This document shows positions 1-64,000 of a stretch of 64,000 bases of DNA, piece by piece; position 1 is the first letter of the stretch; every line of letters starts with the position of its first letter. The position numbers were made by a program, and so were the translations under genes. Origin of the DNA: Pyrinomonadaceae bacterium. GTDB taxonomy: Bacteria > Acidobacteriota > Blastocatellia > Pyrinomonadales > Pyrinomonadaceae. The stretch covers positions 10,384 to 74,383 of the forward strand of contig DATIBJ010000063.1 of the NCBI GenBank assembly GCA_035457565.1, in the 5' to 3' direction. The notes beneath the pieces were generated by a model. That model had not been told where the DNA came from. It made no database searches and saw only the letters and a list, made by a program, of their open reading frames with translations.

Positions 1-1280
1 AAAGCGATACCGCGCGCGTAGTGCCAGATGCCGCGGGCATATGGACTGAATTCCGGCGGCTCTGGTTCGCGCAACATCTCGTCCCATTTTCCGAAACGCG
101 TTAGCGCGTAGTACGGCACAACCCGAAATATAGCCATCAGTGAAACTTGTTTCAGGGCCTCGTCGGGAACCTTTGAAGCAGCCTTGCGGGCAGATTCAAT
201 CGCGAGCTTGCTCCGGCCATCAGCAGTAGCAGCGAACCACAGGAAATGAATGTTGTGTGGGTAGTAACCCATCGGGTAGAGACCCTGGGCGTTGCATTGC
301 GCGATATAGTCTTCATCGGCCTCAATCGCCATCAGATTACTGCGAGCTGCATCGGCATAGCGACCTACTCGTTGATAGATATGAGCGGGCATGTGGACCA
401 TATGCCCTGCCGCCGGCATCAACGTGAGCAGACGATCCGCAGCACCTTCAGCTTTATCGACTTTCTCGGTCGATTCCATGAGATGAATGTAAAGGTGCAG
501 CGCGCCGGGATGCAGCGGATTCTTCTCAATTACTTTCTCGATTACGGTGACGACTTCCGCCATCCCTTCGTAAGGCTGACCATCGCGGCTCCAATATCCC
601 CACGGACGGAGATCCATCATCGATTCCGCATAGAGCGTCGCCGCATCGAGATCGTCTGGAAATTGCTGGTGCAGTTTACGCATAGCGGCCGCATATGCCT
701 GATCGCGTTTGGCCCGATCGGCTGCATTACCTGAGTAGCGTTCGACAAGAGCATCAATGTAGGCCTGCTCGCGTGGCGAGGCCTTCGACTTAAGCGAAAC
801 CGCCTTCTTAATTAATTCGAGAGCACCGGGCTCGGCGTTTGGATCCATCAGAGCATTGATGTTTGGACCAAGCACGAGCGCCTGTCCCCAGTAGGCCATG
901 GCCAGGTTCGGATCTAATCGTGCTGCCTCTCGAAATGCCCTTCCCGCTTCCGCGTGGTTGAAAGCGTATGAAAGATTGAGGCCCTGATTGATAAATGCCT
1001 GCGCATCGCGGTTCGATGTAGTTACCGGAAATCTGTAATTGCCCAGTTTCAGCAAGCGCGGCGCCAGTGCCCCTGTTGGCCCAGGGCGGTCCTGTTCCGG
1101 TTTCTTGTAATGAACATGGCCGCCTCCCATTTTCGAGTCTTGGGCGAGCGTTATTTGTTGAGATACACCAAACGTCATGCCAATAATCATTACGATCACA
1201 AGCAGCCGGGCTGAAATGATAAAGCGAAGTAATCCTGACTTCTTCGGTGCATCTGTTTGTATTGAAGATATTGGATTCAT
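1..1280 (-). CDS. TPR-like repeat protein with N-terminal membrane anchor or signal (3' end lies beyond the window edge)
   Basis: Absent from the ORF track (no stop inside the window). Manual minus-strand translation from ATG 1280-1278 (MNPISSIQTDAPKKSGLLRFIISARLLVIVMIIGMTFG...AFREAARLDPNLAMAYWGQALVLGPN...) stays open to position 1. GGAGGAG RBS at 1288-1294. Confidence 0.6.
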   Translation of the reverse strand, partial: MNPISSIQTDAPKKSGLLRFIISARLLVIVMIIGMTFGVSQQITLAQDSKMGGGHVHYKKPEQDRPGPTGALAPRLLKLGNYRFPVTTSNRDAQAFINQGLNLSYAFNHAEAGRAFREAARLDPNLAMAYWGQALVLGPNINALMDPNAEPGALELIKKAVSLKSKASPREQAYIDALVERYSGNAADRAKRDQAYAAAMRKLHQQFPDDLDAATLYAESMMDLRPWGYWSRDGQPYEGMAEVVTVIEKVIEKNPLHPGALHLYIHLMESTEKVDKAEGAADRLLTLMPAAGHMVHMPAHIYQRVGRYADAARSNLMAIEADEDYIAQCNAQGLYPMGYYPHNIHFLWFAATADGRSKLAIESARKAASKVPDEALKQVSLMAIFRVVPYYALTRFGKWDEMLREPEPPEFSPYARGIWHYARGIA

Positions 1281-1520
1281 GGCGTATCTCCTCCTTCGAA
1301 AAACCTTGGGGATCCGGACCCGTCGGATGCGGATATTACCGCGGTGTTAAAGGTTGGCTCAAGCAGTTCTCACCCATCTCAACAGCATTCCCTCATATGC
1401 TAACGCGTAATTCAATGTAAGGAAGGTAACTGGAACTTGAAGATTAATTCCTACAGAATCGGGAGCGTTAGCAATCGGCCTGATCCTCGGGCTAGCCAGG
1501 TCGCCGGTCGCTACTGCTAC

Positions 1521-3320
<1,800 letters not shown>

Positions 3321-3328
3321 CTAGTTAT

Positions 3329-3491
<163 letters not shown>

Positions 3492-3496
3492 TGTCT

Positions 3497-3952
3497 TCAG
3501 TCGTTTATGTGCGCCTCGACATAGGCCCGGCCTTTCTCTTCCGTATTCATCTCCTGCATGAAATCGGTATTCTGGATGAGCCAACCAATATGGTCCTTCG
3601 CAAACTCCCGATAAGCCTCATTCGGCGTTCCATCGGCGTCGGTCAATCCGAGTTTCTTCCATACACGGACCATCGTCTCAGTATCTTTTGTCACAGTCGC
3701 AGCAAAATAAAGCTTGTGCTTGTCGTCATCAGACATGCTACTGCTGCTGTTTGGAGTAGTGTCGGAATTAGTGTCTGCGCTACTGGTATTAGAGTTAGAG
3801 TTAATATTGAAGTTGTAATTCGACTTTCGGGTTGAAAACGGAGTGGTTGTGCGCGAAAAATACCAAATCACGCCGCCGGCAATAGCCACCACAATTAAAC
3901 CGAGACATCCGGCGCCGCCACATCCGAGTGCAATCTTCTGGTTTCGATTCAT
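3497..3952 (-). CDS. Hypothetical membrane-anchored protein with N/S-rich low-complexity linker
   Basis: 151 aa. N-terminal hydrophobic helix (ALGCGGAGCLGLIVVAIAGGVIWYF), then NYNFNINSNSNTSS linker and a charged C-terminal domain. No family recognised. Confidence 0.5.
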   Translation of the reverse strand: MNRNQKIALGCGGAGCLGLIVVAIAGGVIWYFSRTTTPFSTRKSNYNFNINSNSNTSSADTNSDTTPNSSSSMSDDDKHKLYFAATVTKDTETMVRVWKKLGLTDADGTPNEAYREFAKDHIGWLIQNTDFMQEMNTEEKGRAYVEAHIND

Positions 3953-3966
3953 TCGTCACCTCTTAA

Positions 3967-4057
3967 CATTGATGATTGATGATTGATAATTGATGATTGA
4001 TGATTGATGATTTCAGTCACCAATCTTCAATCAACAATCTTCAATCTTCAATCTTCA
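3967..4057. repeat. Hairpin of TGATGAT words against CAATCTT words
   Basis: Left arm (ttgatga)n at 3967-4013, right arm (caatctt)n at 4018-4057. The arms are complementary at 6 of 7 positions per word (periodic mismatch). Confidence 0.85.
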
Positions 4058-4062
4058 GTGCC

Positions 4063-4938
4063 TTACTTCGTTTGCATCCATGAAATACAGCCTGTCAAAT
4101 GTCTTCGCATAGTCTCCACGTTATCGTGGTGTATATCACCATGTCCGGGTAGTACCCACTCAAAGTCGTAATCCAGCAGCTTCTTCATCGACTCAATCTG
4201 CTCACTCCATGAGTACCAGGCTACGCTGCGGAAAGCGGTGAGTGTATTTCTATTCGGGGACCATGCTAAATGATCGCCGGTAAAAAGAAACTTGCTGCGG
4301 TAAAGATAAACGACGTGGCCGCGAGTGTGACCTGGCGTTGGGATAGCAATCAAATCGTCATCAAGCTTGATCGGCTGCTGTCCTTCAAGAACCTGTTCGA
4401 CACCAAGGCGGCGCGCGCCATCAGCTGCATGCATGATGCGAGTGCAATCAAATCTTTCTCTGAACAATTCGTGATCGGCGATGTCGTCTCTGTGTGTTAG
4501 CAGCATTCGCTTCACCCCGCCCAGCGCTTCCACGCGTTTTATTAACTGCGTGGCAAATCGCGGCGAATCGATCAGAAGGTTGCCGCCTTCACTATCAGGT
4601 CGAGTAACAAGATAACTCCAACCTCCGAAGCTCGACTCTGAAGTAAATCCGCAGAAGTAGACGTTGTCATCGAGGTGAAGGGGAAAGGCGTCGATACCGA
4701 TCCGGGCATCGTGTTTTTCGGTCGTGCCGATTGAGCCTGTCGGACACGATACCAGCGCCATCATTGCGAGTTTGTTTTCTTCGAGCGTGGCCGGTTGGCG
4801 ATAAACGCTGCACTGCTCACCATGATCGCGGAAGACGGTAGGCGCGAGTTGGCTGCACGTGTCGCAATCGATACACGTGGAGTCGACGAAAAAATCGCCC
4901 GGCACGTTTTCCGGCAGACGCAGTTGTAGATTCGCCAT
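4063..4938 (-). CDS. 4Fe-4S ferredoxin domain fused to MBL-fold metallo-hydrolase
   Basis: 291 aa. N-terminus has CIDCDTC...CP cluster motif. MBL-like motifs follow: THRDDIADH, PTPGHTRGH, TGDH, LPGHG. Confidence 0.8.
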   Translation of the reverse strand: MANLQLRLPENVPGDFFVDSTCIDCDTCSQLAPTVFRDHGEQCSVYRQPATLEENKLAMMALVSCPTGSIGTTEKHDARIGIDAFPLHLDDNVYFCGFTSESSFGGWSYLVTRPDSEGGNLLIDSPRFATQLIKRVEALGGVKRMLLTHRDDIADHELFRERFDCTRIMHAADGARRLGVEQVLEGQQPIKLDDDLIAIPTPGHTRGHVVYLYRSKFLFTGDHLAWSPNRNTLTAFRSVAWYSWSEQIESMKKLLDYDFEWVLPGHGDIHHDNVETMRRHLTGCISWMQTK

Positions 4939-4959
4939 CGATCTGCATATTGGAGCATT

Positions 4960-5146
4960 GAGGGGTAAGGTTCAAGTGAGGGAAGAGGGAATATGGAAAG
5001 AGGGGAACTGAGGATTGATGATTGTTGATTGTTGATTGTTGATTGTCGTCAGCAATTGGCTAATTAACTTGGGATTGGCAATCGTCAATCTTCATTCATC
5101 AATCTTCAATCATCAATCTTCAATCATCAATCATTTCCCCTTTTCC
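4960..5146. repeat. Composite inverted repeat (G-rich GGGGAA-type outer words, GATTGTT/CAATCTT inner words)
   Basis: gaggggtaagg...gaaagaggggaactgaggattgatgattgttgattgttgattgttgattg faces caatcgtcaatcttcattcatcaatcttcaatcatcaatcttcaatcatcaatcatttccccttttcc. Confidence 0.8.
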
Positions 5147-5157
5147 AGTTTCGCTCG

Positions 5158-6582
5158 TTAAAGATCAAACTCATTAATTAGCCGGTGAAGATACGACCGA
5201 CTAATACCCAGTCGCTTGGCGGCAGCGACCTTGTTGCCGTTTTCAGCATTCAAGGCGTTAACAATCATTCGTCGCTTGAGAGCAATAACGGCGCCTTCCA
5301 GACTTGATTCGTCAACTGCACCATCAGTTAACGGAACTGAGCGCAACATCTTCTCCGGAACGAACTCGAGTCCTAAACAGGGAGAGCGCTCAAGCACCAC
5401 TAGCCGTTCGATCAGATTCTCCAGCTCGCGAACGTTGCCCGGCCACTCGTAATCCTGCAAGACGTCCAGCAGTATCGGATCGATTTGTGGAGTTGGTCGT
5501 GAATGTTTCTGTGCAGCCTTCTCAGCAAAGTGCGCCGCCAGCATCGGAATATCGTCCTGACGTTCTCTTAGCGGTGGCAGCAATAACGGAACAACATTCA
5601 GCCTGTAGAACAGATCCTGCCGGAACCGCGACTCTTCTACTTCCTTTTCCAGATCTCTATTGCTCGCTGCAATCAAACGAATGTCAACCGTAAGCGTCTT
5701 CGTACCGCCAACTCGTTCGAACGCTCGCTCCTGCAACACACGCAGCAACTTCACTTGAATTGCGGGACTCAACTCGCCGACCTCATCAAGGAACAATGTC
5801 CCGCCATCGGCCAGCTCAAAACGTCCCTTGCGCGACTGGGTTGCGTTTGTGAATGCGCCTTTTTCATGTCCGAACAATTCGGATTCAATCAACGTCTCCG
5901 GAAGCGCCGCACAACTCACCGCCACAAATGGGCCGGCAGACCGGGCACTCTCAGCATGAATCGCGCGCGCAAGCATTTCCTTGCCCGTGCCATTCTCACC
6001 AGTCAGCAAAACTGTCGCCGTCGTTGTTGCAACAGAGCGCGCCTGTTTCAAAACATTTTCCAGCGCCTGGCTCGTACCGAAGAGATTCGAAAAACCCGGT
6101 GGGCGCCCGAGCTGATTCCGCAAACGTCGATTCTCGATTTCGAGTTTGCGGAGCCGCGCTGCCTGATTGACGATGTGCAACACTTCGTCTGGATCGAGTG
6201 GCTTCTCAAAGAACCCGTACGCACCTCTGCTGACTGCTTCGAGCGACGCTCGTCGCGCATCGCTGCCCGTAATCACCACAACCTGCAAAGGCGGATCCGG
6301 ACTACGCGCCGCTTCAATTAAGGCGAGACCTTCGGCGATGTCGTCGATGCGTGGCGGTAAGTGCAAATCCGTGACGACTACGTCGATCTGTTGTTCGTCA
6401 ACTAACCGAGTCGCTTCTTCACGCGAGCTGGCTTGCAGCACACGATACTCCGAGCTCAGCGCCCAATAAAGACCGCTGCGAATCGCGTCGTCATCATCGA
6501 CGACCAAAACAGTTCCTTTGACTTGAGGTTGCTCAGTCATTCGTTCTGTTGACGTACCACTCCCCCGGACCGCATGAAACAC
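5158..6582 (-). CDS. Sigma-54-interacting response regulator (NtrC/Fis family)
   Basis: Receiver domain (LVVDDDD, VVVTDLHLP), AAA+ Walker A GENGTGKE, GAFTNA in place of GAFTGA, C-terminal Fis-type HTH (AAAKRLGISRSYLHRLI). The likelier start is ATG at 6540 (MTEQPQ...). Confidence 0.9.
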   Translation of the reverse strand: MFHAVRGSGTSTERMTEQPQVKGTVLVVDDDDAIRSGLYWALSSEYRVLQASSREEATRLVDEQQIDVVVTDLHLPPRIDDIAEGLALIEAARSPDPPLQVVVITGSDARRASLEAVSRGAYGFFEKPLDPDEVLHIVNQAARLRKLEIENRRLRNQLGRPPGFSNLFGTSQALENVLKQARSVATTTATVLLTGENGTGKEMLARAIHAESARSAGPFVAVSCAALPETLIESELFGHEKGAFTNATQSRKGRFELADGGTLFLDEVGELSPAIQVKLLRVLQERAFERVGGTKTLTVDIRLIAASNRDLEKEVEESRFRQDLFYRLNVVPLLLPPLRERQDDIPMLAAHFAEKAAQKHSRPTPQIDPILLDVLQDYEWPGNVRELENLIERLVVLERSPCLGLEFVPEKMLRSVPLTDGAVDESSLEGAVIALKRRMIVNALNAENGNKVAAAKRLGISRSYLHRLINEFDL

Positions 6583-6692
6583 ATCGATGTGTACAGGTAC
6601 CTAAGCGGGGTCGGAACCGCTATTAGCGAGGTCAGTTTGCGAGGGTCGCCTTCGTGGGCGACCTTCACTGTCGTCCGTCTGAATGGTTCTTG

Positions 6693-6722
6693 AAAAAAAG
6701 TAGAGGAGCTTGCCGCGCTCCG
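6693..6722 (-). terminator. Possible intrinsic terminator after the histidine kinase gene
   Basis: Minus strand reads GGAGC-GCGGCAA-GCTCC-TCTAC-TTTTTTT, 22 nt past the kinase stop. The stem is short and there is a 5-nt spacer before the T-run. Confidence 0.35.
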
Positions 6723-6743
6723 TGCCGATAAGTGGATAAGAAC

Positions 6744-8534
6744 CTATCCGGCATCGGATGGTAGCATGATGCGAAAAGTCGTTCCAACGCCCTCAACCGA
6801 ATCGACTTCAATTGTGCCGCCGCTCGCCACAACGACCTCCCGGCAGGTGTAGAGGCCAAGTCCAACTCCGGCTTGCTTCGTCGTTCGAAACGGACGAAAC
6901 AGATTCTCTTCCAAAAACGACTTGCTCATCCCACATCCGGTATCGCTAACAGTGATTAAAGCCTGCCCCTCCGGGGTTGTCTCTGCTGCGATCGTGAGCG
7001 TTCCGCGTTTCTCTGTCATTGCTTCGAGCGCGTTCAGGATCAGGTTTTCGAAAACCTCGTGGATCCGATCTGTATCGACTACCGCAAATAAGTTCGAAGG
7101 AAGCTTCACATCAAGCGTGTGGCGATCGGCTGCGGGTTGAGCTGTCTCCTTTACCGCTCGCTGCAGAATTGGAGCAATGTCAGTACGCCTCGGCATTTTC
7201 TGTTCACCGCTCAAACTGGTGACCGGCCGCGAGAGGCGCGCGACTAATGCTCTTAGTTTGTTAGTCGCACTTGTCAGTGACTTCATTGCGTCGACCCGAA
7301 ACTGCTCATTGTGGAAGTGGCGTTCCATGTTCGAAACGATCAACGACAGTGCCTCGATCGCATTTTTCAAGTCGTGCGTTAGCATCGCGGAAAGGCGGAA
7401 GAAGGATTCAAATTGGCGTGCTTCAGCTTCGCGCGTGTACTGGGCGCGCATGCGTTCGGCGAGGATGTTCAAGTTATCAGCCATTGAGCGCGCGTCGTCA
7501 CTCGAGCGAACTTCAACCCGCTGATCCAACTCGCCCTTCGCAACAGCATTCAGGGCTTGGTTAACTCGAACAATTCCACTCGATCGGCGTCGAGCCTCAC
7601 GATCAATCAATAGCGCCAGCACGAATGCCACGGCAACAGCAACGGCGAGGCCGGCGATTCCCCAGCGATGCGCACTCGAAGCGACTGCTGACCTGTCGCG
7701 ACCAATGGCGATCTCGATATTCAGTCGTGGCAAGGGCGCGAAAGCGACGACGTAGTCACCTCCATTCTCAACTTGCAAGCGACGAGTTCCACTCCCGAGC
7801 GACCTGGCTATGTCAACTAATTGCGGAAAGACGTTGCGCATTGACTGTCCGTCGAGCGAACGTTGCGTGTGATGAAGAACTCGTTCGCTGTTGTCCCACG
7901 CGACGACAAGAGTTTCCTTCGACGGATCACTCTGCGCGCTTGCAAAACCGCCGGCCCGATCCACCAGGATTTCTGAGAGGTCCAATTCACCGAGCAAGAT
8001 GGCTCCGCCCGCCTTGCTATCGTCGCTGTAGATTGGCGACGCATAGCGCCACACGGAAGTATTAGATACCTGCGAGAATTGTTGGCCTTGCTGCACGTCG
8101 GGCGGAAATGTTTGCGGTTTAAAATCCCTTGTGCGAATGACGACGCCTGCATCAGCTGCTTGTAAAGACCGTTCTGCTTGTAAGCGTAAGACACGATTCT
8201 GATCGAATAGTCTTAACCGGAATAAAGAACCATTTCGACCCAGCGCCGAAGCAAAATCTGCAGCAAGAGAAGGTGGAGGCTGATCTATCGAGGATTGAGT
8301 TCCGATGGCTAAAAACTCGGTAACGGTTTTAGCAGATGCGAGTCGACGTATTTCAGCTTCCTGCTGCTGCACTCGTCTATCGACATCGGCGGTAAGGTTG
8401 TTTAGATCGCGTTGCGCTGCATCGGCGACTGCCTGATCGACAATTCGCAGACCAATCCAATAGGTAAGTACCGCAAGAACCATCAGCGGTATCAGGCATA
8501 GTAAGAGGTAAGTGAGAAAACCTCTGCGTCTCAT
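6744..8534 (-). CDS. Sensor histidine kinase (TM, periplasmic-type sensor, HAMP, HisKA, HATPase)
   Basis: 596 aa. N-terminal TM helix, second TM before a HAMP-like segment, H-box LTHDLKN, G-boxes DTGCGM and GVGLGLY. Confidence 0.9.
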   Translation of the reverse strand: MRRRGFLTYLLLCLIPLMVLAVLTYWIGLRIVDQAVADAAQRDLNNLTADVDRRVQQQEAEIRRLASAKTVTEFLAIGTQSSIDQPPPSLAADFASALGRNGSLFRLRLFDQNRVLRLQAERSLQAADAGVVIRTRDFKPQTFPPDVQQGQQFSQVSNTSVWRYASPIYSDDSKAGGAILLGELDLSEILVDRAGGFASAQSDPSKETLVVAWDNSERVLHHTQRSLDGQSMRNVFPQLVDIARSLGSGTRRLQVENGGDYVVAFAPLPRLNIEIAIGRDRSAVASSAHRWGIAGLAVAVAVAFVLALLIDREARRRSSGIVRVNQALNAVAKGELDQRVEVRSSDDARSMADNLNILAERMRAQYTREAEARQFESFFRLSAMLTHDLKNAIEALSLIVSNMERHFHNEQFRVDAMKSLTSATNKLRALVARLSRPVTSLSGEQKMPRRTDIAPILQRAVKETAQPAADRHTLDVKLPSNLFAVVDTDRIHEVFENLILNALEAMTEKRGTLTIAAETTPEGQALITVSDTGCGMSKSFLEENLFRPFRTTKQAGVGLGLYTCREVVVASGGTIEVDSVEGVGTTFRIMLPSDAG

Positions 8535-8564
8535 TGGCCCATAAGCTGCGAATCTTCGGAATCA

Positions 8565-8595
8565 AAATACCACCTGTTTTATAAGGGTGGTATTT
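8565..8595 (-). terminator. Hairpin plus U-tract after the IMPase-family gene
   Basis: 10-bp stem aaataccacc/ggtggtattt with an 11-nt loop. On the minus strand it is followed by ATTTTGATT. Lies 20 nt past the stop at 8615. Confidence 0.5.
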
Positions 8596-8614
8596 CGAAC
8601 CCACAATCGAATAA

Positions 8615-9490
8615 CTAGACAGGCTTGCGTCCAAACTCCGCAAGCAGTGGTGCGAGGGATTTAATAACCTGTTCGTGTGCGGCGCCGTTCGTCGCCACTA
8701 GTCCATTTCGATTTTGCACGTCGGGTACGTTGTAGCTTAACGGCTTTCCGAACAGATCCGTTAGTTGCCCGCCAGCTTCGGTCAACACCAGTTGCGGCGC
8801 ACACGTGTCCCATTGCTTGGTTCGTGGCGAAAGATGAATGTAGACATCACACTGCTGTTCAATAATCAGCCCGACTTTAATACCAACTGAACCGCGTTGC
8901 ACTTCTTCCTGAAAGCCGAGGCTCGTCACAACTCGATTCATGCGCGGACTGCGATGCGAGCGACTCGCAGCCAAACGCATTTCACCGAGCTGCTTGTGAT
9001 CAGAAACTCTTGCACGTTCAGCTGAAAAGTTGGGACGTTCAATCCAGCTACCGCCGCCACGCGCAGCGCGATACAGCACTCCCGTCAGTGGCTGGTAGAC
9101 GACAGCGACGACGCACTCGCCGTTTTCAACTAAGCCAATTTGGACCGCAAAGTCACCGTTGCCCTGAATGAATCCGGTGGTGCCGTCAAGAGGATCAACC
9201 ATCCACACTCGTCGTTTTTCCAGCCGACGATCGGTATCGATTGATTCTTCAGCAAGAATTCCGTCGTGCGGGAATTCAGCGGTCAAGCGATCGACGATGA
9301 TCTTATTAGCCAGACGATCAGCTTCAGTGACGGGCTCGTAATCATCGGCGTAACTCTTCTGCTGAACGTCGAGTGGCCCTTTGTAGAGGCTCAGAATTGC
9401 AGCACCCGCTTCCCGCGCGAGATCTATTGCTACTCGAAGTTCGAGATCGTAGTTACCCTTGGGACTGATCATGACATCCACTGAAATCAT
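8615..9490 (-). CDS. Inositol monophosphatase family protein (CysQ/SuhB-like phosphatase)
   Basis: 291 aa. Motifs ILAEES, WMVDPLDGT, WDTCAPQLVLTEAGG. The start overlaps the decarboxylase stop (ATGA at 9487-9490). Confidence 0.85.
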   Translation of the reverse strand: MISVDVMISPKGNYDLELRVAIDLAREAGAAILSLYKGPLDVQQKSYADDYEPVTEADRLANKIIVDRLTAEFPHDGILAEESIDTDRRLEKRRVWMVDPLDGTTGFIQGNGDFAVQIGLVENGECVVAVVYQPLTGVLYRAARGGGSWIERPNFSAERARVSDHKQLGEMRLAASRSHRSPRMNRVVTSLGFQEEVQRGSVGIKVGLIIEQQCDVYIHLSPRTKQWDTCAPQLVLTEAGGQLTDLFGKPLSYNVPDVQNRNGLVATNGAAHEQVIKSLAPLLAEFGRKPV

Positions 9491-11007
9491 GTTGCATCAC
9501 ACTCCAAAGCTGCTTCTCGAATGATCTCCACAGTCTCTTCGATATCCGCTTTCGTCGTTCTGAAATTTGTGATGCATGCGCGTAACGCGAAGCGTCCACG
9601 AACATTCGCGTTCGATAGATAGGCTCTTCCGCCTGTTTGCACCTTATTCATGATGCGGGCATTCAATTGATTTAGCCGTTCATTGATCGCCTGCGCGTCG
9701 GTTTCGCTCCCTGTGCTCAGCTCTCCTCTCAAGTCGTGAGGAACGTAACGGAAACAACAGATACTCAGCTCGACGGGCGACAGTAGCTCGAAGTCTTCTG
9801 CCCGATCGACAAGCTCGCCGAGATACGCAGCGAGCTTCATATCATCACCAATCGCCGCGGCAATCTTTCGCGTTCCGTAGTAGCGGAGAGTCAGCCAAAC
9901 TTTTAACGCGCGAAATCGGCGTGATAGTTCGACACCGTAGTCCCAGAATGCAAAGGCTTCGTCGTCAGCGTACCCGTGTCGCTTGATGTAATCCGCATCC
10001 TGGCTACTGAACGTTCCGCGAAAAGTTTCGTCATCGCGAAATAGTAAGCAACCGGCGTCGACCGGCACATACAGCCATTTGTGTGGATCGAGCGACAACG
10101 AATCTGCGCGTTCCATTCCACGAAAGAGATCTTTCTTCTCTTCATTCAGAACGGCTGGAGCGCCATACGCGCCGTCAATATGAAACCAGAGATCATATTC
10201 GCGTGCGACATCCGCAATTTGGTCCAATGGATCAACGACACCGGTGCCGACCGTTCCCGCACTACCTACAACGCAAAACGGTCGCAACTCTTTCGCCAGA
10301 TCGGCCTGAATCGCACGGCGCAGATCTTCGACATTCATGCGCAGGCTCTCGTCGCATTTGATTGTTCGGACGTTGTCTCGACCCAAACCGAGAATGTCAG
10401 CTGCTTTTGGCACTGACATGTGCACTTCCTCGGAGACGTAAAGCGTTAGCGGCGCACCACAATTCCACAAACCACTATTTGAAACGTTATGACCACTCCG
10501 CCGGCGACTCGCGGTAAGAATGGCGATCATGTTGGCCATCGAACCGCCACTGGTTAGCAACCCGCGCGCGTCGCTGTCGTAGCCGATAAGTGAACCGAGC
10601 CAACGGACCACGACCTTTTCGATCTCAGTTCCACCAGGCGCCGAGCGCCAACAAGTAATGTTCGAATTGAATGCCGATCCGATTAGATCCGCATAAGCAC
10701 CGATCGGCGTCGAAGGTGAAGCCACGTAACCGAAGAACCTTGGATGTCCGTTGTGCCGACTCAACTCAATCACGGTTCGACATTCATCGAGAAGCTTCTC
10801 GAGAGACTCTCCTTCAACCCTCAGTTCGGTATCGATCAGCGTGTTTAGTTTGCCCGCGTATGTATCCGGAAACACGCGTCGCTCGGAGATGGTGCTGAAG
10901 TACTGAGTAACCAACTCTGTCGCCTGGGCAGATAGTTGATCGATAGCTTCGCGAGAGAGATCGAGAGACGAACTGCGTTTGTTATCGGAAGGCTCGACTC
11001 GACTCAT
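9487..11007 (-). CDS. Group II pyridoxal-dependent amino-acid decarboxylase
   Basis: 506 aa. HPRFFGYV, TSGGSMANM, PLP-lysine context SLDPHKWLYVP. ATGA overlap with the cupin stop at 11004-11007. Confidence 0.9.
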   Translation of the reverse strand: MSRVEPSDNKRSSSLDLSREAIDQLSAQATELVTQYFSTISERRVFPDTYAGKLNTLIDTELRVEGESLEKLLDECRTVIELSRHNGHPRFFGYVASPSTPIGAYADLIGSAFNSNITCWRSAPGGTEIEKVVVRWLGSLIGYDSDARGLLTSGGSMANMIAILTASRRRSGHNVSNSGLWNCGAPLTLYVSEEVHMSVPKAADILGLGRDNVRTIKCDESLRMNVEDLRRAIQADLAKELRPFCVVGSAGTVGTGVVDPLDQIADVAREYDLWFHIDGAYGAPAVLNEEKKDLFRGMERADSLSLDPHKWLYVPVDAGCLLFRDDETFRGTFSSQDADYIKRHGYADDEAFAFWDYGVELSRRFRALKVWLTLRYYGTRKIAAAIGDDMKLAAYLGELVDRAEDFELLSPVELSICCFRYVPHDLRGELSTGSETDAQAINERLNQLNARIMNKVQTGGRAYLSNANVRGRFALRACITNFRTTKADIEETVEIIREAALECDAT

Positions 11008-11327
11008 TTGACTCCGGGAGCGATAGCCACAAGAAGTGATAAGCGCTCGCCGCCTTGATTCTCAACACCATGCGGGACACCCGCTGGAGCAACGACGAGC
11101 GTGCCTGAGCCAACGGTCTGCTGTTCGTCGCCAATCGTGAAGCGCCCGAGTCCACTCAAAACAAAATAAAGCTTGTCGGCGCCCTGGTGTGCGTGAACAG
11201 GCTGAACTTGATTGGGTTCGAGACAATTCAAGCCAATCATCACGTGCGCGCCTTGCCAAAGAGTGGTCTTATAAAACTTCTGTGTGTCAGCGCCTTCGAA
11301 GTCGCGCCAATTCAGAAAGTGAGACAT
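11004..11327 (-). CDS. Cupin-domain protein (metal-binding cupin_2 type)
   Basis: Taken from the internal ATG at 11327 (MSHFLNWRDF...), 107 aa. Cupin motifs PVHAHQGADKLYFVLSG and PAGVPHGVEN. The 56 upstream codons of the tracked ORF run into the REP array. Confidence 0.75.
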   Translation of the reverse strand: MSHFLNWRDFEGADTQKFYKTTLWQGAHVMIGLNCLEPNQVQPVHAHQGADKLYFVLSGLGRFTIGDEQQTVGSGTLVVAPAGVPHGVENQGGERLSLLVAIAPGVK

Positions 11328-11425
11328 GACGATTCCCTGCGTTTTGAAGTTCGATCTCAAGCTACCACAGGGAGAGGCAAAGGTGCGACAGCCGACCACG
11401 TCTCCTCCGGTCTGGGTCTCCGAGC

Positions 11426-11715
11426 ATTCAGTACCGTTCGCGGTAGCGGATGGCCTCCACTCGACAGACCAATCGCTGCGATCCGCCTCAGTCATTGTAG
11501 TGGTCTCCTATTTAGTACCATTCGCGGTAGCGGATGGCTTCCACTCAACGCACCAATCCCTGCGATCCACCTCAGTCATTGTAGTAGTCGCTATTCAGTA
11601 TCACTCGCGGTAGCGGATGGCCCCCACTCAACGCACCAATCCCTGCGATCCACCTCGGTCATTGTAGTAGTCGCTATTCAGTACCATTCGCGGTAGCGAA
11701 TGGCCTTCATTCGAC
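11426..11715 (+). repeat. Tandem array (3.5 copies) of an 83-84 bp REP-containing unit
   Basis: Unit starts at 11426, 11510, 11593 and 11676. Each unit holds the hairpin CCATTCGC-GGTA-GCGGATGG followed by caccaatccctgcgatccacctcagtcattgtagtagtcgct. Confidence 0.9.
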
Positions 11716-11717
11716 TC

Positions 11718-12227
11718 TCACGGCAGCTCATCGCCCTGCTCGTACAACACGTAGTCAATCGCGTTGGACAATGCTTTCTCGGTCCAAAGCCACCTCTTGC
11801 TGCCGCCATCCGCCCAGGGTGAATGGTCATACCTCCAACAACCTGCTTCCCGCAATTCACGCGTGGCATTTGCCTTCAGTGCGTTCAAAACAAGCTCGGG
11901 TTTCTTTCTGGAAGTAACGACGGTTTGCACGTGATTCGTGCGCGCGTTAACTGCCCACAGCTTCCACTTCCGAATTTTGCAAGTTTCACGAATCGCATGC
12001 TCAACCACATGTCTCCGCTCGGTGTGTAATTTCATCGGCGGAGATTTGAGCAGCGACTTTTCATATTTGACGCGCTGTGGGTTTGGTTGAATTTTTGGCG
12101 CGCCGTATAGATTGTGCGTGCGGTCCATCGATCCGCGCGGATCACCGTGAAGCCAAGTACCGTAGCAACGAAAGGAAATCAGGTAGCCGAGAACGCCGTC
12201 CGTATTGAACTTATCGTGAGGATTCAT
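11718..12227 (-). CDS. IS200-like Y1 transposase of the REP-associated (RAYT) type
   Basis: 169 aa. YLISFRCYGTWLHGDPRGS N-terminus, HUH-position motif NHVQTVV, Tyr motif AIDYVLYEQ. Flanked on both sides by inverted REP arrays. Confidence 0.75.
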   Translation of the reverse strand: MNPHDKFNTDGVLGYLISFRCYGTWLHGDPRGSMDRTHNLYGAPKIQPNPQRVKYEKSLLKSPPMKLHTERRHVVEHAIRETCKIRKWKLWAVNARTNHVQTVVTSRKKPELVLNALKANATRELREAGCWRYDHSPWADGGSKRWLWTEKALSNAIDYVLYEQGDELP

Positions 12228-12306
12228 ATGAGTAAACTCCGTCAGTGAGAATTAGGTGGGGGCAGATTATACATCCAGACCCGCACTAATACTCGTGCTG
12301 TGACGT

Positions 12307-12510
12307 GAGTGGAGGCCATCCGCTACCGCGAACGGTACTGAATCGCCGACACTACGATGATCGATGATGGATCGCAGGATTCGTGCGTTGAGTGGGGGCC
12401 ATCCGCCACCGCGAATGGTACGGAATCGCCGACACTACGATCACTGATGACGGATCATAGGATCGATGCGTTGAGTGGGAGCCGCTACCGCGCACGGTAC
12501 TGAATAGTGG
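12307..12510 (-). repeat. Tandem array (2.5 copies) of the same 83-bp REP unit, inverted relative to 11426-11715
   Basis: gagtggaggccatccgctaccgcgaacggtactgaat... is the reverse complement of the left-array unit. Unit starts at 12307, 12390 and 12473. Confidence 0.9.
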
Positions 12511-12526
12511 TAACATCGATCCCATT

Positions 12527-13636
12527 ATGATTGCAGGGTATGCAACTACTGAAGGCACGACTCGTTATCGAGATCGTTTTGCCGGCGCTGCGCCAAATCA
12601 TTTCCGCAATCAACAGAGGCTTCTTCTTTCATCGATTGGCATCGGCACTTACCTCGGCCAGCCAAATACAACTACCGATCAGAACTACGAAGAAGCGATT
12701 GTCCGCGCCGCCCAATCTGGTGTGAACATAATCGACTCCGCCGCCAATTATCGCTTCCAACGCAGCGAGCGAAACATCGGAGCGGCCCTTAAGACACTAG
12801 TCAACGATCTCGGCTTTTCTCGCGACGAGTTCGTCATCTGTACCAAAGGCGGCTACCTGCCCTTCGATGGCGCGCCTCCGCGAGATGTTCGTGGATACGT
12901 CGAAGAGACATTCGTCAAACCTGGCGTCGCAAACTTCGACGACATCGTCGGCGGAAGTCATTGCATGACGCCAGCGTATCTTCAAAACCAGCTCGATCAG
13001 TCGCGAGCAAACTTGAGTGTCGAATGTATCGATCTCTACTATGTTCACAATCCTGAATCACAACTGGGTCACATAAGTGAAGCCGAGTTTTATCACCGGC
13101 TGCGCATGGCGTTTGAAGCGCTAGAAAGCAATCGAAAACGCGGCGCGCTGCGAATGTATGGTGTCGCGACGTGGAACGGTTTCCGGGTTCCCGCTGACTC
13201 AAGTGACTATCATTCGCTGAATCGGATGGCCGAGATCGCCAGAGAAGTCGCCGGCGAGCAACACGGATTTCGCTTCATTCAACTGCCCTACAACCTTGCG
13301 ATGCCGGAAGCGCTGACGCTCAGAAATCACACCAACAAAAAAGATCACGTGTCAGTCTTGGAGGCGGCAGCTTCGCTTGGTATAACTGCGGTGGCCAGTG
13401 CATCTCTGTTACAAGGACGTGTTGCACGAGGATTACCAGACGCTGTCCGAAGTGCGCTCGGGTCGTTGCCGAGCGATGCACAAACAGCAATTCAGTTTGT
13501 TCGCTCTACGCCTGGAATCACGACAGCGTTGGTTGGGATGAGTAACGTCGATCACGTGGCGCAGAACCTCGAGCTGGTGCAGATCGACCCGGTAAGCAAA
13601 GAACAGTTCTACAATCTGATGGGACATAATCATTGA
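12527..13636 (+). CDS. Aldo/keto reductase family oxidoreductase
   Basis: 369 aa. Typical AKR layout (IDSAANYRFQRSERNIG, YYVHNP, FIQLPYNL). Confidence 0.9.
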   Translation: MIAGYATTEGTTRYRDRFAGAAPNHFRNQQRLLLSSIGIGTYLGQPNTTTDQNYEEAIVRAAQSGVNIIDSAANYRFQRSERNIGAALKTLVNDLGFSRDEFVICTKGGYLPFDGAPPRDVRGYVEETFVKPGVANFDDIVGGSHCMTPAYLQNQLDQSRANLSVECIDLYYVHNPESQLGHISEAEFYHRLRMAFEALESNRKRGALRMYGVATWNGFRVPADSSDYHSLNRMAEIAREVAGEQHGFRFIQLPYNLAMPEALTLRNHTNKKDHVSVLEAAASLGITAVASASLLQGRVARGLPDAVRSALGSLPSDAQTAIQFVRSTPGITTALVGMSNVDHVAQNLELVQIDPVSKEQFYNLMGHNH

Positions 13637-13660
13637 TTCGCGCCAGGGGCAAAAGTGCTC

Positions 13661-13737
13661 AGAACAGGAGCCAAGCGACTGCTTTTAACGTCACCAACTA
13701 ACTGCTAAAGTCGAATCAGTCGCTTCGCTCCTGTTCT
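13661..13737. repeat. Palindromic element, AGAACAGGAGCGAAGCGACTG family
   Basis: 21-nt arms at 13661-13681 and 13717-13737 with one mismatch. Related to the elements at 26324 and 29098. Confidence 0.85.
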
Positions 13738-13780
13738 AATTTGTTAGTTGCCGAATTCGATAAGATCTGACACGCGGTAA

Positions 13781-14119
13781 ATGTCGAATCGACGCTATAA
13801 CTCTTTCAAAGAGTTCTGGCCATTCTATATGGCAGAACACAGCAAGCCTGGGACGCGCTGGCTGCACCTGATCGGCACAGTCACGGGAACGGCACTAATG
13901 ATCTACTTCATTGCGTCTGGTCGATGGTGGCTCTTCCCATTGGGACTGATACCTGGCTACGGCGCGGCATGGTTCGCGCACTTTGTCATCGAAAAGAATC
14001 GACCGGCAACGTTTCAATATCCGCTCTGGTCGTTCATGGGCGACTACAAAATGATCGCCATGATGCTTACCGGAAGAATGAATAAGGAATTCTCCCAAAT
14101 TCAGTTAGAAAAGAAATGA
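13781..14119 (+). CDS. DUF962 (Mpo1-like) membrane protein
   Basis: 112 aa. FWPFYMAEHSKPGTRWLHLIGT, two hydrophobic helices, WFAHFVIEKNRPATF. Confidence 0.7.
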   Translation: MSNRRYNSFKEFWPFYMAEHSKPGTRWLHLIGTVTGTALMIYFIASGRWWLFPLGLIPGYGAAWFAHFVIEKNRPATFQYPLWSFMGDYKMIAMMLTGRMNKEFSQIQLEKK

Positions 14120-15150
14120 AGAAAAACATTCCTATCCCAGAGATCCCTCACGGCGAAGATCTTTGGTTAATCGTCCTCATCACACAAGTACGTGAGCGTC
14201 GCACACAGCAAGGACGTCTTTTCTGTGATGCAAGCGCGCGCAACTCAACTGGCATGCTGCCTCTGAAGATCTGGGGAGAAGTTCTCGAAGCCCAAAAACT
14301 CATTCGGCCGGGTCTCTGGGCAATCAGAGGGAAACTCGAGTCTTTTCAGGATCGCCCACAGTTCGTAGTCAACAAGTATCTCCCCATGACTATCGAGAAG
14401 TATCGCGAACATCAGGGATCGGATCCGGTCCTGCCAAAGGCGTATACCTTCGACATTGAAACGCTCACGTTACCCGATTTTCGCGAACGCATTGGCCCAC
14501 AGCTCGAACGACTGCTTCGACTCGGTAATATGCGGCTCGAACAACAGCAGCGCTATCTCGAAGATATCGCCGCGGAAGAAGAGCGCTGTTATTCACTCGG
14601 GTCATTGAGTGCAACGTCAGGCCGCATACTTTCAATCGCGGTTCACGTCGGTTCGATTCCGGGGTTGGACTTTGCGGGAATCGAACAACCGCAAGCGGAA
14701 TATGTATTCGGCATTGACGCTGACGGCAATGAACAGCCGGAGAAAAAAGCGCTCGTCGATTTTCTCGCGTTCATGAAATCGTTTGATCCTGAAATCGATG
14801 AACTCGTCGGTCACAATATAGTGGGCTTTGATCTACCGTTTATCTTCCAGCGATGTCTGGTGCACTGCATCTCTGCTCGACCGTTCGTCAACCTGGCGGA
14901 TTACAACGTGCGTGGTGTTTTCGACACAATGCGGCAATGGTGGCTGGGCGATCGACGAAGCCGCGTGAGCCTCGACGATATTGCCTGGGCGCTGGGAATC
15001 GAATCGAGCAAGACCGCGGACGTCGAAGGCAGCAAAGTTTTTGATTTGTATCAGGCAGGCAGGCTGGCAGATATTCGCGAGTACAACCTCAACGATGTAC
15101 GTGTAACGCGGAAGATTTACGAACGCATGGTGATGTGTTTCGGAAGGTGA
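14116..15150 (+). CDS. OB-fold domain fused to a PolB-exonuclease-like (DnaQ-fold) 3'-5' exonuclease
   Basis: 344 aa. YhaM-like OB segment at the N-terminus. Exo motifs FDIET (DxE), GHNIVGFDLPF, YNLNDV (YxxxD). ATGA overlap with the DUF962 stop. Confidence 0.7.
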   Translation: MKKNIPIPEIPHGEDLWLIVLITQVRERRTQQGRLFCDASARNSTGMLPLKIWGEVLEAQKLIRPGLWAIRGKLESFQDRPQFVVNKYLPMTIEKYREHQGSDPVLPKAYTFDIETLTLPDFRERIGPQLERLLRLGNMRLEQQQRYLEDIAAEEERCYSLGSLSATSGRILSIAVHVGSIPGLDFAGIEQPQAEYVFGIDADGNEQPEKKALVDFLAFMKSFDPEIDELVGHNIVGFDLPFIFQRCLVHCISARPFVNLADYNVRGVFDTMRQWWLGDRRSRVSLDDIAWALGIESSKTADVEGSKVFDLYQAGRLADIREYNLNDVRVTRKIYERMVMCFGR

Positions 15151-15325
15151 TGTTCGATAAACTTCACAGAATCGTAACCGCTTGCTCAACTGTAGGCCCG
15201 CGCGCGGGACGGCATTTCATTCACGCAACAACGTCTGGTATGATGCTCTGCGTTAGATAGGATTGCACCTTGCGCTTTCGTATTGACATCAGCAGATCCA
15301 ACGTCAGAACCAGGGAAACCACTAC

Positions 15326-16822
15326 ATGTTTTCGACCATTGCACTCTTCCTGATTGGCGCGGCAATTGGCGCAGCGATCTGTTGGCTCGTTAGTCGCACC
15401 AGGATCAGAACGGAATACGACCGCGCGCGACGCGAAAGCGATACTGAACGCGCAACGATTCTGGAACGTCTTTCAGGAAAGGAAGTGCAAATCGACGAGC
15501 TCAAAGAGACGCTCGAACGCGAATGCCTGCAGTCTGCCAACCTTCGAAACGAAAACGCCAGCGCTATCGCCCAGCTCTCTGCCGCTCAAGCTCGACTCGA
15601 AGAAGAGCGTAAGGCCAACCAGCAGAAGCTCGCCCTTATCGACGAAGCGCAGAAGAAGCTCGCTGACGCGTTCAAAGCGCTTTCAGCCGACGCGCTGCAA
15701 AACAACAATCAGTCGTTTCTCGCGTTGGCCAAATCCACCCTTGAGCGTTTTCAGGAAACAGCCAAAGGCGATCTAGAGAAGAAAACCCAGGCAATCGACG
15801 AACTAGTCAAACCACTCAAGGAGTCCCTCGAAAAGGTTGACGGGAAGATCGGTGAGCTTGAGAAGACACGCGCCGGCGCTTATGCAGAACTGCGCGAACA
15901 AGTGAAAGCACTGGCAAGCTCTCAGTCTCAACTTCAAGCCGAAACTGGAAATCTCGTGAAGGCCCTGCGAGCACCACACGTGCGCGGCCGCTGGGGAGAG
16001 ATCCAGTTGCGACGCGTCGTCGAACTTGCAGGCATGCTGCAGTACTGCGACTTCATCGAACAGGAAACCGTCAACACAGAAGAGAGTCGGATTCGACCTG
16101 ATCTCATTGTTCGTTTGCCCGGAAACCGCACGATCGTCGTCGATTCCAAGGTCCCCTTCGACGCCTTTTACGAATCGATTTCCACCAGCGACGATGAGAT
16201 CCGCGCGAACAAACTGAAGGAGCACGCGCGCCTCGTTCGCACGCACATCACGTCTTTGAGTCGGAAATCGTATTGGGACGCCGTACAGCCAACTCCAGAG
16301 TTCGTGCTGCTCTTTCTACCAGGCGAAACGTTTTACAGCGCCGCGCTTGAGCAGGATCCAAAGTTGATCGAAGACGGTGTTACTGAAAAAGTCCTTATCG
16401 CCACTCCCACTACTCTCATCGCATTACTCAAAGCAGTTTCCTACGGCTGGCGCCAGGAGCAGATGGCGACGAACGCCGAAGAAGTGAGCAATCTCGCGAA
16501 GACCTTGTACGATCGGCTTCGAGTTTTCACAAATCACTTCGACGATATTGGACGGAATCTCGATCGCGCACTCGACTCCTACAATAAAGGTGTTCGCTCA
16601 CTTGAAGCGCGAGTGCTTGTGACGGCGCGAAAGTTCAAAGAGCGCGGCGCAATTGCGGGCGACGAGGTCGAAACGCTTGAAGCGATCGATAAAGCTGCAC
16701 TGCCGTTGAACCTCGACGAAGGCGGTCTCTTCCCCGACCTCGTTGCTGCTGATACAGAAGAAAACGGCGAAGAGGAACTGCCGTTGCTGAAGTCTCAGGG
16801 TGTGAGCGCCGGCGAAAACTAA
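15326..16822 (+). CDS. rmuC: DNA recombination protein RmuC
   Basis: 498 aa. N-terminal TM helix, long coiled coil, RmuC nuclease-fold region (RGRWGEIQLRRVVE, VVDSKVP, LFLPGE). Confidence 0.9.
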   Translation: MFSTIALFLIGAAIGAAICWLVSRTRIRTEYDRARRESDTERATILERLSGKEVQIDELKETLERECLQSANLRNENASAIAQLSAAQARLEEERKANQQKLALIDEAQKKLADAFKALSADALQNNNQSFLALAKSTLERFQETAKGDLEKKTQAIDELVKPLKESLEKVDGKIGELEKTRAGAYAELREQVKALASSQSQLQAETGNLVKALRAPHVRGRWGEIQLRRVVELAGMLQYCDFIEQETVNTEESRIRPDLIVRLPGNRTIVVDSKVPFDAFYESISTSDDEIRANKLKEHARLVRTHITSLSRKSYWDAVQPTPEFVLLFLPGETFYSAALEQDPKLIEDGVTEKVLIATPTTLIALLKAVSYGWRQEQMATNAEEVSNLAKTLYDRLRVFTNHFDDIGRNLDRALDSYNKGVRSLEARVLVTARKFKERGAIAGDEVETLEAIDKAALPLNLDEGGLFPDLVAADTEENGEEELPLLKSQGVSAGEN

Positions 16823-16823
16823 A

Positions 16824-17086
16824 CCAGGAGCAGGAGCAGCCATGCAGCAGGAGAGTTTAAAGCGTCTCGACAAGAAATCATTGGTCAGTTTTCATTTGAC
16901 ATTTATCAGTTGTCATTTGGTCAGCTCACACGCAAAACTTTTCGATAAGAAGTGAGATGGATCTTCAGCCTTCTAAATGAAAACTGACAAATGTCAATAA
17001 CAAATGACCAATGATTTCTTTTCGACACTTAAACTACTTCCTTGCTGATTCCATTGGTGCTGCCCTGCCTCCTGCTCCTGCTCCTG
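16824..17086. repeat. 263-bp composite hairpin (CAGGAG, TTTAA, CATTGGTCA and GTCATTTG words)
   Basis: About 100-nt left arm at 16824-16924 pairs with the right arm at 16974-17086. The outer ends are ccaggagcaggagcagc and cctgctcctgctcctg. Confidence 0.85.
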
Positions 17087-17099
17087 ATTTTCAAGGTCT

Positions 17100-20000
17100 A
17101 TGGCTAGTGGTCTGAATCAAATCTGGTTGGGTCCGGTGTTGGGCCACAACCGCGCACGCCTAATCGAAAGTTGCTCGCAACTTGTCGCCAGTAATCGGAG
17201 TGACGAATTTCTGTATCTCGCCGCTTCACGACCTCTGCTCGAACTGGTAACACAACAGACTCTCGATGGACAAAAAAATCGAGGTGTTTGGGGTGAACTG
17301 CCTGTCTATCTTTTCCGAGGATTCGTGAGACGTATCCTGACCACATCCGTTGATGCCGAAGGACAACGACTCCCACCACGTATTCCCATTGACCGCGATG
17401 AATTGCCGCTGAAACGCTGTCTCATTTCGCAAGTTCTTGCGCAGCTGCAAGCAAACCGGCAACTAAAGGCGCTGGAGCCTTTAGCCTCACGCGATGGTTG
17501 CATAAATACGATTTCGACCCTGGTTGGTGAAATACAGCGCGCAGGAAAATCGCCCGAGGAACTAACAAAGATCGTTGCCGACCGAAAACAGGATCTGTCA
17601 GCAGAGTCGACCACCGGCAAATCACAGATCGATTACGACCACGAAGTCGCTCTAATCTATTCCACTTATTCCGCACTGCTCGAGCGCAATCTGCTTACTG
17701 AAGACGACGCTGATCAACTTCGCGCTTTGAATGTCTTGCGTGGTCAGGCACAGGTACCGTGGCTGAAAAACGTCAAACTGCTAATCCTCGACGGCTTCTT
17801 CGATTTCACGCCTGTGCAAGGGGAAATTCTGCGGAATCTAATCCCCGCGATACCTGAGACACTAGTAAACCTTGATTACGACGAGCGCAATCCGGAGATC
17901 TTTCTGCCGTTTCAACAGACGATCGAACAACTGGGATCGATTGCTTCGTTTGAGACGAAACGAACCTCGGATCAGGTTCAAACAAGCGGCGTTCTCTCCA
18001 GGCTGCGAGCGAATCTGTTCAATACCCAGGTTGCTGTCACTGAAGACTCTCCCTCATCGTCAGATTCGAAAGCGAATCAACAAACGGACATTCGATATTT
18101 GGAGTGTGGCGATCGCGACACCGAGATTCGCACCATAGCTCGGGAAATAAAGCGCCTGGTGCTCTCAGAGAAATACAGCCTGGCAGACATCGCATTAGTG
18201 GTGCGCCAGCGAGCTTCATACGCGGCGACGATTGCGCGCGTAATGCACAAAGAGTCAGTTCCGTGCAATCTCGAACCGCGAGTTGATACCAAAGATGTGC
18301 CTGCAATTCGCGCAGTTCTAAAACTCCTCGACATTCTGGAAGAAATATCCAGCGGCGCTGCGATCGCGCTGCGTGTTAGTCCGCTCGCTGATCTAATTAA
18401 GTCGGAGTACTTCCGACTTGGCGACGCTGATCTCGAATCACTCTCCAAACAATTTGATGAAACATATCTGGACCTTTTGGAGTCCGGTGACAGGTCAGCG
18501 CACTCCATAGACGACGCCAAACGACTGAAGCTCCGCCACCGAATTGGTTTGTGGGACGCCGATGCACTCGAGAATGCCTTCGCTTACGTTGGCAGTGAAT
18601 TGCCTGTCGGCAAGTGGTTGGATCGCGCAGGTCAACTAATTCGTGAGTTGCCGCATGCTGAAGCTACGAAAGAGATTCTTAACATCGACTCCGGCGCTAT
18701 CGATCGCGATGCAGACATCGCGGATCAACTTGAGAACGCTGAAACGGCCAAGCTTGAAGATAAAGGTGTGGCGCGGAAACGTAGGCCGTCGAAGGATATT
18801 CATCCCGCAGCACTCGCATGGACGTCGCTCGTAATCCGGCGCTTCGCAGAATTGATTCAAGCTGTGCCGCAACAAGCCACACCTGCGTCGCTGCGGCTCG
18901 AGTTGATGCGGCTGCTCGAGAGTTTGCAGTTTCGCGAGCAGATCGCGAGGCCCGTTCGACAAACCGCCGACGATCACGAGTTGCCGCAAGTGATGCTCAA
19001 CTTCAATGGCCTCGAGTGTTTGCGTCGCGCATTTGTGGCTTCGATTAAGAGCATTGAATTGGGAGCGGGCAGCGCTCGAAAAGACGTCGAACACGTTGCC
19101 CAACTCGCAACATTCATCGCGGAGGTTCGCCGGGCACTAGCATCACAAACCCAAATCTTCGGCGCTGCCGATCGGGCCGGCTTGCGCGTGCTCGAAGCTA
19201 CTGACATCCGTGGTCTGAAGTTTCGTGCGGTTTTTGTCGCCGGTCTGGTTGAAGGAGGATTCCCTTTGCGCGCCTCACGCGATTGGATCTATCCGCACGA
19301 GGAGCGCGACCGTCTGAAACGTTATGGACTGATCCTCGAAGACATTTCTCCCGCTACCTTACTAAAAGAGGAACACTATTTTTATCAGGTCGCATGCCGT
19401 GCATCGGAGCGCCTCTATCTCACGCGGCCACTGCTTCTCGACGACGACGCAGAGACAGTTGCCTCCTATTACATCGACGAGCTCAGGCGCGCAATTGCGC
19501 CTTCCAAGATCATTCCGGAAACGATCCGCCGCGATTACGACGGAAAGAACATTACGGACGTATCAAGCGCGAGCGAACTCCGAATCGCCCTGGTCCGCCA
19601 ACAGGAGAGGCACCGACATCAGGCTGACAAAGCGGGACTATTACCCAAGGCGCGAGTCAAGAAACTACTGACCCTCGCACGCAACGATGGTCTACTCACG
19701 GATGAGGCATTGCGCCGCATCGAGATCGAACGAGAGCGATCTGATCGCGGTTTTGGCCCATACGATGGCCAGATTACTGATCCGGATCTGCTGCGGCTCT
19801 TGCGACTGAAGTTTGGTGATGAGTTCGTGCACAGCGCCAGTGGTCTGAGTGTCTACGGCAACTGTGGCTATCGTTTCTTTGCTCAGCGCCTACTTCGATT
19901 AGAACCTCGCGGTGAAGCGGCACTCGATCTCCAGGCGATCGACGCAGGCAAATTACTGCACGACATTCTCAGAAGGTTTTTTGAGCAGCACCGTCGCCGG

Positions 20001-20825
20001 CGATTGAACGCTACTGATCGGGAAACGCTGCAAAATGAGTTGCGCGAAATCGCTGACAAAGTTTTCGACGAGCACCAGCGCGTTGTGCCTCCGCTAAACC
20101 GGCAGATCTGGCAGATCGATCGAGAGATTCGCAAGATACTTCTAGATCAAATACTGCTCTACGAAATGGAAGTGCAGGAAGAAGCGAGCGAGCTGAATGT
20201 GTTGCCAGCGCTTTTTGAAGTTGCGTTTGGAAATACCCGTTCGTCAGCAAAAGATCCGGGGTCGACTCCGCAGCCGCTGGAATTAACACGCGGAACATTC
20301 GTTGGTGACGAATCGATAAAGATCAGCGGCCAGATTGATCGCGTCGATCTCGCGGACGACGACACACTCATCGCTTACGATTACAAACTGAGCACCGGCA
20401 GCACGAAGGAAGACATTCGCTCCGGTCGCAGCTTGCAGATACCAATTTACCTGGAGGCGTTGGAGAAGTTATTGCTGCCGGAGTCGCGTGTAGCCGGTGG
20501 CGGTTACTACATCATTCGCGGCGCAAGAGATCGTCGCAATAAAGGACTTCATCGAAAGAGCGATCGCGAGTATTCGCGGCTCGGCCACGGTGTCGGCGCC
20601 TTATTGAGCGATGAGGAGTGGCAACAGATACGCGATGAAGCAATCGCCCGGTTGTGGGAATTTGTCGACGGTATGCGCGCGGGAACTTTCGCAGTTAATC
20701 CAGCTGAAGGGAAGAAAACTTGTCGCTTCTGTGATTACCGTGCTGTGTGTCGCTATGAGCGTTACCGAATTCAAAGGAAGAAAAAGGAAAGTGTATCCAC
20801 AGACTACACAGATTACACAGATTAA
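17100..20825 (+). CDS. addB: AddB-type helicase-nuclease subunit (degenerate ATPase N-terminus, PD-(D/E)XK nuclease with Cys cluster)
   Basis: 1241 aa. No Walker A seen at the N-terminus. Nuclease motifs IDRVD and AYDYK. Cys pattern NCGYRFF ... CRFCDYRAVC (C...CxxCx5C). Immediately upstream of the addA-like gene. Confidence 0.75.
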   Translation: MASGLNQIWLGPVLGHNRARLIESCSQLVASNRSDEFLYLAASRPLLELVTQQTLDGQKNRGVWGELPVYLFRGFVRRILTTSVDAEGQRLPPRIPIDRDELPLKRCLISQVLAQLQANRQLKALEPLASRDGCINTISTLVGEIQRAGKSPEELTKIVADRKQDLSAESTTGKSQIDYDHEVALIYSTYSALLERNLLTEDDADQLRALNVLRGQAQVPWLKNVKLLILDGFFDFTPVQGEILRNLIPAIPETLVNLDYDERNPEIFLPFQQTIEQLGSIASFETKRTSDQVQTSGVLSRLRANLFNTQVAVTEDSPSSSDSKANQQTDIRYLECGDRDTEIRTIAREIKRLVLSEKYSLADIALVVRQRASYAATIARVMHKESVPCNLEPRVDTKDVPAIRAVLKLLDILEEISSGAAIALRVSPLADLIKSEYFRLGDADLESLSKQFDETYLDLLESGDRSAHSIDDAKRLKLRHRIGLWDADALENAFAYVGSELPVGKWLDRAGQLIRELPHAEATKEILNIDSGAIDRDADIADQLENAETAKLEDKGVARKRRPSKDIHPAALAWTSLVIRRFAELIQAVPQQATPASLRLELMRLLESLQFREQIARPVRQTADDHELPQVMLNFNGLECLRRAFVASIKSIELGAGSARKDVEHVAQLATFIAEVRRALASQTQIFGAADRAGLRVLEATDIRGLKFRAVFVAGLVEGGFPLRASRDWIYPHEERDRLKRYGLILEDISPATLLKEEHYFYQVACRASERLYLTRPLLLDDDAETVASYYIDELRRAIAPSKIIPETIRRDYDGKNITDVSSASELRIALVRQQERHRHQADKAGLLPKARVKKLLTLARNDGLLTDEALRRIEIERERSDRGFGPYDGQITDPDLLRLLRLKFGDEFVHSASGLSVYGNCGYRFFAQRLLRLEPRGEAALDLQAIDAGKLLHDILRRFFEQHRRRRLNATDRETLQNELREIADKVFDEHQRVVPPLNRQIWQIDREIRKILLDQILLYEMEVQEEASELNVLPALFEVAFGNTRSSAKDPGSTPQPLELTRGTFVGDESIKISGQIDRVDLADDDTLIAYDYKLSTGSTKEDIRSGRSLQIPIYLEALEKLLLPESRVAGGGYYIIRGARDRRNKGLHRKSDREYSRLGHGVGALLSDEEWQQIRDEAIARLWEFVDGMRAGTFAVNPAEGKKTCRFCDYRAVCRYERYRIQRKKKESVSTDYTDYTD

Positions 20826-20945
20826 GAACTAGACAACTAAGTTTGAGTGTTTAGGCTCCCCCACTTTCAGCGAACCGGTTCAGAATTAACCACTCAACTT
20901 AGTTGTCTAGTTCTTAATCTGCGTAATCTGTGTAATCTGTGATGG
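20793..20945. repeat. Long hairpin of ACACAGATT 9-mer words plus unique inner sequence
   Basis: Left arm gtatccacagactacacagattacacagattaagaactagacaactaagtttgagtg faces the right arm cactcaacttagttgtctagttcttaatctgcgtaatctgtgtaatctgtgat. The left arm encodes the last AddB residues and its stop. Confidence 0.9.
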
Positions 20946-23900
20946 GTTTGTTTTCGATGCGTAAATTAGAACCAGAACAGGCCGCCGCTGCATACGAGAT
21001 CGATAAACACATCTCTGTGTCCGCAGGGCCGGGTTCCGGCAAAACTACCGTTCTGGTCGAGCGATATCTTCACATTCTCCGCACCCAAAAACTCTCAATC
21101 GATCAAATAGTCGCAATCACCTTCACCAATCGTGCAGCCAACGAAATGCGCGAACGATTGCGTGGGAAACTTGATGAGTTCCTTGCGACATCGATGAGCG
21201 ATGAACGCAAGCAATGGTTGAACTACAAGCGCACTCTTGACGGCGCAATCATCACGACTATCCACGGTTTTTGTGCACGCTTGATACGTGAGTTTCCGGT
21301 GGAGGCGCGTATCGATCCACAGTTTATTTTGCTGGATGAACACCGTGCGGCAATGTTGCTTGAGTCGGTAGTGGAAGAAGTTCTTTCGGAGTTCATCAGT
21401 GCAGGCCATGAGGAGGTTTCGCGGCTCACCCTCGGTATCGGCCGCGGCAGGCTGGCCAATGCACTCGCCCAACTTTATCGCGATGTTCGCGGACAGGGAC
21501 TGTCACTCGAACAGTTGGCAGCAACAACAGCGATCAGCCACGCAAATGAATTGGAGCATGCGCGAGTTTTGCGCGAACTCGATGCCACGATGGCGGCGTT
21601 TCAGAATCTTCGCGTGACCAGTCCCGCCGCCCGAGCTAAGCATGCTGACGTGATTTCAAGATGGCCGAGCTTTCGATCTTTCCTGAACGCAATCCCTGAG
21701 GCAGACACGCTTGCTGATTACTGCAATGAGGTCGAGACGTTTCGCGAACCCCGACCAACTGCCTCAGGAAAACTTACCGAGCTCGTACGACTGCTCGACG
21801 ATCTCATCTGGGGAAAGGAATTGACAGGCAGAGTTCCTCAGATCTGTTTCGATCTGTTTGCCAGTCGTTACGCGCTGGAAATGGTCAGCCTTCTTACTCA
21901 GATTCACAAACGCCTCAACGAAGAGAAACAGAAACTCGCTGCACTCGACTTCGATGATTTGGAGTCGCGCACTCTTGAACTCCTCGAGATTCCTGAGGTA
22001 CTCACGCGAGCCGCTGAACGCTACAAGTTTTTCCTCGTCGACGAATTTCAAGACACGAACGGCATGCAACGTAAGTTGCTCCAACGGCTTGTTCTCTCAA
22101 GAGGGAAAACGAAGGCGAACCTGTTTATCGTCGGCGACCGCAAGCAATCTATTTACGGATTTCGTGGAGCTGACGTCGACGTCTTTCGCGAGATGACTGA
22201 CGAGCTGGAGAAGGCCGGCGGAGAACGAAAATCGTTACAGTTGAACTTCCGCAGCTATCCGCCGCTGATCAACTTCTTCAATTATCTATTCGCGCGTCTG
22301 TTCCAGGTTCCGGAGGATGTTCCGAGCGAACTTCTTCAGTCACTAGGCGAACTGGGCTACGTGGATCACGAAAGCAGTCAGCCAAAGCGAGAGGCCGCCA
22401 ACGCCACCAACGCTGGCCCACTTGTTGAACTTGCTGTGGCGACAAGGAAGTTGGGAGAGAAGGACCAACGCGAAACTGAATCCCGAGAGCGCGACGCGCA
22501 ACAACTCGCCAACCGCATCAAGTCGCTTATCGAAACAACCGACGGTTTGCAATACAGTGACATCGCCCTGCTTTTTCGTGCGATGACTTTCGTTTCGGTT
22601 TATGAATCGACTTTCCGGCGCGCGAACATTCCTTACCAAACAATTCTCGGTCGCGGTTTCTACGAACGTGAAGAGATAACTGATCTGGTCCAGCTTCTTC
22701 GATTTCTCGACAACAAGACTGACGAGCTCGCGCTTGCAGCAGTGTTGCGCTCCCCGCTTTGCGGCATCTCTGATAACGCGCTCCTGGCACTGCGATGTGC
22801 GCCACGCATCAGTGAGGCGGATGTTGACGACCCTTCGCGCATACTTGCTGCTAACCGACCAATGTTTCTCGCATTGAAGCGACACCATGAGATTGCCTTC
22901 ATCAGTGACGATGAACACCAACTCCTGGATCGCGCAGCTACTTTGATAGGTCGGCTAATTGCGCGTCGTCATCATTACTCGATCGAGGATCTGTTGCGCT
23001 TTGCTGTTGATGAGTCTCAATACACCGCTGTGATCGCAGCTAACTTCGATGGCGCCCAGCGGCTAGCAAACGTGCAGCGTCTCTTCACCCTCGCCGCACG
23101 CTTCGAACGCTCGGGTCATCACCTGATTCGTGACTTCGTTCGTTACGTCGAGGAGTTTGAAGCGATCGGCAGCCGCGAAAGCGAGGGACAGATCGACGAA
23201 GCTGCGAACGCTGTTCGTTTGATGACAATTCACCAGGCGAAAGGGCTCGAGTTTCCGGTCGTGATCATTCCCGAGTTGCACCGTCTGTCGCGCCTCAATA
23301 ACGAGAACGCCTGGGTAATTCTCGATCGCCATCGAGGTCTGACGCTAAAAGTGCCCGACGGGCGGGGCAGACAAGTCGCGGGCTGCACGTTCAGCAAGTT
23401 CGAGGAGCGACATGCGTTGCGCGAGCAATTTGAGAGCATGCGGCTGCTGTACGTCGCAGCAACTCGCGCGAAAGATCGTTTGATCCTGTCTGGAGCAACA
23501 GAGGAACTAGCCAATCTGGGCAGCGGGAAGAGTGAGTCGTGGCTGAAGTGGATCTGGCAAGCACTTGAGTTGCAAGACAGAACGCGCACCGACATCGTCA
23601 ATCTTTCGGACGAGGTGAGCTTTCAGTTAACCATCTCAAGCGCCGAGCAAGTCGTTCCCCAGACTTCAACTGAACCGGTCGCTGACGATCAAAAACTCGC
23701 GAACGCCGATTCACTCAACGAAGCGTTTCCATTGCTTCGCCCGCTTCCGCAGGATACGGACCACGCAGTTCACCGGTTTAGTGTCACGCAACTGATCAAT
23801 TTTCAACGTTGTCCGCGTCAGTACTACTTCGATCGCGTCTTGCGATTGCCGTCTGCCGACGAGCAATCTGTTTGGAACAACGCTGAAGCTCCCGAGCCAC

Positions 23901-24841
23901 CAGCAAATCTCACCGCAACGTTGAAGGGCGCCGTCATACATAGGTTCTGTGAGCGGTACAGTTCTAATGAAGAGGTCGAAGAATGTCTGCGGAATAGCTT
24001 CAACGAAGTCGTGCGCTTAAGACAGGCCGAGTTCGCCGACAGGCTGGTAGAGATCAATCCCGAAGCAGCTGTAAAAGACTTGCTGCCACTAGCGCAGAAC
24101 TATCTCGCCAGCGACGTGTTCCGGCGAGTCGAAGCCGCGCGAGACACCACGACAGATGTCATGTTGTCTAAGCCAATTGATAGCACGGGACTTTGGAGTG
24201 AATTGAGTTTTCGTTTACGTCGTCCGGCGGGGGTTTTGAGCGGTGCGATTGACAAGCTTCTAATCACACAGGGTGATGATGGTGTGTGGGATGTGGAGAT
24301 TATTGATTTCAAAACCAACCGGATCGCAATTGCTAAGCAAAGTGTGCTCCGCCCTACAGAATCATTGGCGAATCAGCAGCTGGTCGAGAACTCAAGCTTA
24401 GGTGATCGGAGACGAACGTCATCCGATCGTTCTACGCCAGCAACAGCTGCACAGTTCGCATTCGACTTTGAGAGTGCACCGGTCGACCAGGCAGTTGTTG
24501 CGGCGGCGGAAGACGCTACTTTGACGGCGCTTGTCAAAGCGGCACACGATTATCAACTACAGATGCAATCTTACGCGTTAGCTGTTCGTGAGTTGTTGCC
24601 TTCTCTCGCGAATGCACGAGTTCACGTGACGTTGCATTTCCTTGAACCGAATGTCGAGTTTCAGCTCGGCGAGGAGTTGCTGGATCCCGAGGCTTGCGAA
24701 CGTGTTATCGACGAAGCAATGGTTGACATCATGTCGTCAACGGCGCCGACTGACTTTCCTGTCATACCGGCGCCCCACTGTCGAATGTGTAACTTTCTAC
24801 GCGTCTGTACTGCAGGTCGCGACTGGCTCCGAAAAAGCTAA
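20939..24841 (+). CDS. addA: AddA-type UvrD/Rep helicase-nuclease subunit
   Basis: 1300 aa. Walker A GPGSGKTT, TFTNRAANEM, DEFQDTN, C-terminal nuclease GAIDKL...IIDFKT plus CPRQYYF...CRMCNFLRVC. The true start may be ATG 20942 or 20957. Confidence 0.85.
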   Translation: MMGLFSMRKLEPEQAAAAYEIDKHISVSAGPGSGKTTVLVERYLHILRTQKLSIDQIVAITFTNRAANEMRERLRGKLDEFLATSMSDERKQWLNYKRTLDGAIITTIHGFCARLIREFPVEARIDPQFILLDEHRAAMLLESVVEEVLSEFISAGHEEVSRLTLGIGRGRLANALAQLYRDVRGQGLSLEQLAATTAISHANELEHARVLRELDATMAAFQNLRVTSPAARAKHADVISRWPSFRSFLNAIPEADTLADYCNEVETFREPRPTASGKLTELVRLLDDLIWGKELTGRVPQICFDLFASRYALEMVSLLTQIHKRLNEEKQKLAALDFDDLESRTLELLEIPEVLTRAAERYKFFLVDEFQDTNGMQRKLLQRLVLSRGKTKANLFIVGDRKQSIYGFRGADVDVFREMTDELEKAGGERKSLQLNFRSYPPLINFFNYLFARLFQVPEDVPSELLQSLGELGYVDHESSQPKREAANATNAGPLVELAVATRKLGEKDQRETESRERDAQQLANRIKSLIETTDGLQYSDIALLFRAMTFVSVYESTFRRANIPYQTILGRGFYEREEITDLVQLLRFLDNKTDELALAAVLRSPLCGISDNALLALRCAPRISEADVDDPSRILAANRPMFLALKRHHEIAFISDDEHQLLDRAATLIGRLIARRHHYSIEDLLRFAVDESQYTAVIAANFDGAQRLANVQRLFTLAARFERSGHHLIRDFVRYVEEFEAIGSRESEGQIDEAANAVRLMTIHQAKGLEFPVVIIPELHRLSRLNNENAWVILDRHRGLTLKVPDGRGRQVAGCTFSKFEERHALREQFESMRLLYVAATRAKDRLILSGATEELANLGSGKSESWLKWIWQALELQDRTRTDIVNLSDEVSFQLTISSAEQVVPQTSTEPVADDQKLANADSLNEAFPLLRPLPQDTDHAVHRFSVTQLINFQRCPRQYYFDRVLRLPSADEQSVWNNAEAPEPPANLTATLKGAVIHRFCERYSSNEEVEECLRNSFNEVVRLRQAEFADRLVEINPEAAVKDLLPLAQNYLASDVFRRVEAARDTTTDVMLSKPIDSTGLWSELSFRLRRPAGVLSGAIDKLLITQGDDGVWDVEIIDFKTNRIAIAKQSVLRPTESLANQQLVENSSLGDRRRTSSDRSTPATAAQFAFDFESAPVDQAVVAAAEDATLTALVKAAHDYQLQMQSYALAVRELLPSLANARVHVTLHFLEPNVEFQLGEELLDPEACERVIDEAMVDIMSSTAPTDFPVIPAPHCRMCNFLRVCTAGRDWLRKS

Positions 24842-24890
24842 GAACAATCATTGGTCATTTATGATTTGACAATTCTCAGTTGTCATTTAG

Positions 24891-25032
24891 ATACCACCGA
24901 CTTAATGTCGGTGGATTATCAGTTTCAACCTAACCCTTGACGCCCAGAATCCTGACGCGCGAAGCGCGCCGGAGGTAAGGGACTGTGTTCTAGGTTGAAG
25001 TTGAAGCACCACCGACATGAAGTCGGTGGTAT
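24891..25032. repeat. About 140-bp imperfect palindrome whose two ends are CCACCGAC-N5-GTCGGTGG hairpins
   Basis: ataccaccgacttaatgtcggtggat at 24891-24916 and caccaccgacatgaagtcggtggtat at 25008-25032. Inner caacctaaccctt/aaggg..taggttg pairing and a central gcgcgcgaagcgcgc hairpin. Confidence 0.85.
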
Positions 25033-25077
25033 CTAAGTCTTTACCAAACTCAATGCTTCCAATTAACATCCCGAGCC

Positions 25078-26292
25078 ATGGTTACTATCCCATCATTTGA
25101 CAACAAAGAATTCGAAGGCTATCTGGCCCAACCGGCAAGCGGCTATGGGCCAGGCATCGTCGTGCTGCAAGAGATATTCGGCGTCAACAAGCACATGCGC
25201 TCGGTCACGGATTGGTATGCGGCACACGGATTCGTCGCGCTTTGTCCAGATTTGTTCTGGCGCATGGAACGCGGTGTTGAGTTATCCGACAAAAGCGACC
25301 ATGAAAAGGCGATCGAGTTCTACCTTCGTCTTGACGAAGCAAAGGCGGTTGAGGATTCGGCAGCAGCCGTAGAATTTCTTCGGCAGTACAGCGGTTGTAG
25401 CGGTCGTGTTGGAGCGGTCGGTTTTTGTTTGGGCGGCAATCTCGCCTACCTGCTGTCGGTTAGGTTCAAGCCTGATTGCGCCGTTGGATATTACGGAGTC
25501 AGCATCGAGAAAGCGCTGAACGAAGCAGCTAATCTGAGTTCGCCGTTGATGCTGCACATCGCAGGTATGGATCAGTACTGTCCTCCAGAAGCGCAACAAG
25601 CGATTATCCAAAGGCTCGGCAACAATCCGCTCGTAACGATTCATCACTATTCAGAACGCGATCACGCATTCGCGAGGAACGGCGGTGAGCATTACCATCA
25701 AGCCGACGCGGAACTGGCAAACCTCCGCAGTTTGGAATTCCTCGTCACGCATCTCGCAGGCTCCGGTTTGGCAACAGCACAACAAACGCTGTCGAGCAAG
25801 TGGGACGATCATGTCAAGTACGAGTTTGCGACGCGCGACACAGAAGACACTTTGAAGACGATGGTTGCCGACGCCTACGTAAATCATGTTCCGGTTATGA
25901 CCGGAGGGGTTGGCCACGACGAGCTGCGCGAGTTCTATTCAAAGCGTTTCATTCCGCAGATGCCGCCGGACACAAGCATGACGCCAGTATCACGCACGAT
26001 CGGAGTCGACCGTGTCGTCGACGAAATGGTTTTTGAGTTCACCCACACGATCAAGATGGACTGGATGTTGCCGGGGATTGAGCCGACAGGCAAACACGTG
26101 AAGGTGGCACTCGTGGTGATTGTCCACTTTCGTGATGGCAAGTTGGCCCATGAACATATTTACTGGGACCAGGCATCTGTGTTGGCCCAACTGGGATTGA
26201 TTGATTCAATGGCACTGCCGGTTGCGGGTGTTGAAAGCGCGGAGAAAGTTCTTGATCCTAAGCTTCCGTCGAATACGTTGATGTCAAAGTGA
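25078..26292 (+). CDS. Dienelactone hydrolase domain fused to an NTF2/SnoaL-like domain
   Basis: 404 aa. DLH part GIVVLQEIFGVN, nucleophile context GFCLGG, ERDHAF. C-terminal about 170 aa is SnoaL-like (HFRDGKLAHEHIYWDQASVLAQLGL). Confidence 0.8.
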   Translation: MVTIPSFDNKEFEGYLAQPASGYGPGIVVLQEIFGVNKHMRSVTDWYAAHGFVALCPDLFWRMERGVELSDKSDHEKAIEFYLRLDEAKAVEDSAAAVEFLRQYSGCSGRVGAVGFCLGGNLAYLLSVRFKPDCAVGYYGVSIEKALNEAANLSSPLMLHIAGMDQYCPPEAQQAIIQRLGNNPLVTIHHYSERDHAFARNGGEHYHQADAELANLRSLEFLVTHLAGSGLATAQQTLSSKWDDHVKYEFATRDTEDTLKTMVADAYVNHVPVMTGGVGHDELREFYSKRFIPQMPPDTSMTPVSRTIGVDRVVDEMVFEFTHTIKMDWMLPGIEPTGKHVKVALVVIVHFRDGKLAHEHIYWDQASVLAQLGLIDSMALPVAGVESAEKVLDPKLPSNTLMSK

Positions 26293-26323
26293 AGCGGAGC
26301 GACCGATTTCAACTGACGAAACC

Positions 26324-26418
26324 CTCAACTCAGAACGGGAGCGCAGCGACCGATTTCAAGTTGCGTTGAGTGCGCTGTCAGTTGAAATCGGTCCGCTGCG
26401 CTCCCGTTCTTAGTTGAG
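26324..26418. repeat. Palindromic element, AGAACGGGAGCGCAGCGACCGATTTCAA family
   Basis: Arms at 26324-26359 and 26382-26418. An extra partial arm gcgaccgatttcaactgac lies at 26299-26317. Confidence 0.85.
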
Positions 26419-26449
26419 TTTATCTTCCAGGTGGTAGGTAACAACGCCC

Positions 26450-27862
26450 ATGGAAAATGATCCCCAAACCGCTGAGCCTGTCAGTCGTCTTCGTCGCGAT
26501 CTAGGTACGCTCGAGTCATATGCCGCACTTATCGGCATCCTGATTGGCGCGGGAATCTTTCGAGTCACAAGTGATGCGTGGGCATTAACTGGACCAAGCG
26601 TCATCTTCGGTTATGCACTGCTTACTCCAGTCATCCTTTCGACGTCGATTCCCTACGCTGCATATCTTTCAACTCCACTAGGTCGAGAACCTGGTGGTGA
26701 GTACCTGCACATCTCGCGAACGCTTGGCGGGTACCGGCTTGCATACATCGGATCGTGGCTGAAGATTATTTCTTACATCGGCGCTGCTGCTTATCTCTCT
26801 AACGCGTGGGCCGGCTACGTTCTCGCTTTTGCCGGAGGACGGCTGAGCACATCGTTACAACTTCCGCTGGCTCTAACGAGCTTGGTCCTGTTCTACGTGA
26901 TTCACGTCCTCGGTGTGCGTTGGTTCGGACGAATGCAGGTGATTATGAGCACGCTGAAATGTCTCGCCTTGTTCGTCCTCATAATCCCCGGTCTGTTCTT
27001 CATTAGATCGGAAAACTACACGCCGTTCGTCACGCATGGTTTTAGTGGATTCGCGTCGAGCCTGTTGCCGCTCTTCTTCGCGTACGCAGGATTTGAATCG
27101 TTGGCGCAAACGGCCGGTGAAGTAAAAGACAGCACGCGACGTCTGCCGCGAATACTATTGAATGGCATCATCGTGACGGCTTTAATCTACGTCTTAACTT
27201 CGATTGTGTCTTTTGGTGTGCTGCCCGGCTCACGATTGCAAGGGACCGACGCGCCGATGGCGGAAGTTGCGTCAGTGTACCTCCCATCCGGCGCGGCACT
27301 GTTTGTAACCTTCGGCGCGATCATGGCGATTATGACGGCGCTCAATGGAACGATGCTGGTACCTTCGCGGTTGGCGTTGATGTTTGCCGCAGACCGGCTC
27401 GCTCCGCAGTCGTTAGGTTATGTCAACGCAAAGACCGGCACGCCGATAATCGGCTTAACCCTGACATTGGTCGCCTGCGTGGTTCTGCTGGTCAGCGGCC
27501 AGCTATCCTTGGCGCTGAACATAGCGGTGTTTGCGCTGCTCGTGCTTTACTTTCTTCACAGCTTGATCTTTCTTTTTTTACCCCGACTGAATCCGGATTT
27601 GAACGCCGAGATCAAACTAACGCTGTCGAAACCTTTGCAGCAGATTGCGGCGATCGTTTCCGTCGTTTCGATTGGAGCGATGATTGTCATTCAGTTGTTG
27701 CGCGACTTTGAGAGCCTGCGGGTTACGTCCGTTCGTGAAAGACTGACCGAGCATTCGCTGACGAGTACTGAACTGATCGTGGTTTGGTCAATAGTTGGGG
27801 CGATCCTGTATATGCTGGCGCGAGCTCGGCGTCAGGACGAGGTCAGTAGGACCTCGCGGTAG
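26450..27862 (+). CDS. APC-family amino acid permease
   Basis: 470 aa with about 12 hydrophobic segments. N-terminal LGTLESYAALIGILIGAGIF is typical of APC transporters. Confidence 0.85.
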   Translation: MENDPQTAEPVSRLRRDLGTLESYAALIGILIGAGIFRVTSDAWALTGPSVIFGYALLTPVILSTSIPYAAYLSTPLGREPGGEYLHISRTLGGYRLAYIGSWLKIISYIGAAAYLSNAWAGYVLAFAGGRLSTSLQLPLALTSLVLFYVIHVLGVRWFGRMQVIMSTLKCLALFVLIIPGLFFIRSENYTPFVTHGFSGFASSLLPLFFAYAGFESLAQTAGEVKDSTRRLPRILLNGIIVTALIYVLTSIVSFGVLPGSRLQGTDAPMAEVASVYLPSGAALFVTFGAIMAIMTALNGTMLVPSRLALMFAADRLAPQSLGYVNAKTGTPIIGLTLTLVACVVLLVSGQLSLALNIAVFALLVLYFLHSLIFLFLPRLNPDLNAEIKLTLSKPLQQIAAIVSVVSIGAMIVIQLLRDFESLRVTSVRERLTEHSLTSTELIVVWSIVGAILYMLARARRQDEVSRTSR

Positions 27863-27872
27863 CGGGTGGGTG
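27850..27872 (+). repeat. Solitary REP-like hairpin overlapping the permease stop codon
   Basis: gacctcgcggtagcgggtgggtg shares the core CTCGCGGTAGCGG.TGG with the 83-bp units at 11426-12510. The TAG stop lies in the hairpin loop. Confidence 0.6.
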
Positions 27873-27956
27873 CGAAGCGAACATTCCGTGTTATGTGGTC
27901 GTCAACTCAGTGGCAAACACTGAGTTGAGTTAAGAAGCTTGCGGGGAGCCTTCCTA

Positions 27957-28694
27957 ATGGAGATTATCGGAAAGCGTGTGCTTATTACCGGAGCCAGTCG
28001 AGGACTCGGTCGCACCCTCGCATTTGCTCTCGGCGAAGCGGGCGCGCGTGAAGTGGTCGCAGGTTTCCGCAAACAGGAGGACGGGGAGAAACTAAGAGCT
28101 GACGCCGCTGAGGTCGGCGCCGACATCACGCCCGTGCGATTAGACGTCACCAGCGATGCAGACGTTAATGCCGTCGCGCAGCTGGGCGCCTTCGACATTC
28201 TTATAAACAATGCGGGCGTTGCGGGGTTTGGTAATCCAGTTACCATGAGTTTCGAAAGTTTTCGTGAAGAGCTCGAAGTAAATTATGTCGGAACTTTGCG
28301 AATGGTTCGCGCGATCGCGCCCGCGATGATCGAACAGCGTGAAGGGATGATCGTGAACATTGCAACTGCGTTCGCAAAAGTAAACCTGCCTCTTGTTGGT
28401 ACTTACTGCGCGACGAAAGCAGCGCTTCTTTCGCTGGGCCAGGCATTACGCGCTTACCTGTCAGAGTCAGCGGTGCGAGTTATCACTGTGATGCCCACAA
28501 CATTCGACAGTGACATGAGCCGTAACGCAAACGTGCCGAAGATGGGTAAGGAGTTTGTTGCTTCTGAGATCCTGGAAGCAATTCGTCATGAGAAACACGA
28601 TCCGCCGATTGGCGATGAAGCGCACCAGGTGCTTGAATCATTAGCGAAAGATCCTGTCGGACTGGAGAAGATGTTGTCCGGATACAAGGCCTGA
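27957..28694 (+). CDS. Short-chain dehydrogenase/reductase (SDR)
   Basis: Start taken at ATG 27957 (MEIIGKRVLITGASRGLG). NNAG motif and catalytic YCATKAA. Confidence 0.9.
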   Translation: MEIIGKRVLITGASRGLGRTLAFALGEAGAREVVAGFRKQEDGEKLRADAAEVGADITPVRLDVTSDADVNAVAQLGAFDILINNAGVAGFGNPVTMSFESFREELEVNYVGTLRMVRAIAPAMIEQREGMIVNIATAFAKVNLPLVGTYCATKAALLSLGQALRAYLSESAVRVITVMPTTFDSDMSRNANVPKMGKEFVASEILEAIRHEKHDPPIGDEAHQVLESLAKDPVGLEKMLSGYKA

Positions 28695-28742
28695 CCCAGT
28701 CTTTGGTTTTGGTGTTTGGTTGCGAATCCGACCTTTCTTCGA

Positions 28743-29046
28743 ATGTGGTACTTCCTCATCAGAGTAATGACGAAAGCCAATTCTGATTTCGCCACGGCAA
28801 GGGGTGGAGCATATGTAAATTTGTTGGATTAATTTTCAGATTGAGGATGGTGCACGACTTTTAGCTGAATACTACGTGATTCAGGAAGGTTGGGTTATTC
28901 AGGAGATCGAAGAATCGAAATGGGTCGGGCAGGAAACGTACGATGACAATCCTGATGGCTTACGTTATTTCAACGAAGCGTTACATTACGGAGCCTCTTT
29001 CGTTTTCAACACCTGGCCGACGAACGGTGAAGATTCAGAGGATTAA
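28743..29046 (+). pseudogene. Possible frameshifted small acidic protein gene
   Basis: ATG 28743 opens a 29-codon frame ending at TAA 28830-28832. The +1 frame is then open from 28819 to TAA 29044-29046 (ICWINFQIEDGARLLAEYYVIQEGWVIQEIEESKWVGQETYDDNPDGLRYFNEALHYGASFVFNTWPTNGEDSED) without an ATG. Confidence 0.25.
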
Positions 29047-29097
29047 TCGCAGGAGGCAACTGAAGTACTCAGGTGATCTTAAAGCGGGGCGGACAAA

Positions 29098-29178
29098 ACA
29101 GAACGGGAGCGAAGCGACCGCTTTCAACTCACGTTGCATGTTGGCTAGTTGAAAGCGGTCGCTTCGCTCCCGTTCTGT
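29098..29178. repeat. Perfect 32-bp inverted repeat, AGAACGGGAGCGAAGCGACCGCTTTCAACT family
   Basis: Arm 29098-29129 is the exact reverse complement of 29147-29178, with a 17-nt loop. Confidence 0.95.
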
Positions 29179-29253
29179 ATCCCGTAACTGGTGCCTGGCC
29201 ACAACGGCGCTTCCCTATGCACAATCGGCAATTGGCAATCGGCAGTACTGTAT

Positions 29254-30399
29254 ATGTCTATTGATCGTCACCGTGATCAGTTTCCCACTCTCGCCTCTGG
29301 CATCCACTTGCTGAGCCACAGCCTTGGACCAGTGCCGCGAGCGGTGCGCGATTCCATGAACGCCTACTGCGAGGCATGGGAACACCATACGAGTGAAGAT
29401 GCATGGGCGACGAACTGGTGGGAGCTCTCGCAGCGGATCGGGGATCGGATTGCACGCATTCTCGGCGGCACAGCTGGATCAGTTCAGATCCAACCAAACG
29501 CATCGATAGCGCTGGCATCAGTCGCGTCGTGCTTTGATTTCAGTTCTTCAACCCGAAACAAAGTCGTCACTACTGCCCTCGACTTCCCTTCAATGGAATA
29601 CATCTGGGAAGCACAACAGCAACTCGGCGCGCACGTCGAGGTCGTTGAATCGGAAGACGGCGTATCAATTCCACTGGAAAAAATACTCGACGCGATTGAC
29701 GACACGACGTGCCTTGTAGCGCTCTCTCATACTTCTTACCGCAGTTCTTATCGCGTCGATGCCGCAGCAATCACACAAAAAGCGCACGCGAAAGGTGCCC
29801 TCGTCCTTTTCGACGTGTATCAGTCGGCAGGTGTTGTTGAACTCGATGCTGAAGGTTGGGGCGTTGACTTCCTGATCGGCGGCACGATCAAGTGGCTCTG
29901 CGGAGGTCCCGCTTGCGGTTATCTCTACGTGCGTCCTGATCTACAGAGAGATCTGCGACCACGACTGACTGGCTGGGTTGCACATCACTCTCCGTTCGAC
30001 TTTGCGCACTCACCGATCCGTTACGCGCGTTCAGTGAGGCGTTTCGCTCAGGGCACGCCCAGTATTCCGGCTTTATATTCGGCGCTACCGGGTTTAGAGA
30101 TCGTCGAATCTGTCGGAATCGAGTCGATCGCCGCCGAGTCGAAACGTCGAACTCAGAAGATGGTCGACTTCGTGATTGATCGTGGCTGGAAATTGAATTC
30201 ACCTCGCGATACCAACCAACGAGGCGGTTCTGTGATGATTGGAGTTGACGATGGGCCGGCAATGGTCGATCGTTTGGCGGCGCGAAAAGTTTTTGTCGAT
30301 TGCCGGCCACAAGCGGGCTTGAGAGTGTCACCGCACTTCTTCAACACGGATGAAGAGGTTGATGAGGCGTTGAGCGTGCTGGTTGAGTTGATTCATTGA
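29254..30399 (+). CDS. Aminotransferase class V-fold PLP enzyme (kynureninase / cysteine desulfurase-like)
   Basis: Start taken at ATG 29254 (MSIDRHRDQFP). The upstream part of the tracked ORF is repeat sequence. PLP-lysine context GGTIKWLCGGPACGYLYV. Confidence 0.8.
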   Translation: MSIDRHRDQFPTLASGIHLLSHSLGPVPRAVRDSMNAYCEAWEHHTSEDAWATNWWELSQRIGDRIARILGGTAGSVQIQPNASIALASVASCFDFSSSTRNKVVTTALDFPSMEYIWEAQQQLGAHVEVVESEDGVSIPLEKILDAIDDTTCLVALSHTSYRSSYRVDAAAITQKAHAKGALVLFDVYQSAGVVELDAEGWGVDFLIGGTIKWLCGGPACGYLYVRPDLQRDLRPRLTGWVAHHSPFDFAHSPIRYARSVRRFAQGTPSIPALYSALPGLEIVESVGIESIAAESKRRTQKMVDFVIDRGWKLNSPRDTNQRGGSVMIGVDDGPAMVDRLAARKVFVDCRPQAGLRVSPHFFNTDEEVDEALSVLVELIH

Positions 30400-30450
30400 T
30401 CATGTGTCATTTGACATTTCGCATTTGTCATTGAGGAGCAGCAGGTTGTT

Positions 30451-30933
30451 ATGGTCGATGCCACTAAAGCTTCGCCGGGACTCCCAGCGCCTGATTTCTC
30501 ATTGCCCGATGGTGAGGATAAACAGTGGCGTTTGTCTGACCATCGTGGCAAGGTCGTTGTGCTGCTCTTCTATCCCGGTGATGAAACTCCCATCTGCACC
30601 CGACAACTCTGTTCCGTAAGAGATCGCTGGGAAGATTACGTCGCGACGGGCGCGGAGGTCGTCGGTATCTCGACCGATTCAGTGGAGTCGCACCAAAAAT
30701 TTGCCGAGCATCATCAGTTACCTTTGCGATTACTTTCAGATCGAAACGGTGACGTGTCGAGGAGTTATGGTGCCCGGTCTTTAATACCAGGAAAAGTTGC
30801 GCGTTCAGTTTTTGTGATCGATCCGAATGGAATACTGCGGCACTCCGATATTCGTCCGCTCGGGTTGTTTCGCCCAAAGGATGATGAGACGATAAAAGCG
30901 ATCATTGCAGCAAAGATGGGTATTGTTGATTGA
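30451..30933 (+). CDS. bcp: Thioredoxin-dependent peroxiredoxin (Bcp type)
   Basis: 160 aa. FYPGDETPICTRQLC peroxidatic/resolving Cys motif, GISTDSVESHQKF. Confidence 0.85.
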   Translation: MVDATKASPGLPAPDFSLPDGEDKQWRLSDHRGKVVVLLFYPGDETPICTRQLCSVRDRWEDYVATGAEVVGISTDSVESHQKFAEHHQLPLRLLSDRNGDVSRSYGARSLIPGKVARSVFVIDPNGILRHSDIRPLGLFRPKDDETIKAIIAAKMGIVD

Positions 30934-31003
30934 TGATTGTAGATTGCCCTAGGTCGATTCAATTCACAATCATCAATCATCAATCATTAATGTACAATCA
31001 ATA
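30921..31003. repeat. Hairpin of TTGATGA/CAATCAT words
   Basis: tattgttgattgatgattgtagattg faces caatcatcaatcatcaatcattaatgtacaatcaata. The left arm overlaps the bcp 3' end and stop. Confidence 0.8.
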
Positions 31004-31016
31004 GGAAGACGCGATT

Positions 31017-31301
31017 ATGGCTGACCAAATAAAGTGCGCTCACTGCGGCGAGAAGCGACCTGCCCTTGGGTTTGCCCCACTACCAAACGAACTGGGCCAG
31101 CGCATCGCCCGAGAGATTTGCCAACCATGCTGGAGTGGGTGGCTGCAGAAGCAAACACAGATCATCAATCACTACGGCCTGGATCTGTCTACCCCCGACG
31201 CGCAGAACTTTCTCTTCGACAACATCAAAGGGTTCCTGTTTGGCGAACTCCCGCAGACCGCCGAAATCGACACGACGAAAGAAGGCTCGGTTAAATGGTA
31301 G
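31017..31301 (+). CDS. yggX: Fe(2+)-trafficking / oxidative-damage protection protein YggX
   Basis: 94 aa. Matches the YggX layout (C..C....L......PGELGQRI...I...CW..W...QT..INHY.L). Confidence 0.85.
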   Translation: MADQIKCAHCGEKRPALGFAPLPNELGQRIAREICQPCWSGWLQKQTQIINHYGLDLSTPDAQNFLFDNIKGFLFGELPQTAEIDTTKEGSVKW

Positions 31302-31502
31302 CCGCTCCTGCTTCTGCCTATTGCACCTGCCTCCTGTCTGTTGACTGGCCCAACGATTGCTCCTCCATTCGCTGACGCGTTTCCCTTAATCCGCCATCCA
31401 TTTAATTGCCCCTAAACCAATGGACCGTAATACGTCCACTGGCGCGTTTTAATGCGCCCGTATGCTTTCAGAACTGAAGATGCGCTACACAAGGAGGATT
31501 GG

Positions 31503-32021
31503 ATGAGATACAGAGTTTTCGGATTCATAGCAGCAGGCCTACTGGCCCTGGCACTTGCCGGTTGCAATGAGAATATGAATAACGCAAACAACGCTAACGC
31601 CAACGCGAATGTGGCCGCTAATACCAACGCCAATGCGAACACGACTGTCGCCAACGCGAATACCAACACTCGCCGCGCGCCAACACGTGAAGAGTACGAA
31701 CGCGAGAAGGATCGATATCAACGCGAAGCCAGAGAATCCGGCCGTACGGTTGGCAGTGGCTTGAACGATGGTTGGCTTTGGGTGAAGACAAGGTTTGAAC
31801 TTGCCGCCGCTGATGACCTTCGCGACTCGACGATCAACGTCGACGTCGATAACGCCGTGGTCACTCTGAGTGGCACTGTGGCAAATGCTGCTCAGAAAAC
31901 TAAGGCTGAACAAGTCGCAAAAGCGGTTGAAGACGTCAAAGGCGTGAAAAATATGCTAAAGGTGGCGCCAGGCAATAGTAATGCGGGCAACGCAAATAAA
32001 TCGGCTAACGCAAATAAGTAA
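31503..32021 (+). CDS. BON-domain lipoprotein with Asn/Ala-rich low-complexity linker
   Basis: Start at ATG 31503 with AAGGAGGA RBS. Signal plus lipobox LALAGC. NNANNANANANVAANTNANAN linker. BON motif INVDVDNAVVTLSGTV...VKGVKNMLKV. Confidence 0.75.
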   Translation: MRYRVFGFIAAGLLALALAGCNENMNNANNANANANVAANTNANANTTVANANTNTRRAPTREEYEREKDRYQREARESGRTVGSGLNDGWLWVKTRFELAAADDLRDSTINVDVDNAVVTLSGTVANAAQKTKAEQVAKAVEDVKGVKNMLKVAPGNSNAGNANKSANANK

Positions 32022-32238
32022 CTGACCGAGCGCGGCACCGAACTCAACCCTCAACCGCTAATGCAGCCCAGCAGAGTCGTGTTGAGTGGTTCTAAGTGTG
32101 AACTTTAACGGATCTCGCTTTGTTCTAATCCGATTTTTACGTTAAGCTTTCGCCCAATCTTTCCTGAACTGTTGTTTATTGGTCGACTTCTTGGCCAAGA
32201 ACGTTTTCGCAAATTAACTGGATGGGGATCTGGTCATC

Positions 32239-33918
32239 ATGCCCAAAGTCCACCTGCGACTTCTCTTCGCACTAGTCGCTGTTCTGTCACTTGTCTGTGT
32301 AGTCAACTGGCATAGCAGCGCGCAACGCAGCGCCGTTGATACTTACGCGATAACCAATGCCCGCATTGTCACGCTGAATGGCCCGACAATTGAAAAAGGC
32401 ACAGTCGTGATCCGCGATGGATTGATAGCCGCCGTGGGAGCTAACGTCAGCGCTCCTGCTGATGCTCGCATTGTCGACGGCAACGGCTTAACGGTCTATC
32501 CCGGCCTTATCGATTCGTACACCAATCTCGGTTTGCCTGAGGCAGCGCCGGCGCCGACAACTGCGGGAGGCCCAGGTTTTTTTCAAATCGCGCAAGCGCG
32601 GCCAAGTCCTGGCGGTCCGAACTCAACTCAACCCGTAGGTCTTCAGCCTGAGGTGATGGTTGACGATGTGATCCGTCCGGGCGGCAACGAAATTGAAGCA
32701 GCGCGGAATGCCGGTATAACGACCGCATTGACTTTGCCGCGATCAGGTATCTGGATGGGCCAATCGGCATTGATCAATCTCGCCGGTGAAACATCGCAGC
32801 AGATGATCGTTCGGTCACCGGTGGCGATGCACGTGAGTTTCACGCCACTGAGAGGTAGTTATCCTGGTTCTTTGATGGGCGTCTTCGCACAGTTGCGGCA
32901 GATGATGCTCGACGCGCAGCGTTATCGCGATTCGATGCAAATTTATGAGCGCTCGCCGCAAGGTACTCGACGTCCGGATATCGATAAATCGCTTGCGTCC
33001 TTAATTCCGGTGATTGAAGGTCGCCTGCGCGTTGTTATGTTTGCCAACTCAGAAAGAGAAATAACGCGCGCACTCGATCTCGCTGAAGAATTTAAGCTTC
33101 GAGCGATTATTGCAGGTGGTCGCGAAGCGGATCGAGTAGCCGAAAGACTGGCGAAACAAGACGTACCAGTGTTGCTGTCGCTAAATCTGCCGCGCCGCAC
33201 GACGGCGGCATTGCCCGAAGCCGATCCAGAGCCGTTGCGCGTGCTGCGGGATCGAGTCGAAGCCCAACAGACGGCGGGACGACTAGCTCGCGCTCGCGTG
33301 AAGTTCGCGTTTCAGTCAGGTGGACTGACGAATATGTCGGAGCTGATGCCGAACGTTGGCAGAGTTATTGCCAACGGGTTGTCGGCAGACGACGCGATTC
33401 GCGCCTTCACCATTTGGCCAGCGACCATTTTCGGTGTCAGTAACCAGCTTGGCTCAATTGAAACCGGGAAGATCGCAAACCTCGTCCTCGTGCGCGGTAA
33501 TCTGTTCGATCGCGCTGCACGAGTGACGCAGATGTTCATTGACGGTCGTCCAGTTGATCTCAGGCCGCCGACCGCCGCACCTCCCGGTGCAGGCGAGACG
33601 CGGAATCTTGGTGGCGCATGGAACGTCGTGATCGAAACTCCGCAAGGACAACTCAACGCGACGCTAAATATCGAACAAGAAGGCGACGTCATACGCGGTG
33701 TCATGCAAGGTTCGTCTGGAGGAACCCGGAACATCGCGAATGCCTCCATTTCAAACTCAGGCGAATTGCGATTCACGGTGCCGACCGATATCGGCGGCGA
33801 AACGCGTGAAGCGACTTTCATAGGAACGCTTTCGGGTAATGAAATTCGGGGCCAAGTAACTGTCGAGGGCCGTCCGCCCGCAACGTTTACGGCCAGACGA
33901 AGAACGCCGGGCGAATAG
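32239..33918 (+). CDS. Secreted amidohydrolase-family paralog 1 (HxH site not conserved) with about 110-aa beta-rich C-terminal extension
   Basis: 559 aa with signal peptide. VYPGLIDSYTNLG sits where the metal-binding HxH is expected. GSIETGKIANLVL near the C-terminus of the barrel. Confidence 0.8.
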   Translation: MPKVHLRLLFALVAVLSLVCVVNWHSSAQRSAVDTYAITNARIVTLNGPTIEKGTVVIRDGLIAAVGANVSAPADARIVDGNGLTVYPGLIDSYTNLGLPEAAPAPTTAGGPGFFQIAQARPSPGGPNSTQPVGLQPEVMVDDVIRPGGNEIEAARNAGITTALTLPRSGIWMGQSALINLAGETSQQMIVRSPVAMHVSFTPLRGSYPGSLMGVFAQLRQMMLDAQRYRDSMQIYERSPQGTRRPDIDKSLASLIPVIEGRLRVVMFANSEREITRALDLAEEFKLRAIIAGGREADRVAERLAKQDVPVLLSLNLPRRTTAALPEADPEPLRVLRDRVEAQQTAGRLARARVKFAFQSGGLTNMSELMPNVGRVIANGLSADDAIRAFTIWPATIFGVSNQLGSIETGKIANLVLVRGNLFDRAARVTQMFIDGRPVDLRPPTAAPPGAGETRNLGGAWNVVIETPQGQLNATLNIEQEGDVIRGVMQGSSGGTRNIANASISNSGELRFTVPTDIGGETREATFIGTLSGNEIRGQVTVEGRPPATFTARRRTPGE

Positions 33919-33921
33919 ATC

Positions 33922-33996
33922 ATTGTCGATTGCCGATTGCCGATTTGGCGGTCACAGCAACGTCCAATCGGCAATCGGAAATTGGCAATCGGCAAT
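33922..33996. repeat. Hairpin of ATTGCCG words
   Basis: attgtcgattgccgattgccgatttgg faces ccaatcggcaatcggaaattggcaatcggcaat. Confidence 0.85.
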
Positions 33997-34026
33997 ACAA
34001 GGATTACTTCAACTCAGGAGTTAACA

Positions 34027-35451
34027 ATGAAAAGATTCATTAGTCGGCTTCTACTGGTTTCCATCGCGAGCGCTATACCGGTGTGTAACGCACATGCACA
34101 GCGCGCCGCCGCGCAGCCTTCCGAAACCCTAATCAAGAATGCGACTGTGCTGACGATAACGCGAGGCACGCTCAGCAACACCGACGTTTTGATTCGCAAT
34201 GGGAAAATCGCGGGCATCGGAAAGAACCTGAATGCTTCGTCCAGCGCCCGCGTGATCGACGGCACTGGTAAATACGTGATGCCGGGCATCATCGACTGCC
34301 ATTCGCACTCAATGCTCGACACAATCAATGAGGGCACGCTCGCAGTCACATCGATGGTGCGAACGCAGGATGTGCTGAATCCAGGCGATGTCGATCTCTA
34401 TCGGGAGCTGGCGGGCGGCGTTACGACGTTGAATCTGCTTCATGGCTCGGCGAATCCTATCGGCGGATTGAACACGGTAGTGAAGATTAAGTACGGACGC
34501 CCGGCGAGCGAGTTTCTGTTCCCTGGCGCGATGCCCGGGATCAAGTTCGCGCTCGGCGAAAACGTGAAGCGATCAAGCACGCCCAATCAGCCCGGAGTGC
34601 AGCGTCGTTATCCGAATACGCGAATGGGGGTCGAGGAAACGATTCGCGATGCATTCACGCGTGCGCGCGATTACAAAGCGACGTGGGATGATTATCGCGC
34701 GAAAGTAGCCAAGGGCGACAAGAACGTAATGCCGCCACGTCGGGATCTTCAGCTTCAGCCGTTGGTCGAGATCCTCGAAGGCAAGCGATACGTTCACGCG
34801 CACTGTTATCGCGCGGACGAGATTCTGATGCTAATCGGTTTGGCGGATGAGTTTGGTTTCAAGATTAAAACGTTCCAGCACGTGCTGGAAGGCTACAAAG
34901 TTGCGAAAGAGATCGCCGCACATGGTGCAGGAGCTTCAATCTTTGCCGATTCGTGGGCCTACAAGATCGAAGCATACGACGCCATTCCCTACACCGCCGC
35001 GATCATGACGCGCGCAGGAGTCGTCGTCTCAATGAATTCCGACTCAGATGAGCGCGCACGCAGGCTGAACATCGAAGCCGCAAAAGCGATGCACTATGGT
35101 GACCTCACCGAAGAGCAAGCACTGAAACTCGTGACTCTGAATCCGGCAATTCAGCTCGGCATTCAAAATCGCGTGGGATCGATTGAAGTTGGCAAGGATG
35201 CAGACCTGGCGATTTGGAACGGACATCCGTTCAGTGTCTATTCACGCGTGGACACGACGTTTATTGACGGCGAGGTCTTCTTCGATCGTCAAACAGACAT
35301 TGCCAGACGCGCCGACCTCGCGAAAGAACGCGCGACTTTGGAACAAGCTGAACCGAACCGGCCACCGGCTGCCGGCCAGTCTCCACAACGGCCCAGAGGA
35401 CGACGACCGTCACATCGAGACGACGATATGTGGGAAGGAGAGCAGCCATGA
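34027..35451 (+). CDS. Secreted amidohydrolase (canonical metal site)
   Basis: Start at ATG 34027 after an AGGAG RBS (MKRFISRLLLVSIASAIP signal). VMPGIIDCHSHS HxH motif. GSIEVGKDADLAIW. Confidence 0.85.
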   Translation: MKRFISRLLLVSIASAIPVCNAHAQRAAAQPSETLIKNATVLTITRGTLSNTDVLIRNGKIAGIGKNLNASSSARVIDGTGKYVMPGIIDCHSHSMLDTINEGTLAVTSMVRTQDVLNPGDVDLYRELAGGVTTLNLLHGSANPIGGLNTVVKIKYGRPASEFLFPGAMPGIKFALGENVKRSSTPNQPGVQRRYPNTRMGVEETIRDAFTRARDYKATWDDYRAKVAKGDKNVMPPRRDLQLQPLVEILEGKRYVHAHCYRADEILMLIGLADEFGFKIKTFQHVLEGYKVAKEIAAHGAGASIFADSWAYKIEAYDAIPYTAAIMTRAGVVVSMNSDSDERARRLNIEAAKAMHYGDLTEEQALKLVTLNPAIQLGIQNRVGSIEVGKDADLAIWNGHPFSVYSRVDTTFIDGEVFFDRQTDIARRADLAKERATLEQAEPNRPPAAGQSPQRPRGRRPSHRDDDMWEGEQP

Positions 35452-36827
35452 TCAGGAGCAGGAGCAGCAGGCTGGAGCAGGCAAAAGCAAGAATCGCGGC
35501 TGCTACGATTGCCCTTGTGCTTTCGTTGTGCGCGGGTTCAATCGCGCAGCAAATCGGTAATCCTACAGCTCAGGAAGGTGTGCTTCCACCACGCGGAACG
35601 TTTGTCATTCGCAATGCTCGCATCGTAACGGTCAGCGGTCCAGACATCGAGAACGGTTCAATCGTCATTCGAGACGGCAAGATCGAAGCAGTTGGTGCTG
35701 CAGTCAACGCACCGGCAGGCGCGCACCAAATCGATGGACGTGGACTGTCAGTCTATCCGGGCATGATCGACGCCGGCACGAGCATGGGTCTCGTTGAAGT
35801 ACCGCAAGGGGCAAACGGCACGGTTGACACGGCCGAAGTCGGTGATTTGAATCCCAACGCAAAGGCTTACATTGCGATCAATCCGCACAGTGCGCACATC
35901 GCGGTCACGCGAGTCGATGGCGTCACAAACACGTTGAGTTCGCCAACCGGCGGATTGATCTCGGGACAGGCTGCATTAATTAACCTGCTCGGCACGAGCC
36001 CAAAAGAGATGGCGGTTGTGCCTTACGCCGCGCTCGTGATCAATTACCCGCGCATCGGCGGAGGTGGCGGAGGTTTTGGCGGCTTTCAACAGCAACCGGC
36101 AAACCTTGCCGACACACTGACCGCAAACGAACGACAGTTGGAACAGATTCGAAAAATGTTGCGCGACGCCGAAGCGTATGCGCGCGCACGCGATGCTTAC
36201 AAAGCAGATCCAAAACTGCCGCGTTCTGACATGAACATTGTTTTGGAATCGCTTGTGCCGTACGTGCGCGGTGAGCGACCTGTGATTTTCAGAGCTGATC
36301 GGGAAGCTGAGATTAAAGGTGCTCTGAAGTTTGCGGAAGAGATGAAGTTGAAACCGATCATTCTGGGTGGAAACGACGCGTGGAAAGTTGCGACGCTCTT
36401 GAAGGAGAAGAACGTCCCTGTGATTCTGACAGGCGTGTTTGAGCTCCCTTCGCGTGAAGACGATTTCTACGATCAGCTCTATGAGAACCCATCAAAACTT
36501 CAGCAAGCCGGAGTTCGGTTTGCTATTTCGACCGGTGACGCCGGCCCTGAGGTTCGGAATCTACCGCTGTATGCAGGCATGGCGTCGGCTTTTGGATTGT
36601 CGAAGTCCGACGCCTTGAAGGCAGTGACGCTCTATCCTGCGCAGATTCTGAATGTCGCCGATCGGTTAGGCTCAATCGAGCCGGGTAAAACGGCGAACCT
36701 GGTAGTCACGGATGGCGATCTGCTGGAGATTCGGACGCACATTCGCTATCTATTTATCGATGGCCGCCAGGTGCCGTTGACAAGCCGTCACACGGAACTA
36801 AACGATGCGTTCAAGGATCGGAAGTAG
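35448..36827 (+). CDS. Secreted amidohydrolase-family paralog 3 (HxH site not conserved)
   Basis: Start taken at ATG 35448 (ATGA overlap with the upstream stop, GGAAGGAG RBS). VYPGMIDAGTSMG at the HxH position. GSIEPGKTANLVV. Confidence 0.8.
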   Translation: MIRSRSSRLEQAKARIAAATIALVLSLCAGSIAQQIGNPTAQEGVLPPRGTFVIRNARIVTVSGPDIENGSIVIRDGKIEAVGAAVNAPAGAHQIDGRGLSVYPGMIDAGTSMGLVEVPQGANGTVDTAEVGDLNPNAKAYIAINPHSAHIAVTRVDGVTNTLSSPTGGLISGQAALINLLGTSPKEMAVVPYAALVINYPRIGGGGGGFGGFQQQPANLADTLTANERQLEQIRKMLRDAEAYARARDAYKADPKLPRSDMNIVLESLVPYVRGERPVIFRADREAEIKGALKFAEEMKLKPIILGGNDAWKVATLLKEKNVPVILTGVFELPSREDDFYDQLYENPSKLQQAGVRFAISTGDAGPEVRNLPLYAGMASAFGLSKSDALKAVTLYPAQILNVADRLGSIEPGKTANLVVTDGDLLEIRTHIRYLFIDGRQVPLTSRHTELNDAFKDRK

Positions 36828-36960
36828 GTCCTTAGTCTTTGGCCTTGGGCCTTGGGTCTTAGGTCTTCAGCCTTCGGCCGTTGGCCTTTGGTCTTCGGCC
36901 TTTGGTCCTTAGCCTTTGATCTTTGTCTTCGTCCTTAGTCTTTGGGTTTTTGCTCTTTGC
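36828..36960 (+). repeat. Direct array of about 19 degenerate CTTTGGN/CCTTGGG heptamers
   Basis: tctttgg ccttggg ccttggg tcttagg tcttcag ccttcgg ccgttgg cctttgg tcttcgg cctttgg ... starts at the stop of the amidohydrolase gene. No full inverted partner is adjacent. Confidence 0.9.
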
Positions 36961-37215
36961 GTCCGTTTTGCAGAAGGTTCTCATTCTCCCCAGGCTTTAG
37001 CCTGGGGTAATGCGGCCCCTTAAAGACCAGAAACCGTTTTAACGGTTTCGATGGCCGCATAAAATAAGCGGACGATAGGATGAAGACCTTGGTTAAATTC
37101 GAAACCGTTTCTGGGTTTTGTTCGTAAGCCCTCTTCTCGTTGCTCTCAATTCAGCTCCGAAGGTATTCGTCTCCCTGGACACACCATCTTCAACAATTTT
37201 GCAGGAGGCTCCGCC

Positions 37216-40200
37216 TTGTTCACTAAAGATCTCTTCAGCATCAGCCGCGCTTTTTTCGTGGCCGCAATCACATTACTCATCACCAGTTCCTCCTATTCGC
37301 AAACCAAGCTGCTTCGCTTCCCGGATATTCACGGTGATCGCGTTGCTTTCACGTATGGTGGCGACATCTGGACCGCACCCGCTAACGGCGGCTCTGCCAC
37401 GCGGCTGACTGCGCACCCGGGCGTCGAACTGTTTGCGAAGTTCTCGCCCGACGGAAACTGGATCGCGTTCACCGGACAATACGACGGCGACGAACAGGTC
37501 TACGTAGTTCCAACCAGCGGCGGCGAGCCACGACAGTTGACGTTTTATCCAGCGAAGGGTCCTCTGGCACCACGCTGGGGTTGGGACAATCAAGTTTACG
37601 GTTGGAGCCGCGATGGCAAGCGAATCTTCTTTCGTTCGTTGCGCGATTCATGGTCGCTCCCGATCGCACGCCTTTATTCAGTAGCCGTAGATGGCGGGCC
37701 CGCCGAAGCTCTGCCGATGCCAACCGCTGGCTCAGGCGATTTCTCGCCAAGCGGTAACGAAATCGCTTACTCCCCTCAGTCGCGCGATTTCAGGTCTGAA
37801 AAGCGATATGGTGGTGGCCAGGCGAATGCGCTTTACACATTCGATCTAAAAACTCACGGCGCGAAACGCATTACGGAAGGACCGAGAGCGACCCGGGATC
37901 CGATGTGGATTGGCGATACCATCTTCTTTAACTCCGATCGCGATGGACACTTCAACCTCTACGCCTACTCAACCGGTAACGGAAGAACCGCTCAAGTAAC
38001 AACGAACCGGCAGTGGGATGTGCGCTGGCCCAGCTCCGACAACGAAAGCCGAATCGTCTACGAACTGAACGGCGAGCTTCAGGTGATGGATGCACGCAGT
38101 CGGAAGAGCACGCCGATATCAATCACCGTTCCTGATGAAGGTTTATGGAGCCGCCCCAGTCGCGTGCCGGTCGGCAGCCTGATGGAGTCAGTAGGACTGA
38201 GTCCGAAAGGGGAGCGAGCTTTGTTCGCTGCTCGTGGCGATATCTTCACCGCTCCAATCGAAAAAGGTCCGACCCGGAATCTAACGCATTCTTCCAATGC
38301 GCACGACAAGTGGCCCAGTTGGTCACCCGACGGATCGCAGATCGCTTTCATCTCCGACCTGAGCGGCGAGGAAGAGATTTACATCGTTCCGCAAGACGGT
38401 TCGAAACCAGCGGAACAAATCACACGTGGCGGCACGGCGATGCGTTACTCGCCTGAGTGGGCGCCTGACGGCAAGCGCATCGCGTTCTCCGACAAGGATG
38501 GCAAGCTCTACATCCTTACACTCAGCGATCGCCGAGTGGTCGAGATCGCTGACACACCGCGTGGACAGATTCGCGATTACGTGTGGTCACCCAAAGGCAA
38601 CTTCCTCGCGTTCAGCATGGCGAACTCGAACCAGTTTTCGTCGATCCACATTTGGAGCGCAGGCGACAATCGGGTTCGACGCGTGACTGACGAGTTTTTC
38701 AATTCATACAACCCTGCGTGGGATCCACAGGGAAACTATCTTTACTTCCTGAGCGACCGAGAGTTTGCGCCGCAAATCTCAAACATCGAATTCAACTACG
38801 CGACGAATCGCCCGACCTACATCTACGCGATGACGTTGCGCAAAGATGTAAAGCATCCGTTTCCGCCCGAGAGCGACGAAGTAACCATCGCCAAACCTGA
38901 CGAGCCCGCACAACCGAAAGGCACACCACCGGGAGTCGAACCTAAGCCACCGGCGCGCGACATCAACAAGGAACTAAACAAAGAGCCTTCACAGGAACAA
39001 CCGAAAGCTGCGGAAACTCCGGCGGCAGCGGCGGAGCAGAAAACTGATGCGGCTCCAAAACCCGCAGCACCACCTGCGCCAGCCACAATGACGATCGATT
39101 TCGACGGTATTTCAACTCGCGTCGCGCGAGTGCCTCTTGGAGCTGATAACTACGGTGGTCTTTCAGCAAAAACTGGGCATCTCCTGTACGGCATTGGACC
39201 AGCGTTTTACTACGGCCGCCAGGGTGATCGACCGACATCATTGCGTATCTACGCGTTGAAAGAGCGTAAGGAAACAACGCTCGCCGACGACATTCGCGGC
39301 TACGCAATGTCTGACGATGGTTCGAAAGTTCTCGTAGCGCAGGGTCCTGGTTTCAATCTCTACGACGCAACTCCAGTCGGCGAAAGAAGTCGTAAGGCGG
39401 TTTCAACGTCGAGCCTTTACGTTGACCGAAATCCAGAAGAAGAGTGGAACCAGATCTTCAATGAGGTTTGGCGACGCTATCGCGACTGGTTCTACGTGTC
39501 GAACATGCACGGTTTCGATTGGGTCGCCCTGCGCGAGCAATACAAACCGCTACTCAAGTATGTCGCTCATCGTTCGGACCTGAACTACGTGATCAGCGAA
39601 ATGATTTCGGAACTGACAGTGCAGCACGCGTACATCGACGGCGGTGATTTTCAGGTTCCCCCGCGGCCACGATCCGGTTTGCCAGGTGCTCGCTTTGAAC
39701 TCGACAAGCAAGCGGGTCGCTATCGCATCGCCAAGATATTTACTGGCGACAATGAGGAGGACATCTATCGCTCTCCGTTGACAGAGGTCGGTGTTAACGC
39801 GAGCGTCGGCGATTACGTGTTGGCGATCGACGGCGAGGAATTGAAACCGACTGACGATCCTTATCGTCTGTTGCGCAACAAAGCGGAGAATCCCGTCAGC
39901 CTTACGATCAACAAGACTCCAACGCTCCAGGGCGCACGCACTGTTTCGTATCGTCCGATCACAGATGAAGGAAACTTAATCTATCTCGATTGGGTCGATA
40001 AGAACCGGCAAAGAGTTGCAGAAGCCACAGGAAACCGTGTCGGCTATCTTCATATTCCTGACATGGGAGCTAATGGCATTCGTGAATTCATCAAGTGGTA
40101 TTACCCGCAGTTGAGAAAAGAAGCGTTGGTTGTTGACGTTCGTGCGAACGGCGGCGGCAATGTATCGCGTATGCTGATCGAACGACTGCGGCGCAAACTT

Positions 40201-40668
40201 CTGGCCGTGAACTACTCCCGCACGAATGACGAAGCATCAACGTATCCGGATGGAGTCTTTATTGGTCCGATGGTCGCGTTGCTTGATGAGAATTCTGCTT
40301 CTGACGGCGACATCTTCCCCGCGATGTTTCGTGAAGCGGGATTAGGTCCATTAATCGGAAAACGATCGTGGGGCGGCGTTGTTGGTATTACCAACCGCGG
40401 GCAGCTCATCGATGGCGGCGTCGTCAACGTTCCTGAATCCGGGCTGGCAAGTAAGAATGGCGAGTGGATCATTGAAGGCTACGGTGTGGATCCCGACATC
40501 GAAGTCGACAACGATCCACAGTCGGTAATCAGTGGCAAGGATCCGCAGCTGGAGCGCGCCATAAGTGAGGCCATGGCGCGGCTGAAGAACCCTGTGAAAC
40601 TGCCACCGAAGCCTGCGCCACCGGTGAAAACGATTGATAGCCGGATCTCGCGCGCGCCTGAGAAGTAA
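37216..40668 (+). CDS. Tricorn-like protease (beta-propellers, PDZ, S41 peptidase)
   Basis: 1150 aa. TTG start 7 nt after AGGAGG. Signal peptide, LLRFPDIHGDRVAFTYGGDIWTAP N-terminus typical of tricorn homologs, PD40-like repeats. P/A/K-rich insert, and C-terminal S41-like region with DENSASDGD. Confidence 0.85.
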   Translation: MFTKDLFSISRAFFVAAITLLITSSSYSQTKLLRFPDIHGDRVAFTYGGDIWTAPANGGSATRLTAHPGVELFAKFSPDGNWIAFTGQYDGDEQVYVVPTSGGEPRQLTFYPAKGPLAPRWGWDNQVYGWSRDGKRIFFRSLRDSWSLPIARLYSVAVDGGPAEALPMPTAGSGDFSPSGNEIAYSPQSRDFRSEKRYGGGQANALYTFDLKTHGAKRITEGPRATRDPMWIGDTIFFNSDRDGHFNLYAYSTGNGRTAQVTTNRQWDVRWPSSDNESRIVYELNGELQVMDARSRKSTPISITVPDEGLWSRPSRVPVGSLMESVGLSPKGERALFAARGDIFTAPIEKGPTRNLTHSSNAHDKWPSWSPDGSQIAFISDLSGEEEIYIVPQDGSKPAEQITRGGTAMRYSPEWAPDGKRIAFSDKDGKLYILTLSDRRVVEIADTPRGQIRDYVWSPKGNFLAFSMANSNQFSSIHIWSAGDNRVRRVTDEFFNSYNPAWDPQGNYLYFLSDREFAPQISNIEFNYATNRPTYIYAMTLRKDVKHPFPPESDEVTIAKPDEPAQPKGTPPGVEPKPPARDINKELNKEPSQEQPKAAETPAAAAEQKTDAAPKPAAPPAPATMTIDFDGISTRVARVPLGADNYGGLSAKTGHLLYGIGPAFYYGRQGDRPTSLRIYALKERKETTLADDIRGYAMSDDGSKVLVAQGPGFNLYDATPVGERSRKAVSTSSLYVDRNPEEEWNQIFNEVWRRYRDWFYVSNMHGFDWVALREQYKPLLKYVAHRSDLNYVISEMISELTVQHAYIDGGDFQVPPRPRSGLPGARFELDKQAGRYRIAKIFTGDNEEDIYRSPLTEVGVNASVGDYVLAIDGEELKPTDDPYRLLRNKAENPVSLTINKTPTLQGARTVSYRPITDEGNLIYLDWVDKNRQRVAEATGNRVGYLHIPDMGANGIREFIKWYYPQLRKEALVVDVRANGGGNVSRMLIERLRRKLLAVNYSRTNDEASTYPDGVFIGPMVALLDENSASDGDIFPAMFREAGLGPLIGKRSWGGVVGITNRGQLIDGGVVNVPESGLASKNGEWIIEGYGVDPDIEVDNDPQSVISGKDPQLERAISEAMARLKNPVKLPPKPAPPVKTIDSRISRAPEK

Positions 40669-40673
40669 ACTAC

Positions 40674-40765
40674 GGGGGGAAAAGGGGAAAGGGGAAAGGG
40701 GGAAGTGGGGAAAAGGGAAGACCTTCTTCCCCTCTTTCCCTTTTCACCTCTTCCCCTCTTCCCCC
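40674..40765. repeat. Tight hairpin of GGGGAAA words
   Basis: ggggggaaaaggggaaaggggaaagggggaagtggggaaaagggaag, loop acctt, then cttcccctctttcccttttcacctcttcccctcttccccc. Fills the gap between convergent stops at 40668 and 40766. Confidence 0.9.
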
Positions 40766-41212
40766 TCATTGGATCCTAAGCTTCTCCTGCGGCAGCATCG
40801 CTTTCTCACCTTTGTGTTGCCAGCATCGCACTGGACCATGAACTCGACGTGAGCACGGTCTGCCTTTCTTTGTGCGCGCACCACAGATGTAAACCTCTTC
40901 AACCGTGAGCGGCTGCGGCGAGCTTCCTGAAGTCGAATCTCCCGATTGCCGTTCTGTTCGTTGAATTATTAGAGGTGGCGGGGATGGTTGGAGTCTGTGA
41001 CCAAGAATCAAGCCGGTAGTGAAAATCAGAAGAGTGATTACACCCGCCGTCGTCCAACGCTGTCGTCGAAGACTTCGCGCACACGAGTCGCAGAACTTCC
41101 GATTCGTCCAGAGACGCCAACGCAGTCGAAGAATCTTTGCGCCACATTCCGCACAGAAATTTGGCCGGTGTAATGTGAGAAACGGCATGTGTGAGGTCTC
41201 GCTGGCGCGCAT
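40766..41212 (-). CDS. Hypothetical zinc-ribbon membrane protein
   Basis: 148 aa. CAECG...CDSC ribbon, one TM helix (VITLLIFTTGLILG), C-terminal CGARTKKGRPCSRRVHGPVRCWQH motif. The start may be the internal M at 41188. Confidence 0.5.
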   Translation of the reverse strand: MRASETSHMPFLTLHRPNFCAECGAKILRLRWRLWTNRKFCDSCARSLRRQRWTTAGVITLLIFTTGLILGHRLQPSPPPLIIQRTERQSGDSTSGSSPQPLTVEEVYICGARTKKGRPCSRRVHGPVRCWQHKGEKAMLPQEKLRIQ

Positions 41213-41330
41213 TATAAGATCTAAGCCGCAGATTCACACAGATAAACACAAATCACAGGAGGGATGGAACTACCAAACCGGCTCAGATTGTCAATCGTTC
41301 TAATTTGATCCGGGTCCATTCCATGTGCGA

Positions 41331-41450
41331 GGTGCAAAACATCGGCGATCAACCTTCACTGACATAACTCAAGCTGCCATAAATGCAGTTCGGAAGGGTG
41401 GTTTACCCCCGCTCAGATCCCTAGCGTACAACCTTCATTTCCAAAAGAAG
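41331..41450 (+). repeat. Dispersed repeat copy A (about 100 bp)
   Basis: ggtgcaaaacatcggcgatcaa...ataactcaagctg...gcag.t.ggaagggtggtttacccccgctcagat aligns by eye at roughly three-quarters identity with 42889-42995. Confidence 0.7.
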
Positions 41451-41625
41451 CTGGACGTTATGGATCTCAGGTTGGCACCTCACACTCTTTCGTCGGGTTT
41501 GAAAAAATTGATTCCGGCGGGCATACTCTCCGGTCTGTTTTTGCGGGAAATCTAGCTCGAGTGGCTGTTGTGTTAAGCAAAAACTCAACAGCCTTCTGGC
41601 GGTTGCGTGCATCAAAATTGCCGAA

Positions 41626-42633
41626 ATGAAGGTCACCGGTAAAATTCAAAGGCTCTGGAGCTGCTTTTTTATCCTGGCGATAGCGAGCGTCTCTTTCGGC
41701 CAGGATCCGGAAGACGTTGTGCGAACCAACGTTTCCCTCGTACAGCTAAATGTAGGTGTGGTCGATAAGCGGGGAAACGCGGTTACCTATCTGAGCAGAA
41801 ATGATTTTGCTGTCTACGAAGATGGCGTCAAACAGTCGATCCAGTTGTTTGAACCAGCGCAGGCGCCGTTCAGTCTAGTGTTGTTGCTCGACATGTCGGG
41901 CTCCACGATCAACTTTCGCCAGCAGTTGAAACTCGCAAGTATTCGCTTCCTCGATGCGTTAGGACCTCAGGATCGCGTTGCAGTTATTCAATTCAATGCA
42001 AAGGTCAAATCATTAACTGACTTCACGCTGGACCGGCAGAGAACTGCGTACGCGATCGACACGCTTGCTCAAGGTTCCGGCGAAACCAATTTTTACGAGG
42101 CGTTGAGATTCGCCCTAAGAGAACTGGAAAAGGAAGGCAAGCGTCGAAAGGCGATTGTGGTTCTTAGCGACGGGCTTGATACGCAACTTCGGAAAACTGA
42201 CCGGCAGATAGTTTCAGCTGCACAAACAGACGCCGAAGCATTGGCGATGATAAAACCTGAGGCGAGTGCGGAACTGAACTCGGTGCTTTCTGCCGCCGAC
42301 CGCCTGGGCGTTTCAATTTATCCTCTCGCTCTGCCATCCGGTGATCCCAGGCGTTTGCCACTGCCGACACCGAGTATTATCGGCATCTACGCTTCGGCTC
42401 GCGCTCGGATGCAGGCGTTGGCTGAACGCACCGGCGGACGTTTGAACGAGATCAATCGCTTGGAAAAAATGGCGGAACTGTATCGTGAAGTAGCGGCGGA
42501 TTTGCGCACGCTGTACACGGTTGGCTATCAACCACCGGGAGATCGTCCGAGTGGCAAATGGCACGAGATCCGAGTTGAAGTAACGAATCCGGAATTGATT
42601 GCACGGACGAAGACAGGCTATGTGGGAAGATAG
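41626..42633 (+). CDS. Secreted VWA-domain protein (acidobacterial VWFA-related type)
   Basis: 335 aa with signal peptide. VSLVQLNVGVVDKRGNAVTYLSRNDFAVYEDGVKQSI N-terminal signature. MIDAS LLLDMSGS. Confidence 0.8.
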   Translation: MKVTGKIQRLWSCFFILAIASVSFGQDPEDVVRTNVSLVQLNVGVVDKRGNAVTYLSRNDFAVYEDGVKQSIQLFEPAQAPFSLVLLLDMSGSTINFRQQLKLASIRFLDALGPQDRVAVIQFNAKVKSLTDFTLDRQRTAYAIDTLAQGSGETNFYEALRFALRELEKEGKRRKAIVVLSDGLDTQLRKTDRQIVSAAQTDAEALAMIKPEASAELNSVLSAADRLGVSIYPLALPSGDPRRLPLPTPSIIGIYASARARMQALAERTGGRLNEINRLEKMAELYREVAADLRTLYTVGYQPPGDRPSGKWHEIRVEVTNPELIARTKTGYVGR

Positions 42634-42749
42634 GCCGTAGAACTTTGTGCTTTGTACTTTGTGCTTTGTGTTTGCCGGACGACTAAGTACAAAGTTCCAA
42701 GCCCCGATTAGACTATTTACGATTCACGATTTACTATTCACCAAATCAC

Positions 42750-42826
42750 GCACCCGTAGCTCAGCTGGATAGAGTACCTGACTACGAATCAGGGGGTCGC
42801 ACGTTCGAGTCGTGCCGGGTGCACCA
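42750..42826 (+). tRNA. tRNA-Arg (anticodon ACG), CCA encoded
   Basis: Cloverleaf read by hand: acceptor gcacccg/cgggtgc, D arm gctc..gagt, anticodon stem cctga/tcagg with loop ctACGaa, T arm gcacg-ttcgagt-cgtgc, 3' acca. Confidence 0.95.
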
Positions 42827-42888
42827 TCCTCATTGCCGATTGTAGATTGCCGATTGCCGATTACTCTCGAGTCAATTTCACAGTTCAA

Positions 42889-42995
42889 GGTGCAAGAACA
42901 TCAGCGATCAAGCTCCACAGTAATAACTCAAGCTGAAAAATTGCAGGTTGGGAAGGGCGGCTTTGCCCCGCTCGAGATTCATTTCCCTTCAACAT
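42889..42995 (+). repeat. Dispersed repeat copy B (about 100 bp)
   Basis: ggtgcaagaacatcagcgatcaa...ataactcaagctg...gcaggttgggaagggcggctttgccccgctcgagat, in the same orientation as copy A. Confidence 0.7.
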
Positions 42996-43043
42996 TGAGG
43001 GCACAGTCAGAAGAAGATCTCTCAACGCCGGCAAATCAAACTC

Positions 43044-43880
43044 TTGCGCTACTCTGAATTTCATCCCCCATCACCTCTCAATCAATTCGTCGAATGCTTC
43101 TGGGCACTGGAGAGTAATGCCCACATTTCTGATCAAAAGCCCGAGAGAATTCTTCCTGACGGTTGCGGCGAAGTAATTCTGAATTTCGCGGAGCCGTTCG
43201 CTCAACATGACGAACACTCGACGAGAGTTCAGCCACGAAACTTCATTGTTGGGCAGATGACACGGCCCATCTCTATTTCTCCCACAGGTCCAGTGCAGTT
43301 GATCGGCATTCGTTTTCATCCGGGTGGCGCTACGCCGTTCTTTCGTTTGCCGATGAATGAATTGACGAACCAGGTGGTTGAGCTTGGATCGTTTGCACGA
43401 ACTCTCGAAGCCAAACTGCTTTCGGAAGCCGTGCATCTTCCGGAGCTGAAGGACAAAGTGGCGGGGTTACAGAAAGTACTCTTGGGAATCCTGCGGGACA
43501 CTAAATCGGACTTCGGGCTGCTCCGCATTGCTGCAAGGATCATTGAGTCGTCAGGGATGGTTCCGGTTGACGATCTCGCAAACGAAGCTGGTCTCAGCAG
43601 CAGGCAACTTGAGCGAAGATTCCTTTCGGAAGTTGGCATCGGACCAAAATTGCTTTCGCGAATACTGCGATTTCAGCAGGTCTTCCGTGCAGTTGATGCT
43701 AACGAACCAGCCTGGCCCACGGTCGCCGTTGATTGCGGCTATTACGATCAGGCTCACTTAATCAAAGACTTCCGACAGTTCGCACACGAAACTCCCGCGG
43801 TTCTCTTCGCTGAATACAATGCATTCACTGAATCCTTTACCCGCAAACGTCGCATGTCGGGTTTTTCCAATACAAGATAG
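43044..43880 (+). CDS. AraC-family transcriptional regulator
   Basis: 278 aa with TTG start. C-terminal HTH pair (LANEAGLSSRQLERRFLSEVGIGPK, GYYDQAHLIKDFRQFAHETP). Confidence 0.85.
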   Translation: MRYSEFHPPSPLNQFVECFWALESNAHISDQKPERILPDGCGEVILNFAEPFAQHDEHSTRVQPRNFIVGQMTRPISISPTGPVQLIGIRFHPGGATPFFRLPMNELTNQVVELGSFARTLEAKLLSEAVHLPELKDKVAGLQKVLLGILRDTKSDFGLLRIAARIIESSGMVPVDDLANEAGLSSRQLERRFLSEVGIGPKLLSRILRFQQVFRAVDANEPAWPTVAVDCGYYDQAHLIKDFRQFAHETPAVLFAEYNAFTESFTRKRRMSGFSNTR

Positions 43881-44029
43881 GTTTGTGTTGACTATTCTCA
43901 GCGGCCTCTACGTCTCCACGTTCTCCGCGTTAACTTCTGATGCGTTAAGTTATGAGCCACACGTTTAAGACCCAGAGGACGCCGAGACGAAGCGGTCGCT
44001 GAGAGAATTAACTCAATAACGGAGGTCGA

Positions 44030-44515
44030 ATGAAAAACCGGACCATATCTTTAGCTCTTGTCGCTGTTCTTCTAATGATTTCGCCGCTCATTCGAACCGG
44101 GCAATCGGCACCAATTCTTTCCGACATTGCTGAACTCTCCTGGATTTCCGGCGATTGGCAGACCGCACCTGGTGGACGGGCACAAATCGAAGAGCACTGG
44201 ACCCAACCTGCTGGTGGATCGATGTTAGGCTTGAGTCGGACTGTGGCGGGTGGGAAAACTGCTGAGTTTGAGTTCCTGCGGATAGAGCAACGTGAAGATG
44301 GAATCTACTACGTGGCCCAACCGAAAGGTCGATGTCCGGCAACCGACTTCAAATTAACACGCGTCATCGCCCAGGAAGCCGTCTTCGAAAACCCCACGCA
44401 CGATTTTCCGAAGCGGATCATCTATCGCAAGACCACTGAAGATTCACTAACCGCAAGCATCGACGGCGGCGAAGGAACAAAACAGATGACGTTCACGTTC
44501 CGCCGTATGAAGTAG
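44030..44515 (+). CDS. Secreted DUF6265-like protein
   Basis: 161 aa with signal peptide. WISGDWQ...EEHWTQPAGGSMLG...FEFLRIEQREDGIYYVAQPKG...FENPTHDFPKRIIYRK. Confidence 0.6.
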   Translation: MKNRTISLALVAVLLMISPLIRTGQSAPILSDIAELSWISGDWQTAPGGRAQIEEHWTQPAGGSMLGLSRTVAGGKTAEFEFLRIEQREDGIYYVAQPKGRCPATDFKLTRVIAQEAVFENPTHDFPKRIIYRKTTEDSLTASIDGGEGTKQMTFTFRRMK

Positions 44516-44517
44516 CG

Positions 44518-44653
44518 AAGAGTATCCACAGATTACACAGATTAAAAACAGATTCAGAGCATAGGCAGATAAGTTGAGTGGTTGAGCTACATCACTCAAG
44601 CCAGCTGTCTAAGCTCTGAATCTGTTTAATCTGTGTAATCTGTGGATACTCTT
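44518..44653. repeat. Long hairpin of the ACACAGATT-word family (second copy)
   Basis: aagagtatccacagattacacagattaaaaacagattcagagc...gttgagtg faces cactcaag...gctctgaatctgtttaatctgtgtaatctgtggatactctt. Lies between convergent stops, and the right arm covers the mgtE stop. Confidence 0.9.
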
Positions 44654-46013
44654 ACACGCCAAGAATGATTTTTGCGATCGTGAAGTAAATAACCAGTCCC
44701 GTCGCATCGACGAGCGTTGTGATTAGTGGTGCTGACAAAGCCGCCGGATCAACTCCAAATCTTTCCGCAGCAATGGGAATCAGCGAGCCGACGGTTGTTG
44801 ACCAGAGACAGATTGCGAACATAGTTACCGAAACGGTGATCGCAAGTGCCAGCGGTGCTCTCCACAGCAAGGCCTGACCAAACGCCACGGTCCCGACCAT
44901 TAACCCAACCAACATCCCTGTCGTTGCCTCTCGCAGTACAACTCGCCAGGCTTGCTTTACGCCAAACTCACCGAGCGATAGACTCCGAATCACAGTCATC
45001 ACCGTTTGCGCTCCGGCATTCCCGCCAGTTCCAATCAACAAAGGAATGAAAAACGCCAGAGCCACTACTGCCGCTAACTCATTCTCGAACCGGTGAAGCA
45101 CCGCACTGGTCAAAGTTCCAGCAACAAAGAGCAGTAGCAACCAGCCGATTCGTTTGCGGACCACGCGAAAGATTGGATTGTCGAAATAAGGTTTGTCCAA
45201 AGCGCCTGGCTCAACGGCAGCCATGCGCAAGATGTCTTCCGTCTGCTCCTCGATCATGACGTCGATGACGTCGTCGACAGTCACAAAACCGACGACACTC
45301 AAATCGTCCTCAAGCACCGGAACAGCCAGAAGGTTGTACTTGCTAATCTTCTTCGCGACGAGTTCCTGATCGTCATGTACGTTTACAGTCACGGGCTTGC
45401 GCCGCATAACTTCGGTCACCGGCCGCTCGAGTTCAGCCATCACGAGGTCGCGCAACGATACGGCGCCAAGCAAACGATCAGTTTCCGGATTCAAGATGTA
45501 GCACGCATAAATAGATTCCTTTTCGCGTGCAACTGAGCGGATATGTTTGAGCGCTTCAGCCACAGTCATCGTTGGATCGAGTCGCACAAATTCAGTAGTC
45601 ATGTTGCCGCCGGCCGTGTGGGCTGGATACTGCAACAGCTCTTTTAATTCTGCCTGAAGCTGTGGACTGAGTTTCGGAAGAATGCGATGGCGCTGGTGTA
45701 CACCCATGCGCTGAATAATGTCGGTGCATTCGTCTGCTGACAGGCCAGACAATATTTCCGCCACCCGCTCAGGTTCGAGTTGGGCGAGGATTGTCGCGCG
45801 ACGACGCATGGTGGGTTGATCGCACAATTCCGTCGCTCGCGGGATAGGCAACATCGACAACACGGTCGCAGCTTCAGCGATTGTGAGTTGATTCAGCAGC
45901 TCGGCAAGATCTGCCGCTTCGAGATCAGCAACTTGTGCACCTATGTTAACGAAGCTTTCATCGAGTCGGGTGTGTATCCGTTCGAGAAGATCCTTAAGGT
46001 CCTTCGCCGGCAT
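44652..46013 (-). CDS. mgtE: Magnesium transporter MgtE
   Basis: 453 aa. N-domain, tandem CBS region, five C-terminal TM helices with GTGGNAGAQ. Confidence 0.95.
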
Positions 46014-46093
46014 CGTCGTTATCCTCCTGGGGTACTGCGAACAGATTAACGCATAATTCGGCCGCAGATTTACACAGATAATCGCAGATCCGT

Positions 46094-46132
46094 TTTAAAT
46101 AAAAACAGCAGCCGGAGCCGGCTGCTGTTTTA
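46094..46132 (-). terminator. Intrinsic terminator downstream of ppdK (usable in both directions)
   Basis: aaaaacagcagcc-ggagcc-ggctgctgtttt. The minus strand gives a GC-rich stem followed by TTTTTATTT. About 40 nt past the ppdK stop. Confidence 0.75.
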
Positions 46133-46168
46133 TCTGATCAGCTTGTATCCGCGTTTGTCTGCGGCGTT

Positions 46169-48904
46169 TTAGACCTGTGAACTGATTGCTTCTGAAGATT
46201 CAGGATTCAATGCCGCTTGGGCTGCCGCTAACCGCGCGACTGGTACGCGGAATGGCGAACAACTCACGTAGTTCAAACCGATCTCATTACAGAACGCGAT
46301 CGACTGGGGATCGCCTCCGTGTTCGCCGCAAATACCAACCTTCAGATCCGTCTTGACCGAACGTCCACGTTCCGTTCCCATTCTGACCAGCTGTCCAACG
46401 CCATCTCGATCAAGCACCTGGAAGGGATCGTCGCGGACAATCTTCCGTTCGATGTAATTAGGCAGGAAGCGGCTGGAGTCGTCGCGGCTCAAGCCGAACG
46501 TTGTTTGCGTGAGATCGTTTGTGCCAAACGAGAAGAAGTCGGCGTGGGCGGCAATACGATCCGCCATCAAAGCGGCGCGCGGCAATTCGATCATGGTGCC
46601 GATGTGATATTCGATCGTCATACCATGTTCGCCCATCACTTGAACTGCGACTTCCTCGATGAGTTCGCGCTGTTGTCGCAACTCTTCACTGAGTGAAACC
46701 AGCGGTACCATGATCTCGAGTTCAACCTTCTTTCGTTCACCCTGCACGTGACATGCTGCTTCGAAGATCGCACGACACTGCATTCTCGTGACTTCAGGAA
46801 ACAACAAGCCAAGGCGACAACCGCGAAACCCGAGCATGGGGTTCGCTTCACGAATGCGATTCACCTGACGCAGTAACGCGCGCTTCTCGTCGATCTCATC
46901 AAGCACATGATCCATGTCGCTCAAAGAACCAGCGCGCTTTAGGGCCATCTTCAGTTCAGCGAGCTCGCTTGTGAGTTCTTCGACATTAGGCAAAAACTCA
47001 TGAAGGGGCGGATCGAGCAGACGTATAGTCACTGGTAGGCCGACCATCTCGCGAAAGATTCCGATAAAGTCCCCACGCTGCAACGGCAAGAGTTTCTCGA
47101 GCGCTTTCTCACGTGCGCCAACACCCTCTGAAAGAATCATCTCGCGCATCGCTGCCAAACGCTGGTCGCCAAAGAACATGTGCTCGGTTCGACAAAGACC
47201 GATACCTTCAGCACCAAACTGACGCGCGGTTTTCGCATCGAGCGGCGTGTCAGCATTGGCGCGTACACGTAAGCGCCGATACTGATCGGCCCACGTCATG
47301 AGCTTATAAAAATCACTTTCAAGGGTCGGTTGAATGGTTGGCACCTGGCCCAGGAACACACGACCGGTTGAGCCGTCGACAGTGATCCATTCGCCTTTGG
47401 TGACTACGGCTCCATCAACTGTGAACTGTTGCTGGCTGTAATCGATATTGATCGCGTTCGCGCCACTGACGCAGGTTTTGCCCATACCGCGTGCGACAAC
47501 CGCCGCGTGACTAGTCATGCCACCACGCGCAGTCACAATTGCCTGTGCCGCAACCATACCGTGGAAATCGTCAGGACTTGTTTCCTGTCGAACCAGAACA
47601 ACTTTCTTGCCCTCGCGCGCGAATGCTTCCGCGTCGTCAGGACTAAACACAACTTGTCCTTGCGCGGCGCCGGGGCTGGCAGGCAAGCCAGTAGCGAGCA
47701 CCGTTGCTTTTGTTTTCGGGTCGACGGTCGGATGCAAGAGCTGGTCGAGTTGTTCTGGGGTAACACGCTGGACGGCTGTCGTCTTATCGATTAGTTTTTC
47801 GTAAACCATATCGACGGCGATGCGCACCGCGGCTGCACCACTGCGTTTGCCTGTTCGCGTTTGCAACATCCAGAGCTTGCCACGCTCGATGGTGAATTCG
47901 CAGTCCTGCATGTCGTGATAGTGGTTCTCGAGGAGATTCGCGATCGAGGCAAATTGATCATAAACCTCTGGCAGTTCCTTCTTTAGTTGCGAGATAGGAT
48001 TCGGCGTGCGAATTCCGGCGACCACATCTTCGCCCTGCGCATTCAGTAGATACTCGCCGTAGAGTTCCTTTTTGCCGGTCGAAGGATTGCGCGTGAAAGC
48101 GACGCCGGTGCCACTGCCTGCGCCCATGTTTCCAAAGACCATTGCCTGGACATTGACTGCCGTGCCAAGTGAATCAGGAATTTTATTGACGCGACGATAG
48201 TCGATCGCCCGCCGGCCCATCCATGAATTAAACACAGCGGCAATCGCAACGCGCAGTTGCTCATATGGATCTTCCGGAATCGCGCTTTGTTCGGTAAGAA
48301 TAATTTGTTTTTCAGCGGTAATGATCTCGCGCAGGTCATCGGCTTTTAGATCGGTATCCTTGCCACCGCGAGTTTGAGCTTTAAAACGATCGAGCACGCG
48401 CTCAAACTTCTCGTGAGCGACGCCCATAACAATTTCACCGAAGAGTGAAGCAAAGCGCCGGTATGCATCGAGAGCGAAACGCAAATCACCAGTTTGTTTG
48501 GCAAGACCCTGAACAGTTTCTTCATTGAGACCGAGATTTAGAACGGTATCCATCATGCCGGGCATCGAAAACGCCGCGCCCGATCGAACTGAAACCAACA
48601 ACGGGTTCTTCGGATCGCCAAAGCGCTTGCCTACCTTTTCTTCGATCCGCTTCAGTCCTTCTTTAACCTGTTCCCACATGCCTTCGGGGAAATTCTTGTC
48701 ATTTTCAAAAAAGGCATTGCACGCTTCGGTAGTTACAATCAAACCAGGAGGCACTGGCAGTCCCGCGCGCGTCATCTCACAGAGACCGGCGCCCTTGCCA
48801 CCGAGCAAAGCTTTATCGTCACCGGGTCCTTCCTCGAATAGATAGACCCATTTATTGGTTGTTTGTTCAGTTGACTCCGAAACTTGCTCGGTAACAGTGC
48901 TCAT
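46169..48904 (-). CDS. ppdK: Pyruvate, phosphate dikinase
   Basis: 911 aa. ATP-grasp N-terminus (GGKGAGLCEM), phosphohistidine loop GGMTSHAAVVARG, PEP/pyruvate domain GICGEHGGDP. Confidence 0.97.
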   Translation of the reverse strand: MSTVTEQVSESTEQTTNKWVYLFEEGPGDDKALLGGKGAGLCEMTRAGLPVPPGLIVTTEACNAFFENDKNFPEGMWEQVKEGLKRIEEKVGKRFGDPKNPLLVSVRSGAAFSMPGMMDTVLNLGLNEETVQGLAKQTGDLRFALDAYRRFASLFGEIVMGVAHEKFERVLDRFKAQTRGGKDTDLKADDLREIITAEKQIILTEQSAIPEDPYEQLRVAIAAVFNSWMGRRAIDYRRVNKIPDSLGTAVNVQAMVFGNMGAGSGTGVAFTRNPSTGKKELYGEYLLNAQGEDVVAGIRTPNPISQLKKELPEVYDQFASIANLLENHYHDMQDCEFTIERGKLWMLQTRTGKRSGAAAVRIAVDMVYEKLIDKTTAVQRVTPEQLDQLLHPTVDPKTKATVLATGLPASPGAAQGQVVFSPDDAEAFAREGKKVVLVRQETSPDDFHGMVAAQAIVTARGGMTSHAAVVARGMGKTCVSGANAINIDYSQQQFTVDGAVVTKGEWITVDGSTGRVFLGQVPTIQPTLESDFYKLMTWADQYRRLRVRANADTPLDAKTARQFGAEGIGLCRTEHMFFGDQRLAAMREMILSEGVGAREKALEKLLPLQRGDFIGIFREMVGLPVTIRLLDPPLHEFLPNVEELTSELAELKMALKRAGSLSDMDHVLDEIDEKRALLRQVNRIREANPMLGFRGCRLGLLFPEVTRMQCRAIFEAACHVQGERKKVELEIMVPLVSLSEELRQQRELIEEVAVQVMGEHGMTIEYHIGTMIELPRAALMADRIAAHADFFSFGTNDLTQTTFGLSRDDSSRFLPNYIERKIVRDDPFQVLDRDGVGQLVRMGTERGRSVKTDLKVGICGEHGGDPQSIAFCNEIGLNYVSCSPFRVPVARLAAAQAALNPESSEAISSQV

Positions 48905-49064
48905 TTCTCAGACTCACTCTGTAAGGATTGATGTTAGATCCAGCTTGTGGAGAACGCCATCGGAAGGTCGCTCCAATGCAAATTACCCCATTTCTAGCTG
49001 GTTAGGGAAGCGGAGGACGTCACTGAGTAGTGTACACACTGGTTCAACAACGATCGCCATTGAC

Positions 49065-50330
49065 CTAACCCAACTCGGCCGCGCTCTCGATCATTCCACG
49101 CAGGCTGATCTGTCCGGTGTAGTTCCCAAAAAGCATGCGCCCAGGCGTCGCACACCACGTATCTCGTGCCTGCTGCCAAACTGCTGGTAAATCGGAACCG
49201 TATTGTGGCAACGCGGCCGGCCAACGATGAACGACAACGCTGAGCACTTCCGGAATCCCCAGAAGTGAATTCAGCTCGCCGCGTACCGCAGTTTCAACTT
49301 CGTCATTTGTGGCCGTGAGCCAGCTCGGCTGCGAAGTTCCACCCATCATGACCGTAAACGACGCTAGATGCGTTTCGTCGGTTACACGGTTTGCAAACGA
49401 GCTGGAGTTAAAGAGGATGCCCAAACATTTTCGATCCTCACAGGCCGGCATTAAAGCGCCGACACCTTCAACTGGTTTCGTAAATACCCGACGGTCTACG
49501 AACACGGTACAAGACACGATAGGTGTGTACCGAACAGTCAATAACTTTTGAGCGAGCGAGCTTGAAACTTCTTCGAGCAAGTGAGCGGCAGAATGAGCGG
49601 GCGTAGCGATTATCAGGTTCGGAGTTTCGGGCAAACTCTTCACTGGTTCACCTTTCCGAAATCGGTTTCCGAGGCGCGAATGCAGGTGACGTTCCAGCTG
49701 TCCTGCGAGATCGCCCATCCCGTATTTCGGCGCGACACGTTTTTTGATCTGGTTTCGTTTTGGTTCCTTTGGCTCGGTGCACTTCCAGCCAACTAGCGTC
49801 TTTCCAATTGGAACTCTTAATGCTGGATAAGCCGCAGCGACACCGAGTTCCGCCGGCTGCACACCGTAAATACCTCTAACAAATGGCGTCAGCAAATAAT
49901 CGACAGCCGGCTGGCCCAGATGCCGGCGCCCCCAGGTCTCAAGAGTTTGACCGTTATCATTGTTTGAGCGAACGAAGAGGGCACGACCAGCGGTCGCTAT
50001 CAATTCAGGAAGCGTAAGCGGAAGCTTTCGCAGCTCGCCGTTACGAACAATGAATTTTCCTTTTGCTTCCTTTCGGGGCTCAAGCAATTCCACATCGAGT
50101 TCGCGACATAGCTCTAGAACCGTTTCGGTGGCGATCAGCGAATGCGCTGCGCTTTCGGCGATGCCGTGATCGGTGTGACGGGTGCGAATCAACCCTCCCG
50201 CTCGTTCGTTTTGTTCAATCAATGTCACACGATAGCCGCGTCGATCTAAGTAATAGGCCGCAAGCATTCCAGCGATACCGGCGCCGACCACGGTTACCTC
50301 GCGAATCTCTTTGTTCATCGTACCGATCAT
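49065..50330 (-). CDS. hemY: Protoporphyrinogen/coproporphyrinogen oxidase (FAD, HemY type)
   Basis: FAD fold VVGAGIAGMLAAYYL. Start taken at ATG 50330, which gives an ATGA overlap with the hemH stop. Last gene of the hemN-hemH-hemY string. Confidence 0.8.
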   Translation of the reverse strand: MIGTMNKEIREVTVVGAGIAGMLAAYYLDRRGYRVTLIEQNERAGGLIRTRHTDHGIAESAAHSLIATETVLELCRELDVELLEPRKEAKGKFIVRNGELRKLPLTLPELIATAGRALFVRSNNDNGQTLETWGRRHLGQPAVDYLLTPFVRGIYGVQPAELGVAAAYPALRVPIGKTLVGWKCTEPKEPKRNQIKKRVAPKYGMGDLAGQLERHLHSRLGNRFRKGEPVKSLPETPNLIIATPAHSAAHLLEEVSSSLAQKLLTVRYTPIVSCTVFVDRRVFTKPVEGVGALMPACEDRKCLGILFNSSSFANRVTDETHLASFTVMMGGTSQPSWLTATNDEVETAVRGELNSLLGIPEVLSVVVHRWPAALPQYGSDLPAVWQQARDTWCATPGRMLFGNYTGQISLRGMIESAAELG

Positions 50331-51289
50331 GAATATGTCTCCGACAACAGCGCGTGAAGGATCTGCGGAAAGCGCGGATCTGCGTTGAAACAACGTGCAC
50401 GCCGGTAGTGGGTGATACCACACTCCTTCGCCAGGCCGGCGTAAAGCTGATCCAGTTCGAAAAGCGTCTCAATATGATCGCTAACAAAACTGATCGGCAC
50501 GATCACGACTTTGTGCACTCCTTCTTTACCCAATCGCTTCAGTTCATCTTCCAGATAGGGCTGCAGCCACGGGAGCTTTCCGTTGCGCGACTGAAACGCT
50601 ACGGACCAGGGGTGTTTTAGATCACGGGTCAGAGCTTGAACCGTTCGCTGCACGTCTTCGGGATACGGATCTCCGCGCTCGACAATCTTTAACGGCAACG
50701 AATGAGCGGAGAAGATCACGTGCGCTGGAAGTTCGTCGTCATTTCGGTCGGAGCTGGCTTCTTCAAGCGCTTCGTTCAGAGTCGCTTTCAGCAATTGAAT
50801 GTAGAACGGGTGGTCGGGCCAGTTGACGATCTGATGGACTTCGGGAGACCACTGCAGCCGCCTTAAAGCGTCATCAGCCTCCTCGAAGCAAGTGCCGGTC
50901 GTAGTTGTCGAGTACTGGGGAAACAACGGCAGTAGGATCAACTTTTCAGCGCCCCATAGACGCAATCGTTCAAGACTCACTTCGATTGAAGGTTCGGCCG
51001 AGCGCATGCCGAATTCGATTTTAAGGTCTAGCCGCCGCTCCAAATTACGCAGTCCTTCTGCCTGAATCGACGTCCACTTAAGCTGCGGCGATCCTCCGCC
51101 AATACTCTTGTACCCCGCGCGTGAAGATGGACCTTTTACGTGCGCAATCATGAAGGCAAGAATTTGGCGCAATGGAGACGGGACACCAACCAAGACACTC
51201 TTGTTTGCAAACAGCCGGTAGAGAAACGGTTTGACGTCAGCCAACGTCCACGGCCCACCAAAGTTTAGTAATAAGATACCGGTTCGCAT
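50327..51289 (-). CDS. hemH: Ferrochelatase
   Basis: 320 aa. GILLLNFGGP, PLFPQYS, SAHSLP, SFVSDHIETL. Confidence 0.95.
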   Translation of the reverse strand: MRTGILLLNFGGPWTLADVKPFLYRLFANKSVLVGVPSPLRQILAFMIAHVKGPSSRAGYKSIGGGSPQLKWTSIQAEGLRNLERRLDLKIEFGMRSAEPSIEVSLERLRLWGAEKLILLPLFPQYSTTTTGTCFEEADDALRRLQWSPEVHQIVNWPDHPFYIQLLKATLNEALEEASSDRNDDELPAHVIFSAHSLPLKIVERGDPYPEDVQRTVQALTRDLKHPWSVAFQSRNGKLPWLQPYLEDELKRLGKEGVHKVVIVPISFVSDHIETLFELDQLYAGLAKECGITHYRRARCFNADPRFPQILHALLSETYS

Positions 51290-51293
51290 TGTG

Positions 51294-52700
51294 CTAAATA
51301 GTTCTGCTGAATTGCTTCATCGCTGTATCGCGCGCGAGATGTGCATCAAATGCCATGCAAATGTTTCGAATAAACGGACGACCACTGTCGGTTACTTCGC
51401 AGTGTGCATCTGAGCTTTTCAGCAGACCGTCAAGTCGAAATCCTGATAGACGGTTGTCGATGTCCTGTAGATACGGGACGTACGTCTCACCGTCGTTCCA
51501 GCTCGTTTCAAATCGTGTCATTAGATTCAAAATGTGCTGCCGCAGTACTCGATCTTCCATGGTGAGCTTATGACCACGCGAGATCGGCAACTCACCTTTG
51601 TGAACTCGTTCGGTGTAGCTCTCGATCTCCTTTTCGTTCTGAGCAAACATGTCCCACGAGTCACTGATCGACGAAACGCCGAGCCCAATCAGCGGCATGA
51701 CAAACTGGGACGTATAACCCATGAAGTTGCGATGTAACTTTCCACTCATGGCAGCTGTCCATAACGAATCACTCTCCAGCGCAAAATGATCCATCCCAAT
51801 CTCGCGGTAACCTGCAGCAAGCAAGAGTTCACGTCCGCGTTCGTAAAGTTTTCGTTTTACCGATCCAACCGGCAAATCATTCTCGGTGAAGTGTCGCTGT
51901 CCGGGCTTCACCCACGGAACGTGCGCATAGCCATAAAACGCAATCCGATCAGGTCGCTGCTTCATAACGGCCGCGACGGTCAGTTCCACACTTTGAACTG
52001 TTTGAAATGGTAGGCCGTAGATCAGATCGTAATTGATGCTATTAAAACCGAGGGAACGCGCAGTCTCTGTAACCTCTGCGACTTGTTTTTCCGACTGAAT
52101 ACGATTGACCGCAAGCTGCACCCGTGGATCAAAATCCTGCACGCCAAGACTTAAGCGGCGAAATCCCAACCTGGCCAGTCGTCGAAGGTGTTCGGGCTGC
52201 GTAACCCGCGGATCCGACTCAATTGAAAATTCGGCATCATTCGTTTTATGAACGTGCTGAAGAATTCCATCGACAAGCTCTTCGAGTTCTTCCGGCGAGA
52301 GAAAAGTTGGTGTGCCACCACCGAGGTGTAATTCGCTAAGCGGCACACGGACTGAACTGCCAAGGCGCTCGCGATAGACCTCCCATTCGCGCAACACCGT
52401 CCGCAGGTACGGTTCCGCAACTGAAGTCTTTGTGGTGATGCGTGAATTACAACCGCAGTACGTACAGAGCGAGCGGCAGTAAGGAATGTGAACGTACATT
52501 GCCGCGCCAGTTCCATGTCGCGCGCCATCTCTCAGACTGTCACTAACACTCTGAATCCATTTGTCAGTTGATGGCGGGGAACTCCAATGAAGGATTGTCG
52601 GATAACTCGTGTAACGAGGACCCGGAACGTCATATTTCTCCAGAAGCATCGATGACATTAACAAGCGCGCCCTTCCGTCCAACACTTTGTCCGCTCTCAT
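51294..52700 (-). CDS. hemN: Oxygen-independent coproporphyrinogen III oxidase (radical SAM)
   Basis: 468 aa. GPRYTSYPT, radical-SAM CRSLCTYCGC. The start may be an internal Met (52658 or 52649). Confidence 0.9.
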   Translation of the reverse strand: MRADKVLDGRARLLMSSMLLEKYDVPGPRYTSYPTILHWSSPPSTDKWIQSVSDSLRDGARHGTGAAMYVHIPYCRSLCTYCGCNSRITTKTSVAEPYLRTVLREWEVYRERLGSSVRVPLSELHLGGGTPTFLSPEELEELVDGILQHVHKTNDAEFSIESDPRVTQPEHLRRLARLGFRRLSLGVQDFDPRVQLAVNRIQSEKQVAEVTETARSLGFNSINYDLIYGLPFQTVQSVELTVAAVMKQRPDRIAFYGYAHVPWVKPGQRHFTENDLPVGSVKRKLYERGRELLLAAGYREIGMDHFALESDSLWTAAMSGKLHRNFMGYTSQFVMPLIGLGVSSISDSWDMFAQNEKEIESYTERVHKGELPISRGHKLTMEDRVLRQHILNLMTRFETSWNDGETYVPYLQDIDNRLSGFRLDGLLKSSDAHCEVTDSGRPFIRNICMAFDAHLARDTAMKQFSRTI

Positions 52701-52914
52701 TCGAGGAGAAGGAAGAACGGAATTGGGTCGGGAGCAACGCCTGTGCCCAGTGTTTATTCGGCGAAAGTAAAGATTGGGATGGGATCTAGTTGGGAAATAA
52801 ACCTACCAGTTGCGGAGAATTCCTCAGCGTCGCCTGGAAGTTTCTGCCGAGTTGACTGGTAACGCGCCAAACTTTCCGCGGCCTACCAGTTGCTCTTGTC
52901 TGCTTCGCCCGAAA

Positions 52915-52931
52915 TTGAAAGCAACTTTCAA
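52915..52931. promoter_or_regulatory. Candidate operator palindrome upstream of feoA
   Basis: TTGAAAG-CAA-CTTTCAA (7-3-7), 30 nt upstream of the feoA ATG in the hemN/feoA divergent region. No regulator identified. Confidence 0.3.
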
Positions 52932-52960
52932 CTTCGGGAGGCCAAGGGAGGAATCGTCAC

Positions 52961-53209
52961 ATGCAGAAGCGAAACGCACCTTCGACACTGAGCACACTGC
53001 CGCACGGACGCGTGGCCACTATCTTGAACGTGCTCGGCCCACGATTGATTGCGATGCGGTTGATGGAAATGGGACTTGTACCAGGTGCCAGCATCTCCGT
53101 CGTTCGCAGCGCGCCTCTCGGCGATCCCATTCAGATAAAGCTTCGCGACTACCACCTGGCTCTGAGAAGAACGGAGGCTGCGTTGATCAACGTCGCCCTC
53201 GCGGATTGA
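52961..53209 (+). CDS. feoA: Ferrous iron transport protein A
   Basis: 82 aa. FeoA/SH3-like pattern (L..L..G....I..V.......RLMEMGLVPGASI.VVR.APLGDPI). Confidence 0.85.
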   Translation: MQKRNAPSTLSTLPHGRVATILNVLGPRLIAMRLMEMGLVPGASISVVRSAPLGDPIQIKLRDYHLALRRTEAALINVALAD

Positions 53210-55167
53210 TGCCTCAACTTAAAATGTCCGCCGTACCCAGCCAATCGCTTTCGACATTAAGCGTTGCCATCGCAGGTAATCCAAACGCCGGCAAGACCAG
53301 CCTGTTCAACGCACTCACTGGCTTAAGGCAAAGGATCGCGAACTATCCGGGCGTGACTGTCGAGGCCACGCAAGGCCTTTGGTACCTGGACGATCGTTCG
53401 CCAGTGGCTGTGGTCGATTTGCCCGGACTCTATAGTCTAAACGCTACCTCGATCGATGAACAGATTGCATGCGATACGCTTGTAGGCTCTGGCGAGCGCT
53501 ATGAATCATCGATCTCACCCGATGTGATCATCGTAGCGATAGATGCAACCAATCTCACTCGCAATCTGTATCTTGCTACTCAAGTAATAGAACTCGGAAG
53601 ACCGACTGTGGTCGCATTGACGATGTTTGACCTCGCTCTGCGAAATGGTATCCAAATCAATGTGCCATTGCTGGCCGAGGCGTTAGGTGTTCCAGTCGTA
53701 CCAGTAGTAGCACGTCGACTGATTGGCATAGACGCTCTGGCAAGTGCTGTGAAGAAGGTTGCTGGGCAGATTCGAGGGTCTGTTTCTGCAACTCGAATTG
53801 ACGATGCATTGACTATACGCAAGGACGAACTGCTAGATCGGTATCAGCAAATCGACAGTTTGGTCTCACGTGTATTGACTCAGAAAAAGACGGAGGGTCT
53901 CACTCGGACCGAACGCATCGACGCAGTATTGACTCATCGGATCTTTGGACCGCTTATCTTGATCGCCGTCGTCTTATTTGTCTTTCAAATGATCTTTTCC
54001 TGGGCCAACCTGCCGATGAATCTGATTGATGGCGGATTCGCAGCTTTGAGTCGCACTATCAGGACAACGTTCCCGACCGGAATCTTCACGGACCTCCTGG
54101 CGGATGGAGTGATCGCTGGTGTGGGCGGGGTTCTGGTATTTCTGCCTCAGATTCTGCTGCTGTTTCTATTCATCGCGATTCTGGAAGAAAGCGGTTACAT
54201 GGCCCGAGCGGCATTTCTCATGGACCGATTGATGCGAACGGTTGGTCTTGATGGAAAGGCCTTTCTGCCGCTAGTGATGAGTTTTGCCTGCGCAGTTCCG
54301 GCCATAATGGCGACACGAACTATTCAGAGCACTAAGGATCGAATCACAACGATCATGATCGCCCCGTTCATGAGTTGTTCGGCGCGTTTACCCGTCTACA
54401 CTCTCATGATTGCCTCGTGTTTCTCAAATCAGAAGACATTTGGTTTTATTTCAACTGGCGCGTTGATAATCCTCGCAATGTATTTGCTTGGTATCTCGAC
54501 TGCGATCATCGTTGCCTGGGTATTCAAACACTCGATTCTGAAAGCGCCCTCAGCGGCATTCGTCATGGAGTTGCCGGTCTATCGAATTCCCAGCATTTCG
54601 AATGTTTTTCACACGATGCTGTCTCGTGCAGGTCTATTCGTAAAGAGGGCGAGCACAGTAATCCTCGCCGCATCAATTCTGTTGTGGGCACTTGCGGCTT
54701 TCCCGCGTTCAACAGGGTCGTCAAGCGTTACGGCGAGCGAGCAGGTTAGCAACAGCTACGCGGGAAGAGCGGGGCGACTAATGGAACCGTTGATCGCACC
54801 GCTTGGTTTTGATTGGAGAATTGGCATTGGTCTCATCTCATCGTTCGCAGCGCGTGAAACTATCGTTTCGACGCTGGGCGTTGTCTATAACGTCGGCAAC
54901 GAAGAGCAGGAGCAGTCTGGCTCGCTGGTAAATGCAATGGTGAATGCCAGGAAAGCAGATGGCTCGCGAATGTGGACGCCGCTCGTTGGGCTATCTCTGA
55001 TGGTCTTTTTTGTGTTGGCGTGTCAATGCATGTCGACACTTGCGGTTGTGCGTCGTGAGACAAATTCGTGGCGTTGGCCACTCTTTATGGTGAGCTACAT
55101 GTTGGTGCTCGCTTACCTGGGCTCGCTGATAACTTTCCAGGGCGGAAGATTATTGGGGTTCAACTAA
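53209..55167 (+). CDS. feoB: Ferrous iron transport protein B
   Basis: Start at ATG 53209 (TGATG junction with the feoA stop). G-domain GNPNAGKTSLFNALTG, DLPG, then a polytopic membrane domain. The 785-aa tracked ORF has a spurious 5' extension. Confidence 0.95.
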   Translation: MPQLKMSAVPSQSLSTLSVAIAGNPNAGKTSLFNALTGLRQRIANYPGVTVEATQGLWYLDDRSPVAVVDLPGLYSLNATSIDEQIACDTLVGSGERYESSISPDVIIVAIDATNLTRNLYLATQVIELGRPTVVALTMFDLALRNGIQINVPLLAEALGVPVVPVVARRLIGIDALASAVKKVAGQIRGSVSATRIDDALTIRKDELLDRYQQIDSLVSRVLTQKKTEGLTRTERIDAVLTHRIFGPLILIAVVLFVFQMIFSWANLPMNLIDGGFAALSRTIRTTFPTGIFTDLLADGVIAGVGGVLVFLPQILLLFLFIAILEESGYMARAAFLMDRLMRTVGLDGKAFLPLVMSFACAVPAIMATRTIQSTKDRITTIMIAPFMSCSARLPVYTLMIASCFSNQKTFGFISTGALIILAMYLLGISTAIIVAWVFKHSILKAPSAAFVMELPVYRIPSISNVFHTMLSRAGLFVKRASTVILAASILLWALAAFPRSTGSSSVTASEQVSNSYAGRAGRLMEPLIAPLGFDWRIGIGLISSFAARETIVSTLGVVYNVGNEEQEQSGSLVNAMVNARKADGSRMWTPLVGLSLMVFFVLACQCMSTLAVVRRETNSWRWPLFMVSYMLVLAYLGSLITFQGGRLLGFN

Positions 55168-55370
55168 TGCTCGACTGGCAAACACCGGTAACAGTGATCA
55201 GTATTATCGCGGCCAGTGGGTTTATTGGCGTTCGTGCCTGGCATCGCATTCGATCGCTGAGCCTCCGATCAAACTCAGCCAAATGCGGAAGCGGTTGTCA
55301 CGCCTGTAGCATTAGCGTAAACAACCGCCAGACAAGGTGCGGACCAAACGTACTCTTAAGACGCGACTAA
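55167..55370 (+). CDS. FeoB-associated Cys-rich small membrane protein
   Basis: 67 aa from ATG 55167 (TAATG junction with the feoB stop). One TM helix (VTVISIIAASGFIGV), then CGSGCHAC. Confidence 0.6.
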   Translation: MLDWQTPVTVISIIAASGFIGVRAWHRIRSLSLRSNSAKCGSGCHACSISVNNRQTRCGPNVLLRRD

Positions 55371-55688
55371 TTCATCACGCCGCCAAATCTTCATACACGT
55401 CAGTTGAGCCTGCGCTGAGACATTGGCTAATAGCCGCTCGAACAAGCCATCAGTAACCGCAACGAGCGCTGATTCGATTTCCCTTTCCTGTTCGGCGCTT
55501 AACCCCAGGTTGCGGTGACGTCTCGAGACTTCGGATCGCGCAATCGCCTGCCACTCTAATCGGATTTCTTCAAATCGGTTGTCGGTGAGCTTGGTTATGG
55601 ATTCCACTGTTTTGCCTGGGTCCTGAGCGTAGGACGCTTGTCCTCCTCCAGGTAGTAACGCGTAATCGGTCGGCAAACTGGATACCAA
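55356..55688 (-). CDS. Hypothetical protein
   Basis: 110-aa ORF with no recognisable family. Its 3' end overlaps the convergent small feo-linked ORF by 15 nt. Confidence 0.35.
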   Translation of the reverse strand: MVSSLPTDYALLPGGGQASYAQDPGKTVESITKLTDNRFEEIRLEWQAIARSEVSRRHRNLGLSAEQEREIESALVAVTDGLFERLLANVSAQAQLTCMKIWRRDELVAS

Positions 55689-55976
55689 AACTCAAAACTC
55701 AATTACCTGAACCTCGGGCAAGGTGATGAAGCTCAGACTGCGTGGTTTCTCTCAAGTCTGGGAAAGATCCCGCAGGCTTTCACCTGGCAGGGCACTGGCC
55801 CTCGCGTGCAGATGACGCGCAGCGCGAACGAAACCTCTTTGTTAGTGCCTACGGCCCTCATCTGCACGCTGGGACGCCTACTCTCCGACTTAGGCATATC
55901 GGTTGCTCTTGGTGGTCCTGTCACACAGGGGACTCTCGGGATCTTGAAACCACTTAGGGAAACGGAGGATACGACA

Positions 55977-56399
55977 ATGGCAAAAGATGATCGCGATCTT
56001 CTAGAGCTGCTGAAAGAGGAGCTCTCCTTCATCGAGCAGGGCGGTTATGGACGGTCAGTTCGTACCCCCTGGAAACCGACATCGACGTTCCAAGACTCGC
56101 TGTCGTGCATCAACTACGGATATCCCTATCGCGCGCATCCGTGCAATGAGTGTCATCTCATCGATTTCGTCTCGGCCGAAGATCGCGCGACAGATATACC
56201 CTGCCATCACATTCCACTGAATGCCGAGGGCGACACGATCGCTGATCTCGAACTGACGGATAATCAGCACAAGTTGGAAGAAGAAGTTAAGACGTGGCTG
56301 AGAAGCAGGATCAAGGAGATCGAAGATCGGAACCTACTAGAGCGCGACAAACAGTCGACGCCCGGTTCGTCAGAAGCGAACTTCTGCTGCCAAAGCTAG
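55977..56399 (+). CDS. Hypothetical Cys/His-rich protein
   Basis: Start at ATG 55977, 9 nt after GGAGG. 140 aa: MAKDDRDLLELLKEELSFIEQGGYG...CINYGYPYRAHPCNECHLIDF...IPCHHIPL...FCCQS. Confidence 0.55.
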   Translation: MAKDDRDLLELLKEELSFIEQGGYGRSVRTPWKPTSTFQDSLSCINYGYPYRAHPCNECHLIDFVSAEDRATDIPCHHIPLNAEGDTIADLELTDNQHKLEEEVKTWLRSRIKEIEDRNLLERDKQSTPGSSEANFCCQS

Positions 56400-56405
56400 T
56401 AAGAC

Positions 56406-56481
56406 GAGGAAAGAGGGGAAAAGGGGAAAGGGGAAAAAGGAATTGGTTCTTTCCTATTTACCTTTTCCCCTCTTCCCCTTC
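56406..56481. repeat. Hairpin of GGGGAAA words (second locus)
   Basis: gaggaaagaggggaaaaggggaaaggggaaaaagg faces cctatttaccttttcccctcttccccttc, between convergent stops at 56399 and 56487. Confidence 0.85.
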
Positions 56482-56486
56482 TGCTC

Positions 56487-57332
56487 TTATCCAACCAGCT
56501 TCGCAAACGCGCTGCGCAGTGTCCCAACCAAATTGCCGGTTTCTACGTTATACCGACGGAAATCAAATGTCGTTACCTGCGCCACTCCCAAACCTGACGA
56601 GGTAAGAAAGATCTCATCGGCTTCTGTCAGATCGGGCATTTCATAAATTCCTTCTACAACCGGGATGAAATGTTTGTTAGCGATATCGATCACACACTCT
56701 CGTGTGACACCAGCCATCGCACCAGTGCTGAGCGCCGGCGTATGGATTGTCCCATTCGTGACCCAGAAAATATTCGCGAGCGTTGCGGAAACAATTTCCC
56801 CTCGCTCGTTCAACATCACCGCTTCGTCGAAATCACGCGTCTGCGCCTCTTCCCAGGAAAGTACATGGTCCAGATAATTAAGACTCTTGATGCCGGTCGT
56901 GGGCGAGAACGTGCTCACACGATATGGCGACACCGCCAGCGCCAATCCGCTTGCAGATTTCTTGTGGGGCTCGCCGGTCATGATTATGAGGTCCGTGTTT
57001 TTTGAACTTGTGGTTTTAGTTTTCCAAACGTCACGACCACTGCGCGCCAGTAGGATCACGCGCGCGCGTCCGTCATGAAGCTGATTCACGGCGATCAGTT
57101 TGCGCAGTGCATCACCGACATTCTTTTCAGTGAGGCCCGTTAGATCAACGGCGAGTTTAGCGGCGTGGGCTGATAGACGTTCCCAATGCTTGGGCCAAAG
57201 AAACGGCTGTGAGTTGTAGACGGCTAGGGTGGTGAACACTCCGCGGCCGTAGAGCATCGCAGAAGAGACGGGAGCGACCCGCGCCTTCGTTGCCTCGACC
57301 ATCGTTCTGTTGAGATAGATGACCGGATGCAT
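56487..57332 (-). CDS. Class IV aminotransferase (branched-chain aminotransferase / aminodeoxychorismate lyase-like)
   Basis: Start taken at ATG 57332 (MHPVIYLNRTMVEA). YGRGVFTT, fold-type IV pattern (NIFWVTNGTIHTP, GVTRECVI, EIFLTSS). The upstream 19 codons of the tracked ORF are repeat sequence. Confidence 0.8.
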   Translation of the reverse strand: MHPVIYLNRTMVEATKARVAPVSSAMLYGRGVFTTLAVYNSQPFLWPKHWERLSAHAAKLAVDLTGLTEKNVGDALRKLIAVNQLHDGRARVILLARSGRDVWKTKTTSSKNTDLIIMTGEPHKKSASGLALAVSPYRVSTFSPTTGIKSLNYLDHVLSWEEAQTRDFDEAVMLNERGEIVSATLANIFWVTNGTIHTPALSTGAMAGVTRECVIDIANKHFIPVVEGIYEMPDLTEADEIFLTSSGLGVAQVTTFDFRRYNVETGNLVGTLRSAFAKLVG

Positions 57333-57334
57333 AT

Positions 57335-57463
57335 GATGTTCGATAAACTTCAGTTTGTCGTCAACGCACGGTCGCTCAACTGCTTTCAAGAATCTGGCGA
57401 GCGATTACTGAAAGAACTTGAGCATAGTGTACGTTGACGACAAACTGAAGTTTATCGAACATC
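57335..57463. repeat. Perfect 32-bp inverted repeat GATGTTCGATAAACTTCAGTTTGTCGTCAACG with 65-nt loop
   Basis: 57335-57366 is the exact reverse complement of 57432-57463. The right arm begins at the purL stop codon. An 18-nt half copy lies at 15149-15166. Confidence 0.95.
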
Positions 57464-59720
57464 ATTCCATGCCGGCGGCGATCGCTTCAGCTTCGAGCTT
57501 GTGCGACAGCGCAGTGCGCCAGGCAGTTTCTAATTCCGAGACTTCAAGCGCGATTAGTTCGTCGGCGTTGACGGAGATACGTAAGATAGTTCCGGTTACG
57601 CGACCGATCACGGCGACCGGCGTATTGTTCCTACCGGCAATGCTTTCCAACTCCACAAGGTTCGCCGTGTCGACGCTTACGATTATTCTGGAAGGTGATT
57701 CGCTGAACAGTGTGACGACCGAAGATAAAGGGCTCTCGAGTTTAATATGAGCACCTATTGAGGATCGACCGAGTGTTGAAAAACAACTCTCCGCGAGTGC
57801 AACGGCCAAGCCTCCGTCAGAACAATCATGCGCTGACTGCAACAACCCTGCTTCTGCGGCTTCGATACACGTCCGCTGAACGCTCAATTCGCGATTGAGA
57901 TCGAGTTTGGGAACCGGAGCGCCTGCAGCGTGACCTTCAGCGCAAACGGCAGCATATTCACTGAGCGAGAGATCGTTTTCGGTAGTGCCAATGAGAACTA
58001 CAATATCGCCCTCTTTTTTGAAACCCGGTTGCACGACGCGCCGCACGTCTTCAATCAACCCAACCATGCCGATGACGGGTGTCGGAAGAATGCCGCGACC
58101 TTCAGTCTCGTTGTAGAAGGAGACGTTACCCGAAACCACTGGCGTTCCCAACGCACGACACGCTTCGGCCATTCCATCAACCACCTCCGAGAACGACCAC
58201 ATCACTTCGGGTTTTTCCGGCGAAGCGAAATTCAGACAGTTGGTAATCGCAACCGGTCTGGCTCCAACGCACACGACATTTCTCGCCGCTTCCGCCATCA
58301 CTAGTTTCGCACCCTCCCGTGGATTGGCAGCGCAATAGCGGCCATTGCCGTCAAGCGTCATCGCCAGGGCGCGTCGAGTTTCCTTGATCCTTACAACCGC
58401 AGCGTCCGCGCCCGGAAGTATCGCCGTGTTGGTTCTTACCATGTGGTCATACTGGCGGTAGACCCATTGCTTCGAAGCGATGTTTCCCGATGCCAACAGC
58501 TTCAGCAGATCAGCCGTCTGATTTGTTTTTTGATCTTCGAACTTTGGACTTTGGACTTTGGACTTTGGACTTTGGACGAACGGTTTCATCGGTCGGTCGT
58601 ATCGCGGTGCTTCGTCCGTAAGTGCCGCAACTGGAATGTCAGCGACTTTTGCACCGTCGTGAATAACCTGCATTCGACTGGTGTCGCGCACGCGACCGAT
58701 CACTACTGCATCGAGATCCCACTTGCGAAAGATGTCCATAACCTCTCGCTCGCGTCCGGAGTGAGCGACGATCAGCATTCGCTCCTGCGATTCAGAGAGC
58801 AGCATTTCGTACGCTGTCATTCCCTCTTCTCGCTGCGGCACTAAGGAGAGATCGAGTTCGATTCCCGTCCCTGCGCGTGACGCCATTTCACAGGATGAAG
58901 AGGTTAGACCTGCGGCACCCATATCCTGAATACCAGCGACAGCACCGCTTCGCATGGCCTCGAGACACGCTTCCAGCAAAAGCTTTTCGAGAAACGGGTC
59001 TCCAACCTGTACTGTTGGTCGCTTCTCGAGGGCTTCGTCATCAAACTCAGCTGACGCCATCGTCGCTCCGTGAATACCGTCGCGGCCCGTTTTTGCTCCT
59101 ACATACAAAACAGGATTGCCGATGCCCGTCGCTTTGCCAAAGAAGATTTGATCGTGACGGACAAGACCGAGAGCAAAAGCATTGACGAGGGGGTTCAGAG
59201 CGTACGCATCATCAAATGCAACTTCTCCACCTACCGTTGGGACGCCGAACGCGTTCCCGTAATGCGCAATGCCCGCAACAACACCAGCAAGCAACGACCG
59301 ATTGCGACGACCATTGTGCGCATTGTCGAGTGACCCGAAACGCAGGCTATTCATCGCCGCGACGGGGCGCGCGCCCATCGTGAAGATGTCGCGAAGAATA
59401 CCGCCGACGCCCGTCGCCGCGCCTTGAAACGGTTCGATGAAGGAAGGGTGATTGTGCGACTCGATCTTGAAAGCAGCACACCAGCCATCACCTAAGTCGA
59501 TCACGCCGGCGTTCTCGCCTGGCGGCACAATGACCCGTTCTCCTGTCGTGGGCAGTCGCTTCAAATGCACACGCGATGACTTGTACGAACAATGCTCCGA
59601 CCACATCACGGAAAAGATGCCGAGCTCAACGAGCGTAGGTTCTCGACCCAGCAGCTCTTTTATTCGTTGATATTCTTCCTGAGTGAGGTTGTGAGCAGAG
59701 ATTACGTCTGGAGTGATCAT
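57462..59720 (-). CDS. purL: Phosphoribosylformylglycinamidine synthase subunit PurL
   Basis: 752 aa. [30 protein letters not shown], duplicated PurM-like domains. Confidence 0.97.
58541..58577. repeat. Five tandem ACTTTGG heptamers inside the purL coding sequence
   Basis: (actttgg)x5 on the plus strand. On the coding strand it reads gtccaaa... and encodes [13 protein letters not shown]. Confidence 0.95.
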
Positions 59721-59727
59721 GCTGCCT

Positions 59728-60312
59728 TTAGTTTCGCGCGCCGATGACCTTGTCGATTGCCGACCTCAATTCGCCGGGATTAACGCGGCCGAAATGTTTG
59801 TAAGCAACTTGCCCGTTCGTCGTGTACAGAATCGTAGCGGGCAGATCGCCTTGCCAGGTCGGATCCACCGCTTTGATAAGCGGATCAGGATCAGGCACGT
59901 TCAATAGATAAGCGGGCATCGTTGCTTTCATCTTCTGAAGAAACTCAGGCACGGTTGTTTTGATGTCAGGCACATCATCAAGCGAAACAGTGACGAAGTC
60001 TAATCCGAGTTTTCTGTAGTCGGCGTCGATCTTTACAAGATCAGGGAACTCGTCGCGGCAGGGATCGCACCAGGTGGCCCAGAAGTTAACCAGGAGTGGC
60101 TTCTCTGATTGTCGGTTTAGTAAGGCGACGAGTGCGTCGGTCTTGATTTCAGTAACAACTGGTGAGCGGACGGCAGCAACTTTCGACTTCGCGGGCCGGC
60201 GAGTTCTTTTCTGCGCCGGCGCCGCGAGGCTCGAAAGCAAAATGCTCAAGCCAACTGAGACAACTAGCAGTGCTCGAGTCAACACAATCGTTAACCGCGT
60301 TTGATAGTGCAC
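59728..60312 (-). CDS. TlpA/ResA-like thiol-disulfide oxidoreductase (membrane-anchored or secreted)
   Basis: 194 aa with signal/anchor. Thioredoxin motif FWATWCDPC. Confidence 0.85.
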
Positions 60313-60899
60313 CCGAAAGAGGTGGCGTTCGTCTTTTCCACGGGCTTGCCGGAAAGAACCAGATTCAACGCGTCGCGCAACTCGCTTGAATTCACACCCG
60401 CAGGATCTTTGCTGTTATCGATACGGCCGTGATAGAGCAGCTTGTTGTTAGCATCGAGGAAGTAAGCCTCCGGAGTTACTTTCGCTCCGAGACGATCCGC
60501 GATCTTATTGCCTGGATCCTTCAGAATCACGAAGCTGAGTTTATTCTGGGCAGCATGCGCCTTCACCGCGCCGGCATCTTCCGTCGCGTTCGCGTTAATG
60601 CCGATTACGTTGATGCCTTTCGCTTTGAAGTCCTGTGCGAGTTGTTCCATCCGCTCATTGTAGGCGTTGGACACGGGGCATTGGACTGCGATGAACAGAA
60701 TCACAGATCCGTTTTTGCCTTTGAGCGACGCAAGCGTTCGGTTTGTGCCGTCAACATCGGGAAGCGTGAAATCCTCAATCGTGCTGCCGATGGCAGCTGG
60801 TGCTGGAATATCACCGTCGATACTTCTTCCGCTTCCAGCAATAACGAAGGCCGATAGCAATAAAGCCGCCGGCAGAATCAGTGCAAGTCGCTTCTTCAT
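60291..60899 (-). CDS. Secreted redoxin/AhpC-TSA-fold protein (single Cys, CPVS)
   Basis: Start taken at ATG 60899 (MKKRLALILPAALLLSAFV) after a GGAG RBS. VILFIAVQCPVSNAY. Confidence 0.75.
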   Translation of the reverse strand: MKKRLALILPAALLLSAFVIAGSGRSIDGDIPAPAAIGSTIEDFTLPDVDGTNRTLASLKGKNGSVILFIAVQCPVSNAYNERMEQLAQDFKAKGINVIGINANATEDAGAVKAHAAQNKLSFVILKDPGNKIADRLGAKVTPEAYFLDANNKLLYHGRIDNSKDPAGVNSSELRDALNLVLSGKPVEKTNATSFGCTIKRG

Positions 60900-60977
60900 A
60901 CAATCTCCTTTCACGCATGGAAAAGTGGAAGGCAAAGATTAGCAGCCCGCACAGGCCGGAGCAAGCGACGCTTTAAG

Positions 60978-61115
60978 CATTGCCGATTTTTGATTGCCGA
61001 TTGCTGATTTGAGTTGGTTGAGACTGTTAGTTCTGCTGGGAAGCTCAATTCAACAGTAACGACAGACTTTGAGTTTAAGGAACAATCGGCAGTCGGCAAT
61101 CAGAAATCGGCAATG
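60978..61115. repeat. Inverted repeat of ATTGCCG-type words with about 70-nt spacer
   Basis: cattgccgatttttgattgccgattgctgatt faces aatcggcagtcggcaatcagaaatcggcaatg, in a divergent promoter region. Confidence 0.85.
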
Positions 61116-61160
61116 GTTTTGGTTGACACAAACCTCTGAAATCCACCATCTTTAAATCGC

Positions 61161-62369
61161 ATGTCAGAACTGATTACTGCTACTGAGCCAACCGATTTAA
61201 TCAAGCACCAAGAGAAACCCTCCGCCGGCAGTCAGCTTGATCAAGCGCTACCAACTCCGGTGAGAATGGATGCTGATGAGCGATACACCGGTCGCGGCGT
61301 AACTATCGCTTTTCTCGATTCTGGTTTCTACGCCCACAGCGATCTGCTTGAACCCGTCAATCGCATTCTCGCTTATCACAGCATCTTTAGTGCTGAAGAC
61401 GATCCAACATTCCTACAAACTCCTGATGTCGCGAGTTGGCATGGCATGATGACTTCAGTTGTCGCCGCCGGGAACGGCTACTTGTCGAACGGACTTTATC
61501 GCGGCATTGCACCTGAAGCAGATGTTGTGCTGGTGAAGATTGGCAAGAGCGGACGCATCCCGGAAAAGAACATCGAATCCGGACTCGAATGGGTGCTGAG
61601 GAATCGCACCAGGTTTGACATACGCGTTGTGAATATTTCGGCGGGAGGCGACTTCGAGCAGACGTATCTGAAGAATCCCTTGTGTCAGATGGTTGAAGAA
61701 GCCGTTGGCCTGGGTCTGGTGGTAGTTTGTGCCGTTGGTAATGCGGGGCTGGCCCCCGGACATCCAGTATTACCGCCCGCTAGTTCGCCATCGGCGATTT
61801 CGGTCGGCGGACTCGACGATCAGAACTCTCTAGATCGAGCACGCAGAGGAATGTATCGCTCGTCGTATGGGCCAACCGTCGACGGCCTACAAAAACCTGA
61901 AGTGATCGCTCCCGGGATCTGGGTGGCGGCGCCTATCTTGCCGAACACACCAACAGCCGATCAGGCACATCTGTATGCCGAACTCGACTCTTCTACAGAT
62001 GACGCACTACGAGAAATCATTCAGCAGCACAAAGGCGTGGACCAGGTGCTTGATGAAGCGTGCGACTTGCCCATTCCGATGTTGCGGCAATTGATCAGCA
62101 TTAAACTACAAGAAGGAAACGTTATTAACCATCATTACAAGTTTGTCGACGGCACTTCCTTCGCTGCTCCAATCGTCTCTTCCATCATCGCCTGCATGTT
62201 GCAAGCGAACCCAGCTTTGACCCCGCAGCAGGTTAAGAGGATCTTGATCGATACAGCAGAGCGCGTCGCTGGCGTCGAAGTTGATCGGCAAGGATGGGGC
62301 GTGGTGGCCCCACGCAAAGCAGTTGAGATAGCCGAAGCAACGGCCGCACGTGTCCCTCCGGGGACTTGA
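61161..62369 (+). CDS. S8-family (subtilisin-like) serine peptidase, no obvious signal peptide
   Basis: 402 aa. Catalytic triad contexts IAFLDSGF, HGMMTSVVAAGNG, GTSFAAPIVSS. Confidence 0.9.
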   Translation: MSELITATEPTDLIKHQEKPSAGSQLDQALPTPVRMDADERYTGRGVTIAFLDSGFYAHSDLLEPVNRILAYHSIFSAEDDPTFLQTPDVASWHGMMTSVVAAGNGYLSNGLYRGIAPEADVVLVKIGKSGRIPEKNIESGLEWVLRNRTRFDIRVVNISAGGDFEQTYLKNPLCQMVEEAVGLGLVVVCAVGNAGLAPGHPVLPPASSPSAISVGGLDDQNSLDRARRGMYRSSYGPTVDGLQKPEVIAPGIWVAAPILPNTPTADQAHLYAELDSSTDDALREIIQQHKGVDQVLDEACDLPIPMLRQLISIKLQEGNVINHHYKFVDGTSFAAPIVSSIIACMLQANPALTPQQVKRILIDTAERVAGVEVDRQGWGVVAPRKAVEIAEATAARVPPGT

Positions 62370-62406
62370 GCGCGCGAAATGACAGCTCGTCGGATAAAAG
62401 TCCAAA

Positions 62407-62511
62407 ATCCACTGATGCAGTCGGTGGATAGTCAATACTGGACCTACTGAACTCATGTTCCCTTCATTGAGAGAATAAGTATGAAGCATCCACCGACTGC
62501 GTCGGTGGGAT
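62407..62511. repeat. Second CCACCGAC-hairpin pair element
   Basis: atccactgatgcagtcggtggat at 62407-62429 and atccaccgactgcgtcggtgggat at 62488-62511. Same hairpin type as 24891-25032. Confidence 0.8.
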
Positions 62512-62609
62512 TCCCGGTTGGGTCGCTGGACACTTTCAGCGAGCGTGTGACACAATCCGCTCAACCCAAGAAACATTCTGGAAATTAGAAGGAGAGTTCT
62601 AGAAGCTCT

Positions 62610-62858
62610 ATGTCTGAAAATGAAGCAGCAGTTAGTGGTGCCGCCGCGGATGCGTCCCCTACGGAACCGGCGGCGAGCACCGAGGAGATTACATATCACG
62701 CAGTCGAAAAAGATGGAGTGGTGACAGCCATTTGGGAAATGCAGGGACGAAAGCACCTGCGAACAATCGACCCACGCTCACGACAGGGACAAGACATCCT
62801 CCGACTTTACACAACTGAGCATCACGACGAAGTAACTGGTGATGCAGCGACGTCATGA
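62610..62858 (+). CDS. Hypothetical small protein
   Basis: 82 aa with a GGAGAG RBS-like sequence about 15 nt upstream. No family recognised. Confidence 0.4.
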   Translation: MSENEAAVSGAAADASPTEPAASTEEITYHAVEKDGVVTAIWEMQGRKHLRTIDPRSRQGQDILRLYTTEHHDEVTGDAATS

Positions 62859-62859
62859 A

Positions 62860-62937
62860 GTTTGGTTGGCCCTGGGCCTTTGGTCTTTGGCCTTGGGCGA
62901 AGCCAGGCACACCAAAGACCTGAGACCAAAGACCCTC
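62860..62937. repeat. Hairpin of CTTTGGN words
   Basis: gtttggttggccctgggcctttggtctttggccttgggcg faces caccaaagacctgagaccaaagaccctc, between convergent stops. Confidence 0.85.
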
Positions 62938-63883
62938 ACGTCACCAAATTCCTCGGCTGACCTCTTACAAAAGCCTCTAAATTATCGATCACTTGATCGG
63001 CGAGCGCTTGCATTGCTTCGTGGCTGGCCCATCCGACGTGCGGAGTCACAATCAGATTCGGCACCGTCTCTTCCAGCAGCACATTCGACTCAATAGGCGG
63101 CTCCACACGTAACACATCGATCGCTGCACCACCGATGGTTCCTTCCTTGAGCGCTTCAACCAAAGCGGCTTCATCGACGAGCGCACCACGCGCAGTGTTA
63201 ACGAGGATTGAGGTAGGCTTCATCAACTCCAGCTCGGTAGCACCAATTAAGTTTCGCGTCGCGTCAGTTAACGGACAATGCAACGACAGCACGTCGCTCC
63301 GACGTAGAACGTCTACAAACGAGGCACGACCGTCACGAATAATCGCTACATCCTTGCGTTCTGCAACCAATACACTCATTCCGACAGCTTGTGCGAGGTT
63401 GGCGGTGGCTTTTCCAAGCGCGCCGTAACCTACGATCCCAATGGTCGAGCCACTAAGATCATTAATTGGATGGCTCAGCAAGCAAAACTGCTTAGCCCGC
63501 TGCCAGTCTCCACGCACCAAATCGTCACGATAGGCGATCAGATTTCGTCGCAGCGCGAAGATCAGAGTCAACACATGCTCAGGCAACGACGTGGTTGCAT
63601 AGTTACGCCCATTGCACACTGCGATGCTGTGCGATTTACAGAACTCGAGGTCGATGTTATCGACACCGGTTGCGGCAACCGCAATCAATCGCAGTGATGG
63701 TAATTGCGATAGCACATCAGCGCGGAGTGGCAACTTGTTGCAGATCGCTATCGTCGCGTGTCGCAGACGCTCGACTATCTCGGTGGGCTGGGTGACCTCA
63801 TAATCGACCCAGGCATGTTCGAAACGAGGTCGTCGGAAGGCGACGGCAAAGGTACTTCGTTCGAGGAAGACTATTTGTTCCAT
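62936..63883 (-). CDS. D-isomer-specific 2-hydroxyacid dehydrogenase (glycerate/hydroxypyruvate reductase-like)
   Basis: 315 aa. NAD fold GIVGYGALGKATA. Catalytic region NTARGALVDE and TPHVGWAS. Confidence 0.9.
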   Translation of the reverse strand: MEQIVFLERSTFAVAFRRPRFEHAWVDYEVTQPTEIVERLRHATIAICNKLPLRADVLSQLPSLRLIAVAATGVDNIDLEFCKSHSIAVCNGRNYATTSLPEHVLTLIFALRRNLIAYRDDLVRGDWQRAKQFCLLSHPINDLSGSTIGIVGYGALGKATANLAQAVGMSVLVAERKDVAIIRDGRASFVDVLRRSDVLSLHCPLTDATRNLIGATELELMKPTSILVNTARGALVDEAALVEALKEGTIGGAAIDVLRVEPPIESNVLLEETVPNLIVTPHVGWASHEAMQALADQVIDNLEAFVRGQPRNLVT

Positions 63884-64000
63884 GCTTTACCAGACATTCT
63901 GAATTTTAGGATTTCACTCCGTCTTTCCGTTCATCCATCAGATTAAATCCATAGATTGAATCACGTTTAAGTTTTTAGTCCGATTCGCCTGCTCGCGTCG

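Follow-up and report, generated by a model that had tools for sequence, protein, structure and literature searches.

Heptameric simple sequence repeats (SSRs) are known from several groups of bacteria. Described units include GGGAATC in Xanthomonas and GGGGA(C/T)T in Nostoc (Rehm et al. 2015, PMC4692102), and TAACTGA in Beggiatoaceae and cyanobacteria (MacGregor 2015, PMC4679880); the Calothrix STRR (Mazel 1990) and a general excess of heptamers in bacteria (2007) are taken here as they are cited in PMC4692102. The published heptamer families are described as intergenic and under-represented in coding DNA (PMC4692102, PMC4679880). Repeats within genes have been described as well. Rickettsia palindromic elements (RPE), summarized in PMC10969869, are discrete palindromes of ~150 bp with a conserved peptide, present in frame in conserved genes. 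Simple-sequence contingency loci, e.g., the tetranucleotide tracts in phase-variable genes of Haemophilus and Neisseria, are a further class (PMC12721329).

The window analyzed here is a stretch of 64,000 nt from a Pyrinomonadaceae-type metagenome-assembled genome (MAG) of 5.57 Mb in 260 contigs. The earlier note had reported five tandem ACTTTGG units in frame inside the purL gene of this stretch, and this is confirmed. The gene and the parts of it that concern the repeat are the following.

57462..59720, minus strand: purL (FGAM synthase subunit II, small PurL), 752 aa; NF002290 equivalog match, 3VIU match, model TM 0.90
58521..58619, minus strand: DNA for the PurL inter-half linker, residues ~368-400; coil, lowest pLDDT, hypervariable among relatives
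58541..58577, minus strand: perfect heptamer core, (CCAAAGT)x5.3 on the coding strand, read as 13 amino acids, residues 382-394
58522..58542, minus strand: three decayed heptamer units, GTTCGAA, GATCAAA and AAACAAA in the coding sense, encoding ..FEDQKTN; TRF period-21 row 58529-58574 and alignment with L119, L120 and L121

The identity of the gene is secure. The product scores 1045.9 bits against the equivalog HMM NCBIfam NF002290 (cut-off 648, residues 12-740) and 952 bits against TIGR01736 (cut-off 526), and matches Thermus thermophilus PurL (3VIU) in HMMER with an E value of 1.6e-201. It displays the domains PF18072, PF00586 and PF02769 (x2), i.e., the duplicated AIRS/AIRS_C architecture. 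The predicted model superimposes on 3VIU with a TM score of 0.90 by query length and 0.96 by target length, which identifies the PurL fold. There is one copy of purL in the genome, and 57462..59720 on the minus strand is the sole long open reading frame that spans the array. The presence of the array leaves knowledge of purine synthesis unchanged.

The array is very probably a translated heptanucleotide microsatellite that lies in the disordered linker between the two halves of PurL, a local copy of a mostly intergenic repeat class that proliferated in the genus, and a spacer without a dedicated function of its DNA. The evidence comes from the sequence of the array itself, from the structure of the protein, from the distribution of heptamers in the genome and from a comparison with purL genes of relatives.

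On the plus strand, positions 58541-58577 are read by TRF as ACTTTGG x5.3 with 100% matches and a score of 74, the units running head to tail in more than three copies. The array opens at codon 382 in phase 0. At 37 nt it is as long as the longest perfect period-7 arrays found anywhere in the genome. The three decayed units lie downstream of the perfect core in the coding sense and are homologous to further units in the arrays of relatives; thus the array comprises ~8 units in all. The coding-strand unit CCAAAGT has zero stop codons across all six frames, and its three sense frames give one and the same cyclic peptide, PKSKVQS, a hydrophilic sequence with abundant Pro, Ser, Lys and Gln. Translation of the antisense frames would yield FGLWTLD, which is hydrophobic. 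In every purL array of the GTCCAAA/CCAAAGT family it is the hydrophilic orientation that is translated. Because the unit is free of stop codons and specifies a single hydrophilic peptide in all sense frames, an exposed unstructured linker can be made from it.

The structure of PurL was predicted with AlphaFold2 from an alignment of 54 sequences (mean pLDDT 87.9, pTM 0.90). Residues 368-400 are devoid of secondary structure in the model and are its least confident internal segment, with 10-residue block means of pLDDT of 51 and 58 and values below 50 at residues 386-392. This segment joins the N-terminal AIRS/AIRS_C half (A1-B1) to the C-terminal half (A2-B2). In the HMMER alignment the repeat segment pairs with a similarly long, unconserved stretch of 3VIU (~residues 370-395), the net difference being 2 residues. 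Both the sequence and the length of the linker vary across more than 150 PurL orthologs. Between anchors it measures about 46-48 residues and is no longer here than in repeat-free relatives, and repeat-free orthologs from other families of the class also have a linker equal in length to that of the array-bearing PurL. Since the linker pre-exists in all PurL and its length is unchanged, the array occupies a variable linker and adds no new loop. A lineage-specific loop insertion, which had been considered for this site, was rejected because the linker is no longer than that of repeat-free relatives or of Thermus PurL.

Low-complexity interdomain linkers rich in Pro, Ser, Lys and Gln are hydrophilic, unstructured spacers whose length and sequence drift freely. 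The purL peptide is likewise a hydrophilic unstructured spacer between folded modules. However, this linker is made by a 7-nt repeat at the DNA level, with a 7-residue peptide period, and not by drift at the level of codons.

Heptamer arrays are abundant in the genome. When perfect arrays with three or more units are counted, period 7 has 136, as against 5, 12, 5 and 9 for periods 5, 6, 8 and 9. TRF gives 1219 non-redundant arrays; in 668 of them the period is divisible by 7, with 419 at period 7, 186 at period 14 and 55 at period 21. An array was counted as inside a long ORF when the open frame continues for 100 codons or more to each side of it; by this definition only 16 of the 668 multiple-of-7 arrays are inside long ORFs, whereas 120 of the 551 arrays of other periods are. 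Chance matches of two period-14 copies make up most of the 16. The cases within genes that are convincing are the purL array, two lhr arrays that form an inverted pair, and one array where an ABC permease is joined in frame to a sugar-binding protein. With 652 of 668 heptamer-period arrays outside long ORFs, the purL copy is thus an unusual coding member of a class found mostly between genes. Four intergenic arrays of the window had been assigned in the earlier note to the same CTTTGGN word class as the purL array (at 36828, 62860, 28699 and 42640):

36825..36945, no strand: degenerate CTTNGGN heptamer array, same word family, intergenic
62866..62934, no strand: inverted pair, a TTGGCCT-type arm and an ACCAAAG-type arm, same family, intergenic
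42643..42674, no strand: CTTTGTG x4.7 array, a variant that differs from the family by one substitution, intergenic
28702-28721: the remaining cited array, intergenic

These arrays do exist, but the common word class is approximate, the words being degenerate CTTNGGN or CTTTGTG.

In these respects the repeats resemble the heptameric SSRs of other bacteria, which share with them tandem 7-nt units in 2-20+ copies, an excess confined to period 7, a mostly intergenic location, frequent inverted pairs near the ends of genes and several variants per genome. They differ in their host, which belongs to the Blastocatellia of the Acidobacteriota, and in their units, which in this genus and genome include CCAAAGT, ATTGCCG and CGAAATC. 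They differ also in that the purL copy is translated as part of a housekeeping enzyme and recurs at the same site across the genus. No paper in the literature library that was searched ties heptamer repeats to Blastocatellia. The present arrays extend the heptamer-repeat phenomenon to the Acidobacteriota, for which no published description was found.

For comparison at the DNA level, 25 purL orthologs from the same genus and 14 from other families of the class were used. Linker arrays of period 7 are present in 17 of the 25 genus orthologs, with 3 to 10.4 units, and absent from the other 8; none is present in the 14 orthologs from other families. Most units in the genus are one-substitution variants of GTCCAAA (GACCAAA, GCACAAA, GTCCCAA, GTCCAAC). 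Three species have other unit families, namely GTTTCGA with AACTCGA (L006), CGAGAGT with CCAGACT (L029) and AGTCTGG with GACTCCT (L035), those of L006 and L035 being inverted pairs; altogether there are at least four unit families among the linker arrays of the genus. On a purL tree built with the linker masked, the arrays show a patchy distribution that involves several unit families. All members of the subclade of the window (L001, L119, L120, L121, L010) have GTCCAAA arrays, its sister group of nine is mostly devoid of arrays, and in the other major clade 10 of 11 members have arrays, again of several unit families.

A PurL from the same species is absent from a protein collection of 5.8 billion clusters, where the nearest sequence has 92% identity. 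In DNA alignments the closest relatives (~92% aa identity) share the left flank, and next to it have GTCCAAA-type units, 4.6, 8.7 and 9.7 in number, in which substitutions are scattered. These arrays are positionally homologous to that of the window but decayed. Five perfect units here as against decayed units in close relatives require a recent expansion or homogenization, and the tract is thus mutationally active. In 119 full-length relatives of 80-92% identity the segment between the anchors AP.Y and QYDHMV has 43-53 residues, and decayed QSPKS or QSTK heptads are plentiful in it; some partial PurL relatives have linkers of more than 100 residues. A range from ~43 to more than 100 residues shows the site to be permissive, and the purL arrays constitute a natural test of how freely the inter-half linker of PurL can vary.

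The frequency of the repeat also varies among genomes. (CCAAAGT)3 with at most 2 mismatches has 0-185 matches per congener genome, with 11 in this genome, and zero in 14 of 16 genomes from other families. In the five zero-match congeners whose purL was examined, the period-7 linker array is absent. Thus the suggestion in the earlier note that an intergenic-type repeat had entered a permissive linker of PurL is borne out by the structure mapping, the hypervariable linker, the arrays across the genus and the genome-wide heptamer family, but not in the sense of a net loop insertion.

It should be noted that recurrence in the same linker of many species could reflect selection for the repeat, or targeted insertion, and not mere tolerance.

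A second protein site shows the same behavior. Compared with Lhr of Mycobacterium smegmatis (5V9X), the Lhr helicase of this genome has ~38 additional residues between its DEIH and SAT motifs, an insertion specified by TTCGGAA-type and CGAAATC arrays that form an inverted pair (C149:26558-26674). Within the genus the loop has 22-61 residues between fixed anchors, and period-7 arrays of several unit variants are found there in 11 of 21 genomes. Since heptamer arrays recur in the Lhr loop as well, the purL case is one instance of a general behavior in the genus. A genome-wide, mainly intergenic heptamer class can therefore supply the linker sequence of an essential enzyme, and does so recurrently across the genus (purL, lhr) and with fast turnover; the purL array represents a concrete, datable case of non-coding repeat DNA becoming protein sequence.

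A mechanism may be proposed as follows. A class of heptamer tandem repeats would have proliferated in this Pyrinomonadaceae-type genus, mainly in intergenic DNA. The purL array would change through replication slippage, point mutation and homogenization of units, and only outcomes that preserve the net frame would persist in a single-copy housekeeping gene. The expected outcome would be a fast turnover between species, with 3-10 units, differing unit variants, or none. The peptide most likely serves only as a flexible spacer, and changes in the array would be largely neutral, its DNA having no dedicated function in purL.

The frame constraint had been stated in the earlier note as permitting changes of three units (21 nt) only. 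A change of one or two units in either direction does yield a truncated PurL of 398-410 aa, and a change of three units keeps the frame. The restriction to 21 nt is too strict, however, as differences in length other than multiples of 21, for example 15 nt, occur among the closest relatives. Because all sense frames specify the same cyclic peptide, a small indel close by can restore the frame after a slip of a unit while hardly altering the protein, and differences such as that of 15 nt would fit such rescues.

A broader role for the repeats has a small chance of being correct. The arrays of the genus may constitute a self-propagating or factor-recognized class that repeatedly enters, and is retained in, the disordered linkers of PurL and Lhr and couples these genes or their mRNAs to a system that acts on the hundreds of intergenic arrays; or the linker may be a mutational hot spot within populations, in which case the clustering of frameshifts described below would be partly real.

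A functional role at the nucleic acid level should also be considered, but is unlikely. The repeat DNA or mRNA might be bound by a heptamer-recognizing factor, either a factor shared with the intergenic arrays or a single-stranded RNA binder of the cold-shock type, or it might pace translation between the two halves of the protein. The recurrence of arrays in the same linker of 17 of 25 congeners in spite of differing units, the second conserved hot spot in lhr, and the regulatory roles proposed for intergenic heptamer arrays of other lineages (PMC4679880, PMC4692102) would all be consistent with such a role. However, eight congeners are without any linker array, and the unit sequence is unconserved, with four or more families in use. 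The purL array has no partner arm within +/-350 nt and hence forms no hairpin, and a search of Rfam gave no family over purL, only sub-threshold miRNA look-alikes on a hairpin that follows the stop codon. All seven codons in the repeat are ordinary ones, the rarest being TCC at 6.3 per 1000, and a rare-codon or translational-pause function was rejected on these grounds.

The array might otherwise be the remnant of a discrete transposing hairpin element that was inserted in frame, comparable to the RPE, and was not grown in place; we consider this quite improbable. The likeness to the RPE (PMC10969869) is that repetitive, normally non-coding DNA is present in frame in a conserved metabolic gene and is translated where the fold tolerates it, and the purL array is indeed read in frame at a point where the structure of a conserved protein is tolerant. 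The inverted pairs in the purL linkers of L006 and L035 and in the Lhr loop of this genome, the prevalence of hairpin pairs among intergenic copies, and the similar behavior of the Rickettsia elements (PMC10969869) point in the same direction. The purL copy, however, is a single direct array, a microsatellite of variable copy number that lacks a partner arm and a fixed length, unlike the RPE, and it is not a dispersed palindromic element of fixed length. Copy number and unit sequence vary continuously at the homologous position in close relatives, as is the case for microsatellites that evolve in place. Neither a fixed element length nor terminal repeats or target duplications are seen, and there is no linked transposase.

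The earlier note had also proposed a slippage-prone switch. In such a contingency locus, slipped-strand changes of the heptamer tract would turn purL, and hence de novo purine synthesis, off and on reversibly in a subpopulation. This is very unlikely, and the proposal finds no support. The purL repeat does share with contingency loci a unit that is not a multiple of 3 within an ORF, such that a slip of one unit shifts the frame and truncates the protein; its perfect tract points to recent activity; and public assemblies hold frameshifted purL alleles near the linker. However, the tract has only 5 units, and the organism is a free-living soil bacterium in which purL is a single-copy housekeeping gene and not a surface or restriction-modification gene; no out-of-frame unit-number alleles are observed in relatives. 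Five perfect units are short for a switch of high rate. The rate of switching depends on the number of repeats, as in Haemophilus. All short-read orthologs that cover the linker are in frame, and none of the 119 full-length relatives is frameshifted.

The frameshifted alleles sit in assemblies of few contigs or with names in the style of Flye. A split purL is found in 4 of 5 few-contig MAGs, and the cause is one inserted base each time: before the linker in L032, in repeat-free linkers in L030 and L034, and just after the array in L033. Three further alleles (L151, L152, L153) were taken from truncated ones on long contigs that were found with a search using the N-terminal half of PurL. L153 has a 1-nt insertion after the linker; thus the located indels of L030, L032, L033, L034 and L153 are all 1-nt insertions outside the heptamer units, and none of the alleles with a located indel is the result of a whole-unit change. 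L151 has irregular 8-nt units in its array and L152 displays two separate frame changes within ~40 nt, neither of which resembles the gain or loss of a unit. In the 20-kb neighborhoods of five GTDB MAGs, adjacent genes are frameshifted in 4 of 5, at about one frameshift per 2-4 kb. Since genes next to purL are frameshifted too, the MAGs with a split purL are error-prone assemblies, and the split genes of long-read MAGs were rejected as evidence of switching.

Of the five purL frameshifts in GTDB long-read MAGs, four are no more than ~20 codons away from the linker, which exceeds the expectation for uniform errors. The explanation we prefer is that of consensus errors at sites where co-assembled strains differ in the length of the linker.

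That the perfect array of the window is itself a misassembly or a collapsed repeat is extremely unlikely: the genome is a MAG of 260 contigs and contigs of relatives end in or just past the linker more often than an even spread predicts, but a read is longer than the 37-nt array, purL stays open through it, and the sequence on either side is collinear with that of orthologs bearing homologous arrays. Heptamer linker sites mark places at which the assembly of metagenomes and gene calling are prone to breaks or frame errors.

In the PurL proteins P0170, P0176 and P0235, from other Pyrinomonadaceae, the linker between the N-terminal and C-terminal halves of the enzyme is some 100 residues long or longer. 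In each, a short EVQSSKFKVQS heptad remnant is followed by low-complexity sequence rich in Ala, Gly, Pro and Ser. Thus the linker site, which in the purL gene of the window houses the ACTTTGG array, is highly extensible.

Of the 75 end points among partial PurL proteins (P0121-P0240), 23 fall at residues 378-431, i.e., short-read contigs end within or just past the linker at a higher frequency than expected for evenly spread ends. This excess is consistent with assembly breaks at a dispersed repeat.

Frameshifted purL alleles are found in relatives at loci L030 (genome G010), L032 (G007), L033 (G008) and L034 (G016), and also at L151-L153, all from few-contig assemblies or assemblies with Flye-style names. 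Every indel that could be located is a 1-nt insertion, and in the GTDB MAGs the frameshifts are clustered, with four of five situated no more than about 20 codons from the linker. The frameshifts near the linker probably reflect consensus errors at a site that varies between strains. In the purL of a short-read MAG (L035, G024:C85), residues ~237-315 are missing and the frame changes at the same point; either the gene has a deletion or is a pseudogene, or the contig is misassembled.

Of the 136 perfect heptamer arrays in the whole genome (G000), 66 belong to the ATTGCCG/CAATCGG family, whose arrays occupy intergenic gaps, typically as inverted pairs. Examples in the window are:

3345-3491
33922-33996
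60979-61009

Other unit families, ATTGATG, GATTGTT, GGGGAAA and CGAAATC, coexist with it in the genome.

Outside of the window, an (ATTGCCG)x4.4 array is found on G000 contig C3 (28048-28078), where the coding sequence of an ABC-transporter permease meets that of a periplasmic sugar-binding protein; the two share a single frame with no intervening stop codon. The array may encode the linker of a permease/sugar-binding fusion, or it may be an intergenic array with chance read-through.

A heptamer-array insertion is also present in the Lhr helicase gene (locus L122, G000 contig C149:26558-26674, outside of the window), where about 38 aa are inserted in frame between helicase motifs II and III. 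The inserted DNA consists of an inverted pair of arrays, one of TTCGGAA-type units and one of CGAAATC. Across the genus the length of this loop ranges from 22 to 61 aa, and period-7 arrays are found in it in 11 of 21 genomes.

Directly after the purL stop codon there is a long hairpin (window 57339-57459). The miRNA precursor models RF01926 and RF03597 gave sub-threshold matches to it, which were rejected as false positives that arise because the hairpin is a perfect inverted repeat.
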